Translations under genes and position numbers: made by a program
In this document: one piece after another, positions 1 through 64,000 of the stretch
How positions within the stretch are numbered: position 1 is the stretch's first letter
How the letters are laid out: the number at the start of each line of letters is the position of its first letter
Notes under the pieces: model-generated
What the model saw: only the letters and a program-made list of their open reading frames with translations
The model's database searches: none
What the model was told of the DNA's origin: nothing
Origin: Syntrophales bacterium
GTDB taxonomy: Bacteria; Desulfobacterota; Syntrophia; Syntrophales; UBA8958
Assembly: GCA_035448805.1 (NCBI GenBank)
Contig: DAOTJR010000012.1
Location: 1,906 to 65,905 of the forward strand
Direction: 5' to 3'
DNA length: 64,000 nt

Positions 1-186
1 TCCTTCGTACGTCGTGCGGACATGGAGGGGGGCAACAGTTCCATCTCTCCGGCCGTGAAAAAATTCTGGATCGGCCGATGTCCCGGCGTCAACAGGAAGA
101 AACGCCGGACTCCTGCCGAGCTCACGACGCCGCTTAAATATCGGCGGGTACCGTCTGGAAAAGGAAGAGACGACGCCTACCGATGC

Positions 187-2763
187 TCATGCTATTTCGA
201 CGCGGTTTCTTCCCAGAGATTTCGCCCGGTACATGGCCTGATCGGCGGCCTTGATCACTTCCTCCAAGGTTATGCCGTCATCGGGGTAGGCGGCTACCCC
301 CAGGGAAATCTCAGCCTGCAAGACGTTACCGTCATAACCGGTCTTGATTTCCGCAAAAGCGCGCCGCAATTGGTCCGCCCGCGCCGCGGCGATTTCCTTT
401 CCCGCCTTGGGCAAAATCAGCAGAAACTCTTCGCCGCCATACCGGCAGGCGATGTCCTCGGCCCGGATAACCCCCCCCAGGAGGGTGGCCAGGGACTGAA
501 TAACGAGATCGCCGGCCTTGTGTCCGTAACGGTCGTTTATCCTTTTGAAACGGTCGATGTCGATCATGATCGCCCCGATGGCAAACCCCTCCCGGTGGGC
601 CCGGGACAGTTCCCTGTCGGTGCTTTCTTCGAGGTATCTGCGGTTGTACAGTCCCGTCAGCGGGTCACGGATCGCCTGTTCCTTGAGTTTGATCTGCAGT
701 TGCTCTATCTGGTGATAGTTGTTTTTCAGCAGCAGGTGGGCCTTCTGTAATTCGATTTCCTGGCGTTTGCGCTCGGTGATATCGTAGAGGGCCGTCAGGA
801 TAACCGGTTTTTCGTTATAGATCATCGGCATCGGGGTGGAAACGACGGTGACGTGCGTGCCGTCCAGACATCGCAAATTGAACTCCAGCGACGGCACGGG
901 CCGGTTTTCCGCAACCATGGCCCGTTCCCGTTCCCCGATGGCGGCGAGCAACTCCGGGGCGACGTAATCCGTAATGCGCAGGCCGATAACCTCTGCCGGG
1001 GCGGAGGCGCGAAATAGTTTCAAGAAGGCCTGATTGACGTAAATGATGCGCCCTCTGTTATGGATGAGAACCGCCACCGACAGGGCTTCGATCAACCGGT
1101 TGAGCTGCGCCTCGCTTTTCCGCAGCGCCTCCTCCGCAAGCTTGCTCCGGGTGATGTCCTGGCGGGAAATCCAGATCCGGATCAGCCGGCCGTCTTCCGT
1201 ATGGCCGATCATATTGTTCAGAAAATACTTGACCGTTCCGTCTCTCGCCGGGGTTTTTGTTTCCACCCCGGAAAGTTTGCATCCATTCAGGAGAAACTGC
1301 CGGAGAAAACCGACAGTCTCTTTGGAAAGGCGGGGATAGACCTGCCCGATATGGAAGCCGGCCATCGCCTCCTGATCGTCGTAACCGTGGTCGACGGCAA
1401 AGAGCCGGTTGCATTCTCCGATCACGGCATGTTGGTAGAGCAGTTCGATCTGCCTGTCCGGGGGCAGCGCCAGGTCGATGCCCGCGCCTGCTATTTCGAA
1501 GCGGCATATGGCCTCCGAACTGTTGGTCACAAAGGCCTGGTAACGATCCCTGCTCAACCGGAGTTCTGCTTCCGTCTGCCTACGTTCCTCTTCCTTGGCC
1601 CGCAGTTTTGCCGCCAGCTCGTCGAATGAACGGGCCAGTTGGCCGATTTCCCCGCCCGGGGAGCCCATGCCGGTGCGGGCGGTGAAATCACCCTGTTCCA
1701 GGCGCCGTGATGTTTCCGCGAGGCGCCGGAGTCTTTTAGCGATCAGATTGTTTCCCAGGAGCCACGCGGCCAGGACGGCGGCGAGCAGGGAGACCCCCAA
1801 AAGCGTCATATTACGGTATAAATTCCTGCGGGTCGCGGCCATTATCTGCTCCCGGGGAATGCCGACCCGCAGATAAAGATAGGGGGATGCTTCGCCGGGA
1901 AGGTAGAAACGTTTATAGGCGAAAAGGCGATGGACACCGTCGGCGCCGGCGGCTTCGAATATCCCCTCTGCCGGCCCGGACGATATTTCCTTGACTATTT
2001 CCGGCAAGTCGGCCTTTCCGGTGTACTCTTCCCGGTAGGGATGACGGTAGAGTCTTATATGCGAGCGGTCGAGGAGGTTGATCGTGGCCCCTTTGGGGAA
2101 ATTCGGCAGCGCCGCAAAGCTCTGCCCGTATTTTTCGAGATCGAGACTTACGGCGACCACGCCCTGCAGCCGGCCGTCGGCGGTGACCAGCGGATATGCA
2201 AAAGGCAGGACCGCCCGCTGGGAAACGGGCCCGACAATATATTCCCCGGCGGCAAGTGTCCGTTTCTCGAGGGCGTGCTGAAAATATTTTCTTCCCTTGA
2301 TGACGACCTTTGGGGCGGGCAGGGCACTGGCAAAAACCATCCCCGCGCGATCGGCGGCGTAAATGTTGGCATAGAGGTTGTTGTCCCGGAGGAGCTCGCG
2401 GAAAAGTGCCCGGCACGCGGGGGCGTCCTGCTTGACCACGGCGGGCATTCTTGCCAGGGTCATGAGGAATCTGCCCGTCATTTCCACGGTGCTTTCGTGT
2501 TCATTCGCCAGGCCTTGCATCACCCGGAGGATATCGCTGCGGGCGTTTTCCAGATCCTGGCGCTGATGTTCGTAATTCGCGTAGATGAGAATGCTCAGCG
2601 GGGGGAGCATCGCCGCAAAAATCAGCAGGAGGAGCTGCATCCTGATCGATTTCAAAAAGGGGTTTTTCAAGGTAGACCTTTCAAAAATCAGTTGCGCATC
2701 ATCCGGGAGGGCTTCATTTTCCACGTCCGCCCTGATATTATTCGGCAGGCCGGTAAAAAGCAA
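187..2763 (-). CDS. Membrane-anchored diguanylate cyclase (TM-Cache-TM-HAMP-PAS/PAS-GGDEF); true start probably ~30 codons downstream of 2763
   Basis: C-terminal DPLTGLYNRR...MIDIDRFKRINDRYGHKAGD...RYGGEEF; RxxD I-site (RAED) 5 residues before GGEEF; two hydrophobic segments flanking an extracytoplasmic domain; HAMP-like GEIGQLARSFDELA. Confidence 0.93.
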   Translation of the reverse strand: MLFTGLPNNIRADVENEALPDDAQLIFERSTLKNPFLKSIRMQLLLLIFAAMLPPLSILIYANYEHQRQDLENARSDILRVMQGLANEHESTVEMTGRFLMTLARMPAVVKQDAPACRALFRELLRDNNLYANIYAADRAGMVFASALPAPKVVIKGRKYFQHALEKRTLAAGEYIVGPVSQRAVLPFAYPLVTADGRLQGVVAVSLDLEKYGQSFAALPNFPKGATINLLDRSHIRLYRHPYREEYTGKADLPEIVKEISSGPAEGIFEAAGADGVHRLFAYKRFYLPGEASPYLYLRVGIPREQIMAATRRNLYRNMTLLGVSLLAAVLAAWLLGNNLIAKRLRRLAETSRRLEQGDFTARTGMGSPGGEIGQLARSFDELAAKLRAKEEERRQTEAELRLSRDRYQAFVTNSSEAICRFEIAGAGIDLALPPDRQIELLYQHAVIGECNRLFAVDHGYDDQEAMAGFHIGQVYPRLSKETVGFLRQFLLNGCKLSGVETKTPARDGTVKYFLNNMIGHTEDGRLIRIWISRQDITRSKLAEEALRKSEAQLNRLIEALSVAVLIHNRGRIIYVNQAFLKLFRASAPAEVIGLRITDYVAPELLAAIGERERAMVAENRPVPSLEFNLRCLDGTHVTVVSTPMPMIYNEKPVILTALYDITERKRQEIELQKAHLLLKNNYHQIEQLQIKLKEQAIRDPLTGLYNRRYLEESTDRELSRAHREGFAIGAIMIDIDRFKRINDRYGHKAGDLVIQSLATLLGGVIRAEDIACRYGGEEFLLILPKAGKEIAAARADQLRRAFAEIKTGYDGNVLQAEISLGVAAYPDDGITLEEVIKAADQAMYRAKSLGRNRVEIA

Positions 2764-2847
2764 GAAAATTGAGCTTATTCAGGTTTCATTTTCGTGCCTC
2801 CGGGTGCTGCGCGGGGATGAGTGGTTTTAACAGGAGCGTCAGAAGAA

Positions 2848-2877
2848 CGCCCCTGACAGGCAGTGCCGTCAGGGGCG
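2848..2877 (-). terminator. Putative intrinsic terminator after the 30-aa small ORF
   Basis: CGCCCCTGAC-N10-GTCAGGGGCG perfect 10-bp stem, followed by TTCTTCT on the minus strand. Confidence 0.6.
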
Positions 2878-2929
2878 GGTAGGGAATGGGAATGAACGGG
2901 GCTGGAGAGGGGATGGGTCGGCCTGCTTA

Positions 2930-3022
2930 TTACGGAACACCTCCATTTTTGAGGCGCTCGAGAATATAGGCCTCGGTAACCTTCAACTCTTTGATGTCTT
3001 TCTTTTCTTTTGCTTTTTGCAT
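2930..3022 (-). CDS. Small protein, 30 aa (MQKAKEKKDIKELKVTEAYILERLKNGGVP), not in ORF track
   Basis: AAGGAGAGCAAACC-ATG Shine-Dalgarno context, tandem TAA TAA stops, downstream hairpin. Confidence 0.6.
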   Translation of the reverse strand: MQKAKEKKDIKELKVTEAYILERLKNGGVP

Positions 3023-3054
3023 GGTTTGCTCTCCTTTCTTCTCCTCTTCGCACT

Positions 3055-3255
3055 CTATTTGTTGAGATCAGCCCGGCCGTGATGGCCGGTCTCGTTTTTC
3101 TGCAGAGGTTGCCAGGATGCCGTTTTTGCTTCTTCCCCATCTGACAGCCAGGGCATCCAGCACATCCATTCGGGGCAAAGGCAGGTAATAGGCGTTTGCT
3201 TTCCGAGTTGCCGGGGAGGAAAGGATATCGTCTTCTTTACATCCCCGGTTGTCAT
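3055..3255 (-). CDS. Hypothetical 66-aa protein (Cys/Trp-rich core CLCPEWMCWMPW)
   Basis: GAGGAGG 10 nt upstream of ATG; just downstream of a sigma70-like promoter. Confidence 0.4.
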   Translation of the reverse strand: MTTGDVKKTISFPPRQLGKQTPITCLCPEWMCWMPWLSDGEEAKTASWQPLQKNETGHHGRADLNK

Positions 3256-3289
3256 CGATTGTTTGCCTCCTCAATTCATTTTCGGCGCT

Positions 3290-3318
3290 ATACTAATCCG
3301 GGAGAACTTTCCCGACAA
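3290..3318 (-). promoter_or_regulatory. Putative sigma70 promoter TTGTCG-N17-TAGTAT with an inverted repeat (CGGGA-N6-TCCCG) overlapping the spacer
   Basis: Read on the minus strand; 17-nt spacing; upstream of the two small ORFs. Confidence 0.4.
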
Positions 3319-3572
3319 TCAGGCTCAGGATGAATATCAGCCGGGAAAAGGGATTGGATAGCCGTAAGAATAGAGGTAGTTGCCGCTCGGTGTTTGTCTG
3401 ATGAAAATATTGACCGGCAGTGAGACCTGGTCCAAAGACTGACAAATGCCGAACCCTACAGACGGAGTCATATCCTCGTTATGCAGATAATAAGGCCGGC
3501 GATTATGAGGGATGCTGTCTCCTGCAGAAGGGTAGGGGGAAAGGTATGACCTGCCGAAGATGATGCAGAAAG

Positions 3573-3604
3573 AGAAAGGCAAGGTGTCGCCACCTTGCCT
3601 TTCT
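3573..3604 (-). terminator. Intrinsic terminator of the CoA-transferase gene
   Basis: AGAAAGGCAAGGTG-TCGC-CACCTTGCCTTTCT perfect 14-bp stem ~30 nt after the stop codon. Confidence 0.8.
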
Positions 3605-3635
3605 GTCGTAAAAAATTTCGCTGTTTCCCTGCGTC

Positions 3636-5183
3636 TCAGTCGCTGAGCTTGGCGATCTCCTTGGGCAGGAACTCGAGATCCATGTAGCCGTACTTATGGT
3701 CCTTCAGGGCTTCGGGTGTCGGGAACCGACGATCCGGGGCGTTGGTGAACATCCAGTGATTCAGCTTGATGCCCAGCTTTTCCACGGCCGCCTGCTCCAG
3801 GGCCGGACGATCATCGGGATGGGCGATGGAGATGATCTTCCTCGCCTTTTCGGCATCGGTGCAGCCCATGATGTTGACGATGCCGTACTCGGTGCAGATC
3901 CAGGTGACGAGCTGATCGGGGACGGTCACGGCACTTCCCGAATCCAGCGCCGTTACGAAGCGGGAGCGCCCCTTGGCGTCGCGGGAGGTCGCCGCCAGAA
4001 TGGCCCGGCCGCCTCTGGCCATCATGGCGCCCAGGGTGAATTGGAGCTGGCCGCCCGTAGAGGAGATGGGCCGCCCGCCGACATTGCCGGCCGCGTTCAC
4101 CCCTCTGAGGTCCATCTGGGCGAAGTTGTTGACCGTCACCATGTTGTCGAGCTGGGAGAGGCTCACGATGTTGTTCGTGTAGCCGATATCGTAACCGGCG
4201 AACTGGGGATTGCGGTGCACCCACTCGTAGTAGCGGGGGGTGTCCACGGGCATGATGTAGGCCCAGCCGCAGCGGCCCTTGTCGATGGTTTTCATGGAGT
4301 TGTCCACGACACCCGCCTCGAGGAGGGTAAAGGCGTACTCGCCGATCATCTCGCTATGGACGCCCAAGTGCTTCAAGCCGTGATCGCGCATACCGAGGAC
4401 GACGGCCGTGGGGAGGGCGCCGATGCCGACCTGGATGCAGTCGCCGTCGCGCATGATGGAGACGCAATTGGCGGCGATGGCCTTCTGGATGTCATCCGGC
4501 TGGATGTTCTTCTCGGCGATGTAGGGCCACTGGTACTTGGGATCATCCACATCCACCTCGATGAAATAATCCACCTCGTCGATGGGGAGGAGCATGCCCC
4601 GGCCGCCTTCGCACCAGGCGTAGTCGGAACGGATTTCACAGACGAATTTCTTGCAGGATTTGGCGGTGATCATGAAGTTGTTCACGCCGTAGCTGGCATT
4701 AACATAAGAACCCTGAGGAACGGCGATAGCCTGGACGCCCCAGTCCATGGCGCGGTCAGCGCGGTTCTTCCGGTAGAAGCGGGCGTATTCGGCATCCATG
4801 CCCAGGGCCCAGCCCCAGTGCTTCCAGTCCACACCCTTGTAGCCTTTGGTCATCAGGCCGCGGGTGGTGGGAAGGATGAAGGCCTCGTGAAGGACGTGGT
4901 ATTTCCCCTCCATGTCGGCGGCGGCGCAGAAGCCGTTACCGCACATGATCGCCTGGTTCCAGATCTCGATATTTTTCAGGTCGCCGGGGCCGTCGCCGAG
5001 TCTGGCCGCCAGGGCTTCCATCGTCACGAAGGTGTCCGAGCCGGGACCGCCGCGGTTGATCCAGTCACCGGACTTTACCATATCGGCCCACTGTTTCGCC
5101 GTGATGGTCTTATCCCTGAGCTTCTGCTGCACCGGGGTTGGCATCCAAATTTTTTCTTTGTTCTCAATCTTTTGTTGCGGCAT
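3636..5183 (-). CDS. Acetyl-CoA hydrolase/transferase family CoA-transferase (4-hydroxybutyrate/butyryl-CoA:acetate CoA-transferase-like)
   Basis: DCIQVGIGALP, HLGVHSEM (catalytic Glu kept), ISSTGGQ, CTEYGIVN, IISIAHPDDR; start set at ATG 5183 after GGAGG. Confidence 0.9.
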   Translation of the reverse strand: MPQQKIENKEKIWMPTPVQQKLRDKTITAKQWADMVKSGDWINRGGPGSDTFVTMEALAARLGDGPGDLKNIEIWNQAIMCGNGFCAAADMEGKYHVLHEAFILPTTRGLMTKGYKGVDWKHWGWALGMDAEYARFYRKNRADRAMDWGVQAIAVPQGSYVNASYGVNNFMITAKSCKKFVCEIRSDYAWCEGGRGMLLPIDEVDYFIEVDVDDPKYQWPYIAEKNIQPDDIQKAIAANCVSIMRDGDCIQVGIGALPTAVVLGMRDHGLKHLGVHSEMIGEYAFTLLEAGVVDNSMKTIDKGRCGWAYIMPVDTPRYYEWVHRNPQFAGYDIGYTNNIVSLSQLDNMVTVNNFAQMDLRGVNAAGNVGGRPISSTGGQLQFTLGAMMARGGRAILAATSRDAKGRSRFVTALDSGSAVTVPDQLVTWICTEYGIVNIMGCTDAEKARKIISIAHPDDRPALEQAAVEKLGIKLNHWMFTNAPDRRFPTPEALKDHKYGYMDLEFLPKEIAKLSD

Positions 5184-5659
5184 ATTTAAAATCCCTCCAT
5201 AATAAGAATTAGGAAATTGATCGAGCAGTATGTCGATCCGGTTAGTGTGTCGAACAAAGACCTCGTCCAATAAGGCAAGCTAAAACGTCCGCATCCGGAA
5301 GCAGTATCCCCCCTTTCTGTATTGATTTGGCCCGACTCCGACGAATGGTCATCCTGAAACCAAAGCAATGTTAACTATATACGGCTGATTGGCCCGAAGA
5401 CAAAAATAATGGTTCGCGGCCGCCTCACCCGGCAGACCCCGGCGACGCCGGGGCGATAAACCATAAACAGTTCGTGTCTGTTTTTGAATTTGAAGGATGG
5501 GCTTTATTAAACCGGATGACCTCATATGTCAAGGGAAAAACGGCTGAAAACGATAAAGTCGTTGAAGAAAAAGACTTATTGTCCTATACTCCCGGGGTGT
5601 AAATAGAAAACATCATTAGTTTCAACCAATTATAATATGTGAGTTCAAAGGCGGGCACC

Positions 5660-6208
5660 ATGGCGAAGTTATTTGTCTTTTCCGGCGATGACACTTCCAT
5701 GCGTCTGGAAGACGGCGCTGGATTGGGAAAAGGATTCGAACTTGCGAAGATATTGCCCCTGATGGAAGAGCATCGCCAAAGCGAATACCTGCGAAGTCTT
5801 TACCCTTTGGGAAAATGTTACCTCTGGGGTGCCCGGGCCACCGGCGGCAATCTGTCCGTCTGGCTCGACATGGCGGCGGACGATCTCCTTCTGGGGTATC
5901 GGGGAAACACAATTTTTTTGGCGGCCCGCATCCTGGCAAAGATGAACGCACCGCGACTGGCGGCCCGGGTCTGGGAGAATGACGCCGCCGAGCCTTTTTC
6001 CCTGTTGTGTTTCTTGGCTGAACCATATGTGGGAAAGGTGACGATCGTTCCACAGATGTTGCGATACGTAGAGGAATATTGTTCCGGTTTCCAACAGTTA
6101 TCCGCGGAAAAAAGCGCTTGTATCGTCAGCGACTATGGATCTCTGGAAAACTTTGTCCGGCTTTGTCTGGGCTATGACTTTCCATTTTCATTCCGGCATT
6201 CCGATTAA
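5660..6208 (+). CDS. Hypothetical protein, possibly PUA/EVE-like
   Basis: Intact ORF (GTG 5639 or ATG 5660); YLWG...W..M...D.LL.Y pattern resembles EVE/PUA-like domains (from memory, weak). Confidence 0.6.
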   Translation: MAKLFVFSGDDTSMRLEDGAGLGKGFELAKILPLMEEHRQSEYLRSLYPLGKCYLWGARATGGNLSVWLDMAADDLLLGYRGNTIFLAARILAKMNAPRLAARVWENDAAEPFSLLCFLAEPYVGKVTIVPQMLRYVEEYCSGFQQLSAEKSACIVSDYGSLENFVRLCLGYDFPFSFRHSD

Positions 6209-6508
6209 ACACAACTGCGGTTCGTTGCCGTGGCTGTAATTGTTCAGCGACTAATGCCCATGCGGCGGCGGGTTATCATGAAGTAAATCAGGGCGTATCT
6301 CCTCCCGGATGATACATTACAAAACGAACGCCCATGACCGAAGCGGGGACAACGGTACATGAAAATAATCGTTAACTTGCCGACATTTTCAGGTAAATGT
6401 AGCAAACATGACGCGAATGGATTGCCTCCCATAAACAGAAGAGATTTTGCGGAACCGGGGCCGGTAAGGCCAGTACTTGAGAGTTGAATTGATACCGGAG
6501 AAGAAACG

Positions 6509-8422
6509 ATGATTTTCAAGAGCTTTATGCAGACAAAGAAAGAGGAGCCCGACTGGAAGCGCCGGGTGGTAAGTGCCGCCGATGTTCTGGAAAAAATCGA
6601 ACCGGGCATGTCGATATTCCTCGGGACCGGCATGGCCGAGCCAAGGACCTTGGTCAGGCAGCTCATGGCTTCGATCCAGCCGAATCTGCAGGATCTGGAA
6701 GTGATCCAGCTTGTAAGTCTCGGGGACGCCGTGGCAATCGATGAGCGTTTTGCGAAAAAATATCGTTTGAAGACCTTCTTTTCGGGATGGGTGGCCGGTG
6801 AAGCGATTTCCCAAGGGAGGGTAGATCTGATCCCCAGCCGCTTTTCCCGGATTCCCTGGCTTTTTCGTTCCGGGGCCATCCAGATCGATATGGCCTTTAT
6901 CCAGATCACGCCGCCTGACGAAACGGGCTACTGCAGCCTGGGCTTGGGGATGTCCGTAGAACGCCAGGCGATGGAAAGCGCCGCCATTGTGATCGGAGAA
7001 ATCAATCCTGCGGCTCCCCGCACCCTCGGTGACACCCTGGTGCACATTGATGAATTCGACGCCCTCATCGAGGGGACGGAGTCCTTCTTTTACGTGCCCC
7101 GCTGGCCCCTGGACGAGGTTTATATGAAGATCGCCGGTCATCTGGCCACGATAGTCGAAGACGGGAGCTGTATCTCCTTTGCCATCGGCCCCCTCTATGA
7201 AGCCCTGGGAAAGCAATTGATAAACAAAAAACATCTCGGTATTCACTCGCCTTTTTTCACCGATGCCCTGATGGATCTCGTGAAAAGCGGGGCCGTGTCC
7301 AACCGCAGCAAAACGGTGTTCCGGGGGAAATCGGTAGCTTCCTACATCCTCGGCACGGAGGAACTCGTCCACTGGCTTGACAGAAACCCCCTCGTGGAAT
7401 TTCAACCGATCGACGTGGTCCTCAATCCCAAGGTGATCGGCCGGAACGAGAGGGTGATGGCGATCCTGCCGGCCCGCAAGGTGGATCTGACCGGCAATGT
7501 GGCATTGCATATGGGCAAGGGAAACGTCACCGCCGGTCCGGGAGCCGTCCAGGAATTGTTCATGGGGGCCGCCATGTCCAACAATGGCCGGACTGTTTTC
7601 GCCCTCCCCAGTCGCAACCGCCAGGGTGAAGCCAATATCGTGGTTTCCGTGGCGCTCATGCCCTATCAGTTTTCCAACCGCGAATCCCTGGATATCGTCG
7701 TGACGGAATACGGGGTCGCCTATCTGATGGGCCGGACCCTCCGGGAGCGTGCCCTGGCCCTCATCGACATTGCCCACCCCGATGATCGGGCGGATCTTTT
7801 CCGGCAGGCGAAAGAGGCCAGGATGATCTATGCCGACCAGATATATTTTGCCGACTCCGGCCATCTGTATCCGGAAAAGGTGAGTTGCACCCACACCTTC
7901 AAAGACAATTTTCCGGTGCGCTTCCGGGCGATCAAGCCTTCCGATGAAGACGAGATGCGGCGTCTTTTTTACCGTTTTTCCGACCAGGCGGTTTATTACC
8001 GCTATTTCAGTCCCATCAAGGCGATGCCGCACAAGAAGATGCAGGAATATGTAAACGTCGATTACCGGCGCGTGATGTCCATAGTCGGTGTCATCGAAGA
8101 ATCGGGACGGGAGAGGATCATTGCCGAAGCGCGGTATGTCCGCGATCAGAACCGCCCGGCGGCCGATACCGCCTTCATTGTCGATGAATTCTGTCAGGGG
8201 AAGGGAATCGCGTCCTTTCTCTTTTCCCTTTTGGCGAAAAACGCCCGTGAAGAAGGGATCGAGGTATTCACCGCCGATGTCCTGGCTGGAAACAAGGCGA
8301 TGCTGCGGGTTTACGAAAAGGCGGGTTTTCCCATCAAGGCCGTCCTGCAGTCGGGGATCTATGAACTGACCATTCTCCTCCGGGAAAAGGTCCCGGAAGC
8401 CGACCAGGAGCGGGGAGACTGA
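6509..8422 (+). CDS. Acetyl-CoA hydrolase/transferase domain fused to a C-terminal Pat-like GNAT acyltransferase (paralog 1)
   Basis: N-terminal IFLGTGMAEP, RVDLIPSRFS, VVTEYGVA, IDIAHPDDR; C-terminal FRAIKPSD...YYRYFS...QGKGIAS...ADVLAGNKAMLRVYEKAGF. Confidence 0.9.
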   Translation: MIFKSFMQTKKEEPDWKRRVVSAADVLEKIEPGMSIFLGTGMAEPRTLVRQLMASIQPNLQDLEVIQLVSLGDAVAIDERFAKKYRLKTFFSGWVAGEAISQGRVDLIPSRFSRIPWLFRSGAIQIDMAFIQITPPDETGYCSLGLGMSVERQAMESAAIVIGEINPAAPRTLGDTLVHIDEFDALIEGTESFFYVPRWPLDEVYMKIAGHLATIVEDGSCISFAIGPLYEALGKQLINKKHLGIHSPFFTDALMDLVKSGAVSNRSKTVFRGKSVASYILGTEELVHWLDRNPLVEFQPIDVVLNPKVIGRNERVMAILPARKVDLTGNVALHMGKGNVTAGPGAVQELFMGAAMSNNGRTVFALPSRNRQGEANIVVSVALMPYQFSNRESLDIVVTEYGVAYLMGRTLRERALALIDIAHPDDRADLFRQAKEARMIYADQIYFADSGHLYPEKVSCTHTFKDNFPVRFRAIKPSDEDEMRRLFYRFSDQAVYYRYFSPIKAMPHKKMQEYVNVDYRRVMSIVGVIEESGRERIIAEARYVRDQNRPAADTAFIVDEFCQGKGIASFLFSLLAKNAREEGIEVFTADVLAGNKAMLRVYEKAGFPIKAVLQSGIYELTILLREKVPEADQERGD

Positions 8423-8438
8423 AAAAGCTTGCAAAAGG

Positions 8439-8468
8439 GCGAGGTTTAGGTTAAAGCCTCGCTTCTTT
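8439..8468 (+). terminator. Putative intrinsic terminator
   Basis: GCGAGGTTT...AAGCCTCGC stem followed by TTCTTT. Confidence 0.55.
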
Positions 8469-8522
8469 GGGTATATTGTTGACAATCTTTGTGTCAATGC
8501 ATATATAGTCTGTGGCTTTTCG

Positions 8523-8609
8523 GCGAGAGTGGCGGAATTGGCAGACGCACTGGACTTAGGATCCAGCCCGCGCAGGCGGTTAGGGGTTCAAGTCCCCTCT
8601 CTCGCACCA
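8523..8609 (+). tRNA. tRNA-Leu (TAG)
   Basis: GCGAGAG acceptor stem, GGCGGAATTGGCAGACGC D-arm, CTGGA-CTTAGGA-TCCAG anticodon arm, long variable arm, GGTTCAAGTCC, encoded CCA. Confidence 0.97.
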
Positions 8610-8674
8610 AATGACCCTGCCGGGATCAACATTACAAGGTGAAGGAGAAGACAGGAACGGTGAGTGAAGGAAAC

Positions 8675-9991
8675 ATGATGGTAACGATTGAGGAAATAAA
8701 CCCGGTAAAGAAAAAGCTGTCCTTTGAGATTCCTTGGGAGGAGACCAAGAGAACCCTGGACGATACCTATCGAAAAATAGGTAAAACCGCCCGGGTGAAG
8801 GGGTTTCGCCAGGGAAAGATCCCCCGTCCCGTTTTGGAGAGATATTACCGGGAATATGCGGAGGAAGAAACGATGAACGCTCTTTTCAATCGTTTCTTCT
8901 GGGAGGCCCTGAAAGAACACGACCTCGCGCTGCTTTCCAGTCCGGAGGTGGATCAGCAGGGCATCGCCGCCAATAAGTCGTTCACCTTCAGCGCCACCGT
9001 GGAAGTGGAGCCTACTTTCGAACCCGCAGGGTATCTCGGCATGGAACTCGAAAAGGAAGAGGTAGCGGTGACCGAAAGCGATATCGAGGCCAGGCTTGCC
9101 CAGCTTCAGGAGATGTACAGTACCATGGAGGAAGCGACCGGCGCGGCGGAAGCCGCCCGGGGCCAATTTGTCGTGATCGATTTCCAGGGGCGCCTGGACG
9201 GAGAGCCGCTGAAGGAATTGAAGGCCGACGATTATCTTTTGGAAATCGGTTCCCGGAGCTTTATCCCCGGTTTCGAAGAGCAGCTTATGGGGATGAAGAA
9301 TGGGGAACAGAAGGAATTCACTTTAACATTCCCTGCCGATTATCATCATCGCGCGGTTGCGGGCAAGGAGGTCCTGTTTGCCGTTACCGTCAAGGGTATC
9401 AAAGAGAAAAAGCTTCCCGAGCTGAATGAGGATTTCGTCAAGAATTTCGAGCAATACAACAGCATGGAAGAGCTTCGGGCCGAATTGGTCAAGGAGATCG
9501 AAAGACAGAAAGAGGCCCAGTCCGAAGCGGAAATGAAGTCCGCGATCATGAACCGTCTTCTGGAGATGAATCCCTTTCCGGCGCCGGCATCCCTGGTCGA
9601 AAGCCAGATCCGTTCCATGTTGAGCGAAACAAGCTGGCGCATGGCGATGCAAGGCGTCAATCCCGACCAGGCCGCAAAATTGATTCCCCGGTATCGTGAC
9701 CGGTATAAAGAAGACGCGGATCGCTTTGTCCGCGGCCTCCTTATCTTGAAAAAAATCGCCGCCAAGGAGAATATCACCGTCGCCGCGGAGGAAATAGAAG
9801 ACCGGATCAGAGAGATGGCCGCCCGGCAAGGGCAAAGTTATGAGGCCTATCGTCAGACCATGGAAAAAGAAGGCATCATCGGTGAGATCGAGATAGAACT
9901 GAGAAACAAGAAGGTCATGGATCTGATCGAGGCGCACGCGGTTGTCCGGCCCCGGAAAAGGGAAACGGCGGCCGGCGGGGAGGTTATGTAA
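8675..9991 (+). CDS. tig: Trigger factor
   Basis: VKGFRQGKIP ribosome-binding motif, FKBP-like FIPGFEEQLMGM domain; precedes clpP-clpX. Confidence 0.97.
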   Translation: MMVTIEEINPVKKKLSFEIPWEETKRTLDDTYRKIGKTARVKGFRQGKIPRPVLERYYREYAEEETMNALFNRFFWEALKEHDLALLSSPEVDQQGIAANKSFTFSATVEVEPTFEPAGYLGMELEKEEVAVTESDIEARLAQLQEMYSTMEEATGAAEAARGQFVVIDFQGRLDGEPLKELKADDYLLEIGSRSFIPGFEEQLMGMKNGEQKEFTLTFPADYHHRAVAGKEVLFAVTVKGIKEKKLPELNEDFVKNFEQYNSMEELRAELVKEIERQKEAQSEAEMKSAIMNRLLEMNPFPAPASLVESQIRSMLSETSWRMAMQGVNPDQAAKLIPRYRDRYKEDADRFVRGLLILKKIAAKENITVAAEEIEDRIREMAARQGQSYEAYRQTMEKEGIIGEIEIELRNKKVMDLIEAHAVVRPRKRETAAGGEVM

Positions 9992-10573
9992 ATGCCTTTG
10001 ATCCCTATGGTTGTGGAGCAGGACGGCCGCGGTGAGCGGGCTTTCGACATTTACTCCCGTCTGTTGAAGGATCGGATCGTGTTTTTGGGTACGGCCATCG
10101 ACGACACCGTCGCCAACCTGATCATCGCCCAGATGCTCTATCTGGAATCGGAAGATCCCGACAAGGAGATCTTTTTCTATCTCAATACCCCCGGCGGCCA
10201 TGTCAGCTCCGGACTGGCGATTTACGATACCATGAACTATATAAAGCCGCCGGTGTGCACCTTCTGCATGGGACAGGCGGCGAGTATGGGCGCGCTGCTG
10301 CTGGCGGCGGGCGCCAAAGGAAAAAGGTTCGCCCTGCCCCACGCCCGGATTCTCATCCATCAGCCCCTGGGGGGATTTCAAGGACAAGCCACGGATATCG
10401 ATATTCAGGCCCGGGAGATCCTGCGGCTGAAAGACGAATTGAACCGGATCATGGCCGCCCTGACCAATCAACCCCTGGCCAAGATACAGGCCGATACGGA
10501 GCGGGATTATTTCATGAGCGGTCAACAAGCCCGGGAATACGGCATTATCGATCTCATTATCGAGAAGCGGTAA
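9992..10573 (+). CDS. clpP: ATP-dependent Clp protease proteolytic subunit
   Basis: [38 protein letters not shown]. Confidence 0.99.
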
Positions 10574-10602
10574 TGACGGCATAGGGAATGAGGTTAAGAT
10601 AA

Positions 10603-11874
10603 ATGGTCAGAAAAGGAAGAGAAACCGCAGGCGGCGGGCCGGGGATTCTGTACTGTTCTTTCTGCGGCAAGAACCAGAACGAAGTGCGGAAACTTGTGGC
10701 CGGACCGACGGCGTATATATGCGACGAATGTATCGAGCTGTGCCGGTGCATCGTCCAGGAAGACAGTGAAGCACCGCCGGCCCTGGACAAGAACAAGAAC
10801 AAGGGCATGCCCAAGCCAAAAGATATCAAAAAATTTCTGGATTCGTACGTGATTGGGCAGGAACGGACCAAGAAAATCCTTTCCGTCGCCGTGTACAATC
10901 ATTACAAGCGCCTTTTCCGGCCGGCGGACATCGAGGGGGTGGAGATTCAGAAGAGCAACGTCCTGCTCATCGGTCCCACCGGTTCGGGGAAAACGCTCCT
11001 GGCCAAAACCTTGGCCAAAATGTTGAATGTCCCCTTTGCGATCGCCGATGCCACCACCCTCACCGAGGCCGGCTATGTGGGGGAAGATGTGGAAAACATC
11101 ATCCTGTCGCTCCTGCAGAATGCCGATTACGACGTGGAAAAGGCATCCAAGGGAATTGTATACATCGACGAGATCGACAAGATCGCCCGTAAATCCGGTA
11201 ATCCCTCCATAACCCGGGATGTTTCCGGCGAGGGGGTGCAGCAGGCCCTTTTGAAGATCATCGAGGGCACGATGGCCAACATCCCCCCCAAAGGGGGGCG
11301 TAAGCATCCGCAGCAGGAATTCATCCAGGTCGATACGACCAACATCCTGTTTATCTGCGGCGGGGCTTTCAATATCCTCGAGGACATCATCGCGAAACGC
11401 GTGGGCTTCAGCAATATGGGTTTTGGGGCCGAGATCAGGAGCAAGCAGGACCGCAAGGTGGGAGAACTGCTTGCGGAGGTGCAGCCGGAAGATCTCTTGA
11501 AGTTCGGTCTGATTCCCGAGTTTATCGGCCGCCTGCCCGTGATCGCCACCCTGAATGAACTCGATGAAGACGATATGGTCCGGATCCTCCAGGAACCGCG
11601 GGATTCGATCATCAAGCAGTACAAACAACTTTTCGAGTTTGAAAACGTGAAATTGAAATTCACCGACGGCGCTTTGCGGGCGGTGGCGAAACTGGCCATC
11701 GCCAGGAAGACCGGGGCGAGAGGCCTGCGTTCGATCCTGGAGAATACCATGCTGGAGATAATGTATGAATTACCCTCCCGCCGGGATATGCGGGAATGCA
11801 TCATCAGTGAAGATGTCGTCATGAATCGGGAAAATCCGATTCTCATCTTTGAATCGGCATCGGAATCCGCCTGA
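10603..11874 (+). CDS. clpX: ATP-dependent Clp protease ATP-binding subunit
   Basis: CSFCGK...ICDECIELC zinc finger, [33 protein letters not shown]-like MGFGAE loop. Confidence 0.99.
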
Positions 11875-11905
11875 ATGACGGACATAAAGGATAACATTAT
11901 ATTAT

Positions 11906-14350
11906 ATGCCTGAATACTTGAAATATAAGGGAATAAACAAAAGAACGGACATGCCGCTTTTACCACTGCGGGATGTGGTGGTCTTTCCGCACATGATCGT
12001 GCCTCTTTTTGTCGGCCGGGAAAAATCCATCGCCGCCCTCGAAGCGGCGATGAAGTATGAAAAGAGCATCTTCATGGTCGCCCAAAAGAATGCCCAGAAA
12101 GACGAACCCGCGGCAGGAGACATCTACACGGTCGGGACGATCGGGATCATCATCCAGTTGCTCCGTCTTCCCGACGGTACCGTCAAGGTCCTGGTGGAGG
12201 GAAAGAAAAGAGGCGTTATCAAGGAGTACAAAGCTTCGGAAGAGTACTTTGCCGTGGAAGTGGAGGAGTGCGATGAGGAGGAAGACGAGGAGGTAGACCG
12301 GGTCAAGGCCACCGCGCTCATGCGGAGTCTTAACGAATCCTTCGGGACTTACGTAAAGCTCAGCAAGAAAGTCCATGTGGAAATGATCAATACCGTTTCC
12401 TCCATCGAGAGTCCTTCCAAACTCGCGGATGTGATCGTGTCGCATATCAGTGTCAAACTCGAGGAAAAACAAAGGATTCTGGAGATATTGAGCGTTTCTG
12501 AACGGCTGGAAGCCGTCTATGAACTCCTGTTGGGGGAGATCGAAATCCTGCAGGTGGAGGAAAAGATCAAGCGGCGCGTAAAGAAACAGATGGAGAAGAC
12601 CCAGAAGGATTACTATCTCAACGAGCAGATGCGGGCCATCCAGAAGGAGATGGGGGAGAAAGACGACTTCAAGAGCGAGATCGCCGAGTTGGAGAAACGT
12701 CTTAAAGCGAAAAAAATGCCCGAGGAGGCCCACAAGAAGGTCAAGGCGGAAATAAAGAAGATGCAGATGATGGCCCCTATGTCCGCCGAGGCCACGGTGG
12801 TGAGAAACTATATCGACTGGCTCCTTGATCTCCCCTGGTATGAAAAGACCGAGAATAAATTTACCCTCAAAGAGTCGGAGGCGATCCTGGAAGAGGATCA
12901 CTTCGGCTTGAAACAGGTGAAGGAAAGAATAATCGAATATCTGGCGGTACAAAGCCTCATCAAGAAGAACAAGGGATCGATTCTCTGTCTCGTCGGCCCC
13001 CCGGGGGTGGGAAAGACCTCGGTGGCGAAGTCGGTAGCCCGGGCCACAAATCGGAAATTTGTCCGCTTTTCCCTGGGCGGGGTCCGGGACGAGGCGGAGA
13101 TTCGCGGCCACCGCCGTACCTATATCGGCGCCTTGCCGGGGAAAATTATCCAGTTGATGAAAAAGGCCGGAACCAGCAACCCGGTCCTCTGCCTCGATGA
13201 GGTGGACAAGCTGAGTTCCGATTTCCGCGGCGATCCGTCCTCGGCCCTTCTGGAGGTTCTGGATCCGGAACAGAACAATGCCTTCAATGACAATTACCTG
13301 GAAGTGGATTACGATCTTTCGGACGTCATGTTCATAACCACCGCCAATGTTCTCCAGACGATCCCGGCGCCGTTGCAGGACCGGATGGAGGTGATCCGGA
13401 TTGCCGGTTATACGGAACCGGAAAAACTCAATATCGCCAGGCGGTTTCTGGTGGCGAAGGAGATGGCGGCCAATGGCCTCACGGAAAAGAATATCGACTT
13501 TTCCGACGGGGCGATCCTGACGATCATCAGGAAATACACCCGCGAGGCGGGGGTGAGGAATATGGAACGGGAGATTGCCTCCATCTGCCGGAAGGTGGCC
13601 CGGAAAATCGTTTCCGAGGGAATTCAGGAGCAGATTCGCATCACCTCGAAATCCGTGCCCAAATATCTCGGCGTTCCGAAATTCCGTCATGGTGAATCGG
13701 AAGGTAAGGCCCAGATCGGCCTCACCACCGGCTTGGCCTGGACCGAGGTCGGCGGCGAACTCCTCGTGATCGAAGCGACGATCATGAAGGGCACGGGTAA
13801 GATGGTGATGACGGGTAAGCTCGGGGACGTCATGCAGGAATCGGTGCAGGCGGCGATGACTTATGTGCGTTCCCGGGCCGATGAATTCGGGTTGCCCGAC
13901 AATTATTACAAGGAGACGGATGTCCATGTCCATGTGCCGGAAGGCGCCATTCCCAAGGATGGACCGTCGGCGGGCATCGCCATGGCTACCGCCATCGCCT
14001 CGGCGTACATGAAAAAGAAGGTGCGGGGTGATCTGGCCATGACGGGAGAAATAACCTTGCGGGGCAGGATCCTGCCCATTGGGGGAGTCAAAGAAAAGCT
14101 CCTGGCGGCGCACCGGGGGAACATGAAGCTGGTCATCATCCCCAAGGAAAACGAAAAAGACCTGGCCGAGGTGCCGGCGAACATAATAAAATCGCTGCAG
14201 ATAATCTTCGTGGAGCACATGGATGAGGTCCTGGCGGTGGCCTTTGCCGAAGAGGACGCCCCGCCGGCAAAGGAGATCGAAGCCGCCCCCGGTGAGGAAA
14301 CGTCGCCCCGGCCGTTCGTCGAAGCCGGTTGGGCGCCGGTGCCTGCATAA
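11906..14350 (+). CDS. lon: Lon (LonA) protease
   Basis: [49 protein letters not shown]. Confidence 0.99.
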
Positions 14351-14425
14351 AATGGAGCTTTCTTTTTCCTTGACAACAATAACCAATATTGATAGCTTGC
14401 CAACCTTACTTGGGGCGACAGCAAG

Positions 14426-14501
14426 GGGCGGGTAGCTCAGCTGGGAGAGCGCCACGCTTACACCGTGGATGTCACAGGTTCGAGTCCTGTTCCGCCTACC
14501 A
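14426..14501 (+). tRNA. tRNA-Val (TAC)
   Basis: TAGCTCAGCTGGGAGAGC D-arm, CCACG-CTTACAC-CGTGG anticodon arm, GGTTCGAGTCC, CCA. Confidence 0.97.
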
Positions 14502-14596
14502 TATTGAAAATAACGGAAACCGCAGGCGGTAACTGTCAGGATAAAGCGGGACGGACGTGGTTTTCGGAGCCGTCGGAAGTCGCTATTGAAAAAAAC

Positions 14597-14673
14597 GGGG
14601 TCGTAGTTAAGTTGGTTATAACGCCGGCCTGTCACGCCGGAGGGCGAGGGTTCAAGTCCCTTCGGCCCCGCCA
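14597..14673 (+). tRNA. tRNA-Asp (GTC)
   Basis: GGGGTCG acceptor stem, CCGGC-CTGTCAC-GCCGG anticodon arm, GGTTCAAGTCC, CCA. Confidence 0.97.
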
Positions 14674-14681
14674 AATATGTC

Positions 14682-14713
14682 AGGGGTTGGCCAATGCGGT
14701 TAACCCCTTTTTC
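14682..14713 (+). terminator. Terminator after the tRNA-Val/tRNA-Asp pair
   Basis: AGGGGTTGGCC...GGTTAACCCCT stem followed by a T run. Confidence 0.65.
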
Positions 14714-14727
14714 ATACCTTAAGGAAA

Positions 14728-15600
14728 ATGAAGTACGAAGGGATAATCATCAGACCCCCGAGCGAGGCCTACAGCCTCCTTTTGCAGGTTACCGTGGGCT
14801 GTTCTCATAATCGCTGCACCTTTTGCCCCACCTACAAGGCCGTCAAATTCCGCATCAAATCACCGGAAGAGATAGACGAGGACATCCGGGAGGCGAGGCG
14901 CTACCCGCAAGTGGAAAGGGTTTTCCTCTGCGACGGGGACGCCCTGATCATCCCTCAGGACAGGCTGGTGGCGATCCTGAGCCGGCTGCGTGAGAATCTG
15001 CCGGGGTTGAAAAGGGTCGGGCTCTACGGTAACGCCAAGAGCATCCTCCGCAAGACCGGAGAGGAACTTGCGGCGCTGCGGGAACTGGGCCTGGGAATTG
15101 TTTATCTGGGTGTGGAAAGCGGCAATCGGGAGGTACTCCGGGACATCAAAAAGGGGGTGACTTACGAGCAGATGGTCGAAGCGGGGCGTCGGGTCAAGGA
15201 TGCCGGTTTGGACCTGTCGGTGACGGTCATCCTCGGGGTGGGGGGAAGGGAGCGCAGCGCCGCTCATGCCCTGGATACGGCCCGGATCCTTACGGAAATT
15301 GATCCCGATTACGTCGGCGCTCTCACCCTGATGCTCGTTCCGGGCACCCCCCTGTACGCTGAATATGTCGCCGGGAAATTCATCCTCCCCGACACCTTCG
15401 GGTTCCTCGACGAACTGGGTATCATGATCGCCAATTCCAGCTTCACCGACTGTTTCTTCACCTCCAATCACGCCTCCAACTATTTACCTATCCGCGCCCG
15501 TCTGCCCGAAGACAGGGAAAAGACCGTCGCCCTCATTCAAAAGGTGATCGGCAGCGCGAACCCCAACCTCCTGCGCCCGGAATATGCCCGGGCCCTGTGA
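14728..15600 (+). CDS. Radical SAM protein of unknown function (no B12-binding domain)
   Basis: CSHNRCTFC (CxxxCxxC), FLCDGD, YLGVESG, SNHASNY. Confidence 0.9.
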   Translation: MKYEGIIIRPPSEAYSLLLQVTVGCSHNRCTFCPTYKAVKFRIKSPEEIDEDIREARRYPQVERVFLCDGDALIIPQDRLVAILSRLRENLPGLKRVGLYGNAKSILRKTGEELAALRELGLGIVYLGVESGNREVLRDIKKGVTYEQMVEAGRRVKDAGLDLSVTVILGVGGRERSAAHALDTARILTEIDPDYVGALTLMLVPGTPLYAEYVAGKFILPDTFGFLDELGIMIANSSFTDCFFTSNHASNYLPIRARLPEDREKTVALIQKVIGSANPNLLRPEYARAL

Positions 15601-15615
15601 AGTCCCGAAACGATT

Positions 15616-16464
15616 ATGGCGATGAAACTTATCTCCCTGATAAAAAAGATATTCCAGGAGCGCGACGCCGCCCGTCTGGAGGAAGAGATTCAGGCCATCG
15701 TCGATGCCGGGGAGGAGGAAGGCCTGATCGATCCCCAATCCGGGGAGATGATCCAGAGTATTCTGGAATTCAAGGACACGGTTGTCCGGGAAGTGATGAT
15801 TCCCCGGACGGAGATCGTGGCCGTCAGCGCCGGGGCGACCATCGAGGAAATCGTGCAGATCATTTCCACCTATGGACATACCCGCATGCCCGTTTACCGC
15901 GGGGATATCGACCACATCATCGGGGTGATAAACGTCAAGGATCTCTTGAAATTCTGGTCACGGGAGTTGACGGAGAAGGACTTGCTTTCCATCTTGCGGA
16001 AACCATATTACATACCGGAAACAAAGAACATCAGCCAACTGCTTCATGAATTGAAAGAAAAGAAGTATCATCTGGCCATCGTCATCGACGAATACGGAGG
16101 AACGGCCGGACTGGTGACGCTGGAGGATTTGATGGAAGAGATCATCGGGGAGATCCATGACGAACATGACATCCAGGAGCCGGGAATCGTCGCGGAGCCG
16201 GACGGTTATATCCTGGTGGACGGTCGGGTGGAAATCGAAGAACTCGAGGAATACTTCGGGGTGACTTTCGACGAGGGGAAGTACGAGACCCTGGGAGGTT
16301 TGATTCTCAACGCCATAAAAAGGATCCCCGCCACCGGAGAGACAATATACATTGACAATCTGGAGATGTTCATTGTCGCGGCCGACGAGCGCAAGATAAA
16401 GAAGGTGCGGATCCGGAAAATCGAAGCCGAAGCAGATGATGAAAAGGAAAATCCCGAAGCCTGA
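15616..16464 (+). CDS. corC: CorC/HlyC-family CBS-domain protein
   Basis: VREVMIPR, HTRMPVY, AIVIDEYGGTAGLVTLEDLMEEIIGEI, CorC_HlyC C-terminal domain; upstream of lnt. Confidence 0.9.
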   Translation: MAMKLISLIKKIFQERDAARLEEEIQAIVDAGEEEGLIDPQSGEMIQSILEFKDTVVREVMIPRTEIVAVSAGATIEEIVQIISTYGHTRMPVYRGDIDHIIGVINVKDLLKFWSRELTEKDLLSILRKPYYIPETKNISQLLHELKEKKYHLAIVIDEYGGTAGLVTLEDLMEEIIGEIHDEHDIQEPGIVAEPDGYILVDGRVEIEELEEYFGVTFDEGKYETLGGLILNAIKRIPATGETIYIDNLEMFIVAADERKIKKVRIRKIEAEADDEKENPEA

Positions 16465-18028
16465 GGGACCCGGGGCGAGACTGCTCGATCCGCGTGCCTA
16501 CATGCTGGCTTTGGGATCGGGTTTGCTCCTGATCCTCTCCTTTCCGAAGTTCGGTGTGGGCCTGACGGCCTGGATAAGCCTCCTGCCCCTTCTTTATGCC
16601 CTCCGGGGAAAGAACTCCCTTCAGGGGTTGCTTCTGGGGGTCACCGCGGGTTTTACAGCCCATATCGGCATAATGTACTGGATAACCTGCGTCGTGGTCG
16701 AATACGGTTACCTGCCCTATCCGGTGGGTATCGCCGCCATGCTCCTGCTTTCCTTATATTTGAGCGTATATACGGGACTTTTTGCCGCCCTGCTGGTCTT
16801 TTCCCGGCGTCGGGGACTGCCCTTCTGGGTCGCCGCGCCGGTGCTCTGGGTGGTCCTGGAGTATGGGAAATCACAACTTTTGACCGGATTTCCCTGGGAG
16901 AATCTCGGCTATTCCCAGTATCTCTATCTGCCGGTCATTCAAATAGCCGATGTCGCCGGCGTCTATGGGGTGTCGTTTCTTATCGTTTTTGTCAATGCGA
17001 TCCTGTACGAGCTCTTTTTTGTCGCGACCGAGAAGAGGAGCAAGGCGGCAAGGATCATTGCCGTCCTGGCGGTTCCGGCACTCGTGTGTACTTATGGGGT
17101 CTTCCGTCTTCAGGAGCTGGAAGCGGCGGTGAAGACGGCGCCGTCACTGACGGCGAGAATCGCGCAGGGAAACATCGATCAGAGCGTCAAATGGGACCCC
17201 CGTTACCAACGGGAGACCATTGCCGCCTATGCAGACCTTTCGGCGCCGGCGCCGGCGGCGGGTTCCGACAGACCGGAACTGATTGTCTGGCCGGAAACGG
17301 CCTTCCCGTCTTTCTTTCAGGATATCAACGATCTGCACCGGGATGTGGCGGGATTGGCGAGAAGCGCCGCCTCCTGGCTTCTGTTCGGCAGTCCCGCCTA
17401 TACCTATCGGGGGGGGGAGCTGGTGCTCTTCAACAGTGCCTTCCTGCTGGCTCCGGACGGCACGATAGCGGGGCGTTACGACAAGGTGCATCTCGTTCCC
17501 TATGGAGAATATGTGCCCTGGCGGCGGTTTTTCCCCTTTATCAACAAACTTGTGGCCGGCATCGGCGATTTCGGGGTCGGTCCGGGCTATCATCCCTTGT
17601 CGCTGTCGGACCGGCGGCTGGGGGTGCTGATCTGTTATGAAGGGATATTTCCCGAGGCGGCGCGCGACTATAAACGCGGCGGCGCCGAATTCCTCATCAA
17701 TATCACCAACGACGCCTGGTTCGGAAGGACGTCCGCCCCTTACCAGCACTTGTCGATGACGGTATTCCGGGCGGTGGAGAATCGTCTCGATGTGATTAGA
17801 GCTGCAAACACCGGTATCAGCGCCCTTATCGACGCCACCGGCAGGATCGGCGAACGGAAGGAATTGTTCCAGAGGGGCCGGCTCGACGTCAAGATTCATT
17901 TCTACGGTCGGGATACATTTTACGCCACCCACGGAGATCTTTTGGTCTATTTGTCGTTTACCGCCATAATAATTTATTTATTGACCATTAACATCAGGAG
18001 GTTTGGACATGTTGGAAGGAATCGATGA
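16436..18028 (+). CDS. lnt: Apolipoprotein N-acyltransferase
   Basis: Multiple TM segments, TGFPW, QGNIDQ, IVWPETA, YDKVHLVPYGEY, ICYE, NITNDAWFG, RAANTGIS. Confidence 0.97.
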   Translation: MMKRKIPKPEGPGARLLDPRAYMLALGSGLLLILSFPKFGVGLTAWISLLPLLYALRGKNSLQGLLLGVTAGFTAHIGIMYWITCVVVEYGYLPYPVGIAAMLLLSLYLSVYTGLFAALLVFSRRRGLPFWVAAPVLWVVLEYGKSQLLTGFPWENLGYSQYLYLPVIQIADVAGVYGVSFLIVFVNAILYELFFVATEKRSKAARIIAVLAVPALVCTYGVFRLQELEAAVKTAPSLTARIAQGNIDQSVKWDPRYQRETIAAYADLSAPAPAAGSDRPELIVWPETAFPSFFQDINDLHRDVAGLARSAASWLLFGSPAYTYRGGELVLFNSAFLLAPDGTIAGRYDKVHLVPYGEYVPWRRFFPFINKLVAGIGDFGVGPGYHPLSLSDRRLGVLICYEGIFPEAARDYKRGGAEFLINITNDAWFGRTSAPYQHLSMTVFRAVENRLDVIRAANTGISALIDATGRIGERKELFQRGRLDVKIHFYGRDTFYATHGDLLVYLSFTAIIIYLLTINIRRFGHVGRNR

Positions 18029-19101
18029 AAGGATAGCGGATTTGAAGACCAGAATCGCCCACCTCGGGGAATGTCTTTGACGTCGCCGCCAAGGAAAACG
18101 AAATCCGGGAGCTGGAAAAGACCGCCGCTCGGGAGGATTTCTGGAATGACCAGGAAACGGCCTCGAAAGTTTTGCGCCGGCAGACCAAACTGAAGGAGAC
18201 GGTGGAACACTGGCGCGCCCAGCAGCGGCAATATGAAGAATTGGCCATGCTTTATGAAATGGCGGTGGAGGAGAACGAGGACGCGGCCCTCCAGGATGTG
18301 GGTCGTGACCTCCAGAAGTTGGAAAAGATCGTTCGTGAAGAGGAACTGCGGCTGATGCTCGGAGCCCCCGAGGATCGCCTGCATGCCATCATGTCCCTCC
18401 ATGCCGGCGCCGGCGGCACCGAAGCCCAGGACTGGGCCGAGATGCTCCTGCGGATGTATTTACGCTGGGCGGAGCGTAAGGGCTACAAAGCCACCATCAT
18501 CGATTATCTGCCCGGTGATGAGGCGGGCGTCAAAAGCGTATCCCTGGCGATCGAAGGGGAATACGCCTATGGTTACGCCAAGGCGGAAGTGGGCATTCAC
18601 CGTCTGGTACGCATTTCCCCGTTCGACGCCGGCGCCCGGAGACACACTTCCTTTGTATCCGTGTTCGTCTACCCGGAGGTCGATGACGACATCGTCATCG
18701 AGATCGACGAGAAGGATCTCCGGATCGATACCTACCGTTCTTCCGGGGCGGGGGGCCAGCATGTCAACAAGACGGATTCCGCGGTGCGGATCACCCACCT
18801 GCCTACCGGTATCGTCGTCCAGTGCCAGAATGAAAGATCACAGCACAAAAATAAATCGATGGCGATGAAGTACCTGAAATCGAGACTTTATGAGATAAAG
18901 CTCCAGGAGCAGAACGACAAACTAAGCGAGGTGGAAAAAACAAAGAAGGGGATTGCCTGGGGCAGTCAGATCCGTTCCTATGTCCTCCACCCGTACAAGA
19001 TGGTCAAAGATCACCGGACAAACCTGGAGGTCGGCAATGTGACCCGCGTCCTGGACGGAGATATCGATGATTTCATCGAAGCCTATCTGCTGGCGAATTG
19101 A
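18009..19101 (+). CDS. prfB: Peptide chain release factor 2, with programmed +1 frameshift
   Basis: ATG 18009; GGGGAA TGT CTT TGA C at 18066-18081; SPF (RISPFD) and GGQ (GAGGQHVN) motifs in the +1 frame. Confidence 0.97.
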
Positions 19102-19237
19102 CGCCCGGCCAAAAGCGGCGTTCTCGCAGGCAAAATAGGCCCGGTGACAACAGCGGCGGCGAACAAATATTTCGTCCGGGTGTTTTTTATGTTATAGGGT
19201 ACCGTCAACCGGACGGATCTGGAAAGGAGTAGAGAAC

Positions 19238-21166
19238 GTGTATATTAAAGCCATGATCTCGATATATGTGACGATCCTTTTTTCCCTGCTGCCGATTTTC
19301 CCTCCGGGAGAGCGGATCGCCTATGGGGCGGAAGGTATCGATAACATCGCCGCCCCGGCGGTGCCGGCGCAGGGGTTGCGCAGCGAAGGCGGTAATGACG
19401 CCGCCGGCGGTGCGATTGCGGCGTCGCCTCCGTCCGGTGAGAACAGCAAGACGGCGGAGAATGTAAAGAACGGAGAAACGGGACAGCGGGAACAGGATAT
19501 CATGGAGGAGGCGCTCCAGCTCCTTTCCGAGTCCCATGACTATTGGATCAGAGGGGATGTGGAAAGCGCCATCGAGATGCTCGATCAGGCGTATGCCCTC
19601 ATCCTCGATACGGATGGAGATCCCGAAATCGCCCGCCAGAAAGACGACCTGCGTCTGCTCATCTCCAAAAGGATCCTGGCGATATACTCGGCCATGCAAT
19701 CGACGGCCAAGGGGAAGCGCGGCGAGATACCGATCATCATGAACGCCGACGTGGAAAAGGAAATCCGTTCTTTTCAAACCGGGGAGCGGGATTTCTTTAT
19801 CGCCTCATATCAGCGCTCCGGCCTTTACCGTCCCTTTATAGTTAGCGAACTGAAACGCCTGGGACTTCCGGAAGAGCTTTCATGGTTGCCGCTTGTAGAA
19901 AGCGGATATAAAATAAAGGCCTTATCTACGGCACGTGCCCTGGGGTTATGGCAGTTCATCCCGTCCACGGGTTATAAATACGGGTTGGAGCGGGATCAGT
20001 GGGTGGATGAGCGGATGGATCCCGAGAAGTCCACCCGGGCGGCAATTTCCTACCTGACCGATCTCCACGGGATGTTCGGGGACTGGCTGACCGTTCTGGC
20101 CGCCTACAATTGCGGCGAAGGCCGGGTGTTGCGGGAGATTTCCCGACAGCGCATAAATTATCTCGATCGTTTCTGGGACCTCTACCATCAACTGCCGTAT
20201 GAGACCGCCCGGTATGTGCCGAGGTTTCTGGCGACGCTTCATATCGTTCGTGACCCGAAGAAATACGGCATGGATTTGGGTGTCCCCATGAAGGATCAGA
20301 GCCGGGGGCAGGGCTATGAGACGGTCAAGACGAACAAATCGATGCGTCTTCAGGATATCGCCGTGCATTTGAATGTCCCGGAGGATGTTTTATATCAACT
20401 AAATCCGGAGTTGCGTTACATGATAACCCCGGATAAGGAGTATCTCCTGAAGGTTCCGCCGGAGGCGGTAGAAAGGTTCGCCGCCGTCGCCGAGGCCATC
20501 CCGCATTGGCAACAGCTTCCGCCGGCGCCGCGTTCCCGTCCGGTGGTGATCGTCCATCGGGTGAAAAGGGGGGAGTCCCTGGGCTCGATCGCCGGAAAAT
20601 ACCGGACCACAACGAAGGCGATCAGGAGCTGCAATCATCTCGGGGCAAAAAAGAATATCACCGTGGGGCAGTATCTTTCCATCCCTATTCAGGTCGGCAG
20701 GGCCGAGAGGAGAGATACCTATCGAACTGCCGATAGAGAGGGCAAAAGATCGGGAGGCGGTGAAAGTGTCGTCCGGTACCGGGTGAAGAAAGGCGACACC
20801 CTTTCCTCCGTGGCGGCAAAGAACGGGACATCCGTAGCGGCGATAAAGGAAGCGAACCGTATGAAAGGCGATACCCTAAAAGAGGGGCAGGTGTTGAAGA
20901 TCGTCAATGCCGCCCGCGGTAGTGTCCCCGACAGCAGCCGGGGAGGGAAAGCCGCCGGGAAGTCCGGGCAGGTGACGAAAGGAGCGAAGGCGAAAAAGTC
21001 GCCCGCCGGGGGGGGTAAGGAGAAGACATACACCGTCCGGAAAGGGGACAGCCTGTTCCGGATCGCCAAAACCCACGACATGGAGATTTCCCGCCTCCGG
21101 GCATTGAATAATTTGACCGGGGGAAAGGACCGGCTCCGGGAGGGTCAGGTCCTGATCCTCGAATGA
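19238..21166 (+). CDS. mltD: MltD-type lytic transglycosylase with LysM repeats
   Basis: SLT motifs PLVESG, GLWQFIPSTG, AAYNCGEG, ETARYV; three clear LysM repeats; AGGAG before GTG. Confidence 0.9.
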   Translation: MYIKAMISIYVTILFSLLPIFPPGERIAYGAEGIDNIAAPAVPAQGLRSEGGNDAAGGAIAASPPSGENSKTAENVKNGETGQREQDIMEEALQLLSESHDYWIRGDVESAIEMLDQAYALILDTDGDPEIARQKDDLRLLISKRILAIYSAMQSTAKGKRGEIPIIMNADVEKEIRSFQTGERDFFIASYQRSGLYRPFIVSELKRLGLPEELSWLPLVESGYKIKALSTARALGLWQFIPSTGYKYGLERDQWVDERMDPEKSTRAAISYLTDLHGMFGDWLTVLAAYNCGEGRVLREISRQRINYLDRFWDLYHQLPYETARYVPRFLATLHIVRDPKKYGMDLGVPMKDQSRGQGYETVKTNKSMRLQDIAVHLNVPEDVLYQLNPELRYMITPDKEYLLKVPPEAVERFAAVAEAIPHWQQLPPAPRSRPVVIVHRVKRGESLGSIAGKYRTTTKAIRSCNHLGAKKNITVGQYLSIPIQVGRAERRDTYRTADREGKRSGGGESVVRYRVKKGDTLSSVAAKNGTSVAAIKEANRMKGDTLKEGQVLKIVNAARGSVPDSSRGGKAAGKSGQVTKGAKAKKSPAGGGKEKTYTVRKGDSLFRIAKTHDMEISRLRALNNLTGGKDRLREGQVLILE

Positions 21167-21232
21167 GAATTTTCACCCGGCCCGCGCCGGCCGCCGTACC
21201 CCAAGGGGAGGGGCTGACGCCGCTGCCGCCCC

Positions 21233-22615
21233 CTAACCGGCCGTTTCCAGGCTCCCGGCCGCTTCTTGCCGCGCCTGGTTCAACACCCCCTCCACGAGGG
21301 TGCGGATTTCCGTGAGGCGCGCCGGTGTGGTTGCTTCGAAGCGCAGCACGAGGACCGGTTGCGTGTTCGAGGACCGCAGAAGCCCCCAGCCGTCCGCAAA
21401 AGGTATCCTCACCCCATCGATATCGATGATCGGGTAGTCTTTGCGAAAGTGTTCCTTTACCGCCTCCACCACCCGGAACTTCGCCTCGTCCGGGCAGTCG
21501 ATGCGGATCTCCGGGGTGGAATAGGTCTTGGGCACGTCGGCGATGAGATCGCCGATCTTTTGCCCGGGCGATTTCGAGAGGATCTCCAGGAGGCGAACGG
21601 CCGCATAGATGGCATCGTCGAACCCGAAATAGCGGTCGGCAAAGAAGATATGACCGCTCATTTCCCCGGCCAGCAGGGCCTTTTCTTCTTTCATCTTGCC
21701 TTTGATCAGGGAGTGTCCCGCTTTCCACATTATCGGCCGGCCGCCGTGGGCGGCGATGTCGTCGTATAGCTTCTGCGAGCACTTGACCTCGCCGATGACA
21801 GCGGCGCCGGGATTTTCCCGAAGGAGGAACCGGGAAAAAAGCAGCAGCAGCTCATCACCCCAGAGTACATCTCCCCGGTCGGTGACGACGCCGATACGGT
21901 CCGCGTCACCGTCGAAGGCGATCCCCAAGTCGGCACGTTTTTCCCGGACCACGGAGATAAGTTCCCTCAGGTTTTCCGGGACGGTAGGATCGGGGTGATG
22001 ATGGGGGAAGCGGCCGTCGGGAAGGCAGTAGAGCTCCGTGACGAGGCATCCCAGACGACGGAAGATGGGCAGGGAAAAAAGCCCACCTGTACCGTTGCCG
22101 GCATCGACGACGACATGCAGACCCGGACGGACGGTGACGTTGCCGCTGAGATAATCCTGATACACCCGGGTGACATCCCTTTTCGTCACGGTACCGCCCT
22201 CCCGGCGCTCGTATTGTCCCGCTTCCATGATCCGGCGCAGTTCCTGGATCTCGTCTCCGTAAATCGTGTCCGGGCCGATGCAGATCTTGAAACCGTTGAA
22301 ATCGGGAGGATTGTGGCTGCCCGTGACCATCACTCCTCCCTGGGCCTCATAATGGCGGATGGAAAAATAAAGCATCGGCGTGGCACACATGCCGAGATCG
22401 ATCACCGTCATGCCGGCGGCGCCGAGACCCTGCGCGATGGTTTGGGCATAACTTTCCGAACTCAGACGGCAGTCCCTCCCCAGGGTCATGACGGAGACAC
22501 CGTGGCGGCGGCCGTAGGTGCCGACGGCGAGGCCGAGGTGATAGACAAAATCCTCGTTCAGATCTTTGTCCACGAGCCCGCGGATGTCATATTCACGAAA
22601 AACCTCCTTATTCAT
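21233..22615 (-). CDS. Phosphomannomutase/phosphoglucomutase
   Basis: VTGSHNP, FDGDADR, GEMSGH, LRSSNTQP. Confidence 0.95.
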   Translation of the reverse strand: MNKEVFREYDIRGLVDKDLNEDFVYHLGLAVGTYGRRHGVSVMTLGRDCRLSSESYAQTIAQGLGAAGMTVIDLGMCATPMLYFSIRHYEAQGGVMVTGSHNPPDFNGFKICIGPDTIYGDEIQELRRIMEAGQYERREGGTVTKRDVTRVYQDYLSGNVTVRPGLHVVVDAGNGTGGLFSLPIFRRLGCLVTELYCLPDGRFPHHHPDPTVPENLRELISVVREKRADLGIAFDGDADRIGVVTDRGDVLWGDELLLLFSRFLLRENPGAAVIGEVKCSQKLYDDIAAHGGRPIMWKAGHSLIKGKMKEEKALLAGEMSGHIFFADRYFGFDDAIYAAVRLLEILSKSPGQKIGDLIADVPKTYSTPEIRIDCPDEAKFRVVEAVKEHFRKDYPIIDIDGVRIPFADGWGLLRSSNTQPVLVLRFEATTPARLTEIRTLVEGVLNQARQEAAGSLETAG

Positions 22616-22738
22616 AGCAAACCTCCGAAAATATCCTCGCCATCCCGAAGGATGTCGAGAGAGTTATGAACCCGGGCACAAGTCGCGATTGCCTTAAGGG
22701 CCGGTTTCGACATGTGGGTCTTGTCCGGCTGTCAGGCG

Positions 22739-23419
22739 TCACGCAGCGGGCGGTCCGCCCGCAAAGATGCCGGTAAGGGCGGATGCCGCGGGGAGAATCA
22801 GATCCGCGCCGGCCTGTGTGAGTTCTACCGCGGTATCGTGTCCGGTAAGGACGCCGACGGCGAACACGCCCACCTCTTTGGCGAGGGTCATATCCATGCG
22901 GTGATCCCCCACCATCGCCGCCTCCCGGGGGGGGAGTGCCAAGGCGGCGAGAACCTCTTTGAGGTGTCCCGGATGGGGCTTGACATGCGGGGTGTCGTCG
23001 CGGGTCAAAACACAGTCGACAAAGACGCCGATATCGGGGAAGACCACGCCAACGGCCTCCCGGCAGTTTCTGGTCACTATCCCCGTGCGGACCCCCCGGA
23101 CCTTCAAGGTGGAAAACAGGGTTCTGATGCCGGGGAAAAGGGAACCGCGTTTGGCCGCCGCCACCTCCATAAGCCTGATCAGGGACATGGCCTGCCGTTC
23201 ATAGTCATCCTCGTACCCGGGCAAATATTTGGAGACCTCTTGTTTTCCCGCGGCGATCATTTCCAGGACGTAAAGATGGCCAAGCCCCTCCGGAGCGATG
23301 GCGAGGCTTTGCAAATGGGCCAGTACCCGGCGGCGCATCGCGGCGAAATCGATGGTCAATCTGGCGATGGTGCCGTCGAAGTCGAATACGATGGCCTTCA
23401 AGTTCAACAGATCATACAT
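22739..23419 (-). CDS. HAD-superfamily phosphatase (phosphoglycolate phosphatase-like)
   Basis: FDFDGT motif I, VTRN motif II, KPHP, VGDHRMD motif IV. Confidence 0.88.
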   Translation of the reverse strand: MYDLLNLKAIVFDFDGTIARLTIDFAAMRRRVLAHLQSLAIAPEGLGHLYVLEMIAAGKQEVSKYLPGYEDDYERQAMSLIRLMEVAAAKRGSLFPGIRTLFSTLKVRGVRTGIVTRNCREAVGVVFPDIGVFVDCVLTRDDTPHVKPHPGHLKEVLAALALPPREAAMVGDHRMDMTLAKEVGVFAVGVLTGHDTAVELTQAGADLILPAASALTGIFAGGPPAA

Positions 23420-23431
23420 GATTTCCTGTCC

Positions 23432-24295
23432 TCAGCGGCTTCCGGCGAGATAATCCGCGGTCAATGTCTTGCTCCGTGTCCTCTTTCCCCGGAGATCGGG
23501 AAGCGTGTGGTCGAATACAATCTTGAGGAAATTCGTGATGATAAAGAAAGTGGCTCCCCAGAGAATCTCTTCGGTGCCGCCCTGCTCATGGATCAGGCAG
23601 GGAAATTCCCAGGGACCCTGATCGGCGGTGGGGAGCCCTGGGGCGGCATGGATCAGATAGCGGCCGTAGGCATTATCGTCAAAAAAGCTGGCGACGGGGA
23701 TCTCGATGAATCGGGCGACTTCCCGGTTGGGTGCGGGGGTCCAGTCCGGCCGGGCCAGGGCGACAAGGGGAAAGATAGTCCGGCTGAACAGGTGGAGCGA
23801 ATAAGTCGGCAGCGCCCCCAGGAGGGAGACGCGCAGCGGCGGCAGACGGAGTTCCTCCCATGCCTCGCGGAGGGTGTTGGCGAAAAACATGGAGACGATG
23901 TTTTCTTCCCGGCGGCCTCCCTGTTCCGCGGCGGGACCGGCGTGGGGACGGGACCCGGACAGGATGCCGCTTCTGATGAAGAGGAGGCTGAATGCCCAGT
24001 CGATGAGGGGGTGCAGCATCCCCCCGGGGCAACTGATATCACCCCCCTGGGAGGTTTGGGAAGATCTCTTGATAAGTTGAAACACCCAGATCGCATTTGC
24101 TGCGCCGGTGCGACGGACATCGGGACGTAGACAGAGCAAAAGCAGGACGCCCGCCGCCGCCCGCCGGGATGCTCCGGTGGCGTTTTCCCCTTTTATATCC
24201 TGCCATTTGGACAAAAAACCGCTCGGATTTCCGGAAAGTTTTTTGATAATCGCCAAGGGCAGCTCGCCTGTAAAAGGCAAACCGGAACGGTTCAT
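23432..24295 (-). CDS. Nudix hydrolase, CoA pyrophosphatase (NudL/Pcd1)-like, with an insertion in the Nudix box
   Basis: AGVLLLL...LIKRS...GDISCPGG...LREAWEE...PNREV...LWGAT. Confidence 0.75.
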   Translation of the reverse strand: MNRSGLPFTGELPLAIIKKLSGNPSGFLSKWQDIKGENATGASRRAAAGVLLLLCLRPDVRRTGAANAIWVFQLIKRSSQTSQGGDISCPGGMLHPLIDWAFSLLFIRSGILSGSRPHAGPAAEQGGRREENIVSMFFANTLREAWEELRLPPLRVSLLGALPTYSLHLFSRTIFPLVALARPDWTPAPNREVARFIEIPVASFFDDNAYGRYLIHAAPGLPTADQGPWEFPCLIHEQGGTEEILWGATFFIITNFLKIVFDHTLPDLRGKRTRSKTLTADYLAGSR

Positions 24296-25269
24296 GAGAA
24301 ATCCTGTGTAATCGCGTTGTCGATCCTCCGCTCATACCAGCACGAGAAATCCGGTAAAGCGATGAATCCGCAGTGGCCTCCGTATGGTTGCACGGACAGA
24401 TGCAGATTCTCCTGGGCGTGGAGTTCGTGGAAATCGATGGTGGGGATGACTGGATCGTCCCGGGAGACCATAATCGTTGTGGGAACGGACAATCCCCGGA
24501 AGGCGGGACCCACGAGGGTGTATTGACGGAAGTAATCACGAAAGTCAGAAAAATCGCGGTAGTAGATCATAATCGATTCCGTCATTTCCATACAGGAACG
24601 GGCCTTCATCAAGGGCTTAAAATCATAAAGTTCCGGGAACAGGGCCTGTTTTTTCCTCAGTGAGCGTTTCCATTTATTGAGAAAATAACGGCGGTAGACA
24701 CCCCAGCCGTTGTCGATGGCCACGGTAGCCTTGTGTGGATCCAGGGCCGGACTGATGGCGAAGACCCGGGTCAAGGCCGGGATCTCCTTTTCCCGGCTGT
24801 GTTTCAAGGCCAGGCGCAAGGCGAAATTTCCTCCCAGGGAAAAGCCGATCAGGTAAAGACGGCCGTAGGTGGGCAGGGCGGCGATATTTTGCAGGGCCTG
24901 AAAAGTTTCCCTGATGAGGGCGCCGTGAAAGAGTCCCTCGTTGAGGTGATGAGATTCTCCATGATCGCGGAGATTGAGGCGGAAGACATCGAAGCCCCGG
25001 CGGAAGAAAAAACCGGCGGTGGCAAGGATATATGTGGAGTCGGCGCTGCCTTCCCAGCCATGGATCAGGACGATGAGTCCTTTGGCGTCCCCCGTTTCCT
25101 GGCGGGTGTGGTAGCCCAAAAGGCGTACCCCTTCTCCGCAGTCGAGGACCATCGCCTTTGAGGCCCGGCGGAAATGCTCCTCTTTTCTGACGCGGATCTT
25201 GCTCCTGCCCAGAAAGGTCTGGAGATGAGGGTTGCGGAAAAAGAATCCCGGTTTAAAGGCTTCGTTCAT
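24292..25269 (-). CDS. YheT-like alpha/beta hydrolase
   Basis: NPHLQT, IHGWEGS, NLRDHG, GFSLGG nucleophile elbow, DDPVI, GGHCGF. Confidence 0.88.
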   Translation of the reverse strand: MNEAFKPGFFFRNPHLQTFLGRSKIRVRKEEHFRRASKAMVLDCGEGVRLLGYHTRQETGDAKGLIVLIHGWEGSADSTYILATAGFFFRRGFDVFRLNLRDHGESHHLNEGLFHGALIRETFQALQNIAALPTYGRLYLIGFSLGGNFALRLALKHSREKEIPALTRVFAISPALDPHKATVAIDNGWGVYRRYFLNKWKRSLRKKQALFPELYDFKPLMKARSCMEMTESIMIYYRDFSDFRDYFRQYTLVGPAFRGLSVPTTIMVSRDDPVIPTIDFHELHAQENLHLSVQPYGGHCGFIALPDFSCWYERRIDNAITQDFS

Positions 25270-25279
25270 GGCCGGTGAT

Positions 25280-25304
25280 AAAAAAGCCCGGCCTTCAGCC
25301 GGGC
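25280..25304 (-). terminator. Intrinsic terminator after tRNA-Met
   Basis: GCCCGGC-N5-GCCGGGC stem followed by T6 on the minus strand. Confidence 0.8.
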
Positions 25305-25319
25305 GGGAGCAGGTAAATT

Positions 25320-25396
25320 TGGTGGCGGTGCAGGGATTTGAACCCCGGACACTGCGGATATGAGCCGCATGCTCTGACCGACTGAGCTACACCGCC
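25320..25396 (-). tRNA. tRNA-Met (CAT), probably elongator
   Basis: GGCGGTG acceptor stem with paired G1-C72, TGCGG-CTCATAT-CCGCA anticodon arm, GGTTCAAATCC, CCA. Confidence 0.93.
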
Positions 25397-25439
25397 GCGT
25401 TGGCGACTTTCTATAACAGTTCCCCTTTCTTGTCAACTT

Positions 25440-27191
25440 CTATTGCGCGTGTATCTTGTAGGCGGCGATGACGCTTTCTCGGCCCACCAGGGAACCGGCG
25501 GAGGTGACCAGGGCCATGACGATCTCGTCCTGACCGTCGTTATCGATATCCTTGATCTGGTAATCCGCCACGTAACCGTTCATCTTGCGGGTGCGCCAGT
25601 TTTCCACCAGCCCCATGGAATCCCATTCGAGATTGTAGAACTCGCTGGCCGTAAAGACCTTGACATTCTTCAGGATCCGGGACGGGGTGAGGTTCTTGAC
25701 GACAATCAGCTCCCGTTTACCGTCCTTGTTGGTGTCGTAGGGAATGATGCGGGTATTCATGTAGGTGTTGTAGAAGGTATAATCGTTTCCCGGTATATCC
25801 TCGCCGTAGCTTTCGATATACATGTTGCTGCCGCCGAATACATCTTCGCTCTTGTAGATGAATTCCCTGCTTCCCGTCATGGATTGAACGGCATAGAGCG
25901 GCTTGTCCGTCTCCTGGTAGACGCACAGATAGTCATAATCGTTGAAGGCGATGATCTTTTCCGCACCTTCGCCGAGATTGTCGAGTGTCAGGCCGTAGAT
26001 ATTCAGGCCCCGGGGGATTTTCAATTTCGTCCCCTCGTCGTATTTGCCGTTGCGCCATACCATTTCGTAAATGTCGGTTTCGAAGGGCCGGGATACGCCG
26101 ATCTTCTGACCGAGGGCCCTCACACCCGCGGGATTGGTGTTGATCACCCGGAACAGCCAGGGGAGGTTGTTGGCGATGGTGATGAATTTGTTGTCCTTCC
26201 ACTCCAGGACAAAGGAGGACACGGTGTTGGAGATGCTGTCGGCGCCTCTCTTGGTGAGGACATTGGAGACGATGATTTCCTTTATCCCGTTGCCGTTGAG
26301 ATCGATGATGTCCACTCCTACATATTTGTTGTAATTCCCGCCGCTGATCTTGGCCAGGAGGACGGCGTCGTTGCCTTTCTTCTGATAAACAAAGACATTG
26401 GTGTCGTCGATGACGACGATCTCATTCAGGCCGTCGCCGTTGACGTCGCCAACGTCGAGGCCGCGGTAATTCGTCGGATATTTCTGGCTCATCCAGAATC
26501 CCTTCTTGTCCCGGGGCTGGGAGCCGCTGATGAAATCCGGATTGATGGCGCCGGTGAAGGTGGCCTTTTTACCGGTCCTCATCCCGGCAATGATAATGTC
26601 TTCCCGGCCCTTCTGTGTCGGTGCGGAGCCGGGGGCGGAAATTTGGGGTAAAGCGGCGGCCGGAGCGGTCACCGCCGGGAGGGGACCGGAGGCGGGAGGC
26701 GCGGTCCCGCTGATGTGCTGTTCGATCCGCTGGGCAAAGTCATTGACTTTGACGATGACATCGTCCATGCCCTGGGACTGGGTGGCGATGCTCACCGTCT
26801 GCTTTTTGGCGTCAATATCGACGAGTTTGCCGTCGATACTGACGCTGTTGCCGATTTTGGTAATCGTCCCGGCGACTACATAATCCACCGCCAGCTTCTT
26901 TCCCAGGGCGTAGACATCCGCCGGGGTCATCTCTTTCAACTTTACCGTCTTGACGACCGGATCCACGGTATCCCTACCGAGGACCACGATCTTGTCGGTG
27001 GCGGCGATACGGGTCGAGAGCATATCCTGTATGCCCTGCTGCACATAGTCGATGTTCTCGGCGCTGTTCACGGCAAAAGGAAGCACGGCCACCGTCTTTT
27101 TGTCCTTGGCTTTCAGGGGCGCGGCGATGAGGAGGAAAAGCAGCAAGGCCCCGGCGAACATCAAAAATCTCTTATTGGAGAATCTTCTCAT
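25440..27191 (-). CDS. Exported protein: TolB-N/CsgG-like N-terminal domain plus FG-GAP/VCBS repeats
   Basis: Signal peptide, TVAVLPF, then DVGDVNGDGLNEIV, DLNGNGIKEII, DTNKDGKRELIV, DIDNDGQDEIV. Confidence 0.8.
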   Translation of the reverse strand: MRRFSNKRFLMFAGALLLFLLIAAPLKAKDKKTVAVLPFAVNSAENIDYVQQGIQDMLSTRIAATDKIVVLGRDTVDPVVKTVKLKEMTPADVYALGKKLAVDYVVAGTITKIGNSVSIDGKLVDIDAKKQTVSIATQSQGMDDVIVKVNDFAQRIEQHISGTAPPASGPLPAVTAPAAALPQISAPGSAPTQKGREDIIIAGMRTGKKATFTGAINPDFISGSQPRDKKGFWMSQKYPTNYRGLDVGDVNGDGLNEIVVIDDTNVFVYQKKGNDAVLLAKISGGNYNKYVGVDIIDLNGNGIKEIIVSNVLTKRGADSISNTVSSFVLEWKDNKFITIANNLPWLFRVINTNPAGVRALGQKIGVSRPFETDIYEMVWRNGKYDEGTKLKIPRGLNIYGLTLDNLGEGAEKIIAFNDYDYLCVYQETDKPLYAVQSMTGSREFIYKSEDVFGGSNMYIESYGEDIPGNDYTFYNTYMNTRIIPYDTNKDGKRELIVVKNLTPSRILKNVKVFTASEFYNLEWDSMGLVENWRTRKMNGYVADYQIKDIDNDGQDEIVMALVTSAGSLVGRESVIAAYKIHAQ

Positions 27192-27594
27192 TTTTTCCGT
27201 CCTTTTCTTAACGATCAATCAAGAAATAAAAGCTATGCCGGTTCGATATTCGCGAATCACCTTAATTGCCGGTGCAAACCCGATCTCGAGAAAAGTATAT
27301 ATTTTTCAATGTTTCAGCAGGTTGCCGAAAAACGCCGGTCCCGGTTGTGCCTGTCCGGACCGGTCCGGACGGGGAGCGCAGGCCGACTTCTACTAACATG
27401 CCGACCCTCTAAAAACAAGCGCCAATTTGAACGGGTCGCCGTGCGGATTCTCGCGGTTGTCATGCTGTCCTGATCAACGTCCCGGCGGGGGGCGCTCGTT
27501 TCAGGACAATAACATATGCACGCATTTGCGATTGAAATGTCGGGTGCTAAGCGATTGTTTTCATGTTTCGTTTTGCCCGCGCCGGGCATGAGGG

Positions 27595-28377
27595 TCATTT
27601 CCGGAGCATGATCGCCAGGAGACCGAGATATTCATGGCCCGTCGCTTCCAGCTTCCGCAGGGAGGTCGCGTTGGGGAAAAAGCTGCCCGGTTGCAGACGG
27701 GTCCTCTTGACGGCCAGAAAGTTCGTCGGGGCCGGTACCGGATCGAGGCCGTGCCGCCGAAAGAGGGTTACGGAACGCGGCATGTGGACCGCCGAGGTGA
27801 CAAGCAGAAAGTGACTTTTGCCGATCATGGCGGCGATTTCCCGTGCCTGATCCGCGGTGTCGAGGGATTTGTCTTCCCGGAGCAGATCTTCCTCCCGTGC
27901 CCCCATCAAAAGAGCGGTCTTTGCGAGGAGGGCCGCCTCGGGTTCGTCTTGCAAGAACGCCCCGCCGGACAGCAGCAGTTTGGTCCCGGGGAGCAGGCGG
28001 TACAGACGCATCCCTTCCAGCAGGCGGGTCAGGGATTCCGGGGACAGGCGGCTGGAAAGGGGCAGATCGCCGGCGGGGTAACTTCCTCCCCCCAAAACGA
28101 CCACGAATTTGACGTCCTGACGGCGGGGAATATCTTCCGGGTTCAACAACGGAGGATAACGGCTCTCCAGAGGGGTTATGAGGGGATCGACGATGAACCC
28201 GTAGCTTGCCAGGGCCAGCAGGACCGTACCCGTGAGGATCAAGAATTTACCTGCCGGAGGTTTCTTCTTGTTCTTCCCGAGGATGAACAGGCCGGAGAGG
28301 AGGAGGACCAGAATTATGGACAGGGGCATAAAGAAAGGGGTAACGGTTTTCTTCATAAGAAAAAGGATATCCATCAA
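27595..28377 (-). CDS. YdcF/ElyC/SanA (DUF218) family protein
   Basis: N-terminal TM segments, VVLGGG, LLLSGG, SLDTADQA, LVTSAVHMPRS, HEYLG. Confidence 0.9.
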   Translation of the reverse strand: MMDILFLMKKTVTPFFMPLSIILVLLLSGLFILGKNKKKPPAGKFLILTGTVLLALASYGFIVDPLITPLESRYPPLLNPEDIPRRQDVKFVVVLGGGSYPAGDLPLSSRLSPESLTRLLEGMRLYRLLPGTKLLLSGGAFLQDEPEAALLAKTALLMGAREEDLLREDKSLDTADQAREIAAMIGKSHFLLVTSAVHMPRSVTLFRRHGLDPVPAPTNFLAVKRTRLQPGSFFPNATSLRKLEATGHEYLGLLAIMLRK

Positions 28378-30266
28378 TTGAACTCCTTGAGCGTTGGTCG
28401 GTATGCTGACGGGACGACTGTAGCGGGGAAGGGGATCCGGAGATGATAGACACCGTATTCCATGACGGCCTCGATAGGCAGGCCTGTCTTCTCAAAGACC
28501 TTGATGATGGCCTTGTTGTCGGCGAGTACGTCGGCGGTGAATCCCCGGAGACCTTTCCTGCGGGCCACGGTAATCAGCGTTTGCAGCAGAAAAGAGGCGA
28601 TCCCGCTTCCCTGGTAGGATTCTTCGACGACGAAGGCGGTATCGCCGTAGGAGTCATCCTCCCGGCGCACATATCTCCCCTCGGCGACGATGCGCTGGAT
28701 TCCCCCTTCTTCCACGATGCCGACGAGGGACATGGTCCGTCGATAGTCGATATTTACGTATTCCTGCATCTTTTCATGGGGCATTGCCTTGAGTTCGCTG
28801 AAGTAGCGATAATAAATGGTGCGATCGGAAAAACGGTAGAACAGGCGCCGCATCTCCTCTTCGTCCGACGGTTTGATGGCGCGGAAGTGGAGGCGCCGGC
28901 CGTCTTTCAAAGTGTAATCGGCAGCGATATCGTAAGGATACATAGCCCCCGACGCCGACAGATAGATCTGGTCGGGAAAGAGGATGTGGTTTTCCCGGGC
29001 CTGCCGGACGAGTTCCGGACGGTCTGCGGGGTGGGCGATATCGATGAGGGCCTGGGCCCTCTCCCGGACCGTACGTCCGTTCAGGGAGGCGATTCCGTAT
29101 TCGGTGACGATGAGATCCAGGGCCTCGCGGTTGCTGAAGAGATGGGGATAAGCCCCGGCGCTGATGAGGATATTGCTTTCGCCGCTGCGGTTGCGGCTGG
29201 GGAGGGCGAAGACGGCACGCCCGCCCCGGGAATGGAGCGCCCCGGAGAAGAATTCCTCCGCCTGCCCCGGACCGCCGACGCTACCCCGTCCGGCATGGAG
29301 GACGACATTGCCCGTCAAATCTATCTTCCGGGCCGGGAGGATGGCGACCATCCCATCGTTGAGACTGATGCGGAAGTGGTCGGAGACGATGTCGATGCCT
29401 TGAAATTCCACCCGGGGGTTGTCATGGAGCCATTTCATGAGTTCCCGGGTTCCCAAGGCATAGGAGGTGAGGGACTTGTCCCGGAAGTATCCTTTTCTCC
29501 TGTTGGTTACGGTACCGCATTCGACCAGGTCCATGAGGGCGTCGGTGAAGAAGAAGGTGTGAACTCCCAAGTCCCTTTTGGATGTCAATTTCTTTGCCAG
29601 GGCCTCGAAAAGGGCCCCGGGGTAGAAGGACAGACAGGCGCCGTCGGCGATCACCGCGGCGACCTGGGCGGCCACCCGTTCCAAAACCGCGTCTACGGGT
29701 GGACGGGGCAGGTAGATCAGCGGTTCCGAGGCGTTCACGAAAAGATCGAATTCGCGGGCGTGCACGAAGGTGTTGCCCATCGTTCTGGGGACTGACGCAT
29801 TGATTTCCCCTACCACCAGCGACGCCTTTTCCATGGCATACCCGGCAACATCCACGGCCAATCCCAGACTGGCAAAACCGGCTTCGTCAAAGGGGGAAAT
29901 CTGAATGAACGCCGCATCCACCCGGATCGCTCCGGATTCGATAAGGGCGGGAATTCTGGATATCCGGCTGGGGATCAGATCCACCGCCCCGGAGGTTATG
30001 GCCTCCCCGGCCGGCCAGCCCGAGTAGAAGGTCTTGAGGCGGAATTGACCCGGCCGGGCCCGGGTCTGGAAGGCGAGGGCATCGCCGATGCTCACCAGTT
30101 GGATGAGTTCCAGATCGGTCAGATTGTTGTGCGCCGAGGAGAGAAGGGCCTTGGTCAGCGTCCGTGGTTCCGCCGCGCCGGTGCCGATAAAGATGCTCAT
30201 ACCCGGCCGGAGGCGTGCCATGACCTCGGCGGGGGAGACCGTCTTGGCGATGATCTCTGATTTCAT
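28374..30266 (-). CDS. Acetyl-CoA hydrolase/transferase domain fused to a C-terminal Pat-like GNAT acyltransferase (paralog 2)
   Basis: IFIGTGAAEP, VDLIPSRIS, IVTEYGIA, IDIAHPADR; FRAIKPSDEEEMRRLFYRFS...YQGSGIAS...ADVLADNKAIIKVFEK. Confidence 0.9.
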   Translation of the reverse strand: MKSEIIAKTVSPAEVMARLRPGMSIFIGTGAAEPRTLTKALLSSAHNNLTDLELIQLVSIGDALAFQTRARPGQFRLKTFYSGWPAGEAITSGAVDLIPSRISRIPALIESGAIRVDAAFIQISPFDEAGFASLGLAVDVAGYAMEKASLVVGEINASVPRTMGNTFVHAREFDLFVNASEPLIYLPRPPVDAVLERVAAQVAAVIADGACLSFYPGALFEALAKKLTSKRDLGVHTFFFTDALMDLVECGTVTNRRKGYFRDKSLTSYALGTRELMKWLHDNPRVEFQGIDIVSDHFRISLNDGMVAILPARKIDLTGNVVLHAGRGSVGGPGQAEEFFSGALHSRGGRAVFALPSRNRSGESNILISAGAYPHLFSNREALDLIVTEYGIASLNGRTVRERAQALIDIAHPADRPELVRQARENHILFPDQIYLSASGAMYPYDIAADYTLKDGRRLHFRAIKPSDEEEMRRLFYRFSDRTIYYRYFSELKAMPHEKMQEYVNIDYRRTMSLVGIVEEGGIQRIVAEGRYVRREDDSYGDTAFVVEESYQGSGIASFLLQTLITVARRKGLRGFTADVLADNKAIIKVFEKTGLPIEAVMEYGVYHLRIPFPATVVPSAYRPTLKEFN

Positions 30267-30415
30267 GACCGCAATCGACCACCCTTTGAAATGCCCGCAA
30301 AGGTATGGCGAACCGCGGAGAATGTCAAGTCAAAAGGAACCGCTTGACGGCGGGGCGACGAGTGTATTAGACACATCCTCCACATCCGTGAGAATCACCT
30401 AAAGGAGAAACACAT

Positions 30416-31738
30416 ATGATTCCCCGCTATTCCCGAGAAAAAATGGCGCAAATCTGGAGTCCCGAACATCGCTATCGGAAGTGGCTCGACATCGAGATCC
30501 TGGCCTGTGAGGCCATGAACAAGCTGGGGCTCGTTCCCGATCACTCCCTGAGGGTCATCAAGGAAAAGGCCGGCTTCGACGTGGCACGGATCGACGAGAT
30601 CGAAAGGACGACGAAGCACGACGTTATCGCCTTTCTCACTTCCGTGACGGAAAAAGTGGGTCCCGACGGCCGGTTCATTCATATGGGCTTGACCTCCTCG
30701 GATATCCTGGATACCTCTCTGGCCTGTCTTCTCCGGGAGGCCGCCGACATCCTCCTGGAGGATCTGGACGCGCTGCTGGCGGTCCTGAAGCGATGCGCCC
30801 GGGAACATAAGCATACCATCATGATCGGCCGTTCTCATGGCATTCACGCCGAGCCGATCACCTGGGGATTGAAACTTGCCAATTGGTACGGGGAAATGCG
30901 GAGGAACAGGGAGCGACTCCTCCGGGCCCGTGAGGTGGTCAGTGCCGGTAAGATCGCCGGTGCCGTGGGCACTTTTTCCTTCATCGATCCCTTTGTCGAG
31001 GAATACGTCTGTGCCCGCCTCGGTCTGCAGCCGGCCCCCGTGTCCTCCCAGATCGTCCAGCGGGATCGCCATGCCGAATATTTTGCCGTTCTGGCCATCA
31101 TCGCCTCTTCCCTGGATAAATTCGCCCAGGAGATCAGGCTCCTCCAGAGGACGGAAGTCCGGGAGGCGGAAGAATATTTTTCCCCCGGCCAGAAGGGTTC
31201 TTCCGCCATGCCCCACAAACGGAATCCCGTGCTTTCGGAAAATATCTCGGGCCTGGCGCGGCTCATACGTTCCTATGCCGTGGCGGCCCTGGAGGACATC
31301 CCCCTGTGGCATGAACGGGACATCAGCCATTCGTCGGTGGAACGGGTCATCGGTCCCGATGCCACAATCCTGCTGGATTTCATGCTTGTCCGCTTTACCG
31401 GGATGATGGATAAACTGGTCGTCTATCCGGAGCGGATGCTGGCCAATCTGCAGATGACTCACGGCGTTATATACTCGCAGATGGTCCTCCTGAAGCTGAT
31501 TGCCAAGGGGATGACCCGGGAGGATGCCTATGCCCTCGTCCAGCGTCAGGCGATGCGCGCCTGGGAGGAAGGCAGGGAGTTCCGGGAACTGTTGCTGGCA
31601 GACCCGCAGGCGCGGTCCTTTCTCGACGAGCGGGAGATAGCGGACCTCTTCCGTACGGAAAACTTTTTGGGGCGGGTGGATTTCATCTTCCGGCGGGTTT
31701 TCGGCGCAGAGGAGGAAAATGTTTTGGCCGCTGATTGA
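30416..31738 (+). CDS. purB: Adenylosuccinate lyase
   Basis: MIPRYSR, TKHDVIAF, GRSHGIHAEP, GSSAMPHKRNP, LWHERDISHSS. Confidence 0.98.
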   Translation: MIPRYSREKMAQIWSPEHRYRKWLDIEILACEAMNKLGLVPDHSLRVIKEKAGFDVARIDEIERTTKHDVIAFLTSVTEKVGPDGRFIHMGLTSSDILDTSLACLLREAADILLEDLDALLAVLKRCAREHKHTIMIGRSHGIHAEPITWGLKLANWYGEMRRNRERLLRAREVVSAGKIAGAVGTFSFIDPFVEEYVCARLGLQPAPVSSQIVQRDRHAEYFAVLAIIASSLDKFAQEIRLLQRTEVREAEEYFSPGQKGSSAMPHKRNPVLSENISGLARLIRSYAVAALEDIPLWHERDISHSSVERVIGPDATILLDFMLVRFTGMMDKLVVYPERMLANLQMTHGVIYSQMVLLKLIAKGMTREDAYALVQRQAMRAWEEGREFRELLLADPQARSFLDEREIADLFRTENFLGRVDFIFRRVFGAEEENVLAAD

Positions 31739-31825
31739 GGGACGGGGCAACACCTTTAGCGACCGCCGGGCCGGAGGGATTATCGGTTTTTCCCCGGACC
31801 GATAGACAAAATCAGGTAAAAGGCG

Positions 31826-32455
31826 ATGAAAATCAGGTATATATGTTTTGGAGCTTTACTGGTCTTTACCCTTGCGGGGTGCGCTTATGTCCAGGGTTAT
31901 CTCGACATGGCGAAGGAGCGGGGGATATCCGAGGAATACAACCGGAGCCTCCGCGCCTGGACGCGGGAAATGACGGCGCACTCCCAGTTGGAAACGAGGT
32001 TCCATATCAGCGCCACCTACCGGTCCCCGGCCTTCAACGCGGCCCTGCTCAAGGAACAGGCCCGGGTGCGCCAGTGGCCGGAAGCACGGGTAAAAGAGCA
32101 GGGGGAGGTATGGCTCCAGAACATGACCCCGTACCGGGAGTTCCTCGTCTATGTCTACACGAGTGACCGGGAAGCCAATGACTTCGACCGCCGCGGTTCG
32201 ATCTGGAGCGTCTTTCTCAAGGACGGCCGGGGGAAACAGACAGAGCCGGTGGAGATAAGAGGGGTGGAGCGGATCACCGCCGAGATGGAGGCCTTTTTCC
32301 CCTTCATCAACAAATATTACGGCCGGTGTTACCTCATGAAGTTTCCCGCCGGGGAGGAACAGGCAGAACTGCAGCTGGTCTTTGCCAGCGTGCTGGGACG
32401 GGTCGCCCTGCAGTGGGAGGCCGCCGGTCCGTCACCGGTCGCGCCGCGACGATAA
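31826..32455 (+). CDS. Hypothetical lipoprotein
   Basis: Lipobox LAGC after a basic/hydrophobic signal peptide. Confidence 0.7.
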   Translation: MKIRYICFGALLVFTLAGCAYVQGYLDMAKERGISEEYNRSLRAWTREMTAHSQLETRFHISATYRSPAFNAALLKEQARVRQWPEARVKEQGEVWLQNMTPYREFLVYVYTSDREANDFDRRGSIWSVFLKDGRGKQTEPVEIRGVERITAEMEAFFPFINKYYGRCYLMKFPAGEEQAELQLVFASVLGRVALQWEAAGPSPVAPRR

Positions 32456-32459
32456 GAGG

Positions 32460-34067
32460 CTATTCCTTCTTGATGACGGTATCCCGGCGCCAGTTAGCGT
32501 CGTCACGGTACGGAAAATCGATATTGTAATGCAAACCCCTGCTTTCCTTACGCATCCGGGCGCAGCGGATAATGACAGCCGCGACCGTGGCGATGTTGCG
32601 CAGCTCGAGAAGATCACGGGTGACGATAAAATTCCGATAATAATCATCGATTTCTCTCGCGATCAGATCGATGCGGCGGTCGGCCCTTTCCAGACGCTTG
32701 TCGGAGCGGACGATGCCCACGTAATGCCACATGCAGCGCCTGATTTCGTCCCAGTTATGGGAGACGACAATGGACTCGTCGCTTTCCGTCGCCCCCCGGG
32801 GGTCCCAGGGTGGGATGTCGATGGCGTCCTCCGTGGCGAGATCCGCCACCTCCTGCAACCTCAGGAAGGCACGATGGGCAAAGACGACCGCCTCGAGGAG
32901 GGAATTGCTTGCAAGGCGGTTGGCGCCGTGGAGACCGGTGCAGGAAACTTCGCCAAAGGCATAGAGGCGATCGATGCTCGTTTCCCCGTGCTGATTGACC
33001 TGCACGCCGCCGCAGAGATAGTGGGCGGCGGGAACTACCGGGATGGGATCCTTCGTCATGTCGATGCCGTAGAGCAGACATTTTTCGTATATGTTGGGAA
33101 ACCGGGACTTGACGAAGTCGCGGTCCTTGTGGGTGATATCCAGCAGGACATATTCTTCGCCGGATTTCTTCAACTCCGTATCGATGGCCTTGGCTACCAC
33201 GTCCCGGGGGGCCAGGCTCTTCATGGGATGATACTTCTCCATGAAGGTCTCGCCGTTTTTCAACCGCAGGATCGCCCCTTCGCCCCGTACCGCCTCGCTG
33301 ATCAGGAATGACTTGGCATCGGGGTGATAAAGGCAGGTGGGGTGAAACTGGATAAATTCCATATTGGCGATGCGAGCCCCGGCCCGGTAGGCCATGGCGA
33401 TGCCGTCGCCCGTGGCGATATCGGGGTTCGTGGTCACCAGATAAACCTTGCCGCAGCCGCCCGTGGCCAGAATGACATACTTGGCCCGGAAGGTATGGAT
33501 GCGGTTGTTGTGAAAATCGAGGACATAGGCGCCGAGACAGCGGTTGGCCGCCGGGTCTTCGCTCCCCGTGAGGACCGATTCCATAATCAGGTCGATGGCG
33601 ATGAAATTTTCGTAGATATGGACGGAGCGTTTGCGGCTGACGTGCTCATTGAGGGCCCTTTCGATCTCCCGGCCCGTCAGATCCTTGGCATGGAGGACCC
33701 GCCGGCGGGAGTGACCGCCCTCCCGGCCCAGGTCGTACCGGCAGCCGTCACCGCTTTCCCGGCGGGTGAAATTCACCCCCCAATGTACCAGTTCCTCGAT
33801 TCGCGCCGGCCCTTCTTCCACGACAAAGCGGACGACCTCTTCCTTGCAGAGATCGGCACCGCAGGCAAGGGTGTCGCTGATATGGGATTCGAAACTGTCG
33901 TCGTCGTCCTGGACGGCGGCGATGCCCCCCTGAGCGTAATTGGTGCTCGAATCGAATTTTCCCTTCTTGGTGACGATGGCCACCGTCCCGAGTTCCGCCG
34001 CTTTGATGGCGAAGCTCAGACCGGCGATGCCGCTGCCGAGGACGAGAAAATCTGTCTGGATCTCCAT
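32460..34067 (-). CDS. nadB: L-aspartate oxidase
   Basis: GSGIAG, STNYAQGGIA, REGGHS, QFHPT, SEAVRGEG, AAHYLCGG, GLHGANRLASNSLLE. Confidence 0.97.
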   Translation of the reverse strand: MEIQTDFLVLGSGIAGLSFAIKAAELGTVAIVTKKGKFDSSTNYAQGGIAAVQDDDDSFESHISDTLACGADLCKEEVVRFVVEEGPARIEELVHWGVNFTRRESGDGCRYDLGREGGHSRRRVLHAKDLTGREIERALNEHVSRKRSVHIYENFIAIDLIMESVLTGSEDPAANRCLGAYVLDFHNNRIHTFRAKYVILATGGCGKVYLVTTNPDIATGDGIAMAYRAGARIANMEFIQFHPTCLYHPDAKSFLISEAVRGEGAILRLKNGETFMEKYHPMKSLAPRDVVAKAIDTELKKSGEEYVLLDITHKDRDFVKSRFPNIYEKCLLYGIDMTKDPIPVVPAAHYLCGGVQVNQHGETSIDRLYAFGEVSCTGLHGANRLASNSLLEAVVFAHRAFLRLQEVADLATEDAIDIPPWDPRGATESDESIVVSHNWDEIRRCMWHYVGIVRSDKRLERADRRIDLIAREIDDYYRNFIVTRDLLELRNIATVAAVIIRCARMRKESRGLHYNIDFPYRDDANWRRDTVIKKE

Positions 34068-34160
34068 AGCGGGCCTGGCCTCAAAAGATATTTACAACAA
34101 CTGGAAGATTCTATATAGCTTTTATCCGGGTTTGTAAAAGGAAAATCTGCGGGAGGTTGC

Positions 34161-35168
34161 ATGCTGGTTTTGGGAATCGAGTCGTCCTGTGACGAGACGG
34201 CGGCGGCCGTCGTCCGGGACGGAAAACAGGTATTGGCCAACGTCATTGCCTCACAGGTAAAGGTCCACGGCAAGTACGGCGGCGTGGTTCCGGAAATAGC
34301 CTCACGGAAACATACGGAGGCCATTGTGCCGGTGATCCTCCAGGCCCTGGGTGAAGCCGGCATCACCCTGAACGATATCGAGGGGATCGCCGTCACCAGG
34401 GGTCCGGGCTTGATCGGATCGCTGCTGGTCGGCCTGTCCGCCGCCAAAGCCATCGCCTTTGCCAGGGACCTGCCCCTGGTGGGGGTCAATCATCTCAGCG
34501 GTCATATCGCCGCCGCCATGCTTCTGGAACCGCCTCCCCCGCTCCCCTTTGTGGCGCTTGTCGTCTCGGGCGGACACACCAACATCTATCTCGTCCAGGA
34601 TTTCGGCACTTTCAAGACCCTGGGACAAACCCGGGACGACGCGGCCGGCGAGGCCTTTGACAAGGCGGCAAAATTACTGGATATCGGTTATCCCGGGGGT
34701 GTCGTTATCGACCGGCTGGCCGGGAAGGGCGATCCCGAAGCGGTATCATTCCCCCGGGCCATGCGGGACAGTCTGGATTTCAGTTTCAGCGGTGTTAAAA
34801 CCTCGTTGCTCAATATGGTGAAGAAGCAGGGACGCCTTTTTTCGGAGGTGGAGCTGCCGGATATCGTGGCCGGTTTTCAGGAGGCCATTGTGGATGTCCT
34901 GGTCCGGAAAACGCTCCTGGCCGCCGCCCGGGAAGGAGTGGACAGAGTCGTGGTCTGTGGAGGCGTGGCGGCCAACAGTCGCCTGCGGGAGCGTTTTCAT
35001 CGGGATGGGAGCCGGCAGGGCGTGACGTTATTTATCCCTCCCCCCGTTCTCTGCACGGATAATGCCGCCATGATCGCCGTGGCCGGCGAGCTGCTTTTTC
35101 AAAGCGGTCGCCGGGATCTGCCCGACATGAACGCGGTGTCGCGGTGGCCGCTGGAATTGCAACTATGA
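34161..35168 (+). CDS. tsaD: tRNA N6-threonylcarbamoyladenosine biosynthesis protein TsaD
   Basis: LGIESSCDET, GGVVPEIASRKH, NHLSGH, VSGGHT, DDAAGEAFDK, CTDNAAMIA. Confidence 0.98.
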   Translation: MLVLGIESSCDETAAAVVRDGKQVLANVIASQVKVHGKYGGVVPEIASRKHTEAIVPVILQALGEAGITLNDIEGIAVTRGPGLIGSLLVGLSAAKAIAFARDLPLVGVNHLSGHIAAAMLLEPPPPLPFVALVVSGGHTNIYLVQDFGTFKTLGQTRDDAAGEAFDKAAKLLDIGYPGGVVIDRLAGKGDPEAVSFPRAMRDSLDFSFSGVKTSLLNMVKKQGRLFSEVELPDIVAGFQEAIVDVLVRKTLLAAAREGVDRVVVCGGVAANSRLRERFHRDGSRQGVTLFIPPPVLCTDNAAMIAVAGELLFQSGRRDLPDMNAVSRWPLELQL

Positions 35169-35617
35169 ACCTGATCAAAAGGCGCCTCCGGGAGTTTCAC
35201 GCCCGTTTCCTCAGTCTCCGGGGAGAGCCGGGTCATATCGCCATGGGGACGGCCATCGGCGTCTTTATCGGCGTCACCCCGACCATTCCTCTGCACACGG
35301 TGCTGATCATAGCGGTCGGGGTCCTTTTCAAGCAAAACATCACCGCCGGTTATCTCGGTTCCTGGCTGATCTCCAATCCCCTCACCATTCCCGTGTTCTA
35401 CTTTTGCCAATATGAACTGGGGCGGCTGCTCCTGGGCATCCAGGCCGGCGCCTGGGTCATGCCGGAGCTGACCTGGACCGGAATGATGTGTATCGGCCGG
35501 CATATCCTCCTTCCCCTCTTGGTCGGGGGGCTGGTAACGGCGCCGTTTTTTGCCGTCCCCGCCTATTTCCTCACCCGCCGGCTGGCGGTGGCGATCCGGG
35601 AAAGGGAAATGCCTTGA
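35165..35617 (+). CDS. DUF2062 family membrane protein
   Basis: IAMGTAIGVFIGVTP...SNPLTIP; ATGA overlap with tsaD. Confidence 0.8.
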   Translation: MNLIKRRLREFHARFLSLRGEPGHIAMGTAIGVFIGVTPTIPLHTVLIIAVGVLFKQNITAGYLGSWLISNPLTIPVFYFCQYELGRLLLGIQAGAWVMPELTWTGMMCIGRHILLPLLVGGLVTAPFFAVPAYFLTRRLAVAIREREMP

Positions 35618-36558
35618 TCCCCGCCGGGAGGCTCCTCAGAGATCATCGTGTGCGGCCCCGGCGCGGTTTGAGTCAGTCGTTTCTCCGGGACGACAACGTA
35701 GCCCGGAAGATCGTTACGGCAGCGGCGTTGCAAAAAAGCGACGTGGTGCTGGAGATAGGTTCCGGTCACGGTATCCTCACCCGACTTATCGCCCCGCGGA
35801 GCAGGAAGGTCCTGGCCGTGGAAATCGACCCGGAACTGGTCGCCGTCCTGGAAGATGCATGCGGGGGGATGGACAATGTCCGCATCCTGGCCGGTGATAT
35901 CCTGAAAATGGATCTGTTTTCCCTCGCCGCGGCTTATCCCGGAGCAAGACTCCGGGTCATCGGTAATATCCCCTACGGGATCGCCACGGAAATCCTTTTC
36001 CTCCTCCTGGCGCAGCGCCGGGTGATCGCCGGGGCGGTGATCATGGTTCAGAAAGAACTCGCCGAGCGTCTGACCGCCGGTCCGGGGACGAAAGCATACG
36101 GCATCCCGACAGTGCTGCTGGCCATGCATGCCCGCATAGAACATCTGTTCGATGTCCCGCCAAGCTGCTTTTATCCCCGTCCCCGCGTGATGTCCGCGGT
36201 CATTTCTCTGACATTTCTTGAACATCCCCTGGTGGCGCTGGCCGATGAGGAGCATTTTGCGCGCCTTGTCCGGGCCGCTTTCGCCCAGCGCCGCAAGACC
36301 GTCTGGAACAATCTCCGCCAGGCCCCGGAAATGGGTCTGGAAAAGGACCGGCTCCGGGAGATTATGGAAAACTGCGGGATCGACGGGGAGCGGCGCGCCG
36401 AAACGCTCACCGTGACCGATCTGGGACTGTTGAGCAATGCCTTAGCGGCGGCCGCCGGCGGCCAGACGCCCGGAGATGAAAGAAGCGACAAAGGCGGCGA
36501 TGCTGAAAAAGGCGCCGACAAGGAAGGCGCTCTGGAAGGCGGCGGAAACGGCGGTTAG
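35614..36558 (+). CDS. rsmA: 16S rRNA adenine dimethyltransferase KsgA/RsmA
   Basis: GLSQSFL, VLEIGSGHG, VEIDP, GNIPY, MVQKE, AFAQRRKT; TTG start at 35614 inferred. Confidence 0.95.
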   Translation: MIPAGRLLRDHRVRPRRGLSQSFLRDDNVARKIVTAAALQKSDVVLEIGSGHGILTRLIAPRSRKVLAVEIDPELVAVLEDACGGMDNVRILAGDILKMDLFSLAAAYPGARLRVIGNIPYGIATEILFLLLAQRRVIAGAVIMVQKELAERLTAGPGTKAYGIPTVLLAMHARIEHLFDVPPSCFYPRPRVMSAVISLTFLEHPLVALADEEHFARLVRAAFAQRRKTVWNNLRQAPEMGLEKDRLREIMENCGIDGERRAETLTVTDLGLLSNALAAAAGGQTPGDERSDKGGDAEKGADKEGALEGGGNGG

Positions 36559-37902
36559 ATTTTCCGAGTCGGCCCCGGCCGGTAAATCCCGGAGGGACAA
36601 ACCGGCCGGCAGGGAATGGGAAAACATGCCTTCGAAGAGACAGACCCCCAGGACCATCCCGACATTCATGACATTGGTGTAAATCGCCGAGGCGGCGCCC
36701 TGGTTTTCCGACGGGGCCAGGGTCATGACGAGATTGTTGTTGGCCGGGAAGAAGAGGGCGTAAGCGACGGCCAGCAGGATGAGATAGACCACCACCGGTG
36801 TCAGTCCCGGCAGGGGGATGGAGACGGCGAAGACCACACAGGCCGTAGCGGCCAGCAGCATGGCGATCGTACAGAGACGGCGCGGATCGCAACGGTCGGA
36901 AAGCTTGCCCGCGTAAGGTCCGATAGGCATGTAGACAAGGGAATAGATCATCACCACGGCCCCTACATGCTCCGGGCGCAGTCCCTTGACGATCTCCAGG
37001 TAGAAGGGAACGAGGAAATTTCCCCCTGCCAGCAGCATCAGGGCCAGCAGGGTGGTGAGGGTGGCCAGGGAGAAGTTCCGGTCCCGGAAAAGCGACAGCT
37101 TCAGGATAGGATCCCGGGTACTCTTTTCCTGGAGGAAGAAGGCGGTCAGGGAAAAGAAGGCGACGGACAAGGCAGCGATGATGATCATGTTCGTCCAGCC
37201 CATACCGTTGCCCATACTCAGGGCGAATACCAGAGCGGTGAGCCCGGTGAAGCTCAGGATGGAACCGGCGATGTCGAAGGTTGGTTTTGCCGGGACGGTA
37301 GCGGCGCCGGGATCGGCGGGCAGATTCCGCCGGGCGATGATGAAGGCCGTTATCCCTACCGGAATGTTGATCAGGAAGATCCAGCGCCAGGAAAGAAAGC
37401 CGGTGATGATGCCCCCGAGGGGGGCGCCGACCATGATCCCCAGAGAATTGGCCAGGGAACAGACCCCGAAGGCCCAGCCGACGATATGCCTGGGGAGATA
37501 ACGGGGGATGCCCGCCATACCGCCGGTGATCATCATGGCGCCGCCGGCCCCCTGCAGACAGCGGGCGGCGTCCAGAAAAAGGACGGTCGGAGAAATTCCG
37601 CAGAGAAAGGAGCCGAGCGTGAAGAGCCCGTAACCGCCGACGAATATCTTCTTCAAACCGACGCGATCCACGAGTTTGCCGCAGATGAGGGTCGAACCGG
37701 TCATGACCAGCAGATAGGAGAGAACGACCCAGGATACTTCATTGGCGCCGACCTGAAAATAGCGGGCCAGGCTCGGCAGGGAGATGTTGACCACATAGCC
37801 GTCCAGGCGCACCATGAACACGGCGAAGGCGACGCTGAAGACCACCCAGCGGACCTTTTTCCTTTCCGCCCGTGTTGCCCTTTCCCCGCTCCGACTGTTC
37901 AT
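36442..37902 (-). CDS. MFS transporter, DHA2 (14-TMS) family
   Basis: MVRLDGYVVNISLP, GKLVDRVG motif A, ARCLQGAGGA, WRWIFLINIP. Confidence 0.9.
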   Translation of the reverse strand: MNSRSGERATRAERKKVRWVVFSVAFAVFMVRLDGYVVNISLPSLARYFQVGANEVSWVVLSYLLVMTGSTLICGKLVDRVGLKKIFVGGYGLFTLGSFLCGISPTVLFLDAARCLQGAGGAMMITGGMAGIPRYLPRHIVGWAFGVCSLANSLGIMVGAPLGGIITGFLSWRWIFLINIPVGITAFIIARRNLPADPGAATVPAKPTFDIAGSILSFTGLTALVFALSMGNGMGWTNMIIIAALSVAFFSLTAFFLQEKSTRDPILKLSLFRDRNFSLATLTTLLALMLLAGGNFLVPFYLEIVKGLRPEHVGAVVMIYSLVYMPIGPYAGKLSDRCDPRRLCTIAMLLAATACVVFAVSIPLPGLTPVVVYLILLAVAYALFFPANNNLVMTLAPSENQGAASAIYTNVMNVGMVLGVCLFEGMFSHSLPAGLSLRDLPAGADSENLTAVSAAFQSAFLVGAFFSIAAFVASFISGRLAAGGRR

Positions 37903-38297
37903 GCGGCGGCGATCGGCTTCACGAACACCTTGCGCAGCCGGGGTCCGTCGAACTCGCAGAAAAAGATGCCCTGCCAGGTACCCAGGGCCAAACGGCCGTT
38001 TTCGATCAGCACCGTTTCCGAGGCGCCGACCAGGGAGGCCTTGGCATGGGCCGCCGCATTGCCCTCTCCGTGCCGGTACCGGCCCTCCCGGGGAATCAGA
38101 CGGTCCAGGATGGTGATGATGTCCCTCGGAACATCGGGATCGGCGTTCTCATTGATCGTCACCGCCGCCGTGGTGTGGGCGACGAAGATGTGGCAGACGC
38201 CTTCCCGGATTTTTTCCTGCCGGAGAATCGCCTGGATCTGTCCGGTGATGTCGATAAATTCGCAGGGCGCGCCGGTTTTGATCGTCAGGATATGCAT
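37899..38297 (-). CDS. yjbQ: YjbQ/UPF0047 family protein
   Basis: HTTAAVTINENADP, GNAAAH, LGTWQGIFFCEFDGPR. Confidence 0.92.
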   Translation of the reverse strand: MHILTIKTGAPCEFIDITGQIQAILRQEKIREGVCHIFVAHTTAAVTINENADPDVPRDIITILDRLIPREGRYRHGEGNAAAHAKASLVGASETVLIENGRLALGTWQGIFFCEFDGPRLRKVFVKPIAAA

Positions 38298-38484
38298 GGC
38301 TTGTCCTTTCCTCACCGCAGAGACATCATTACTACGGAAAGGATTTTTTTTCAATCGGCGGCACCGGGAGTTGAGGGACGGGATGACAGGGGCCGCAAAA
38401 TATCGGCGACCGGGGCGTAAGCTTTTGTTGACCGTCGGTCATAAATCTGTTAAAGGGGCGACATAACTTGGCGGGAGCGACTAA

Positions 38485-39141
38485 ATGATCGATCTTCATA
38501 CCCATTCGCTTTTCAGTGACGGCGAGCTGATTCCGGCGGAATTGGTGCGGCGGGCCAAAGTCAAGGGTTATCGGGCCATCGCCGTTACCGATCACGGCGA
38601 CGGGTCGAACATAGATTTTATCGTTCCCCGCATCGCCCGCGTCGCCCGATCCCTGGGTGTCGCCAACGGGCTGGAGGTGATCTGCGGTATCGAGCTTACC
38701 CATGTGCCGCCTGGAGATATCGCCCCTCTCGCGGCGGAGGCGAGGGCGCTGGGGGCGCGGATCGTGATCGTCCACGGAGAGACGATCGCCGAGCCTGTGG
38801 CGCCGGGAACCAACCGGGCGGCACTGGAGGCGGGGGTGGACATTCTGGCCCACCCGGGTTTGATCACCGGGGAAGAGGTTGCCCTGGCGGCTTCCCGGGG
38901 GATATATCTGGAGGTGACGACGCGCCGGGGACACAGCCTCACCAACGGTCATGTAGTCAAGACGGCGAGGCAGCACGGGGCACCACTGGTCATGAACACC
39001 GACACCCACGGGCCTCAGGATCTGGTGTCGCGTGAACAGGCCGTCCTCATCGCCCGGGGGGCGGGCATGACGAACGATGAGATTGCCGTGATGTTTGCTA
39101 ACGCGGAATCATTGCTTAAAAAGGCGGGGGACATTCCATGA
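38485..39141 (+). CDS. PHP-domain metal-dependent phosphoesterase (histidinol-phosphatase-like)
   Basis: DLHTHS..SDG, VTDH, IELTH, VHGE, LAHPG, NTDTH metal ligands. Confidence 0.9.
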   Translation: MIDLHTHSLFSDGELIPAELVRRAKVKGYRAIAVTDHGDGSNIDFIVPRIARVARSLGVANGLEVICGIELTHVPPGDIAPLAAEARALGARIVIVHGETIAEPVAPGTNRAALEAGVDILAHPGLITGEEVALAASRGIYLEVTTRRGHSLTNGHVVKTARQHGAPLVMNTDTHGPQDLVSREQAVLIARGAGMTNDEIAVMFANAESLLKKAGDIP

Positions 39142-39157
39142 CAGGTGAACGGATACT

Positions 39158-40426
39158 GTGGTTACAGAAAATGAAAAGCGGAATGGCCGTCTGAAGATAT
39201 GCTTGCTGACCTATCGGGGTAATCCAACATGCGGCGGCCAGGGTGTTTACATAAACTATCTGAGCCGCGCCCTGCGTGATCTCGGTCACCGGGTCGAAGT
39301 GATCTCCGGTCCTCCTTATCCGGTCCTGGCCGAAGGTGTCAAACTTCACAAACTGCCCGGGCTCGATCTCTACAACCCCGATCATCTCTTCACGGTGCAG
39401 CGCCTGCGGGATCTTATTTCGCCGCTCAACCAGATCGAGTACGTTTCCATGTGCGCCGGGGGGTTCCCCGAACCCTTCACCTTCGGCTGGCGGGTTTTCA
39501 ACTATCTGCGTTCCCGGCGACCGGCCTACGATATCGTCCACGATAACCAGTGCCTGGCATACGGTTTGCTTGGCCTGCCCGCCCTGGGCTTTCCCACTCT
39601 GGCGACGATTCACCACCCCATTACCGTAGACCGGGACGTGGAACTGCAGGCGACCCGGGGGATCCTGAAAAAGATCAAGATCCACCGGTGGTATTCCTTC
39701 CTCCGGATGCAAAAGCGGGTGACAAGGCGACTGGCGCGGATCATTACCGTCTCGGAATGTTCCAAGCGGGACATCAGTAAGGATTTTCAAGTCACCGCCC
39801 ATAAATTCCGGGTGGTTCCCAATGGCATCAATACGGACTATTTCTATCCCTTGGGGAATGTCACCCGGGGGCCGCACCACCTTCTCACGACCAACAGCGC
39901 CGATACCCCTTTGAAGGGCCTCCGCTATCTTCTCGAGGCCGTGAAGATCCTCCGGGAGAAACGTCCTATCCATTTGACCGTCATCGGTGAACCAAAGAAG
40001 GACGGCGCGATCGAGGGGCTGGTGAGGGAGTGGCGGCTTCAGGAACAAGTCCGCTTTACCGGGCGGATCGCTTACGAAGAATTCGCGCGCTACTATGCCG
40101 AATGCACCATGGCGGTAATCCCCTCCCTCTATGAAGGTTTCGGAATGCCCGCGGGCGAGGCGATGGCCTGTGGGGTCCCCGTGATCAGCACCACCGGCGG
40201 CGCCCTGCCGGAAGTGGTAGGGGAGGCGGGGATTCTTGTCCCTCCCGGAGACAGCTCTGCCCTGGTCGAGGCCATCACCGACCTGCTGGACAATCCCCGG
40301 AAACGGGAAGAACTGGGCCGGGCCGGGCTGCAACGGGTCATGAATTCCCTCACCTGGGAACACGCCGCGCGAAAAACCGTTGACGTCTATCGGGAAACCA
40401 TTCATGCTCACCGTAGATTTCAGTAA
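39158..40426 (+). CDS. GT4 glycosyltransferase, ManT-like (putative alpha-mannosyltransferase)
   Basis: CGGQGVY, GFPEP.TF, DIVHDNQ, TIHHPIT.D, RWYSF..MQ, SAD.PLKG, IPSLYEGFGMPAGEAMA; matches the mycobacterial ManT family as I recall it. Confidence 0.85.
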   Translation: MVTENEKRNGRLKICLLTYRGNPTCGGQGVYINYLSRALRDLGHRVEVISGPPYPVLAEGVKLHKLPGLDLYNPDHLFTVQRLRDLISPLNQIEYVSMCAGGFPEPFTFGWRVFNYLRSRRPAYDIVHDNQCLAYGLLGLPALGFPTLATIHHPITVDRDVELQATRGILKKIKIHRWYSFLRMQKRVTRRLARIITVSECSKRDISKDFQVTAHKFRVVPNGINTDYFYPLGNVTRGPHHLLTTNSADTPLKGLRYLLEAVKILREKRPIHLTVIGEPKKDGAIEGLVREWRLQEQVRFTGRIAYEEFARYYAECTMAVIPSLYEGFGMPAGEAMACGVPVISTTGGALPEVVGEAGILVPPGDSSALVEAITDLLDNPRKREELGRAGLQRVMNSLTWEHAARKTVDVYRETIHAHRRFQ

Positions 40427-41108
40427 ACTGGAACTCAAGCCGGGCATGAAGGTCCTCGATGCCGGTTGCGGGTTGGGGCGCCATGTCGGCGAAGTTTTTC
40501 GTCGGGAAGGGATTGATGTCTGTGCCGTGGATTTGCGCTGGGACGACCTTTGCCGGACGAAAGGCCTCCTGTTCCATATGGCGGCTCAGAAAGGCGGGCG
40601 GTGGGCGGTCCTCCAGAGCGATGTCTTAGCGCTCCCCTTCAGGGATGCCGCCTTCGATGTGGTGATCTGCTCCGAAGTGCTTGAACACATTAAGGAAGGC
40701 AGGAGGGCGGTCGAAGAGATCGTCCGCATACTCAAACCGGGCGGCGAGCTGGTGGTAAGTGTCCCCAGGTATCTTCCGGAACGGATCTGCTGGCTTCTGT
40801 CCCGTTCCTACCATGAAGAACCGGGGGGACATGTCCGGATCTTCAGGCAGCGCGAACTGCAGCGGCTGCTGGAGGATGCCGGAACGGCATGTACGGCCGT
40901 GCGGTACAAGCACGCCCTCCATGCCCCTTACTGGTGGCTCCGTTGTCTGGTGGGACACAAGAACGAAGGCCATCCCCTCGTGAGGCTTTACCGGGAATTT
41001 CTCGAATGGGATATCATGACCCATCCGCCGTTAGTCCGGACTCTGGAGCGGCTTCTGGACCCACTTATCGCCAAGAGCGTCGTCTATTACATGAAGAAGG
41101 GATATTGA
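40404..41108 (+). CDS. Class I SAM-dependent methyltransferase (putative 3-O-methyltransferase of an MMP-like cluster)
   Basis: MLTVDF, VLDAGCG.GRH, SEVLEHI, VSVPR..PERICW.LS..YH..PGGHVRIF, HALH.PYWWL, WDIM. Confidence 0.85.
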   Translation: MLTVDFSKLELKPGMKVLDAGCGLGRHVGEVFRREGIDVCAVDLRWDDLCRTKGLLFHMAAQKGGRWAVLQSDVLALPFRDAAFDVVICSEVLEHIKEGRRAVEEIVRILKPGGELVVSVPRYLPERICWLLSRSYHEEPGGHVRIFRQRELQRLLEDAGTACTAVRYKHALHAPYWWLRCLVGHKNEGHPLVRLYREFLEWDIMTHPPLVRTLERLLDPLIAKSVVYYMKKGY

Positions 41109-41111
41109 GCT

Positions 41112-42173
41112 ATGAAACTGGCTGTGGAACCGAGTCCGGAACCACTGGTTGTCGATGTGGAAGGACTGGCCGCGTTCATTATGAAGGTCCAGAAGGAAAA
41201 CGGCGAGATACCATGGTCGGAAGGGGGAAAGACCGATCCCTGGGACCATGTGGAAAGCGCCATGGGACTGAGCGTGGCCGGAAAGATCGCCGCGGCGGAG
41301 CGGGCCTACGCCTGGATGGCGGCGACGCAACTGCCCGACGGCAGCTGGTGGTCCGCCGTCCGGAACGGTATTGTTGAAGACGGCACCCGGGAAAGCAATT
41401 TTGCGGCTTATATCGCCGTCGGGGTCTGGCATCATTATCTGATCACCGGCGACACGGATTTTCTGCGGCGTCTCTGGCCGACGGTGAAGGCGGGATTGAA
41501 CTATGCCCTGGGTCTGCAGGCGCCGGAAGGAGAGATATACTGGGCGAGGAACGCGGAAGGGAAGATAGATCCCATGGCCCTGCTGACCGGATCGAGTTCC
41601 ATCTACATGTCTCTGAAATGCGGGTTGAGCATCGCCGATCGCCTTGGGGTGCGAGCAGCTTCCTGGCACCGGGCCTGGGAGCGTCTCGGCCGGGCGCTCG
41701 CCGATCCCCCCAGCCACTTCAACATGATCAAGGCCCGCTTTTCCATGGACTGGTACTATCCGGTCCTTTGCGGGGCCATGAATGACCGGACAGCGAAAAA
41801 AAGGATCGAGCGCTTCTGGGACAAGTTCGCCGTTCCGGGCTGGGGGGTGCGCTGCGTCTGCGACCGGCCGTGGGTGACCATGGCCGAAACCTCGGAACTG
41901 GTCCTGACCCTGACGGCGGTCGAGGCCTTCGAGGAGGCCGAGCGGGTGTTCTCCTGGATCAGCGACAAGAGATACGAAGACGGCGTTTATTGGATGGGCG
42001 TCACATTTCCGGACACCGTTGTCTGGCCCGACGAAAAGACGACCTGGACGGCGGCAGCGGTCCTTCTGGCCTATGACGCCCTGAGAAACATCACCCCGGC
42101 GGCCCGTCTTTTCAGTCATCGCTCCTGGGAGGGAGGTCGTTGGTGCGGATCGGAGCGGTGCGTCGCCGGATGA
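41112..42173 (+). CDS. (alpha/alpha)-barrel glycoside hydrolase-like protein, MmpH-like (this family is often auto-annotated 'prenyltransferase')
   Basis: DPWDHVE, YIAVGVWHH, LLTGSSS, RFSMDWYYPVL, GVRCV.DRPWVT.AET.E, YWMG, TTWTAAAV. Confidence 0.75.
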   Translation: MKLAVEPSPEPLVVDVEGLAAFIMKVQKENGEIPWSEGGKTDPWDHVESAMGLSVAGKIAAAERAYAWMAATQLPDGSWWSAVRNGIVEDGTRESNFAAYIAVGVWHHYLITGDTDFLRRLWPTVKAGLNYALGLQAPEGEIYWARNAEGKIDPMALLTGSSSIYMSLKCGLSIADRLGVRAASWHRAWERLGRALADPPSHFNMIKARFSMDWYYPVLCGAMNDRTAKKRIERFWDKFAVPGWGVRCVCDRPWVTMAETSELVLTLTAVEAFEEAERVFSWISDKRYEDGVYWMGVTFPDTVVWPDEKTTWTAAAVLLAYDALRNITPAARLFSHRSWEGGRWCGSERCVAG

Positions 42174-42385
42174 AGCGGCCCTTCCGGTGATCGACCCCGC
42201 CGTTTGCAAGAGGGACTTGCCCATGGGCGGAAAGAGACGCGGTGCGGGCCGGAACAGAGACCGCCGTGTCACCGGCAGCATCGGTATCGGCGCGGCGGAA
42301 GTTACGAAGCTTTTCCGGTCCTTCGCCCCGGCCGGGGAGGGGGGACGGCGGGTATCGGCGCCGCCGCCGGGGCATTGATGAATTT

Positions 42386-43108
42386 ATGAGAAGAGATACG
42401 AGGCCGTACCGGCTCAAACGACTGCACCTCCTTTGGCAACGCCTGTATGCGGAGCACTTTCTCCGTCCCCAGTTCGATCATTTGGGGGTGGAGCCGTTGT
42501 TCATGAAACCATGGTACGTCGAAGTCTTCGGCGGGTCGGTTTCTCTGGGAGATTATGCCCACGTCATCGCCGCCCCCGACAAGCGGGTGCGGCTCACCGT
42601 CTGGTCGAACTTTGCCGGGCAGGGTAAAATAGACATCGGCAACTGCTGTCTGATCTGTCCGGGCGTCCGGGTCAGCGCGGCCCGGGAAATAACCATCGGC
42701 GACAGTTGCATGCTGGCCCAGGGGGTGTTCATAACCGATTCGGACTGGCATGGCATTTACGACCGCAGCCTCTCCGTGGGACAAAGTGCGCCGGTGCGCA
42801 TCGCGGCCAATGTCTGGATCGGCGACAGCGCCATGATCTGTAAGGGTGTCAAAATCGGTGAAAATTCGATCATCGGGGCGGGATCCGTGGTCTTGCGGGA
42901 CATCCCGGCGAATGTCATAGCCGGCGGCAACCCCGCGACGGTGCTCAAGACCCTCGACCGGGAGCGGCACATGAAAACCCGGGCGGACTGGCTTGCCCGG
43001 CCGGACCGGCTGGCGGCCGAATTCGACGCCATCGACCGGCACCTTATGAAGGGAAATACCTGGAGCGGCTGGTTTCGGTCGCTGGTGTGGCCCGGTCGTC
43101 AGGATTGA
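42386..43108 (+). CDS. Hexapeptide-repeat (left-handed beta-helix) O-acyltransferase
   Basis: IDIGNCCLI, ITIGDSCML, ITDSDWH, VWIGDSAMICKGVKIGENSIIGAGSVV..DIP..VIAGGNPA. Confidence 0.88.
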   Translation: MRRDTRPYRLKRLHLLWQRLYAEHFLRPQFDHLGVEPLFMKPWYVEVFGGSVSLGDYAHVIAAPDKRVRLTVWSNFAGQGKIDIGNCCLICPGVRVSAAREITIGDSCMLAQGVFITDSDWHGIYDRSLSVGQSAPVRIAANVWIGDSAMICKGVKIGENSIIGAGSVVLRDIPANVIAGGNPATVLKTLDRERHMKTRADWLARPDRLAAEFDAIDRHLMKGNTWSGWFRSLVWPGRQD

Positions 43109-43132
43109 TGCACGGAAAGAAGAAGGTCTAAA

Positions 43133-44734
43133 ATGAAAGTCGCCATCATCGCCCCGCCTTATCCCCTTGCCGAGGCCCCCGCGCCGCCCCTGGGGGTGAG
43201 TTATGTCGCCGCCGCTTTCCTTGCCGCCGGGGCGGAGGTGCGGGTCTTCGATTACATCGTCCGGCGGTATACCGAAGCGAAACTTCAAGCTGAGCTCGAC
43301 AGTTTTCAACCCGACATCGTAGGCGCCACATCCGTCACCCTGAATTTTCCCGGCGCCGCCGCGATCCTCACGGCGGTCAAGCGGTACCGGCCCGAAGTCG
43401 TCACGGTTATGGGGGGGCCCCATGTTTCGTTTACGGCGGCTGCGACCCTGCAGGCCTATCCCGGCATCGATATAATCGTCATGGGGGAGGGGGAGGAGAC
43501 GATCAATGAACTGGTAAATGCCGAATTTGACGAAAGAAAGCTCTCCATGATCAGAGGAATTGCCTACCGGAGCAACGGGGAGCCGGTGGTCAATGAAGCC
43601 CGGGCCTTCATCGCCGACCTGGATGCGTTACCGTTGCCCGCCCGGCACCTCCTGCCCCTTTCCCGTTACCGCGCCCTGGGCTATCCGATCAGCATCATTA
43701 CCGGGCGCGGTTGCCCTTACAAATGTATCTTCTGTCAGGGCCGCCGCATGGTGGGCGCCAAGATCAGAAGCCGGTCCGCATCCCTCGTCGTCGATGAAAT
43801 AGAAGAAATCATGTCCTACGGGATCGACCGCATCAACGTCGCCGACGATCTCTTTGTCACGGACAGGAAAAAGGTGCGCGCGGTTTGCGATGAAATCAGG
43901 CGGCGGGGATTGCGTTTCTCCTGGAGCGCCTTTGCCCGGGTCAACACCGTGGATCGGGAGACCCTTGAAATCATGAAGGCCACAGGATGCGACAGCATCA
44001 GCTTCGGTGTCGAATCGGGGAACCCGGAGATGCTGATCCGGATCAAGAAGAAGATCACCCTCCCTCAGGTTCGCCGTGCTGTCCGGCTATGCCAGGATGT
44101 CGGTATCCTGCCCCATACCTCCTTTGTGGTGGGTCTGCCCGGGGAATCGCCGGAAACCCTTGCGGACACGAGGAAATTTGCGTCTTCCCTGGGATCGTTA
44201 TATGGTTATCATATCCTGGCACCCTTTCCCGGCACGACCGTCCGGGAACGGGTGGCGGAATACGACCTGGAGATCCTGACCGACGACTGGACCCGCTACG
44301 ATGCCAACCGGGCCATTACCCGTACTTCCCGGTTAAGACCGGAAGACATTGATGCCTTTGTGGATGAATTCGAAGGGGAAATCATGAAGGGTTGGCATAA
44401 ACAGGTCCGCAATTATCAGACCGGCGCCAATTCCCCGGCGGAGGATCTGCAGGTGGCGGGTTATTTTCGTACCCAGTTCGTCTATCGCCTCCTCTCCGAG
44501 GATTTGATCGAAAGGTTGGGGGAGGACGAGGTCGGGGAGGACGAAGCGGGATCGGAAGAGCGACTGTGCCGGCGTCTCATCGCGACGACGGGTACTGACG
44601 AAGCATTGGTGCGGCGGGCCGTCGCCGATTTCATCTCCCGGGGCTTCATCAAGTACGGGACACGGGTGGGAATACCAGGGGGAAAACCGGGCTGGTTCTG
44701 GACCCACAACAACAAGATCGATTCCCTGTCGTGA
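43133..44734 (+). CDS. Cobalamin-binding radical SAM enzyme (class B architecture)
   Basis: N-terminal PLGVSYVAA...VMGGPHVS...GEGE B12-binding region; GRGCPYKCIFC; ADDLF; ISFGVESG. Confidence 0.93.
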   Translation: MKVAIIAPPYPLAEAPAPPLGVSYVAAAFLAAGAEVRVFDYIVRRYTEAKLQAELDSFQPDIVGATSVTLNFPGAAAILTAVKRYRPEVVTVMGGPHVSFTAAATLQAYPGIDIIVMGEGEETINELVNAEFDERKLSMIRGIAYRSNGEPVVNEARAFIADLDALPLPARHLLPLSRYRALGYPISIITGRGCPYKCIFCQGRRMVGAKIRSRSASLVVDEIEEIMSYGIDRINVADDLFVTDRKKVRAVCDEIRRRGLRFSWSAFARVNTVDRETLEIMKATGCDSISFGVESGNPEMLIRIKKKITLPQVRRAVRLCQDVGILPHTSFVVGLPGESPETLADTRKFASSLGSLYGYHILAPFPGTTVRERVAEYDLEILTDDWTRYDANRAITRTSRLRPEDIDAFVDEFEGEIMKGWHKQVRNYQTGANSPAEDLQVAGYFRTQFVYRLLSEDLIERLGEDEVGEDEAGSEERLCRRLIATTGTDEALVRRAVADFISRGFIKYGTRVGIPGGKPGWFWTHNNKIDSLS

Positions 44735-44857
44735 AGATGTTGTTTGCCGCCCTCCCGGGGGTATCTCCGTGTCGTTAGGGCCGCAAATATTCGTCTCTTG
44801 TTGTCACCGCCGCCCGGTTCCGGGGGGGCAAACCAATGCCGTGAATACGGCGCCGCT

Positions 44858-44968
44858 GTTGCAACCTGATTTGATTTCCCGCTACCGGTTCAGCTGAGGC
44901 CGCGGGCGGTTTCCGCGCTACCATCACGGTCGTTGCAATCTGATTTGATTCCCCGCTACCGGTTCAAC
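44858..44968. repeat. Two 37-bp direct repeats separated by a 37-bp unique spacer; the second copy overlaps the 3' end of the MeT1-like gene
   Basis: GTTGCAACCTGATTTGATTTCCCGCTACCGGTTCAGC (44858-44894) vs GTTGCAATCTGATTTGATTCCCCGCTACCGGTTCAAC (44932-44968); 3 mismatches. Confidence 0.85.
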
Positions 44969-45639
44969 TTTTCCCAGACGGCAAGAGCGGAGGGAGGTAG
45001 TGAATCGCCGCCGGTCTTGCGGAGCACTCCCAGGCTGCGGGTCATGGGCAATTCACTGAAAAGTCCGGAAGCCAGGGCCAATCTGTAGATCAGGTGCGGG
45101 GCCTGTCCCCCGTCGGCGGCGGTGAAAAAGATGTCATGGATCGCCAGCACCCCGCCCGGCAGGAGATGGGAGGCCCAGGCGGAATAATCGGCATAGGCGG
45201 CCGCCAAGGTATGGCTGCCGTCGATGAAGACGAAACTCAAGGGGGTACGCCAGGCGCGGGCGACCAGGGAGGCGGGGGCGACGATAGGCACGACGGTGTC
45301 GGTCAATTGCAGTTCCTCCATGGTCCTTCTGAACAGGGGGAAGGTGTCGACGCGGCCGGTCCGGTTGTCGAAGATATCCGGATCGAAATACTCCTCTCCG
45401 GGCTGTTGTTCCTCCGAGCCCCGATGGTGGTCGATGGAAAAAAGAACCGCACGGTGCTGTCGGCAGGCCAGGCCGATGAAGGCCGCCGACTTCCCGCAAT
45501 AGCTGCCGATCTCCAGACAGGGGCCATGCCGGCTCACCTCGCCGGCCAGTTCATAGAGGCGGATGGCTTCCTCATCATGAAGAAAACCCTTGATATTCTT
45601 AACTAAAAGATCGGCGACGGAAGTATCTGTTCTTTGCAC
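44956..45639 (-). CDS. Methyltransf_24-family SAM methyltransferase, MeT1-like (putative 1-O-methyltransferase)
   Basis: KGFL...E, LEIGSYCGKS, IDHHRGSEEQQPGEEYFDP, VARAWRTPLSFVFIDGSH, AIHDIF...DGGQAP..IY.LAL. Confidence 0.88.
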   Translation of the reverse strand: MQRTDTSVADLLVKNIKGFLHDEEAIRLYELAGEVSRHGPCLEIGSYCGKSAAFIGLACRQHRAVLFSIDHHRGSEEQQPGEEYFDPDIFDNRTGRVDTFPLFRRTMEELQLTDTVVPIVAPASLVARAWRTPLSFVFIDGSHTLAAAYADYSAWASHLLPGGVLAIHDIFFTAADGGQAPHLIYRLALASGLFSELPMTRSLGVLRKTGGDSLPPSALAVWEKLNR

Positions 45640-45675
45640 CTGAAGATTCGCCCTCTTAAAAAATCGTTTTCATTT

Positions 45676-46464
45676 CTATCTTACCGGGCTGAAAACCGTT
45701 CCGTCGGGCATGATTTCCACCAGACGATCGTTCCGGGTGTCCACTTTGGTGAGGATGGCCGGGACCTTTTTGCCGGGGGCGGCGGCCAGAACCGCCTCGA
45801 TGCTGCGATAAGCCGCCAGCTCCCGGAGGGTCATGATCGTGGGGAGGACCATGGGGAACCGATCGGCGGCATATTCCGTCAGGGCGCGTCGGGGAGTGAT
45901 CCAGACATGGCCGGTCAACTCCACCCCGTCCGGGCATGCGGATTGATCTTCCGGGGCCCGGGTCACGAAAAAGCGGACATCATAACGTAACGGCAGGAAT
46001 TCCGGCGTAATCCAGTGGGCAAAATATTCCAGGCGATCACAGGCCAAAACCAACCGCTCTTCCCTGACCAGCTCGTTAAAGTTTTTCTCCCCGGCCAGGA
46101 GCCGGCGGCGGAGAAATGCCAGCCTGTCCTGCGGGACCGGGGTATGGGCCAGAAGGATACCCGTTTCTTCGAAGGTTTCCCTAACCGCGGCCACCCAGGC
46201 ACCACAGGCCAATTCGGCATTGGGCATGTCACCGAGGATCCGGAGGGCCGTCTCCCTGTCCCGGCCCCGGCAATAGGGGAGCAACTCCGGAGCGCAGTCT
46301 TCTTCATCAATACATCCTCCTGGAAACACGTAACATTCAGGTACGAAAGCGCTGTCCGGATGACGATGGACCATCAGGACTTCGAAGGGGCCGTCTCCGG
46401 CCCCGGCTTCGGGTCGCATGATGATGACCGTCGCTGCCTCCTTGGGGGTGGCGATGCTATGCAA
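45676..46464 (-). CDS. Nudix hydrolase, NUDT19/RP2-like
   Basis: AATVIIMR, YVFPGG.ID.ED, AAVRETFEETGILLA, AHWITP...RYDVRFF, PTIMTL. Confidence 0.85.
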   Translation of the reverse strand: MHSIATPKEAATVIIMRPEAGAGDGPFEVLMVHRHPDSAFVPECYVFPGGCIDEEDCAPELLPYCRGRDRETALRILGDMPNAELACGAWVAAVRETFEETGILLAHTPVPQDRLAFLRRRLLAGEKNFNELVREERLVLACDRLEYFAHWITPEFLPLRYDVRFFVTRAPEDQSACPDGVELTGHVWITPRRALTEYAADRFPMVLPTIMTLRELAAYRSIEAVLAAAPGKKVPAILTKVDTRNDRLVEIMPDGTVFSPVR

Positions 46465-46646
46465 GTGAGATCCTCCCTGTTTACGTAATTCGACATATCC
46501 TAAATATTGCCATCCTGCAATCCCAAAGCCGCCCGGAGGGGTTTTTTCTTGACAACAACAGGGCTAAAGTTTATTCAAAACCCGTCTTTCCGGGAGTTGT
46601 AACAAAAAAAACCATACATCATAACGATTAAGAAAAAATTAGAGCC

Positions 46647-48158
46647 ATGACCACCCCGATCCAACAAAAGATTCGCGACAAGAAGCGCACCCCGTCGCAG
46701 ATCCTCGATATGGTCAAATCGGGGGACTGGATTCAGCCCGGTTCCGTCGGCGGTGACGCGACGGTATGCATGAAAGAGCTGGCCCGGCGTCTCGGACCCC
46801 ATTTGAAAGACATAGAAATCTGGAACTATGCCATGTTTTTCCCCCACCCCGAATTTCAGCAGGTGGACCCGAAACAGGAGTACCATGTCTTTCATGAATA
46901 TTTCTTTTTCCCCTGGCATCGCAAGGCCAGAGACGTCAACAATGTGACGAGCTGGGCCCAGTGGGGCTGGGCGATGGGCGTCTGGAACACCCATTACCGC
47001 TTCGTCCACGCCGTCCGGGAGAAGCGGGGCCTGGACTGGTGGTGGAACGCGGCCACTGCCTTCGACGAACACGGTTTTGTGAACTTTTCCTACGGGACCA
47101 ACAACGCCTTCATCTATTCCCAGTGTGCGAAAAGATGCGTCATGGAGGTTCGCTCCGACTATCCCTGGGCGGAAGGCGGGCGGCTGAATACCTTTCATAT
47201 CGACGACATCGACTACTGGGTAGAGGTCGATGTGGAAAAATACCGGTGGCCCCAGATCAATGAAAGGAGCATGCGGGCCAACCCGGAGGAACAGGCCATC
47301 GCCGACAACATCATGACGATCATGAGGGATCGGGATGTCATCCAGCTCGGCATCGGCTCCCTGCCTTCGGCCTGCGTCGGGGCGATGGCGAATGCCGGGT
47401 TCAGGGATTTGGGCATCCATACGGAGATGCTCAACGCCGGCCTCATCAAACTCATCGAATCCGGTCAGGTGACCAATCGCTACAAGTCCCTGACGGCCGA
47501 CCGGGGCAAGAGCGTCTATACCTTTGCCTTTCCCGTGGATGCGGCCTGGTACTACAATACGATCCACCGGAACCCCAACATGGCCGTGTACGACATCAAT
47601 TATACCAACAATGTGCATAACCTGACCCGTCTGGACAACATGCTCGCCATCGACAATTGCATTGCCGTCGATCTCCTCGGGCAGCAGTGTTCCGGATTTT
47701 ATCAAAAAAGGCCGATTTCGAGTACCGGGGGATATTTCAATTTCATCGTCTTCTGCGGCCAGAGTAAAGGCGGGCGGGGTGTCGCCGCCATGACCTCCCG
47801 AAGCAAGCACGGCACCTCCCGCATCGTACCTTTCCTCCCCGAAGGCTCGGCGGTGGATGTGCCGGCGCAGTTCAGTCAATATATCTGCACCGAATACGGT
47901 ATCGTGAATCTCCGCGGCCTCAATGGCTATGAACGGGCGGCGGCTCTCATCTCCATCGCCCATCCCGACGATCGGGAGTGGCTCGAACGGGAGGCACGGA
48001 AACACGGCCTCCTGGCGCCGAGTTTTCCCGTTTCCATGCTGCCAAGGGAGGGCGGGGCCAGGCGTTATCCCGCCTACAATGACCGCCGCCAATACAAGCT
48101 GCCCTATCACGGCGAGATTTGGGGATATGACTGGGACCCCTATCAATCCGCGAAGTAA
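46647..48158 (+). CDS. Acetyl-CoA hydrolase/transferase family CoA-transferase (second stand-alone paralog)
   Basis: DVIQLGIGSLP, DLGIHTEM (Glu kept), ISSTGG, ICTEYGIVN, ISIAHPDDR. Confidence 0.9.
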   Translation: MTTPIQQKIRDKKRTPSQILDMVKSGDWIQPGSVGGDATVCMKELARRLGPHLKDIEIWNYAMFFPHPEFQQVDPKQEYHVFHEYFFFPWHRKARDVNNVTSWAQWGWAMGVWNTHYRFVHAVREKRGLDWWWNAATAFDEHGFVNFSYGTNNAFIYSQCAKRCVMEVRSDYPWAEGGRLNTFHIDDIDYWVEVDVEKYRWPQINERSMRANPEEQAIADNIMTIMRDRDVIQLGIGSLPSACVGAMANAGFRDLGIHTEMLNAGLIKLIESGQVTNRYKSLTADRGKSVYTFAFPVDAAWYYNTIHRNPNMAVYDINYTNNVHNLTRLDNMLAIDNCIAVDLLGQQCSGFYQKRPISSTGGYFNFIVFCGQSKGGRGVAAMTSRSKHGTSRIVPFLPEGSAVDVPAQFSQYICTEYGIVNLRGLNGYERAAALISIAHPDDREWLEREARKHGLLAPSFPVSMLPREGGARRYPAYNDRRQYKLPYHGEIWGYDWDPYQSAK

Positions 48159-48234
48159 AAGGAAGCGTTTCCCCTGGGGCCGGTGGCATGCCGGGCTTTC
48201 CGTAATCTGTAGAATGAGGAGAAATAGATAAAAA

Positions 48235-48405
48235 ATGTCAAAAAAACGCCGGGAAGCAAGAAAGCAGAAGCTGCAAGTAGATAAAATTGTAGATGATATG
48301 GCCAGAAGACGCACCTTCAACCGGGGCAATCTGATGTTGCTTATTTCTATAATCTGGTTGATCGGCCTATTTTTGATTGTCGCCAAGTACGGGAAATTAT
48401 TCTAG
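48235..48405 (+). CDS. Small single-pass membrane protein, 56 aa, not in ORF track
   Basis: MSKKRREARKQKLQVDKIVDDMARRRTFNRGNLMLLISIIWLIGLFLIVAKYGKLF; GAGGAG upstream; one clean TM helix. Confidence 0.65.
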   Translation: MSKKRREARKQKLQVDKIVDDMARRRTFNRGNLMLLISIIWLIGLFLIVAKYGKLF

Positions 48406-48415
48406 CTTTTTTTGC

Positions 48416-48444
48416 TTGACAATATCGATTATATTCTGTTAATA
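48416..48444 (+). promoter_or_regulatory. Putative sigma70 promoter for the acetate-channel gene
   Basis: TTGACA-N17-TTAATA in an AT-rich intergenic region. Confidence 0.5.
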
Positions 48445-48685
48445 AACATTCGGATTTTTTTCACGGCGCCTGGCCGATCCCAAGTGTTCCTTTATGCGAA
48501 GAGCGGTTAAAAAGGACTCTTCCGCAAATTCATAGTTTATAAACAACCAAAATTTTTTTAGAACCAATCATTAAATAAATGAGGAAAGGGGGGATGAAAA
48601 ACAAAGAAGTGCCAAAGGCGACATCGCCCAGACGTTTTTTGACATTTCAGACAAATTCTTAAAAACAAAAAAGGAGGATTGATTT

Positions 48686-49408
48686 ATGGCGCATGAACAC
48701 AGCTTTGCAACCCCGGGTCCCGCAGGACTGGGAGCCCTCGCCGTTGCGTGCTTCGGTTTCGGGGCGGTATATATGGGTAAGGTTGACTTATCCGGTTTTC
48801 CCCTGCTGGCCGCCTGGCTTGTCGGCGGTTGTCTTGTCCAGTACACCACGGCGGTGATCGAGTTGAAAGACCACAACATCACCGGTGGTAACGTTTTCCT
48901 CTTCTTCTCGGCATTCTTCATGCTTGCAGCGGCAATCAGTGTTTTCGCCAAGTGGTATTCCATCAGTTTCATCTTTGTTCCCAAGGCCGCCAAAGAGGCC
49001 ATGGACGCGGCTGTGGCCGCCGCCGGGGTGGCGGACGTCAAGATGCTCACCCCGGAGCAGCTGGCTGCCGCCAAGGCGGGGATCGGTAAGGCCGTCGGCG
49101 GCATGGTGAGCAAGATGGTCTATATCGAAGGCTGGATGTGGATGGCCGGGGCCGGCTTCCTGACCGCCGTGACCCCTGCTTATGCCAAGAGCGGTCTGTT
49201 CCTTCTCGTCGTCGTCATCGATGTCGTCCTCTGGATGATCGTCGGCATGGATACGGGCTGGTTCGGCGATCCCAAGACCTGGAAGCCGGTCATCGGCTAC
49301 CTCCTGGTCTTCTCCGGCTGGTACGGCGTTTACATGGCGGGTGCCGTCGTCTGCAATACGATCTACGGCAAGAAGGTCTTCTGGACCCCGCCGCCGCTCG
49401 TCAAATAA
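48686..49408 (+). CDS. GPR1/FUN34/YaaH (SatP/AceTr) family acetate/carboxylate channel
   Basis: ATPGPAGLGAL (variant of the A[N/T]PAPLGL signature), six hydrophobic segments, AGGAGG RBS. Confidence 0.88.
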   Translation: MAHEHSFATPGPAGLGALAVACFGFGAVYMGKVDLSGFPLLAAWLVGGCLVQYTTAVIELKDHNITGGNVFLFFSAFFMLAAAISVFAKWYSISFIFVPKAAKEAMDAAVAAAGVADVKMLTPEQLAAAKAGIGKAVGGMVSKMVYIEGWMWMAGAGFLTAVTPAYAKSGLFLLVVVIDVVLWMIVGMDTGWFGDPKTWKPVIGYLLVFSGWYGVYMAGAVVCNTIYGKKVFWTPPPLVK

Positions 49409-49431
49409 TTGTTCGATAAAATCAGTTCACC

Positions 49432-49465
49432 AAAGGGCAGGTTCGCAAGAACCTGCCCTTTTTTT
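49432..49465 (+). terminator. Intrinsic terminator
   Basis: AAAGGGCAGGTTC-GCAA-GAACCTGCCCTTT followed by a T run. Confidence 0.9.
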
Positions 49466-49658
49466 AAATAAACATTGACTTGGGCGGTCTTCTCAGGCAT
49501 GTCAAACGGCGATCCGGCGCCGAAGCGGCAGCTACGGAGACCCCACATGACGATCTCCGTTTTCGAGCAGGATGAAAAAACGTCAATACACCAAGAAGAT
49601 GGGGTTGCCTTTCCCGGGGAAAGGTTTCCCTGCGCAAGGTTGTCGAGGTCGAAACAAG

Positions 49659-51023
49659 GTGAAAAGCATCGCCAGATTGAATGTTCTTTTGCTCGGTGTC
49701 CTGATTTTCCTCTTTCCCGGCGGCCGGGTTGGGGCCGTCGAATACGGTTGGGAGGATTTGTGCCGCATCGCCCTGGAGAGATCGGAGCGGATCAGGATCG
49801 CCGAGGAGAATGTGGCCCTGGCCCGGGCCGGCAAGGACAAGAAACGGGCCGCCCTGATTCCCAAACTCTCCGCATACGGATCATACACCGATTATACGGA
49901 AAATAAATACTCCCCCGGCACCGTTGTCCCCAATACGGCGATTGTCCTGCCCGGCTCGCTTGTCCAACCCAACAACGCGGCTACCTGGGGCGTACGCCTG
50001 GACCATGTCCTGACCCTCAACGGGAGGGAAGCGGTCGATTTTTCCATCGCCAAAGACAACATTCTCCGGCAGGAGCAGGAGGCAAATGCCCAGAAAGAGG
50101 AATATCTCATGACCGTATCGACGGCTTATTATGAGACACTGCGGGCGCAAAAGGTCTTGGAGATCGCCGAGGCCACGGTGGAAAGGTTGACCGCCTACCG
50201 TCGGGCGGCGGAAAAAAGACTTAAAATCGGAGAGGTTACAAAAACCGTACTCCTGCGGGCCGATGGCGAGTTGTCCGGGGCCCTTTCCGACCGGATCAAG
50301 GCGCAAAACAGCCTGGATCTTTCCCGGGCGGTCCTGGCCAGGATCGTCGGGATTGCGGAGGATTTTCGTCTTAAGGAAAAATTTCCGGCCGATGCCCCGC
50401 TGCCGCCTTTAGAAAATTTTGTTGCCGTCGGCCTGGCCCGCCGGGCGGAAATGAAAAGTGTCGAGATAGAAAAACAGATGGCCAAGGACCAGATACGGGT
50501 TGCCAAAGGCGGCTACTGGCCCACATTGTCCATAGCCGGGGTCTATGGCCGGATGGACCAGGACCCCATCGCCGGCAGCACCAATAGAGAAAGTGTCTAT
50601 GGACAGGCGGCGCTGAACTATCCTTTTTTCGAAGGGGGATTGCGGCAGGCGGAGGTTCGGGAGGCGATCATCCGGGACCGGCAGACGGAGTTGAAGCTTG
50701 CCGATCTTAAAAAGACCATCCGCATCGAGGTGGAAACCACCTATGTGGAACTGAAAAATCAGCAGGGCATCATCAAAGCTCTGCAGGACCAGTTGCTCTT
50801 CGCCCGGGAAAATTACCAGGCCGTAACCCGGCAGTTCGAGATGGGGCTGGCCAACAGCATCGATGTCATGGACGCCAACACCCTTCTGGTAGCGACGGAA
50901 CGGCAACTGGCAAACGCCGTTTATTCCCATCAGGTGTTTCAACTACGCATGAAGCGGGTTACCGGGGTGCTGCTGGAAGAGATCACCGCCGGTGCGGTGT
51001 CGGAAAAGACGCCCCGACCCTGA
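49659..51023 (+). CDS. TolC-family outer membrane efflux protein
   Basis: Signal peptide after GTG 49659; OEP repeats, RLKIGEVTKT, GGYWPTLS, QFEMGLANSIDVMDA. Confidence 0.9.
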   Translation: MKSIARLNVLLLGVLIFLFPGGRVGAVEYGWEDLCRIALERSERIRIAEENVALARAGKDKKRAALIPKLSAYGSYTDYTENKYSPGTVVPNTAIVLPGSLVQPNNAATWGVRLDHVLTLNGREAVDFSIAKDNILRQEQEANAQKEEYLMTVSTAYYETLRAQKVLEIAEATVERLTAYRRAAEKRLKIGEVTKTVLLRADGELSGALSDRIKAQNSLDLSRAVLARIVGIAEDFRLKEKFPADAPLPPLENFVAVGLARRAEMKSVEIEKQMAKDQIRVAKGGYWPTLSIAGVYGRMDQDPIAGSTNRESVYGQAALNYPFFEGGLRQAEVREAIIRDRQTELKLADLKKTIRIEVETTYVELKNQQGIIKALQDQLLFARENYQAVTRQFEMGLANSIDVMDANTLLVATERQLANAVYSHQVFQLRMKRVTGVLLEEITAGAVSEKTPRP

Positions 51024-51254
51024 AAAATCCGGTATTACGGTCCGTTATGATGTGAATCTTCATGACGGTATCCATCATGAAGCATGATGAAAATGGTCAA
51101 TATTTACAAGAAGATAAAATTGCATCTATGAGTGAAATGTCGGCAAGTGGTCGATCATTTTCATCTATCGTTGTCGCCGCCTGTGGTCATGGCGGTCAGG
51201 TCGCAGGCGCCGGCGGGGATTCGACGGCGGCGCTTGCCAAGCAAGGAGATCTCG

Positions 51255-52346
51255 ATGATAGGACATTACCGACGGCGATGCCGCCCGATACTTGTTGCCG
51301 CACTGCTGTTTTTGTTCCTGCCCCTGCTCGGTTGCGGAAGTCAGCAGGATAAAAACGTGAAGGAAAGGGTTTTCAATGTCCGGGCCGCTACCGTCCAGAA
51401 ACAGGCTTTACGGCCCTTTGTGGAAGCCGTCGGCACCCTGAAGGCCAATGAAGAAGTGATCGTCAGTTCGGAGATCGACGGTATCATCAGACGCATCACC
51501 GTTGCGGAAGGTTCCCGGGTGGGGAGGGGAACGCTGATCGCCGAAATTAATGATACGGATTACCGTCTGGAGGTCAAACGGGCGGAAGCGGCCCTCCGCC
51601 AGGCCCAGGCCTCTCTGGCCAATGCCAGGCTGGAATTCGAGAGGAAAGAGGCCCTCTACAGAGAACAGCTTGTAACCCGTCAGCAGTTCGATGACATAAC
51701 CGCCCGGCTGGCGGTGGCGGAAGGCGACGTGGAACGGGCTCAGGCGGCTCTCGCCCTGGCGAAGGAGAAGCTTGCCAAGACAAAGATCCTTGCCCCCCTG
51801 GGGGGATCCATAAAGGAGAAGCGCATCACGGCGGGAGATTATGTCCGAAACGGGATGCCCTTGTTTTACCTGATTCAGACTGACCCTTTGAAGCTCAGTT
51901 TCTCCATCATTGAGCGGGAGGTGGCCCGGGTCCAAGCGGGACAGGATGTCCGGTTTACCGTTGATTCCTTTCCGGGCCGGGAGTTCCATGGGGTGCTGAA
52001 GACCGTATATCCCCATCTGGAGGAAAAGACAAGGACCATGCAGGCGGAAGCGGTTGTCGCCAATGACCGGCAGCTTCTCAAGCCGGGCCTTTACGCCCGG
52101 GTCGTCCTTTACACCGGCGCCGCCCGGGAGGTGGTCACCGTTCCCGTCAATTCTATTTTGTATGAAGGCACCAACGTCAAGGCCTTCATCGTGGAGAATG
52201 GGACGGCGGTTGAGAAGCCTTTGAAAATAGGGCAGAAATACGGAGAAGTCATGGAGGTTCTCGAGGGATTGCACGGGGGAGAGGAACTGGTCGTTGTGGG
52301 ACAGAACAACCTGTCTCCCGGGGTGAAGGTCAATGTGGCTCGCTGA
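51255..52346 (+). CDS. RND efflux periplasmic adaptor (MFP), probable lipoprotein
   Basis: LLGC lipobox, VEAVGTL, SSEIDGII, ILAPLGG, LKPGLYAR, VVVGQ. Confidence 0.92.
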   Translation: MIGHYRRRCRPILVAALLFLFLPLLGCGSQQDKNVKERVFNVRAATVQKQALRPFVEAVGTLKANEEVIVSSEIDGIIRRITVAEGSRVGRGTLIAEINDTDYRLEVKRAEAALRQAQASLANARLEFERKEALYREQLVTRQQFDDITARLAVAEGDVERAQAALALAKEKLAKTKILAPLGGSIKEKRITAGDYVRNGMPLFYLIQTDPLKLSFSIIEREVARVQAGQDVRFTVDSFPGREFHGVLKTVYPHLEEKTRTMQAEAVVANDRQLLKPGLYARVVLYTGAAREVVTVPVNSILYEGTNVKAFIVENGTAVEKPLKIGQKYGEVMEVLEGLHGGEELVVVGQNNLSPGVKVNVAR

Positions 52347-55300
52347 CACCTCGATCAAAAGGCCGGTATTTGCCACCATGTTTATCCTGGCCCTGGTAAT
52401 CCTGGGGCTGGTGAGCTATCCGGAGATCGGCGTCGATCTCTTTCCGAAGATAGAATTCCCCATCGTCAATATCACTACCCGTCTCAATGGGGCCTCTCCG
52501 GAGATCATGGATATCGACGTGACCGACAAGATCGAAGAGTCCGTCAATACCATCAACGGCGTCAAGACCATCACCTCCACCAGCGCCGAGGGCGTCTCCA
52601 CGATCAGCATAGAATTCGTCCTGGAACGTGATATCGACATGGCCGTCCAGGATGTCCGGGAGAAGGTGTCGCTGATCCGCTCCAAACTGCCCACCGACAT
52701 CTTGGAGCCTATCATTCAGAAGGTCGACCCCGATGCGAACCCCGTGTACTACATCGCTTTGACGGGGCGGAAAACGATCCGGGATCTCTCCACCTATGCC
52801 GACGAGGTCTTGAAGGATCAACTCCAGCGCATCAACGGGGTGGGAGCCCTGCGCTTCATCGGTCTCCGGTTGCGCCAGGTCCGCATCTGGCTGGATGCAG
52901 ATAAACTCCGGGCCTTTCAGGTGACGCCCAATGATGTCATGACCGCCCTGTCCCGGGAGAACGTCGAGATTCCCGGCGGCCGCATCGAAGCGGCGACCAA
53001 GGAATATACCGTCAAGGTAAAGGGTGAGTTCCCGTCCGTTCAGGAATTCAATGACCTGATCGTTTCCTGGTACCGGGGGGTGCCGGTAAGGATAAGAGAT
53101 GTCGGCCGGGCCGAAGACGGCATGGAGGAGCAACGTTCCATAGTCCGCTTCAACGGCCTCCCCGCCGTCGCTGTGGGTATCCAGAAGCAGTCCGGCACCA
53201 ATACCGTCGAGGTCATCGACCGCGTCAAGACCGAAATAGAAAAGATCCGCAAGACGCTGCCGCCGGGTATGGTCATCCATGCCGCCTTCGATCAGTCCAC
53301 CTTCATCAACCGTTCCATCAGGGAGGTTCAGAACCACCTCATCATCGGCGGCATCCTGGCCGTCATCGCCGTCTTTCTCTTTCTCCGGAACGTGCGCACC
53401 ACCCTGATCAGCGCCGTGGCGCTGCCCATCTCCGTGATCGCCACCTTCACACTCATCAGGGCCTTCGATTTCACCTTCAACAATATGACCATGCTGGCCC
53501 TGTCCCTCTCCGTGGGGATCCTCATCGACGACGCCATCATCGTCATCGAAAACATCCACCGCAATATCGAAATAGGTATGGATCCCCGGGAGGCGGCGAG
53601 TTTCGCCACCTCCGAGATCGGTCTGGCCGTTATGGCCACAACCCTCGCCATTGTGGCCATCTTTTTACCGGTGGCCTTCATGAAGGGGATCATCGGCAGA
53701 TTCTTCATGTCCTTCGCCCTGACCGTGGTCTTTGCCGTCATGGTTTCGCTGCTGGTGTCGTTTACCTTGACGCCGATGCTGGCGGCGTATTTTCTCCGGC
53801 GCCGTCAGCATGGTAATGATGAGGAGGCGCAGAAGTCAGGGCAGGGACGGATCCGCATGAAGATCCGTCGGGCCGGGGATTTTCTGGAAGCATATTACCG
53901 AAAGACCGAAACCTGGTACCGGAAACTGCTGGTTCTGGGTTTGCGCTACCGGTTGAGTGTCCTTACCGGTGCCCTGATCATCTTCGTGCTCAGTATGTAT
54001 ATGACGAAGTTTATGGGTAAGGAGTTCGTCCCGCCGGAGGATCAGAGTAACTTCATAATCAGACTGGAGGCACCGATAGATTATTCCGTGGCCGAGTCGG
54101 ACCGGCTTTTCCAGCAGGCCGAGGAGATAGTTCGCAACACCCCGGAGGTTGTCCGGGTCATGTACGCCCAGGGTCTCGGGACCGCCGGCACCGGTCAGGT
54201 TAACAAGGGGAGAATGACGGTGGGACTGAAGAAAAAGTCGGAGCGAAAGCGCTCTCAGGAGGAGATCAAGGCGGAATTACGGCGGCGGATAAATCAGATA
54301 CCCGGCCTCAAGGGGACGGCGGAGGACATCTCCCTGATCGGGGGAGGGGTTAGAAACGTCCCCATCCAGTATGTAGTCCGGGGGACGGATTTGAGTTATC
54401 TTACGGATTACATGAAACAGATCGTCGCCCGGTTTGCGAAACTGCCCGGAGTAGTCGATGTGGATACGTCTTTGGAAGCGGGGAAACCGGAGCTGCGGGT
54501 GACCATCGACCGGGACAAGGCGGCGGACCTCGGGGTAAGCGTGGCCGACATCGCCGCGGCCATAAATGTCTTGATCAGCGGCGAGGTGGATGTCACCAAG
54601 TTCAAGGATGAGGCGAAGGGACGCCGCTACGATGTCCGGGTACGGCTGAATCCCCAGGATCGGATGAATCCGGGGGACATCGGGAAGATATATATACGGG
54701 CCCGGGACGGCCGCCTCGTCGAACTGGCCAATGTAGTCCAAATCCGGGAAGGAGGGGCGCCGAGCACCATCTATCGTGTGGACCGTCAGCGGGCGATGAT
54801 CATGTACGCCAGCCTGGAAAAGAAACCTCTGGGCCAGGCCATGGACGAGCTCAACGCCATCGCCGCCGGGATCCTGCCTTTGGATTATTCGGCAAAATAC
54901 AAAGGTGCTGCCGATACTATGAAGGAATCATTCGGGTTTCTCATTTTTGCCCTCTTGCTGGGAGTCCTCATGGCCTACATGGTCCTGGCAGCCCAGTTCG
55001 AAAGCTTCCTCCAGCCGGTTATCGTCTTGCTCTCCATGCCGCTGTCCTTTATCGGGGCCTTCGGGGCCCTGGTCCTGACGGGGAAGACCATCAGCATCTT
55101 CAGTATGATCGGCTTGATCCTCCTGATGGGTCTGGTAAAGAAGAATGCGATCCTCCTGGTGGATTACACCAACACCCTCCGGGAGCGGGGGATGAGTCGC
55201 CGGGAGGCGATTCTGGAGGCCGGGCCGGTGCGCTTGCGACCCATTCTCATGACGACTTTTGCCATGATTTTTGGTATGCTGCCCGTGGCGGCGGGATTGG

Positions 55301-55455
55301 GAGACGGGGCGGAGACCCGGTCTCCCATGGGGGTCGCGGTGATCGGCGGCCTCATCACCTCCCTTTTCCTGACGCTGGTAGTTGTGCCGGCGGCCTACGA
55401 TCTCTTCGATGAGTGGCAGGAAAAGATCAAATCCCGGCGGAGGAAAAAGCCATGA
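52333..55455 (+). CDS. RND efflux permease (AcrB/MdtB-like)
   Basis: SIKRPVFA, GILIDDAIIVIEN, GLVKKNAILLVD, RLRPILMTT proton-relay residues. Confidence 0.96.
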   Translation: MWLADTSIKRPVFATMFILALVILGLVSYPEIGVDLFPKIEFPIVNITTRLNGASPEIMDIDVTDKIEESVNTINGVKTITSTSAEGVSTISIEFVLERDIDMAVQDVREKVSLIRSKLPTDILEPIIQKVDPDANPVYYIALTGRKTIRDLSTYADEVLKDQLQRINGVGALRFIGLRLRQVRIWLDADKLRAFQVTPNDVMTALSRENVEIPGGRIEAATKEYTVKVKGEFPSVQEFNDLIVSWYRGVPVRIRDVGRAEDGMEEQRSIVRFNGLPAVAVGIQKQSGTNTVEVIDRVKTEIEKIRKTLPPGMVIHAAFDQSTFINRSIREVQNHLIIGGILAVIAVFLFLRNVRTTLISAVALPISVIATFTLIRAFDFTFNNMTMLALSLSVGILIDDAIIVIENIHRNIEIGMDPREAASFATSEIGLAVMATTLAIVAIFLPVAFMKGIIGRFFMSFALTVVFAVMVSLLVSFTLTPMLAAYFLRRRQHGNDEEAQKSGQGRIRMKIRRAGDFLEAYYRKTETWYRKLLVLGLRYRLSVLTGALIIFVLSMYMTKFMGKEFVPPEDQSNFIIRLEAPIDYSVAESDRLFQQAEEIVRNTPEVVRVMYAQGLGTAGTGQVNKGRMTVGLKKKSERKRSQEEIKAELRRRINQIPGLKGTAEDISLIGGGVRNVPIQYVVRGTDLSYLTDYMKQIVARFAKLPGVVDVDTSLEAGKPELRVTIDRDKAADLGVSVADIAAAINVLISGEVDVTKFKDEAKGRRYDVRVRLNPQDRMNPGDIGKIYIRARDGRLVELANVVQIREGGAPSTIYRVDRQRAMIMYASLEKKPLGQAMDELNAIAAGILPLDYSAKYKGAADTMKESFGFLIFALLLGVLMAYMVLAAQFESFLQPVIVLLSMPLSFIGAFGALVLTGKTISIFSMIGLILLMGLVKKNAILLVDYTNTLRERGMSRREAILEAGPVRLRPILMTTFAMIFGMLPVAAGLGDGAETRSPMGVAVIGGLITSLFLTLVVVPAAYDLFDEWQEKIKSRRRKKP

Positions 55456-55742
55456 AGATGTTTTTCATCGTCTATTCCCGGGCGGCGGATTACGATGTAG
55501 TGGCGAAGCTGAAGAGCGCCGGGATCAAAGGTTACACGAAGATGAAGGACGTAAGCGGCGAGGGGACGGAGACGGAACCGAAGTTGGGCACGCACTGCTG
55601 GCCGGGAGAGAACAACGTTTTGTATATCGCCGTCACAGAGGAAGAGGTGCCCCGGGTCTGTGAGGTGGTGCGGGAGTTGAAGCGTAAACACCCCCGGGCG
55701 GGGGTGAAGGGGTTTATTCTGCCGATGGTGGAGATTATTTAG
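55452..55742 (+). CDS. PII-like protein (PG0541-type transporter-associated family)
   Basis: GIKGYT...V.GEG...EPKLGTHCWP; ATGA overlap with the RND permease. Confidence 0.8.
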   Translation: MKMFFIVYSRAADYDVVAKLKSAGIKGYTKMKDVSGEGTETEPKLGTHCWPGENNVLYIAVTEEEVPRVCEVVRELKRKHPRAGVKGFILPMVEII

Positions 55743-55763
55743 TCCGGCCCGGCGGGGAAGGAA

Positions 55764-55877
55764 ATGGAGATGGCCAAACAGGTGGTGACCAGGCGTCAAA
55801 AGGATATTTCCCGGCTGCTTCGCGAAAAGGGGAAGAATCAGAAGGAATCGGTAAAGATTAGGAAAAAAAAGAAATGA
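55764..55877 (+). CDS. Small basic protein, 37 aa, not in ORF track
   Basis: MEMAKQVVTRRQKDISRLLREKGKNQKESVKIRKKKK; GGGGAAGGA RBS; its TGA overlaps the ATG of DUF4301 (ATGA). Confidence 0.5.
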   Translation: MEMAKQVVTRRQKDISRLLREKGKNQKESVKIRKKKK

Positions 55878-57391
55878 ATTTCTCGAAGGAGGATATTGAA
55901 CAGATATACCGTGAAGGGCTTACGCCGGAGATGGTAACCGAGCAGATCGGCCTGTTTGTCCGGGGGATAAGATATGTGGAACTGCAAGGTCCCTGTTCCG
56001 TGGCGGATGGGGTGGAGATAATCGCACCGGGAGAAGAAGACATCCTGCGGGCCCGTTATGAACGTGCCGCCGCGGCCGGGAGAATGATGAAATTCGTTCC
56101 CGCTTCCGGTGCCGCCAGTCGCATGTTCAAAGAATGGTTCCGGGTTCTGGATGAACCCTGGGCAGAGAACGATCCCGCGGCGACGGCCTTTGTCGCGGAC
56201 CTCCCGCGATATCCCTTTTATGAGGAGCTTTGCGCGATCGTTGCCCGGAAAGGCGGGGATGTGGATGACCTCCGGCGGGCAAAACGCTGCGGGGACCTGC
56301 TGACATATATCCTTACCGCGCATGGTCTCGGCTACGGACAATTACCGAAGGCACTGTTGAAGTTCCACAGATACCCAGGGGGCAGCCGGACGGCCCTGGA
56401 GGAGCATCTTGTGGAGGCGGCCCTTTACACCACCGACGCCCGGCGTATCAGCAGGATCCATCTTACCGTCTCGCCGGAACATCGGCAACCGGTGGGGGAT
56501 TTTTTACGGGAAATTCGTCCGCGCTACGAGGGGATCTTCGGGGTGCAATACGAAATCGGCTTATCCTGTCAGGAAACCGCCACCAATACCATCGCCGTGG
56601 ATATGGAGAACCGGCCTTTTCGCATGGAAGACGGACGTCTCCATTTCCGGCCCGGGGGGCACGGTGCCTTACTCAAAAACCTGAACGCCCTCGACGGGGA
56701 TATCGTTTTCGTTAAGAATATCGACAATGTCGCCCCCGATCGGGATAAAGGGATCATGGTGCGTTACAAGCAGGCCCTGGCGGGATTGCTTCTGGAAAGG
56801 CAGGAAATCGCCTTTCAATATCTGGAGATTCTGGCTGCGGATCGCGGCGATGAAGAAACCTGGACCGCCATCGATCTATTCTGCCGGGAAAAGTTGCACA
56901 TCGTCTTTCCCGACGACTATCCCCGATGGTCGCTGATGAGAAAGAAAGATGTCTGGCGTAAGAAAATTTCCCGGCCCCTCCGGGTGTGCGGCGTCGTCCG
57001 CAATGAAGGTGAACCGGGGGGAGGTCCTTTCTGGGTGCGTGAGGACGACGGCAGCCGGTCGCTCCAAATCGTCGAGGAAGCGCAGGTGGATCCCCGGTCG
57101 GCGGCGCAACAGGAGATCTGGCGCCGTGCCACCCATTTCAATCCCGTCGATCTCGTCTGCGGGATCAGGGATTTCCGGGGCCGGAAGTTCGATCTGGAGA
57201 AATTTGTCGACCCACGGGCCGTTTCGATATCCCGAAAATCGGAGAAAGGAAGGGATCTGCAGGCTCTGGAGCTTCCCGGTCTTTGGAACGGCTCCATGTC
57301 GGACTGGAACACCATCTTCGTGGAGGTTCCCATTGCCACCTTTACGCCGGTCAAGACCGTCGCCGACCTGCTGCGGCCTCAGCACCGCTGA
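55874..57391 (+). CDS. DUF4301 family protein
   Basis: KFVPASGAASRMFK, EEHLVEAALY, FRPGGHGALLKNL, IKNIDNV-like VKNIDNV, GEPGGGPFWV, HFNPVDLVC, ELPGLWNGSM. Confidence 0.9.
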   Translation: MNFSKEDIEQIYREGLTPEMVTEQIGLFVRGIRYVELQGPCSVADGVEIIAPGEEDILRARYERAAAAGRMMKFVPASGAASRMFKEWFRVLDEPWAENDPAATAFVADLPRYPFYEELCAIVARKGGDVDDLRRAKRCGDLLTYILTAHGLGYGQLPKALLKFHRYPGGSRTALEEHLVEAALYTTDARRISRIHLTVSPEHRQPVGDFLREIRPRYEGIFGVQYEIGLSCQETATNTIAVDMENRPFRMEDGRLHFRPGGHGALLKNLNALDGDIVFVKNIDNVAPDRDKGIMVRYKQALAGLLLERQEIAFQYLEILAADRGDEETWTAIDLFCREKLHIVFPDDYPRWSLMRKKDVWRKKISRPLRVCGVVRNEGEPGGGPFWVREDDGSRSLQIVEEAQVDPRSAAQQEIWRRATHFNPVDLVCGIRDFRGRKFDLEKFVDPRAVSISRKSEKGRDLQALELPGLWNGSMSDWNTIFVEVPIATFTPVKTVADLLRPQHR

Positions 57392-57599
57392 AGACGATGA
57401 CCCCCCCGCGGTTTCCATGTTCATCTTTCTTGGTGCCCCCAGCGGGCCCCAAGGATCTTTGCTATGAAAATAAACCGGGGTGATTTCCATAAACCATTTT
57501 CGTCCTTCGCGGGTGCCGCCCCGGCATGAAATTTTATCTGGAATAACGGAACAACAACCTATATTCACGTATCGTTGTTTCCGTCTGCAGGCGTGATGG

Positions 57600-59096
57600 T
57601 CAGTAAGACTTGCGCGGTTCACTTGCCGGGCTGTTGCGGCCGTCTTTCTTCAGGGCATCGATTTCCCTTTGGATCTCCCCGGCTTCCCAGCCACCGGCCG
57701 GAACGTGTTTGAGGGCGGCCTGGAAATGAAACAAGGCGCTCTCCCGGCGGTTCTTCATCTTGAAATACCGTCCGAAGTAGTAATGCGATTCGTAGGGATG
57801 ATCGTTCTGACCGTAGATCATTGCCATGTTGTAAAAAACCTCTTCGTCGTCCACGTTTTTTTGCGCGATTTCCCGGAACAGGGCGAGGGCTTCGCCCTTT
57901 CTGCCGAGCGCTTCATAGGAACGGGCCAGATAGAGCATCGCGACCACATTGTCCGGGTCGTATTTTATCGCCTCCTGGAGATTGGTGATCGCGGCATTTA
58001 TCTCCCCCGCCTTGAAACAGGCGATACCAAATTCTCTCCGGATGTCCGGATCATGGGGGGACAGGGATTGTGCCTTTATAAAGGTTTGCATCGCCTCGTT
58101 GTTTAGCCCCAGTCTTTCCTGGGTTACCGCCAGGCCGAAAAGATCATCCGCATCCTGAGGGTTTTTCTTGAGATTGTCCTGGAAATGCTTGAGGTTCCTC
58201 TGGTGATCGTTGCCCTGCAAAACCAGGAGGGTCTGGATCTTTTTCAGATTGCCGACGATAGCTTCCCGGCCGCGCCAAGTGTAGGTCGTCTGCAGCATGG
58301 CATCGAGATAGCGGATCCGGTCGTCCGTTCCGGGATGGGTAAGAAAATAAGACGGGATAGAATTTGAGTAGTATTCGTAACGGCGCAGGATCTTTAAAAA
58401 ATCCAGTGCCGATTTGCCGTCGTAACCGGCTGCGACGAGATAACTCAAGCCGAGACGGTCCGCCTCCTCTTCGTGATCGCGACTGTATTTCAGGTTCATG
58501 GATTGCATGGCCGCAAGCGGGAAAGCCATGGCGGCGGCACCCAGGTCGCTGCCGACGCCGAGGAAGGCGCCGGCCAGGACGGCCGCGAGGGCCGCAATGT
58601 TCAGTTTGCGGGATTTCTCGATGCTGTCGGCGATGTGCCGGGCATTGACGTGGGCGATTTCATGGGCCAGGACACTGGCCAGTTCGCTTTCTGTATCGAC
58701 CAGCGTCAGCAGACCCTGATTGACATAAACATACCCGCCGGGGGTGGCGAAGGCATTGACCGCCGAGCTTTTGATAACAGAAAAGCGATAATCGTAAGGG
58801 AGTTTCTGGCTGTTCGAAAGCACCCTGTTCCCCACGGCGGCGAGGTAGGCGGCGGTCCGCTGGTCATGAAGGATGAACTTATGTTTTTCGAGGTTGTCGT
58901 AAAACTCTTTACCCAACTTCTTTTCGTCTTCGAGGGTGAAAGCCCCGGATGCCGGGGTGAGCCCGGAGAGCAGAAAAAACATCACCCCGAGGATGGCGGC
59001 GAGGCACCGGGGCCACGGTTTCCCGGCATGGACCCTCCGAGATCCGGTCCCGGCGCAGGAAGCTTTTTTTGCGGACGATAGCGGCATATGTTCCAT
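57600..59096 (-). CDS. bepA: M48 family Zn metalloprotease with TPR repeats (BepA/YfgC-like)
   Basis: VNAFATPGG, VLAHEIAH (HExxH), YSRDHEEEAD, FLTHP, C-terminal TPRs; exact start uncertain. Confidence 0.9.
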   Translation of the reverse strand: MEHMPLSSAKKASCAGTGSRRVHAGKPWPRCLAAILGVMFFLLSGLTPASGAFTLEDEKKLGKEFYDNLEKHKFILHDQRTAAYLAAVGNRVLSNSQKLPYDYRFSVIKSSAVNAFATPGGYVYVNQGLLTLVDTESELASVLAHEIAHVNARHIADSIEKSRKLNIAALAAVLAGAFLGVGSDLGAAAMAFPLAAMQSMNLKYSRDHEEEADRLGLSYLVAAGYDGKSALDFLKILRRYEYYSNSIPSYFLTHPGTDDRIRYLDAMLQTTYTWRGREAIVGNLKKIQTLLVLQGNDHQRNLKHFQDNLKKNPQDADDLFGLAVTQERLGLNNEAMQTFIKAQSLSPHDPDIRREFGIACFKAGEINAAITNLQEAIKYDPDNVVAMLYLARSYEALGRKGEALALFREIAQKNVDDEEVFYNMAMIYGQNDHPYESHYYFGRYFKMKNRRESALFHFQAALKHVPAGGWEAGEIQREIDALKKDGRNSPASEPRKSY

Positions 59097-59176
59097 ATTT
59101 GCCATTTTACACAAATTTCGAAGATTATCAAGATGAGGTTCCGTATCGACTTTTCGGACCGGTATATACTGTTGAG

Positions 59177-59686
59177 ATGGTGTCACGGTTGTGTTATGAG
59201 GGGCAATCGGTAAAAGGAGCAGCAAAACTGAGTGCACGACGCCCATCCCCGGGGAGGGCGGGAGCACGCTACGCCGTTTTTTATCTCCTTCCGGTTTTTC
59301 TTTACGGCGTCGTTGTCTTCCACCTTTCCTCCCTCAGCCGCTTTCCCGAGCAGATGCCCTCTTTCTGGGGCCTCGACAAGGTTCTGCACTTTGGAGAGTA
59401 TTATCTTTTCGGCTATCTGATCCGGCGCTGTTTTCCCCCGGAGGGGGACGGAAAGGCCCGGCAATGGAAGGCCGTTGCCGGAACGGTGACGGTAGGTATG
59501 CTCTATGCTTTGAGCGATGAACTGCACCAGGCCTTTGTTCCCGGGAGAGATTCCTCTTATGGGGATTTCCTTTTCGATGCGGCCGGGGTTATATGCGCCG
59601 CCTTCACCTTCACGGGCGTCCGCCGCCGGTGGGAGGCCTTGAGGCGGTGGGAAGAGAGGTTGGAAAGAATGGTGACCGGGTTATGA
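59177..59686 (+). CDS. VanZ family membrane protein (start uncertain)
   Basis: DKVLHFGEY, YALSDELHQAFVPGR, DFLFDAAG. Confidence 0.85.
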   Translation: MVSRLCYEGQSVKGAAKLSARRPSPGRAGARYAVFYLLPVFLYGVVVFHLSSLSRFPEQMPSFWGLDKVLHFGEYYLFGYLIRRCFPPEGDGKARQWKAVAGTVTVGMLYALSDELHQAFVPGRDSSYGDFLFDAAGVICAAFTFTGVRRRWEALRRWEERLERMVTGL

Positions 59687-60369
59687 GGAAAGATAAATTG
59701 GTAGTTGTTATCGACGGGCCGGCCGGGTCGGGAAAAAGCACGGTCGGTAAGTTACTGGCGCAGCGCCTTGGTTATCACTATCTCGATACGGGGGCTCTTT
59801 ACCGGGCCGTCGCCTACGCAATCGGAAGGGACGGCATCGACGAGGATGAAAAAGAAATAGGGGCTTACCTGCAGGATTTGGACATCGAACTGGAAAAATC
59901 GACGTCCGGGATGCGTGTCAGGGTCAACGGCGAAGACGTGACCGAACGTCTGCGCACGGAGGAGGTAGCGCTGCGGGCTTCCCGGATTTCGGCCCTGAGG
60001 GTGGTCCGGGAAAAGCTTTTGCCGGTACAGAGAGCGGCGGGCGGCACCGGCGGGATTGTCGCCGAGGGAAGGGATATGGCGACGGTCGTCTTTCCCCGGG
60101 CGGAGATCAAGATCTTTCTCGATGCCGCGGAAGAGGAGCGGGTGAAAAGGCGCCATGCCGAGTTGGCGGCCCGGGATCCCGGCATGGACTACGAAAAGGT
60201 TGCCGCCGGCCTGCAGCGCCGTGATCGGCAGGATCGGACCAGGGCGGTGGCCCCGCTCCAACCCGATCCGGCGGCCATTCATATCGATACGACAAGGATG
60301 ACGGCCGTCGAGGTTGTCGAAACCGTTGCCGCGGTCATTAATCGTCATCTTTCCCGTGAATTCGCTTGA
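59683..60369 (+). CDS. cmk: Cytidylate kinase
   Basis: IDGPAGSGKST, LDTGALYRA, VAEGRDM, RDRQD..R; upstream of rpsA. Confidence 0.97.
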   Translation: MRKDKLVVVIDGPAGSGKSTVGKLLAQRLGYHYLDTGALYRAVAYAIGRDGIDEDEKEIGAYLQDLDIELEKSTSGMRVRVNGEDVTERLRTEEVALRASRISALRVVREKLLPVQRAAGGTGGIVAEGRDMATVVFPRAEIKIFLDAAEEERVKRRHAELAARDPGMDYEKVAAGLQRRDRQDRTRAVAPLQPDPAAIHIDTTRMTAVEVVETVAAVINRHLSREFA

Positions 60370-60443
60370 TCTTTTATATCCAGTGTGTTAGTGCACCTCC
60401 ACATAGCGGCGGTATATTCAAAAATTTAGGGGGTATAGAGTTA

Positions 60444-62213
60444 ATGGTAAACGGCAGTGATGTAAATGAAACATCCCAAACTCAAGAGGTGAAAAGTGAA
60501 GTGCCCGTAAACAAGGCAGAAGAGGACAAGGCGGCCGGCAGGGAAGAAGACATGGGATTCCGGGAATTGTACGAACAATCCCTCCAAACCCTGCAGTTGG
60601 GAGAAGTCGTCGAAGGCAAGGTTATCCAGATCAACCCGGACACGGTTATGGTCGATGTGGGCTGGAAGACCGAAGGATACATCCCCGCCAAGGAGTTGCG
60701 GGATGACGAAGGCAATATTTCTCTCGCGGTCGGCGATCTTGTGGAGGTACTCGTGGATCGCCGGGACGGCGACGGCAATCTGGTTTTATCAAAAGACAAG
60801 GCGACCCGCCTGAAGATCTGGGACGAGGTCAAATATGCCTTTGAAAATAATACGACGATGAACGGAACGATCGTCGAGAGGGTAAAGGGCGGACTGTCGG
60901 TGGACATCGGCATCCCGGCGTTCCTGCCCGGTTCGCAGGTGGACATCCGGCCGATTCGGGACCTCGATCAGTTCGTGGGTCAGAAGCTTGCCTTCAATAT
61001 CATCAAGTACGATCGCAAGCGCAATAATGTTGTCCTGTCGCGACGCGCCATCCTGGAAAAGCAGCGGGAGGAGGAAAAACGCGCCACCCTCGAAAACATC
61101 CAGGAAGGCAAGATCGTCGAGGGGGTCATCAAGAATATCACCGATTACGGCATCTTTATCGATTTAGGCGGCATCGATGGTCTCCTGCACATCACCGACA
61201 TATCCTGGGGGAGAATCTCCCGTCCGGCAGACAATTTCAGCAAGGGCCAGAAGCTCCAGGTGAAGGTGCTGTCCTTCGACAGGGAGCGGGAACGTGTGGC
61301 CCTGGGGCTGAAGCAGTTGACGGACAACCCCTGGGAAACCATCCATGAGAAATACCCTGTGGGAGCGATCGTCCCCGGGCGGGTGGTGAATCTTACCGAT
61401 TACGGCGCCTTTGTGGAACTGGAGCCCGGGGTGGAAGGTCTTGTCCATATTTCGGAGATGTTCTGGACCCGGGAAATAAGACATCCCGCCAAGGTGTTGT
61501 CCCCGGGGCAGGAGGTGCAGGTGATGGTGCTGGAGGTGAAAACCGAAGAAAAGCGGATTTCCCTCGGCCTCAAGCAGACCATGTCCAATCCCTGGGAAAC
61601 CATGAAAGAGAAATATCCCGTGGGGACAGTCATCAGAGGCGTAGTCAGGAACATCACGAATTTCGGCGTCTTTGTGGGAATCGAAGACGGTATCGACGGC
61701 CTGATTCACCTTTCGGACATCTCCTGGACCCAGAAGGTCAAGCACCCGGCGGATGTTTTCAAAAAGGGCCAGGAAATCGAGGCGATGGTCTTGAATGTGG
61801 ATGTGGAGAACGAGAAGTTCTCCCTGGGGGTCAAACAGATCGAGAAGAACCCCTGGGAGGAATTTACTTCCAAATACGGTATCGGCGCCACCGTCTCGGG
61901 CAAGGTAACCAATATTACCGATTTCGGCATCTTTGTGGAGATCGAGGAAGGTATCGAAGGTCTGGTGCATATCTCCGAACTGAGCCAGAAGCGCGTCAAA
62001 TCGGCGGCGGAGATCTTTGCCGTGGGTGACGAGGTGACGGCGACCATAAAGAGTATCGACTCCAAAAGCCGGAAGATCCGCTTGAGCATCAAGGACTATG
62101 AGGCGGCGGCGGAAGGGCCGACGGTCCATCAGTACCTGAACAACCGCGAGAACATCGGTTCCAGTCTCGGCAAGGCATTGGCGGAGGCGCGGATACTGGA
62201 TTCGGACGGCTGA
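60444..62213 (+). CDS. rpsA: 30S ribosomal protein S1
   Basis: Repeated S1 domains: AFLPGSQVD, DGLLHITDISW, EGLVHISEM, DGLIHLSDISW, EGLVHISEL. Confidence 0.99.
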   Translation: MVNGSDVNETSQTQEVKSEVPVNKAEEDKAAGREEDMGFRELYEQSLQTLQLGEVVEGKVIQINPDTVMVDVGWKTEGYIPAKELRDDEGNISLAVGDLVEVLVDRRDGDGNLVLSKDKATRLKIWDEVKYAFENNTTMNGTIVERVKGGLSVDIGIPAFLPGSQVDIRPIRDLDQFVGQKLAFNIIKYDRKRNNVVLSRRAILEKQREEEKRATLENIQEGKIVEGVIKNITDYGIFIDLGGIDGLLHITDISWGRISRPADNFSKGQKLQVKVLSFDRERERVALGLKQLTDNPWETIHEKYPVGAIVPGRVVNLTDYGAFVELEPGVEGLVHISEMFWTREIRHPAKVLSPGQEVQVMVLEVKTEEKRISLGLKQTMSNPWETMKEKYPVGTVIRGVVRNITNFGVFVGIEDGIDGLIHLSDISWTQKVKHPADVFKKGQEIEAMVLNVDVENEKFSLGVKQIEKNPWEEFTSKYGIGATVSGKVTNITDFGIFVEIEEGIEGLVHISELSQKRVKSAAEIFAVGDEVTATIKSIDSKSRKIRLSIKDYEAAAEGPTVHQYLNNRENIGSSLGKALAEARILDSDG

Positions 62214-62226
62214 AAAGCCGTAAAGC

Positions 62227-63114
62227 ATGCGCAGACATCCCATCCTGTATGCCATCGTGATCCTGGCCCTGATTACGGCGCTCTTTGCCGCGGTAGTTTT
62301 CGGTATCGGCGCCTTGACGGGAAGTCACAAATCCCTGCTGCCGACGGAAAGGGTGGCGGTGGTCGTTGTGGAAGGGGTTATCACCGGAAGCCGGGAGACG
62401 GTCGAGCAGTGTGAGGAAATAGCCCGTGATGATTCGGTCCGGGCTGTTGTCCTGCGGATCGACAGCCCCGGCGGGGCCGTAGCGCCTTCCCAGGAGATCT
62501 ATGGGGCCGTCCGGGACTTGCGGAAAAAGAAAAAGGTTGTTGCTTCTTTCGGGTCCGTAGGGGCTTCCGGCGGTTATCTGATTGCCTGTGGCGCCGACCG
62601 GATCGTCGCCAATCCCGGTTCGATCACGGGGAGTATCTCCACGGTTATGCACCTGGTCAACACCCAGGAACTCCTAAGCAAGATCGGCGTGAAATCGTCG
62701 GTGATCAAAAGCGGCAAATTCAAGGACATCGGTTCCCCCACCCGGGAAATCACCCCGGAAGAACGGGACCTCCTCCAGGGCGTGATCGATGACATGAACG
62801 AACATTTTTTGGAGGTAATCGCCCAGGAACGAAAACTGTCCCGGAACAAATTACAAGCCATAGCCGACGGCAGAATTTTTTCCGGCCGTCAGGCCCGTCA
62901 GATCGGATTGGTGGATGATTTGGGGGATTTCAATTACGCCGTGCAGCTTGCAGGAAGCCTGGCCGGCATGAAGGGCAAACCGGAAGTCATCTATACGGCC
63001 AAGAAAAAGTCTTTTTGGGAGATCGTTTTCAAAAGCGGTCTGTCCGCCCTGCTGACGGAGTGGCAGCGTCAGGAAGCAGCACCGGCGGCGGGGGCTTACC
63101 ATCTTTACGAGTAG
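62227..63114 (+). CDS. sppA: Signal peptide peptidase SppA (36K type)
   Basis: RIDSPGG, GASGGY, GSITGSI, SGKFKD, ADGRIFSG. Confidence 0.95.
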   Translation: MRRHPILYAIVILALITALFAAVVFGIGALTGSHKSLLPTERVAVVVVEGVITGSRETVEQCEEIARDDSVRAVVLRIDSPGGAVAPSQEIYGAVRDLRKKKKVVASFGSVGASGGYLIACGADRIVANPGSITGSISTVMHLVNTQELLSKIGVKSSVIKSGKFKDIGSPTREITPEERDLLQGVIDDMNEHFLEVIAQERKLSRNKLQAIADGRIFSGRQARQIGLVDDLGDFNYAVQLAGSLAGMKGKPEVIYTAKKKSFWEIVFKSGLSALLTEWQRQEAAPAAGAYHLYE

Positions 63115-63120
63115 ACAATC

Positions 63121-63411
63121 ATGACGAAGCGAGAATTGGTGGCCAGGGTGCAGGCCGAGTTTACCGGTTATCGGGCCGGGGATATAGAGTTTGCGGTCTA
63201 TCGGATCTTTGGGGCCATGAAAGAGGCCCTGGTTAGGGGTGAACGGATCGATATCCGTGATTTCGGGGCCTTCTTGGTGAAAAACAGACCGGCCCGGAAG
63301 GCGAGAAATCCCAAGACGGCGATAACCGTCGACCTACAGGAACGGCGGGTTCCGCTCTTCCGGGTGGGAAAGGAACTGAAAGAACGGGTGGCAGGGAAGG
63401 AGCATGTATAA
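63121..63411 (+). CDS. ihfB: Integration host factor beta subunit / HU family
   Basis: MTKRELV, IDIRDFGAF, ARNPKT, VPLFRVGKELKERV; follows rpsA-sppA. Confidence 0.88.
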   Translation: MTKRELVARVQAEFTGYRAGDIEFAVYRIFGAMKEALVRGERIDIRDFGAFLVKNRPARKARNPKTAITVDLQERRVPLFRVGKELKERVAGKEHV

Positions 63412-64000
63412 TACGATTCTCGTTGAGAAAAGACCAGGGTACGCCATGGTTACCATGAACCGTCCCCGGGAGATGAATGCCCTTTCCCGGGAGATGCGCA
63501 CCGAACTTTACGCCGTCCTAAACGAGCTGGAAAACGATGACGATGTCCGGGCCCTGATCATTACGGGCGGCGAATATGTGTTTTCCGCCGGCATGGACAT
63601 CAAGGAGATGGCGGCCCTTGCCGACGACAAAATAGCGGATTATTTTCAATCCATTCTGAAGTACCTGGCCCGGATCTATACATACGCCAAACCCGTTATC
63701 GCGGCGGTAGGGGGCATCGCCCTCGGGGGAGGCTTCAATATCGCCACGGTATGCGATTTGATCATCGCTTCGGAGAGCGCCATTTTCGGCCATCCGGAGT
63801 TGAAATTCGGTCTGAACCCCCTTTTCAGCCCCCTGAGAAATCTCGTCGGTTTGGCCAAGGCCAAGGAAATCAGCATGCTGGGTGAGCCCATCGGGGCCCG
63901 GGAGGCGTTACGGATCGGACTCGTCAACAAGGTGGCGACCCCGGAAAGATTCATGGATGAGGCCGTCGCCATGGCCGAAGGGCTGGCGGCACGTTCGGGA
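63404..64000 (+). CDS. Enoyl-CoA hydratase/isomerase (crotonase) family protein, truncated by the window edge; not in ORF track
   Basis: MNRP..MNAL, FSAGMDIKE, KPVIAAVGG.ALGGG, FGHPELKFGL, ALRIGLVNKV. Confidence 0.93.
   Translation, partial: MYNTILVEKRPGYAMVTMNRPREMNALSREMRTELYAVLNELENDDDVRALIITGGEYVFSAGMDIKEMAALADDKIADYFQSILKYLARIYTYAKPVIAAVGGIALGGGFNIATVCDLIIASESAIFGHPELKFGLNPLFSPLRNLVGLAKAKEISMLGEPIGAREALRIGLVNKVATPERFMDEAVAMAEGLAARSG

Follow-up and report, generated by a model that had tools for sequence, protein, structure and literature searches.

A CoA-transferase fold without its catalytic signatures, fused to a Pat-type GNAT domain in Syntrophales: a putative acyl-CoA-responsive lysine acyltransferase

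Architecture of the fusion protein and its locus

The best explanation for a 630-amino-acid (aa) fusion protein encoded by a Syntrophales bacterium, to which we give somewhat better than even chances, is that it is a Pat-like lysine acyltransferase with a pseudo-CoA-transferase domain that serves as a putative regulatory module binding CoA or acyl-CoA. The gene, here called P2, occupies positions 28374 to 30266 of the minus strand in the window (the whole 64,000-nucleotide stretch of contig DAOTJR010000012.1 that was analyzed), and its reading frame is open throughout. Its two-domain architecture is supported by the open reading frame, Pfam, NCBIfam, sequence matches to PDB entries, and an AF2 model. 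Pfam detected AcetylCoA_hydro (PF02550) at aa 24 to 175 (E = 1.5e-11), AcetylCoA_hyd_C (PF13336) at aa 272 to 423 (E = 7.7e-43), and the GNAT family Acetyltransf_1 at aa 503 to 595. The 4-hydroxybutyrate-CoA-transferase-like N-terminal domain covers aa 8 to 430 (28977 to 30245, minus strand) and the Pat-type GNAT domain aa 455 to 612, or about 440 to 612 (28431 to 28904, minus strand). They are joined by a less conserved linker (aa 431 to 454; 28905 to 28976, minus strand), which ends in a Pat-type YP motif with invariant Y443 and P444 in the alignment.

P2 is flanked by purB on one side and by a DUF218 membrane-protein gene on the other. The latter (27595 to 28377, minus strand), recognized by Pfam and by synteny in same-genus orthologs, lies downstream of P2 with a TGATG stop/start overlap, and the two genes are probably cotranscribed. 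The synteny of DUF218 and purB with P2 is kept only within the genus and family.

Loss of the CoA-transferase active site

The N-terminal domain of P2 adopts the two-lobe alpha/beta fold of PF02550 plus PF13336, that is, of family I CoA-transferases of the 4-hydroxybutyrate/butyryl-CoA transferase subfamily, and phmmer matched it to the solved 4-hydroxybutyrate CoA-transferases 9vag (E = 4e-79), 2oas, and 3eh7. In the HMMER alignments to these structures, Phe238 stands under the Glu of LGVHTE, so that GVHTE reads GVHTF; the motif GVHTFF begins at aa 234, and the TTC codon of Phe238 lies at 29553 to 29555 (minus strand). The segment LSFYPGA is aligned under LQMGIGA, with SFYPG (aa 213 to 217; 29616 to 29630, minus strand) in place of the QxGxG gate loop that adjoins the catalytic Glu. 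A third signature is lost where GGPGQA (aa 331 to 336; 29259 to 29276, minus strand) is aligned under SGFGGQ, the Gly-rich SGxGGQ loop of active enzymes. The catalytic Glu of G[VI]H[ST]E, the gate loop, and the Gly-rich loop are therefore all absent from P2 by alignment. The first-pass annotation had described P2 as a fusion without the catalytic Glu, with Phe in its place, SFYPG for the gate loop, and GDTAF in the GNAT half, and each of these readings, including the Phe codon, is exact.

The Glu, which forms the glutamyl-CoA thioester, is essential to the ping-pong mechanism by which family I CoA-transferases work, and the G-x-G loop adjoining it (G-V227-G in RipA) gates the acyl-CoA cleft (PMC3180442). 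As part of the explanation that we favor, the N-terminal domain of P2 thus appears to be a pseudoenzyme, a family I fold that would be past running the ping-pong reaction. The changed gate and GxGGQ loops are those that enclose the thioester of active enzymes, so the loss of catalysis could have taken CoA binding with it.

Distribution and history of the inactivated clade

The genome encodes four fusion paralogs. P1 (6509 to 8422, plus strand; 637 aa) has the same architecture as P2, is 58% identical to it, and carries GIHSPFF, with Pro at the Glu site; P3 is likewise dead, while P4, on contig C16, keeps all three catalytic signatures (Glu, QxGxG, and GxGGQ). The fusion therefore preceded inactivation. 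An earlier argument from two paralogs with different nonacidic residues at this site holds for Pro in P1 and Phe in P2 but had counted only half of the fusions in this genome, one of which has the Glu; the GNAT string quoted as common to P1 and P2 is indeed found in both. The lost GxGGQ loop, P4, the clade-wide loss of Glu, and the Asp that replaces the GNAT general-base Glu (see below) were points absent from that annotation.

Alignment of the family was done with MAFFT at its faster settings. Every one of the 24 sequences in the P2 ortholog clade has Phe at the Glu site, and Glu is absent there from all of the 122 closest family members, so that Phe238 is neither a chance event nor a sequencing error. 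Tabulation of the site across the family, which the first-pass annotation had called for, gave the nonnucleophilic residues F, Y, P, L, and I across the dead clade and Glu in no member examined. This clade is monophyletic (support, 0.98) and spans Syntrophales, Desulfobacterales, and SAR324; the loss of Glu is ancient and clade-wide and is not limited to P1 and P2. Each of the P1, P2, and P3 lineages is conserved within itself, yet all the former active-site motifs differ systematically from one lineage to another, a pattern that would fit the sensing of different ligands by the three lineages, as the first-pass annotation had suggested for acyl-CoAs in P1 and P2.

The fusion architecture is abundant, with thousands of homologs in word-index searches. 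Some fusion branches kept the catalytic Glu, whereas at least a dozen branches lost it, and the tree of 87 fusion representatives requires at least 18 Glu/non-Glu changes, which indicates that catalysis was repeatedly dispensable after fusion. The dead clade is present in approximately 11% of the sampled genomes of the phylum and in most genomes of the order Syntrophales, often as three or four paralogs. Desulfocicer vacuolatum DSM 3385 is a cultured carrier.

A nucleophile relocated within the N-terminal domain, which would leave it an enzyme (a thioesterase or transferase, for example), is very improbable. Catalytic residues are reported to have migrated in some pseudoenzymes (PMC10211241), and the fusions do have a conserved Glu33 (AEP) in an N-terminal loop. 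However, Glu33 is just as conserved in the Glu-retaining fusions and is therefore no compensating replacement; furthermore, three separate catalytic elements were lost together, and the residues that vary at the old Glu site are all nonnucleophilic.

Selection, conservation, and predicted fold

The N-terminal domain has evolved under strong purifying selection, with dN/dS values of 0.05 to 0.14, the same as those of the GNAT domain, and unsaturated pairs (dS of 0.1 to 0.5) were included in this estimate. It scores 0.81 for conservation and the GNAT domain 0.78; within the dead clade, the best-conserved stretches are the substituted former active-site motifs (0.82 to 0.91). Dead paralogs differ by only 1 to 2 gap positions per 423 aa. 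In the AF2 model of P2 (pLDDT, 84.5; pTM, 0.71), Foldseek superposes the N-terminal domain on CoA-bound 2oas with a TM score of 0.90 and an rmsd of 2.6 Å. Decay of this domain into a remnant under relaxed selection, as might be suggested by the missing catalytic Glu and the two missing Gly-rich loops, is refuted by the dN/dS values and retains hardly any probability: indels are nearly absent, the replaced motifs are conserved, the fold is predicted with confidence, and the clade is ancient, phylum-spanning, and made up of intact reading frames. The retained role that had been proposed in place of decay is thus upheld by the dN/dS comparison suggested alongside it, in which relaxed selection was not seen.

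One alternative is that the N-terminal domain is purely structural, a scaffold for dimerization or a surface on which protein substrates dock. It would then pair, for example, with genuine CoA-transferase or acyl-CoA enzymes and bind no small-molecule ligand. Within this subfamily, family I CoA-transferases are tightly dimeric (PMC3180442), the loops that embrace the thioester are all replaced in P2, and the genome encodes four unfused CoA-transferase paralogs. In addition, 62 positions are fixed in the dead clade to residues other than those of the Glu-retaining fusions, and many of these changes are charge switches, possibly at the protein surface. Against such a role, conservation peaks at the remodeled active-site motifs and not on generic surface, it is at the pocket motifs specifically that the paralog lineages diverge, and the basic and polar residues H236, N255, K258, and K264 are retained in all groups compared (dead fusions, Glu-retaining fusions, and active CoA-transferases). 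We consider a purely structural domain unlikely, though it is the most serious of the competing explanations.

The GNAT domain and its possible substrates

The C-terminal domain of P2 is of the Pat type. Pat structures (9it0, 4nxy, 4oll, and 4ava) were matched by phmmer with E values of 1e-15 to 2e-20 and over aa 442 to 610 only, the best GNAT match in NCBIfam is acetyltransferase Pat, and the predicted domain superposes on 4u5y (the Streptomyces lividans PAT GNAT-Acs complex) with a TM score of 0.89 (Foldseek). Residue-by-residue alignment to 9it0 and 4nxy shows that the Pat-specific N-terminal GNAT extension (YP...FRPI.P.DE...YYRYF) is present. Pfam, Foldseek, and conservation agree on a GNAT fold with a Q/R-x-x-G-x-G/A acetyl-CoA-binding motif, which is intact in P2 as QGSGIA (aa 552 to 557; 28596 to 28613, minus strand) and conserved across the clade as QGxGIA. 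Where Pat enzymes have their general-base Glu, AEVAF is changed to GDTAF (aa 541 to 545), with Asp542 (28641 to 28643, minus strand) in the Glu position. Clade members have Asp (109), Glu (6), or Asn (5) in this column, and Asn is found in some P3-lineage proteins. The corresponding general bases are E809 in SePat and E234 in MsPat, and the MsPat E234A mutant has partial activity left (PMC8556138). From the sequence, the acyltransferase chemistry of P2 may be altered or weak with an Asp general base.

Genome-wide, a tblastn search with the GNAT domain returned the four fusions only; on this basis, a separate classical Pat was rejected, and the four are the sole Pat-type GNATs of the genome. 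Candidate erasers and substrates are present as well: the genome encodes two SIR2 (sirtuin) genes and 13 AMP-binding enzymes (acyl-CoA synthetases), 6 of which keep an A10-type motif with its Lys. Among the synthetases is a 659-aa enzyme on contig C7 that contains PKTRSGKI. When the open reading frames within 4.5 kb of the fusion gene were clustered across 80 loci, we found no conserved operon partner that would name a substrate, and no conserved operon link of the fusions to an acyl-CoA synthetase or a sirtuin; the commonest neighbor was an acyl-CoA ligase (9 of 80 loci).

The GNAT half might instead acylate a small molecule (an amine, an amino acid, or an antibiotic-like compound), with the N-terminal domain holding or selecting the acyl-CoA donor. 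Source annotations of the family go no further than "GNAT family N-acetyltransferase" or "RimJ/RimL," Asp replaces the Pat general base, and operon links to protein substrates are lacking among these loci, all of which would be in keeping with such a function. It is nevertheless a poor prospect, as both sequence and structure match Pat-type protein acetyltransferases best, down to the extension that begins at the YP motif, and the top NCBIfam match is a Pat.

Proposed mechanism and comparison with known acyltransferases

In the Pat-like lysine acyltransferase that we propose, the remodeled former active-site cleft would still bind CoA or a particular acyl-CoA, and the N-terminal domain would probably keep the dimer interface of the ancestral enzymes. 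Occupancy of this domain by its ligand would gate the C-terminal GNAT domain allosterically, and the latter would acylate lysines of target proteins, for which the AMP-forming acyl-CoA synthetases of the genome, at their A10 lysine, are the most plausible candidates; the two sirtuins would remove the acyl mark.

A precedent in design is type I Pat/PatZ (YfiQ) of Salmonella enterica and Escherichia coli (9it0 and 9isq), which shares with P2 a C-terminal Pat-type GNAT that is homologous from the YP motif to QxxGxG/A and a large N-terminal domain taken from a CoA-utilizing enzyme that has lost catalysis. The N-terminal acyl-CoA-synthetase-like domain of type I Pat lacks catalytic activity; it binds acetyl-CoA and exerts regulation on the GNAT domain (PMC8556138). 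In P2, by contrast, this part has the fold of a family I CoA-transferase (PF02550 plus PF13336) instead of an NDP-forming acyl-CoA synthetase, total length is 630 aa versus about 886, and Asp stands in for Glu as the general base. Type III GNATs (MtPat/MsPat with a cAMP domain, actinobacterial ACT-GNAT proteins, and Myxococcus MxKat with an NADP+ domain) resemble P2 in that an N-terminal sensor domain, of roughly 300 to 400 aa, is followed by a Pat-type GNAT, and the P2 domain aligns to 4oll and 4ava with E values of about 1e-15 to 1e-17. They differ from P2 in its putative sensor, a pseudo-CoA-transferase of ∼430 aa.

Active 4-hydroxybutyrate/butyryl-CoA transferases (AbfT 3gk7, Shewanella 2oas, RipA 3qli, and 9vag) share the two-lobe fold with P2 (TM scores, 0.86 to 0.92) at 27 to 37% identity, while P2 is without their catalytic Glu, G-x-G gate loop, and GxGGQ loop, has the fixed replacements described above, and carries the added C-terminal GNAT. 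The dead clade descends from the Glu-retaining fusions, a group made up of P4 and of homologs in Planctomycetota, Acidobacteriota, Myxococcota, and other phyla. The Glu-retaining fusions have the same two-domain architecture with a Pat-type GNAT but are only 35% identical to P2 and keep GxHTE, QxGxG, SGxGGQ, and the Glu of AEVAF in the GNAT domain; because the catalytic motifs of both domains are kept, they may be bifunctional.

Implications for acylation control in syntrophs

A literature search found no publication on a CoA-transferase-GNAT fusion or on a CoA-transferase pseudoenzyme as a sensor. Reviews recognize five domain types of bacterial protein acetyltransferases, none with a CoA-transferase-derived domain. 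Syntrophs depend on acyl-CoA chemistry that runs near thermodynamic equilibrium. Their lysine acylation is unusually diverse and very rich, and only erasers (sirtuins) are known so far, with no writer identified (PMC8942843). In syntrophic and sulfate-reducing bacteria, the fusion is a probable link between protein acylation and the pools of acyl-CoA. A bolder proposal, which we regard as possible but speculative, is that the fusions are a new class of lysine acyltransferase "writers" whose remodeled CoA-transferase pocket would pick out or sense one specific reactive acyl-CoA (for example, benzoyl-, glutaryl-, crotonyl-, or cyclohexane-carboxyl-CoA), with P1, P2, and P3 installing or gating different acyl marks on acyl-CoA-metabolizing enzymes. 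If this is true, CoA-transferase-GNAT writers would supply the enzymatic control that has been missing from the acyl-lysine-rich proteomes of syntrophs. The fusion family also offers a clean natural series in which to study pseudoenzyme evolution, and an acyl-CoA-gated acyltransferase family would make the control of lysine acylation in syntrophs directly testable.

Catalytic signatures of the P2 N-terminal domain

The P2 reading frame (28374..30266, minus strand; 630 aa) is uninterrupted and joins the Pfam domains AcetylCoA_hydro (aa 24-175) and AcetylCoA_hyd_C (aa 272-423; E, 7.7e-43) to a GNAT domain (aa 503-595). In NCBIfam, the best match is butyryl-CoA:acetate CoA-transferase over aa 6-428 and acetyltransferase Pat over aa 451-595; the two hits are partial and score far under their equivalog cut-offs. 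Translation placed GVHTFF (starting at aa 234), SFYPG (aa 213-217), GDTAF (aa 541-545), and the Phe238 codon (TTC, 29553-29555, minus strand) exactly where the first-pass annotation had put them. HMMER alignment to the solved 4-hydroxybutyrate CoA-transferases 9vag (E, 4e-79), 2oas, and 3eh7 bore out its reading that P2 is without the catalytic Glu and has SFYPG for QIGIG, as Phe238 pairs with the Glu of LGVHTE and LSFYPGA with LQMGIGA. A third altered signature, GGPGQA paired with SGFGGQ, was absent from that annotation. The family I ping-pong mechanism requires the active-site Glu, and in RipA the acyl-CoA cleft is gated by a three-residue Gly-Val-Gly loop beside this residue (PMC3180442). 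The N-domain nevertheless keeps its fold: in an AF2 model from a 94-sequence alignment (mean pLDDT, 84.5; pTM, 0.71), Foldseek superposed it on the CoA-bound 4-hydroxybutyrate CoA-transferase 2oas with a TM score of 0.90 (rmsd, 2.6 Å). With the Glu and both Gly loops failing, P2 stands outside the catalytic CoA-transferase family.

The genome assembly (2.68 Mb, 66 contigs) encodes four CoA-transferase-GNAT fusion paralogs, compared with the two noted previously. P1 (6509..8422, plus strand; 637 aa), also in the window, is 58% identical to P2 over ~605 aa and has Pro at the Glu site (GIHSPFF) together with ISFAIGP. P3, on contig C23, is 65% identical to P2 and reads GVHTFFF, as does P2, with ISFYNGP, GSPGQA, and a GNAT motif of PNTAF. 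The 624-aa P4 (contig C16:30506-32335, minus strand; locus L004) is 35% identical to P2 and retains every catalytic signature (GVHTEL, IQVGYGS, and SGVGGQ; GNAT motif, AEVAF); therefore, the fusion predates inactivation. Judged by its motifs, P4 may be a bifunctional CoA-transferase and lysine acetyltransferase. The P4 clade is very large and 77 to 95% conserved across Syntrophales. Two unfused CoA-transferases in the window (46647..48158, plus strand; 3636..5270, minus strand) have intact GxH[ST]EM and QxGIG motifs and form a long divergent branch; both have extended C termini and, near aa 90-130, Trp-rich insertions. One of the two is encoded on the strand opposite P1, ~1.2 kb upstream of it.

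Retention and remodeling of the N-terminal domain

Decay of the P2 N-domain is the sole rival explanation actually refuted. The dN/dS ratios (NG86, per domain) among same-genus P2 orthologs from related genomes (L009-L016; 75 to 80% identical) were 0.05 to 0.14 for the N-domain, similar to the 0.06 to 0.16 of the GNAT domain (0 in one pair without nonsynonymous change). Unsaturated pairs (dS, 0.1 to 0.5) gave ~0.05 to 0.12 and up to ~0.10, respectively. Mean column conservation among 49 nonredundant clade members was 0.81 for the N-domain versus 0.78 for the GNAT domain, and the altered motifs equal or exceed the N-domain average (LGVHTFFFTD, 0.91; GGPGQA region, 0.82; SFYPG, 0.82). Gap differences among the paralogs without Glu amount to only 1 to 2 positions over 423 aa, and P1 and P2 have diverged in parallel in both domains (N-domain identity, 57.6%; GNAT domain identity, 62.0%). 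The low ratios, conserved replacement motifs, scarce gaps, and joint divergence of the domains argue against relaxed selection and agree with the first-pass annotation, which had regarded the N-domains of P1 and P2 as retained.

The domain has been remodeled, not eroded. At 62 N-domain positions, the clade of P1, P2, and P3 is fixed on one residue (≥80%) and the Glu-retaining fusions on another (≥70%), with numerous charge switches (R101/F, W84/D, R313-K314/L-E, R358-N359/T-A, and D415/F). H236, N255, K258, and K264 are conserved alike in fusions with and without the Glu and in unfused enzymes. Each former active-site element is conserved within the three lineages and differs between them: the gate loop is LSFYPG in the P2 lineage, SFYSGA in P3, and S[FYL]xIGP in P1; the Glu site is GVHTFFF, GVHT[YF]FF, and GxH[ST]PFF; and the GxGGQ site is GNVGGGPGQAE, GNVTPGPG[QH]A, and GNVTAGPGNV. 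These lineage-specific motifs are consistent with the expected look of diverged ligand pockets; a rival explanation takes the N-domain as a pure scaffold or docking domain. Another has catalysis continuing through a relocated nucleophile.

Glu loss across the fusion family

The first-pass annotation had called for tabulation of the residue at the Glu site across the fusion family. Among the 120 nearest database relatives, none has Glu in this column, where Tyr and Phe dominate (Y55, F52, L9, P3, I2, and T1, with P1 and P2 included). The wider sample of 87 full-length fusion representatives of 50%-identity clusters (within P0121-P0270) has E42, D16, and 29 others. The P1/P2/P3 clade is monophyletic in the N-domain tree (support, 0.98), on which parsimony counts at least 18 changes between Glu and non-Glu among the fusions, so the catalytic residue has repeatedly proved dispensable after domain fusion.

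In named genomes, all loci ≥48% identical to P2 with readable motifs are without Glu and have both Gly loops altered; they come from Syntrophales, Smithella, Desulfobacterales, SAR324, and the cultured Desulfocicer vacuolatum DSM 3385. Fusions of 35 to 39% identity belong to Planctomycetota, Acidobacteriota, Myxococcota, Elusimicrobia, and other phyla, and nearly all keep LQxGIG, GxHTEMF, and SGxGGQ (in one fusion, L101, Gly occupies the Glu column). Of 301 genomes (200 genera) sampled evenly from the phylum, 34 (20 genera) have the clade without Glu; of 41 relatives, 38 have a fusion of either type, mostly in multiple copies.

Several separate fusion clades have Asp at the Glu site. The Glu-to-Asp change makes glutaconate CoA-transferase a thioesterase, and by this analogy the Asp clades might be acyl-CoA hydrolase-GNAT fusions. 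Unfused homologs of ~420 to 435 aa (P0216, P0241, P0244, P0246, P0253, P0259, P0261, and P0270) form a clade in which Gly occupies the Glu column (GxH[ST]G[MI]) and QxGxG and GxGGQ are kept; they may represent another noncanonical or pseudo-CoA-transferase group.

Pat likeness of the GNAT half

The GNAT half of P2 matches the Pat structures 9it0, 9isq, 4nxy, 4u5y, 4oll, and 4ava (E, 1e-15 to 2e-20), with the alignment spanning the Pat-specific YP...FRPI.P.DE...YYRYF extension through to the acetyl-CoA motif QGSGIA. In the AF2 model, Foldseek matched the C-domain to 4u5y (TM, 0.89; rmsd, 2.3 Å; 32% identity), the GNAT domain of S. lividans PAT complexed with the C-terminal domain of acetyl-CoA synthetase. 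P2 shares the fold, cofactor motif, and N-terminal extension of Pat-type GNATs. The different fold of its N-domain excludes it from the type I Pats. Asp542 stands at the Pat general-base Glu (AEFA, AEVAF), a column with D109, E6, and N5 in the clade without the CoA-transferase Glu. Acyltransferase activity is plausible, since Asp could serve as the base and the MsPat E234A mutant remains partially active (PMC8556138). Protein lysines are the probable substrates; a rival explanation is a small-molecule acyltransferase.

Genomic setting and candidate substrates

P2 adjoins the divergently oriented purB and, at its 3′ end, overlaps (TGATG, stop/start) a DUF218 (YdcF/ElyC-like) membrane-protein gene (27595-28377, minus strand). 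Same-genus and some same-family orthologs share this arrangement. No functional link between the DUF218 gene and P2 is evident. A 592-aa predicted lipoprotein (25440-27218, minus strand) has FG-GAP/VCBS-type repeats in addition to a CsgG-like N-terminal segment, an unusual combination. P1 adjoins tig-clpP-clpX-lon.

No conserved operon partner was found across 80 fusion loci; the commonest neighbor is an AMP-forming acyl-CoA ligase (9/80). An ADP-forming (NDP-forming) acyl-CoA synthetase gene (~713 aa) lies near the fusion in 4 loci (median distance, -8 bp), 3 Glu-retaining and 1 of the degenerate clade; the L104 copy stops immediately upstream of the fusion. For the Glu-retaining branch, this proximity hints at a functional tie to acyl-CoA synthetases.

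Besides the four fusions, the genome has no Pat-type GNAT. It encodes 2 SIR2 deacylases and 13 AMP-binding enzymes, 6 of them with an A10-type motif retaining Lys (one Acs-like, PKTRSGKI). In an AMP-binding enzyme encoded at C9:61129-62241 (minus strand), Thr replaces the acetylatable Lys of the A10 motif (PKTPAGTV), and this gene directly adjoins one of the two SIR2 genes (C9:62483-62992, minus strand).

A proposed pseudo-CoA-transferase module on a Pat-like enzyme

The best-supported interpretation is that P2 is a Pat-like lysine acyltransferase with a pseudo-CoA-transferase regulatory, dimerizing module. The noncatalytic N-domain would probably bind CoA or acyl-CoA and would dimerize and allosterically regulate the GNAT half. 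Among GNAT types I to V, as listed in the reviews consulted, none has a CoA-transferase-derived domain (PMC8556138), and for Syntrophus aciditrophicus the acyl-proteome study named sirtuins as erasers and identified no acyltransferase (PMC8942843). The CoA-transferase-GNAT architecture did not turn up in literature searches, and databases give the family only generic names. The benzoate-, 4-hydroxybenzoate-, and cyclohexanecarboxylate-CoA ligases of Rhodopseudomonas palustris are acetylation substrates of its Pat-type enzymes, and by this precedent acyl-CoA ligases are attractive candidate targets in a syntroph. The Glu-retaining sister paralog P4 and the many independent losses of Glu enlarge the picture of this fusion family.

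Follow-up and report, generated by a model that had tools for sequence, protein, structure and literature searches.

A probable methylmannose polysaccharide locus with two added modifying enzymes in an anaerobic Syntrophales bacterium

A six-gene locus in a Syntrophales bacterium is probably this order's version of the system by which mycobacteria make and recycle methylmannose polysaccharides (MMP), enlarged by two modifying enzymes. It lies at positions 39158 to 45639 of the window, that is, the whole 64,000-nucleotide stretch of DNA that was analyzed, and comprises the following genes.

39158 to 40426, + strand: ManT orthologue, a GT4 glycosyltransferase (phmmer against PDB 7qsg; reciprocal best hit)
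40404 to 41108, + strand: pMeT3 orthologue, a class I SAM methyltransferase (Pfam; identity to the syntenic mycobacterial gene)
41112 to 42173, + strand: MmpH orthologue, an (alpha/alpha)6-barrel protein of 353 aa (phmmer against PDB 7qsj)
42386 to 43108, + strand: hexapeptide O-acyltransferase (Pfam Hexapep; ORF 42242 to 43108, start revised)
43133 to 44734, + strand: B12-binding radical SAM enzyme (Pfam B12-binding and Radical_SAM)
44956 to 45639, − strand, convergent: MeT1 orthologue, Methyltransf_24 (phmmer against PDB 6g7d)

All six ORFs are intact where the first-pass annotation had placed them, and its domain calls were reproduced with Pfam and NCBIfam; one start had to be moved. The acyltransferase ORF encodes 288 aa from position 42242, but because similarity to 28 relatives starts only at residue 48 or 49 and the open frames of these relatives span ∼242 aa, the true start is most likely the ATG at 42386, giving a protein of 240 aa and a predicted 212-nt spacer between the barrel gene and the acyltransferase gene. 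The pMeT3 gene starts with the ATG at 40404, so that its first 23 nt lie within the GT4 gene (an ORF from the TTG at 40380 would be the longest), and the barrel gene begins 3 nt past the methyltransferase stop. A PHP phosphatase gene upstream of the cluster is a housekeeping neighbor.

The mycobacterial MMP cluster, ManT-pMeT3-MmpH-MeT1, corresponds to MHAS_04402-04405 in M. hassiacum and MSMEG_6481-6484 in M. smegmatis (structures 7qsg, 7qsj, and 6g7d; Ripoll-Rozada 2019; Maranha 2023, PMC9883506). Four genes of the locus match its members as reciprocal best hits, with 44 to 50% identity and in the same order and orientation, so that the full-length reciprocal similarity to mycobacterial ManT, 3-O-methyltransferase, MmpH, and MeT1 that had been proposed as a check was found for all four. 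ManT matches the M. hassiacum enzyme (PDB 7qsg) over its full length with E = 1.2e-102 (runner-up, 3e-30) and 43.9% identity across 401 aligned residues; in the reverse direction, M. parascrofulaceum ManT finds the window protein as its best match in the window's own genome (340 versus 89 bits). MmpH has a single PDB match, 7qsj (E = 5.1e-101; 50% identity across 316 residues with the M. hassiacum enzyme), and is encoded by one gene in the window's genome. The sole PDB match of MeT1 is M. hassiacum MeT1, 6g7d (E = 2.4e-57, full length; 46.8% identity across 216 residues). At the sequence level, these three PDB matches are far beyond chance. The fourth protein, with Pfam Methyltransf_23/11/25 domains, is 47 to 48% identical to the gene in the same position of two Mycobacterium loci (L066 and L071) and is the reciprocal best hit of the M. 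parascrofulaceum query (223 versus 54 bits).

Residue conservation points the same way. The motifs that the first-pass annotation had listed (CGGQGVY, GFPEP, HDNQ, and HHPIT; EIGxYCGKS, DHHxGSEExQPG, and DGGQAP) align between the window proteins and the sequences of the M. hassiacum crystal structures and are present in both. In MmpH, each of the nine active-site residues that have been published, the hydrophobic ones included, is kept: D42, W44, D45, F97, T159, M212, Y216, E259, and E262 correspond to D47, W49, D50, F102, T163, M215, Y219, E262, and E265 of the M. hassiacum enzyme (PMC9883506). In pMeT3, the SAM motif D19-G21-G23-G25 and D43 are invariant across 63 homologues; for MeT1, 50 homologues, mycobacterial ones among them, all share D70-H71-H72, E77, Q79, D86, D140, H143, H168-D169, and G177-G178. 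Reciprocal matches, gene order and orientation, and published catalytic residues thus support the MMP-like reading of the locus.

By analogy with the M. hassiacum orthologues, ManT is predicted to be a retaining alpha-(1→4)-mannosyltransferase that would elongate short oligomannosides from a nucleotide-mannose donor, probably GDP-mannose. The newly added units would be O-methylated by pMeT3, a putative mannose 3-O-methyltransferase, as is its mycobacterial counterpart (PMC9883506). MeT1 is the predicted 1-O-methyltransferase that would cap the reducing end at the anomeric 1-OH, and MmpH, as an endo-alpha-mannosidase, would cut mature chains internally into oligomers that prime new ones.

The donor deserves separate consideration. 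Five of the six ManT residues discussed in PMC9883506 are kept (G26, H152, K253, E326, and E334 for G15, H142, K240, E313, and E321) and do not vary among 63 homologues; the exception is Asp293, which is Tyr in the window protein (Y306). Since this Asp is the proposed contact for guanine N2, the donor nucleotide could differ, and GDP-mannose is likely but not secured. One might therefore suppose that the same enzyme set performs other chemistry, with a GT4 that uses a different nucleotide or hexose and with an MmpH-like hydrolase and methyltransferases co-adapted to a polymethylated, nonmannan oligosaccharide. Asp293 is indeed strictly kept only in Actinobacteria, being present in all actinobacterial loci, and other nonactinobacterial loci have His, Asn, Gln, Thr, or Ser at this variable position. 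However, the residues that hold the mannosyl and ribose moieties (the E313-G-F motif, E321, and K240) are invariant, the nine sugar-subsite residues of MmpH are identical to those of the MMP-specific enzyme, and the N2 contact of Asp293 in ManT was itself deduced from PimA (PMC9883506). Some close deltaproteobacterial relatives (L010, L013, L021, and L027) also retain Asp293, so the position varies inside one orthologous group. We consider a nonmannan product unlikely. A ManC-type guanylyltransferase encoded in the window's genome counts in favor of the MMP reading.

The locus had been presented as an MMP cluster in an unusual, nonactinobacterial host. The cluster is real; the host is less exceptional than this suggests. 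Of the 151 genomes in the window's order, 75 have MmpH, and Gammaproteobacteria, Dehalococcoidia, and one alphaproteobacterial genome carry homologous clusters. In Mycobacterium, Nocardia, gammaproteobacterial, Dehalococcoidia, and deltaproteobacterial loci alike, ManT, pMeT3, and MmpH share a strand and MeT1 is convergent. In a four-gene tree the clusters group according to phylum, evidence against a recent transfer. The literature that was searched gave no chemical evidence for a methylmannose polymer outside Actinobacteria, and the polymer here is predicted from its genes. Unlike the mycobacterial cluster, which has a different type of host from this anaerobic deltaproteobacterium and Asp at ManT position 293, the locus carries the acyltransferase and radical SAM genes between mmpH and meT1. 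Because the lineage keeps both of these with the cluster, an MMP-type polymer is probably common in it and probably carries chemical modifications.

By its sequence, the acyltransferase is a left-handed beta-helix O-acyltransferase of the maltose/galactoside acetyltransferase type: it has Pfam Hexapep repeats, its best PDB matches are maltose O-acetyltransferases (E = 2e-20), and 28 homologues without exception share D166, D168, W169, and H170 (numbered on the 288-aa ORF); it scores under the cutoffs of NCBIfam WbbJ, Maa, WcaF, and LacA. Its gene, found in 72 of 75 MmpH-positive and none of 76 MmpH-negative genomes of the order, always adjoins mmpH. The enzyme would most likely O-acylate mannose hydroxyls, for which the acetylated MMP (AMMP) of Streptomyces griseus, cited in PMC9883506, is a precedent: an MMP-type polymer with O-acyl groups, as the MmpH-linked acyltransferase would predict. 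The AMMP acyltransferase is not identified in that paper, and in L076, the single Streptomyces locus inspected, no hexapeptide acyltransferase is encoded between mmpH and meT1; the two enzymes may therefore be unrelated.

The radical SAM protein (Pfam B12-binding, E = 7.6e-25; Radical_SAM, E = 4e-25) is of the class B, cobalamin-binding type and is most likely a radical methylase with the oligosaccharide as its substrate, where it would methylate an unactivated carbon of the sugar or of an existing substituent. Cobalamin-dependent radical SAM methylases that act on sugars or O-methyl groups include GenK, GenD1, Fom3, MoeK5, and the iterative CysS (review, PMC12931638). The enzyme shares with these an N-terminal B12-binding domain and a CxxxCxxC core (C194-x3-C198-x2-C201, invariant), but it is 16 to 24% identical to solved members, and its NCBIfam scores are far under cutoffs. 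Its AF2 model (pLDDT 90) matches AprD4, TsrM, OxsB, MgmA, TokK, and CysS at TM scores of 0.56 to 0.65 in Foldseek, a comparison that leaves methylases unseparated from the dehydratase AprD4 and the rearranging OxsB, to which the fold is equally near.

That both accessory enzymes lack characterized close relatives could mean that only the core four make an MMP-like polymer, the other two being neighbors with unrelated substrates; radical SAM paralogues with 39 to 45% identity do occur in MmpH-negative genomes, beside M16 and TldD/PmbA peptidase genes. The distribution makes this very improbable. Across the 151 genomes, MmpH, the acyltransferase, the radical SAM orthologue, and MeT1 are found in 75, 72, 74, and 72, respectively, and all four in 67 (pairwise Fisher P values of 1e-34 to 1e-40); each accessory gene accompanies MmpH in 72 of 75 genomes versus 0 to 2 of 76 without it. 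Linkage is also retained when clusters break up: in Desulfobacteraceae, the acyltransferase gene stays next to mmpH although ManT is encoded elsewhere, and the radical SAM gene, which 65 of 72 genomes have less than 5 kb away from mmpH, adjoins meT1 where it has lost its linkage to mmpH or the cluster is split (family f2). The radical SAM tree mirrors the four-gene tree, and one branch (SH-aLRT 88) separates the MMP-linked proteins from the paralogues. The earlier assignment of the two extra enzymes to the system is thus borne out.

GT4, methyltransferases, a beta-helix acetyltransferase, and a radical SAM enzyme are also the usual tailoring set of O antigens and natural products, the acyltransferase is weakly similar to WbbJ and WcaF, and a divergent gene upstream (36442 to 37902) encodes an MFS transporter. 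It is nonetheless very improbable that the set acts on a surface or secreted glycan (a methyl-capped polymannose O antigen or capsule, for example) or on a glycosylated secondary metabolite. Neither the window nor related loci encode a polyprenyl-phosphate glycosyltransferase, flippase, polymerase, ABC exporter, or scaffold-forming synthase; the synteny of the MFS gene is not kept; the hydrolase, down to its active site, is an orthologue of MmpH, an intracellular recycling enzyme; and half of the order carries the set as a stable trait rather than as a variable island. A search of the six proteins for transmembrane and signal segments found none. Because the proteins are soluble, as in mycobacteria, and no exporter is encoded, the MMP-like product would remain cytoplasmic. 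It is presumed to bind hydrophobic ligands such as acyl chains and might buffer acyl coenzyme A during fatty acid oxidation. A functional analogy is offered by the mycobacterial 6-O-methylglucose lipopolysaccharide (MGLP), which is likewise cytoplasmic, polymethylated, acylated, and a proposed fatty acyl binder; unlike the product proposed here, MGLP is a glucan, starts from glucosylglycerate as its primer, and is made by unrelated genes.

The six genes of the methylmannose polysaccharide (MMP)-like locus are intact in the ORF list at the positions assigned to them in the first-pass annotation, and the domain calls made there were matched by both Pfam and NCBIfam. Their layout, together with the gene just upstream, is as follows.

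Genes of the MMP-type locus and its upstream neighbor (coordinates, strand, description)
38485-39141, +, phosphatase of the PHP family (NF004981/PRK06361, 308 bits); gap of 16 nt to ManT
39158-40426, +, GT4 glycosyltransferase, ManT (ORF list, Pfam/NCBIfam)
40404-41108, +, class I methyltransferase, pMeT3; 23-nt overlap with the GT4 gene
41112-42173, +, 353-aa protein, MmpH; 3-nt gap after the methyltransferase gene
within ORF 42242-43108, +, hexapeptide acyltransferase; likely start ATG 42386
43133-44734, +, B12-binding radical SAM protein (PF02310 + PF04055)
44956-45639, -, Methyltransf_24 protein, MeT1, convergent

The acyltransferase most likely starts at ATG 42386, since the 288-aa ORF is similar to 28 relatives only from residue 48-49 onward and the relatives have open frames of ∼242 aa. 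The G+C-rich 212-nt spacer between the MmpH stop and this probable start (42174-42385) is open in the acyltransferase frame, giving rise to a spurious 288-aa ORF; in genomes of the same genus, the MmpH and acyltransferase matches are separated by only ∼30 nt. No riboswitch or other RNA was matched in Rfam at an E value of ≤1 in the intergenic spacers, including 42174-42385, and promoter and terminator scans gave signals no higher than the shuffled expectation. The genome search flagged "TGA inside" (possible selenocysteine codons), but these flags were rejected because there are no real internal stops.

The mycobacterial MMP cluster encodes ManT, the putative mannose 3-O-methyltransferase pMeT3, the hydrolase MmpH, and the 1-O-methyltransferase MeT1. 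In a phmmer-type sequence search against all PDB chains, window ManT found the Mycobacterium hassiacum enzyme 7qsg as its top match (E = 1.2e-102; next match, 3e-30), while MmpH and MeT1 each had a sole match, to 7qsj (E = 5.1e-101) and 6g7d (E = 2.4e-57), respectively. Identities to the M. hassiacum proteins over approximately the full length are 43.9% for ManT, 50% for MmpH, and 46.8% for MeT1; for reference, the ManT proteins of M. hassiacum and Streptomyces griseus are 53% identical (PMC9883506). pMeT3, which is without a solved structure, is 47 to 48% identical to the gene at the same position in Mycobacterium loci, which, like those of Nocardia, Dietzia, and Streptomyces, were collected by an MmpH-profile scan in which each GTDB species was represented by one genome. 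When the four Mycobacterium parascrofulaceum proteins were used as queries against the window's own genome, the window genes came first for ManT (340 versus 89 bits) and pMeT3 (223 versus 54 bits) and were the single matches for MmpH and MeT1. The full-length reciprocal similarity of the four genes to mycobacterial proteins that had been proposed is thus borne out by the PDB matches, the pMeT3 comparison, and the reverse search. The ManT-pMeT3-MmpH order with a convergent MeT1 is common to the window and to loci L066, L071, L055, and L075 of Mycobacterium and L072 of Nocardia, from which the window cluster differs by two inserted genes. At the level of orthology, these results support the reading of the window locus as an MMP-type cluster; it appears to be the known MMP system in a variant form, and its predicted product is an alpha-1,4-linked 3-O-methylmannose oligo- or polysaccharide bearing a 1-O-methyl group at the reducing end.

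The residues known from M. hassiacum (MmpH and ManT lists taken from PMC9883506) are largely retained. All nine MmpH residues, D47, W49, D50, F102, T163, M215, Y219, E262, and E265, are identical in the window protein, where they correspond to D42, W44, D45, F97, T159, M212, Y216, E259, and E262; among them, D47, D50, and E262 were established by mutagenesis of the M. hassiacum enzyme, and W49, F102, T163, M215, and Y219 are subsite residues (PMC9883506). The ManT residues G15, H142, K240, E313, and E321, which serve in catalysis and in phosphate, ribose, and mannose binding (PMC9883506), align with G26, H152, K253, E326, and E334 of the window protein and are invariant in 63 homologs. The exception is Asp293, for which a contact with guanine N2 was proposed on structural grounds, by analogy with PimA Asp253 (PMC9883506): it is not kept in the window ManT, which has Tyr306. 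Every actinobacterial locus has Asp here; in nonactinobacterial loci, the position is occupied by Y, H, N, Q, D, T, or S, varying even between close deltaproteobacterial relatives. Tyr306 and this variability make the nucleotide donor of the window ManT slightly less certain. For MeT1, conservation was used as a stand-in for a published residue list; 29 positions are invariant over 50 homologs that include mycobacteria, among them the motifs DHH, E77, Q79, D140, H143, HD168-169, and GG177-178.

In the wider MmpH family, the second acid of the DPWD motif (the window D45 column) is Asn in most of the diverse representatives, as against Asp in the window protein and the mycobacterial enzymes. Replacement of the equivalent Asp50 by Ala drastically reduces the activity of M. 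hassiacum MmpH (PMC9883506), and some family members may use another mechanism or act on another substrate.

The core cluster is widespread. Homologs of MmpH number more than 6,300 at an E value of ≤1e-10 in a 90%-clustered collection, with 292 cluster representatives at an E value of ≤1e-30 in a 50%-clustered collection, and one MmpH peptide pattern matched at least 600 GTDB species. MmpH is present in each of the six genomes from the window's genus, in 75 of the 151 genomes sampled from its order (34 of 62 genera), and in 37 of 301 genomes sampled across the phylum. The closest named loci, at 59 to 83% identity, belong to Syntrophaceae, Smithella, and unclassified deltaproteobacterial MAGs; the window's own genome is 2.68 Mb and 100% complete. 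The expectation that similar gene sets occur in other nonactinobacterial genomes was also confirmed outside this phylum, with the four-gene block found in Halieaceae, Cellvibrionales, Microbulbifer, Dehalococcoidia, and one alphaproteobacterial MAG. No report of MMP or its genes outside Actinobacteria was found in the limited collection of literature searched.

The possibility that the genes were recently acquired from Actinobacteria by horizontal transfer was considered. A tree built from the four concatenated proteins placed each of three groups, the actinobacterial (12 sequences), gammaproteobacterial (25 sequences), and deltaproteobacterial (11 sequences), on one side of a branch (SH-aLRT, 100, 87, and 100, respectively). 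Given this separation, recent transfer is unsupported; the pattern fits a long residence of the genes in each phylum.

The acyltransferase and the radical SAM enzyme had been regarded as extra parts of the same system, and their co-inheritance with MmpH upholds this view. Among the 151 genomes of the order, the acyltransferase and MeT1 are each found in 72 and the radical SAM ortholog in 74; MmpH is accompanied by all three in 67 genomes, and partial sets of the four genes come mostly from fragmented assemblies (pairwise Fisher tests, P = 1e-34 to 1e-40). The acyltransferase gene adjoins that of MmpH in every case in the order sample. In Desulfobacteraceae (loci L014 to L030), the MmpH-acyltransferase pair sits amid unrelated genes encoding BatA/VWA and OmpA proteins (e.g., L020:7968-10050), and the same genomes encode a 55 to 58% identical ManT ortholog elsewhere. 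The MMP system can therefore be split, with the MmpH-acyltransferase pair as its tightest unit. The radical SAM gene lies ≤5 kb from MmpH in 65 of 72 genomes; in one family where the two are unlinked, it adjoins MeT1. In locus L021, the radical SAM gene ends 20 nt ahead of MeT1, which has the same orientation, and the two are divergent neighbors in the Desulfarculus locus L027, from which the acyltransferase is absent. Because the acyltransferase stays by MmpH and the radical SAM gene stays by MeT1, the system looks modular, made up of the pairs ManT-pMeT3, MmpH-acyltransferase, and radical SAM enzyme-MeT1.

The radical SAM enzyme might act on an acyl group installed by the acyltransferase. 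This idea is weakened by the occurrence of each gene without the other: the radical SAM gene is present without the acyltransferase in the Desulfarculus-type loci L027 and L021, and the acyltransferase is present without the radical SAM gene in Microbulbifer and some Desulfobacteraceae loci.

The radical SAM protein matches PF02310 (E = 7.6e-25) and PF04055 (E = 4e-25), its CxxxCxxC cysteines C194, C198, and C201 are invariant, and its B12-binding domain is intact. The fold search proved uninformative for naming its reaction, methyl transfer as against dehydration, cyclization, or ring contraction: an AlphaFold2 model (pLDDT 90) matched TsrM, TokK, CysS, and MgmA at TM scores of 0.56 to 0.65, but AprD4 and OxsB matched about as well as these methylases do. 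NCBIfam scores are far below their cutoffs, the best being BchE with 200 bits against a cutoff of 481. Most characterized members of this architecture are methylases, including GenK, GenD1, Fom3, and MoeK5, which act on sugars, and CysS, which acts on O-methyl groups (PMC12931638). On these grounds, we favor a radical methylation as the probable reaction, with the oligosaccharide as its substrate at a MeT1-linked stage. The MMP-linked proteins are set apart (SH-aLRT, 88) from paralogs of MmpH-negative genomes, to which they are 39 to 45% identical, and they branch in a pattern that parallels the four-gene tree.

The paralogs (L084:7429-9000, minus strand; L086:7296-8924, plus strand; L085, L087, and L088) come from MmpH-negative families of the same phylum. 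They adjoin two or three M16 peptidase genes or TldD/PmbA peptidase genes with a CoA-ligase-like gene, and these loci could represent a peptide-modifying system. Their neighborhood gave no clue to function in the MMP locus, the M16 and TldD/PmbA peptidases being unrelated to sugars.

The acyltransferase contains Hexapep repeats and resembles maltose and galactoside O-acetyltransferases; its top PDB matches are maltose O-acetyltransferases (E = 2e-20, covering the C-terminal 95 residues only), and every NCBIfam score is below its cutoff. A D-x-D-W-H motif is invariant, and its H170 is likely the catalytic His. Its putative role is most naturally taken to be O-acylation of the polymer. Acetylated MMP has been reported from S. 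griseus (PMC9883506); no acyltransferase is present in L076, the one Streptomyces MMP locus examined for such a link.

Other neighboring genes do not belong to the system. The PHP-family phosphatase gene upstream of ManT, considered as a seventh member, is syntenic in many relatives and possibly cotranscribed. Its presence is independent of the MMP genes: orthologs occur in 130 of the 151 order genomes, including 71 without MmpH, and are missing from 16 that have MmpH. It was therefore rejected as a member and is a housekeeping gene that is a conserved neighbor. The genes for an MFS transporter, a Nudix hydrolase, and an acetyl-CoA hydrolase were likewise rejected, their synteny being kept no further than the closest relative.

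The Nudix gene (45676-46464) shares the minus strand with MeT1, is separated from it by 36 nt on the upstream side, and is kept only in the closest relative, L002; its 262-aa product has 3qsj as its best PDB match (E = 5e-14) and, ahead of the Nudix box, an FPGG motif reminiscent of CoA pyrophosphatases. Farther downstream, at 46647-48158 and 49572-52346 (both plus strand), are genes for an acetyl-CoA hydrolase/transferase, an outer-membrane efflux protein (OEP), and an HlyD-type membrane-fusion protein, which are not syntenic with the cluster beyond the nearest relative.

By orthology to the characterized enzymes (PMC9883506), ManT would elongate oligomannosides via alpha-1,4 linkages, pMeT3 would presumably methylate them at O-3, and MeT1 would cap the reducing end; MmpH would cleave mature chains to primers, making the synthesis self-recycling. 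The maximum 19-residue Kyte-Doolittle hydropathy is ≤1.49 in all six proteins, the hydropathy scan revealed no membrane segments or signal-like N termini in them, and no exporter lies within the conserved synteny of the cluster; soluble enzymes and the lack of export machinery in synteny fit a cytoplasmic pathway. GDP-mannose is predicted to be available in the cell from a ManC-type guanylyltransferase gene at C2:40963-42027 (TIGR01479 positions 2 to 352; 319 bits; E = 3e-95); the match is under the cutoff of this bifunctional model because the isomerase part is encoded elsewhere.

MMPs have been regarded since the 1960s as an actinobacterial, mostly mycobacterial, specialty, and their physiological role, whether in fatty acid metabolism or cold adaptation, is still debated. 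We tentatively raise the possibility, itself rather doubtful, of a new class of cytoplasmic glycan in anaerobic Thermodesulfobacteriota (Syntrophales, Desulfarculus-type, and some Desulfobacterales-like families): an MMP-type methylmannan that would be O-acylated, be alkylated as well by a dedicated B12 radical SAM enzyme acting jointly with MeT1, and sequester acyl-CoA or fatty acids. The alkylation could be C-methylation of mannose or conversion of O-methyl to O-ethyl or O-isopropyl groups as by CysS, and the more hydrophobic polymer would hold acyl-CoA or fatty acids in syntrophic oxidizers of fatty acids and alkanes. The acyl-CoA-buffering role is putative, transferred from mycobacterial work. 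No precedent for radical B12-dependent modification of an intracellular oligosaccharide was found in the literature searched.

An orthologous cluster is kept by half an order of obligately anaerobic syntrophs, as well as by several proteobacterial and Chloroflexota lineages. If the reading of the window locus as an MMP-type cluster is right, the polymer would be of long standing and general use among bacteria, not a mycobacterial adaptation, and its function would be open to study in organisms living wholly by fatty acid or alkane oxidation. The co-inherited enzymes would also predict new glycan chemistry, including B12-dependent radical modification of an intracellular oligosaccharide.

Annotation lags far behind: thousands of MmpH homologs currently go under the name "hypothetical protein" or "phenyltransferase domain-containing protein," which NCBI applies to many of them. 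No Pfam model is dedicated to the family, its sole Pfam match being a subthreshold one to the rhamnosidase six-hairpin domain. In homologs P0149, P0154, P0163, and P0179, MmpH forms the C-terminal domain of proteins of 519 to 740 aa, and these fusion partners might offer clues to function.
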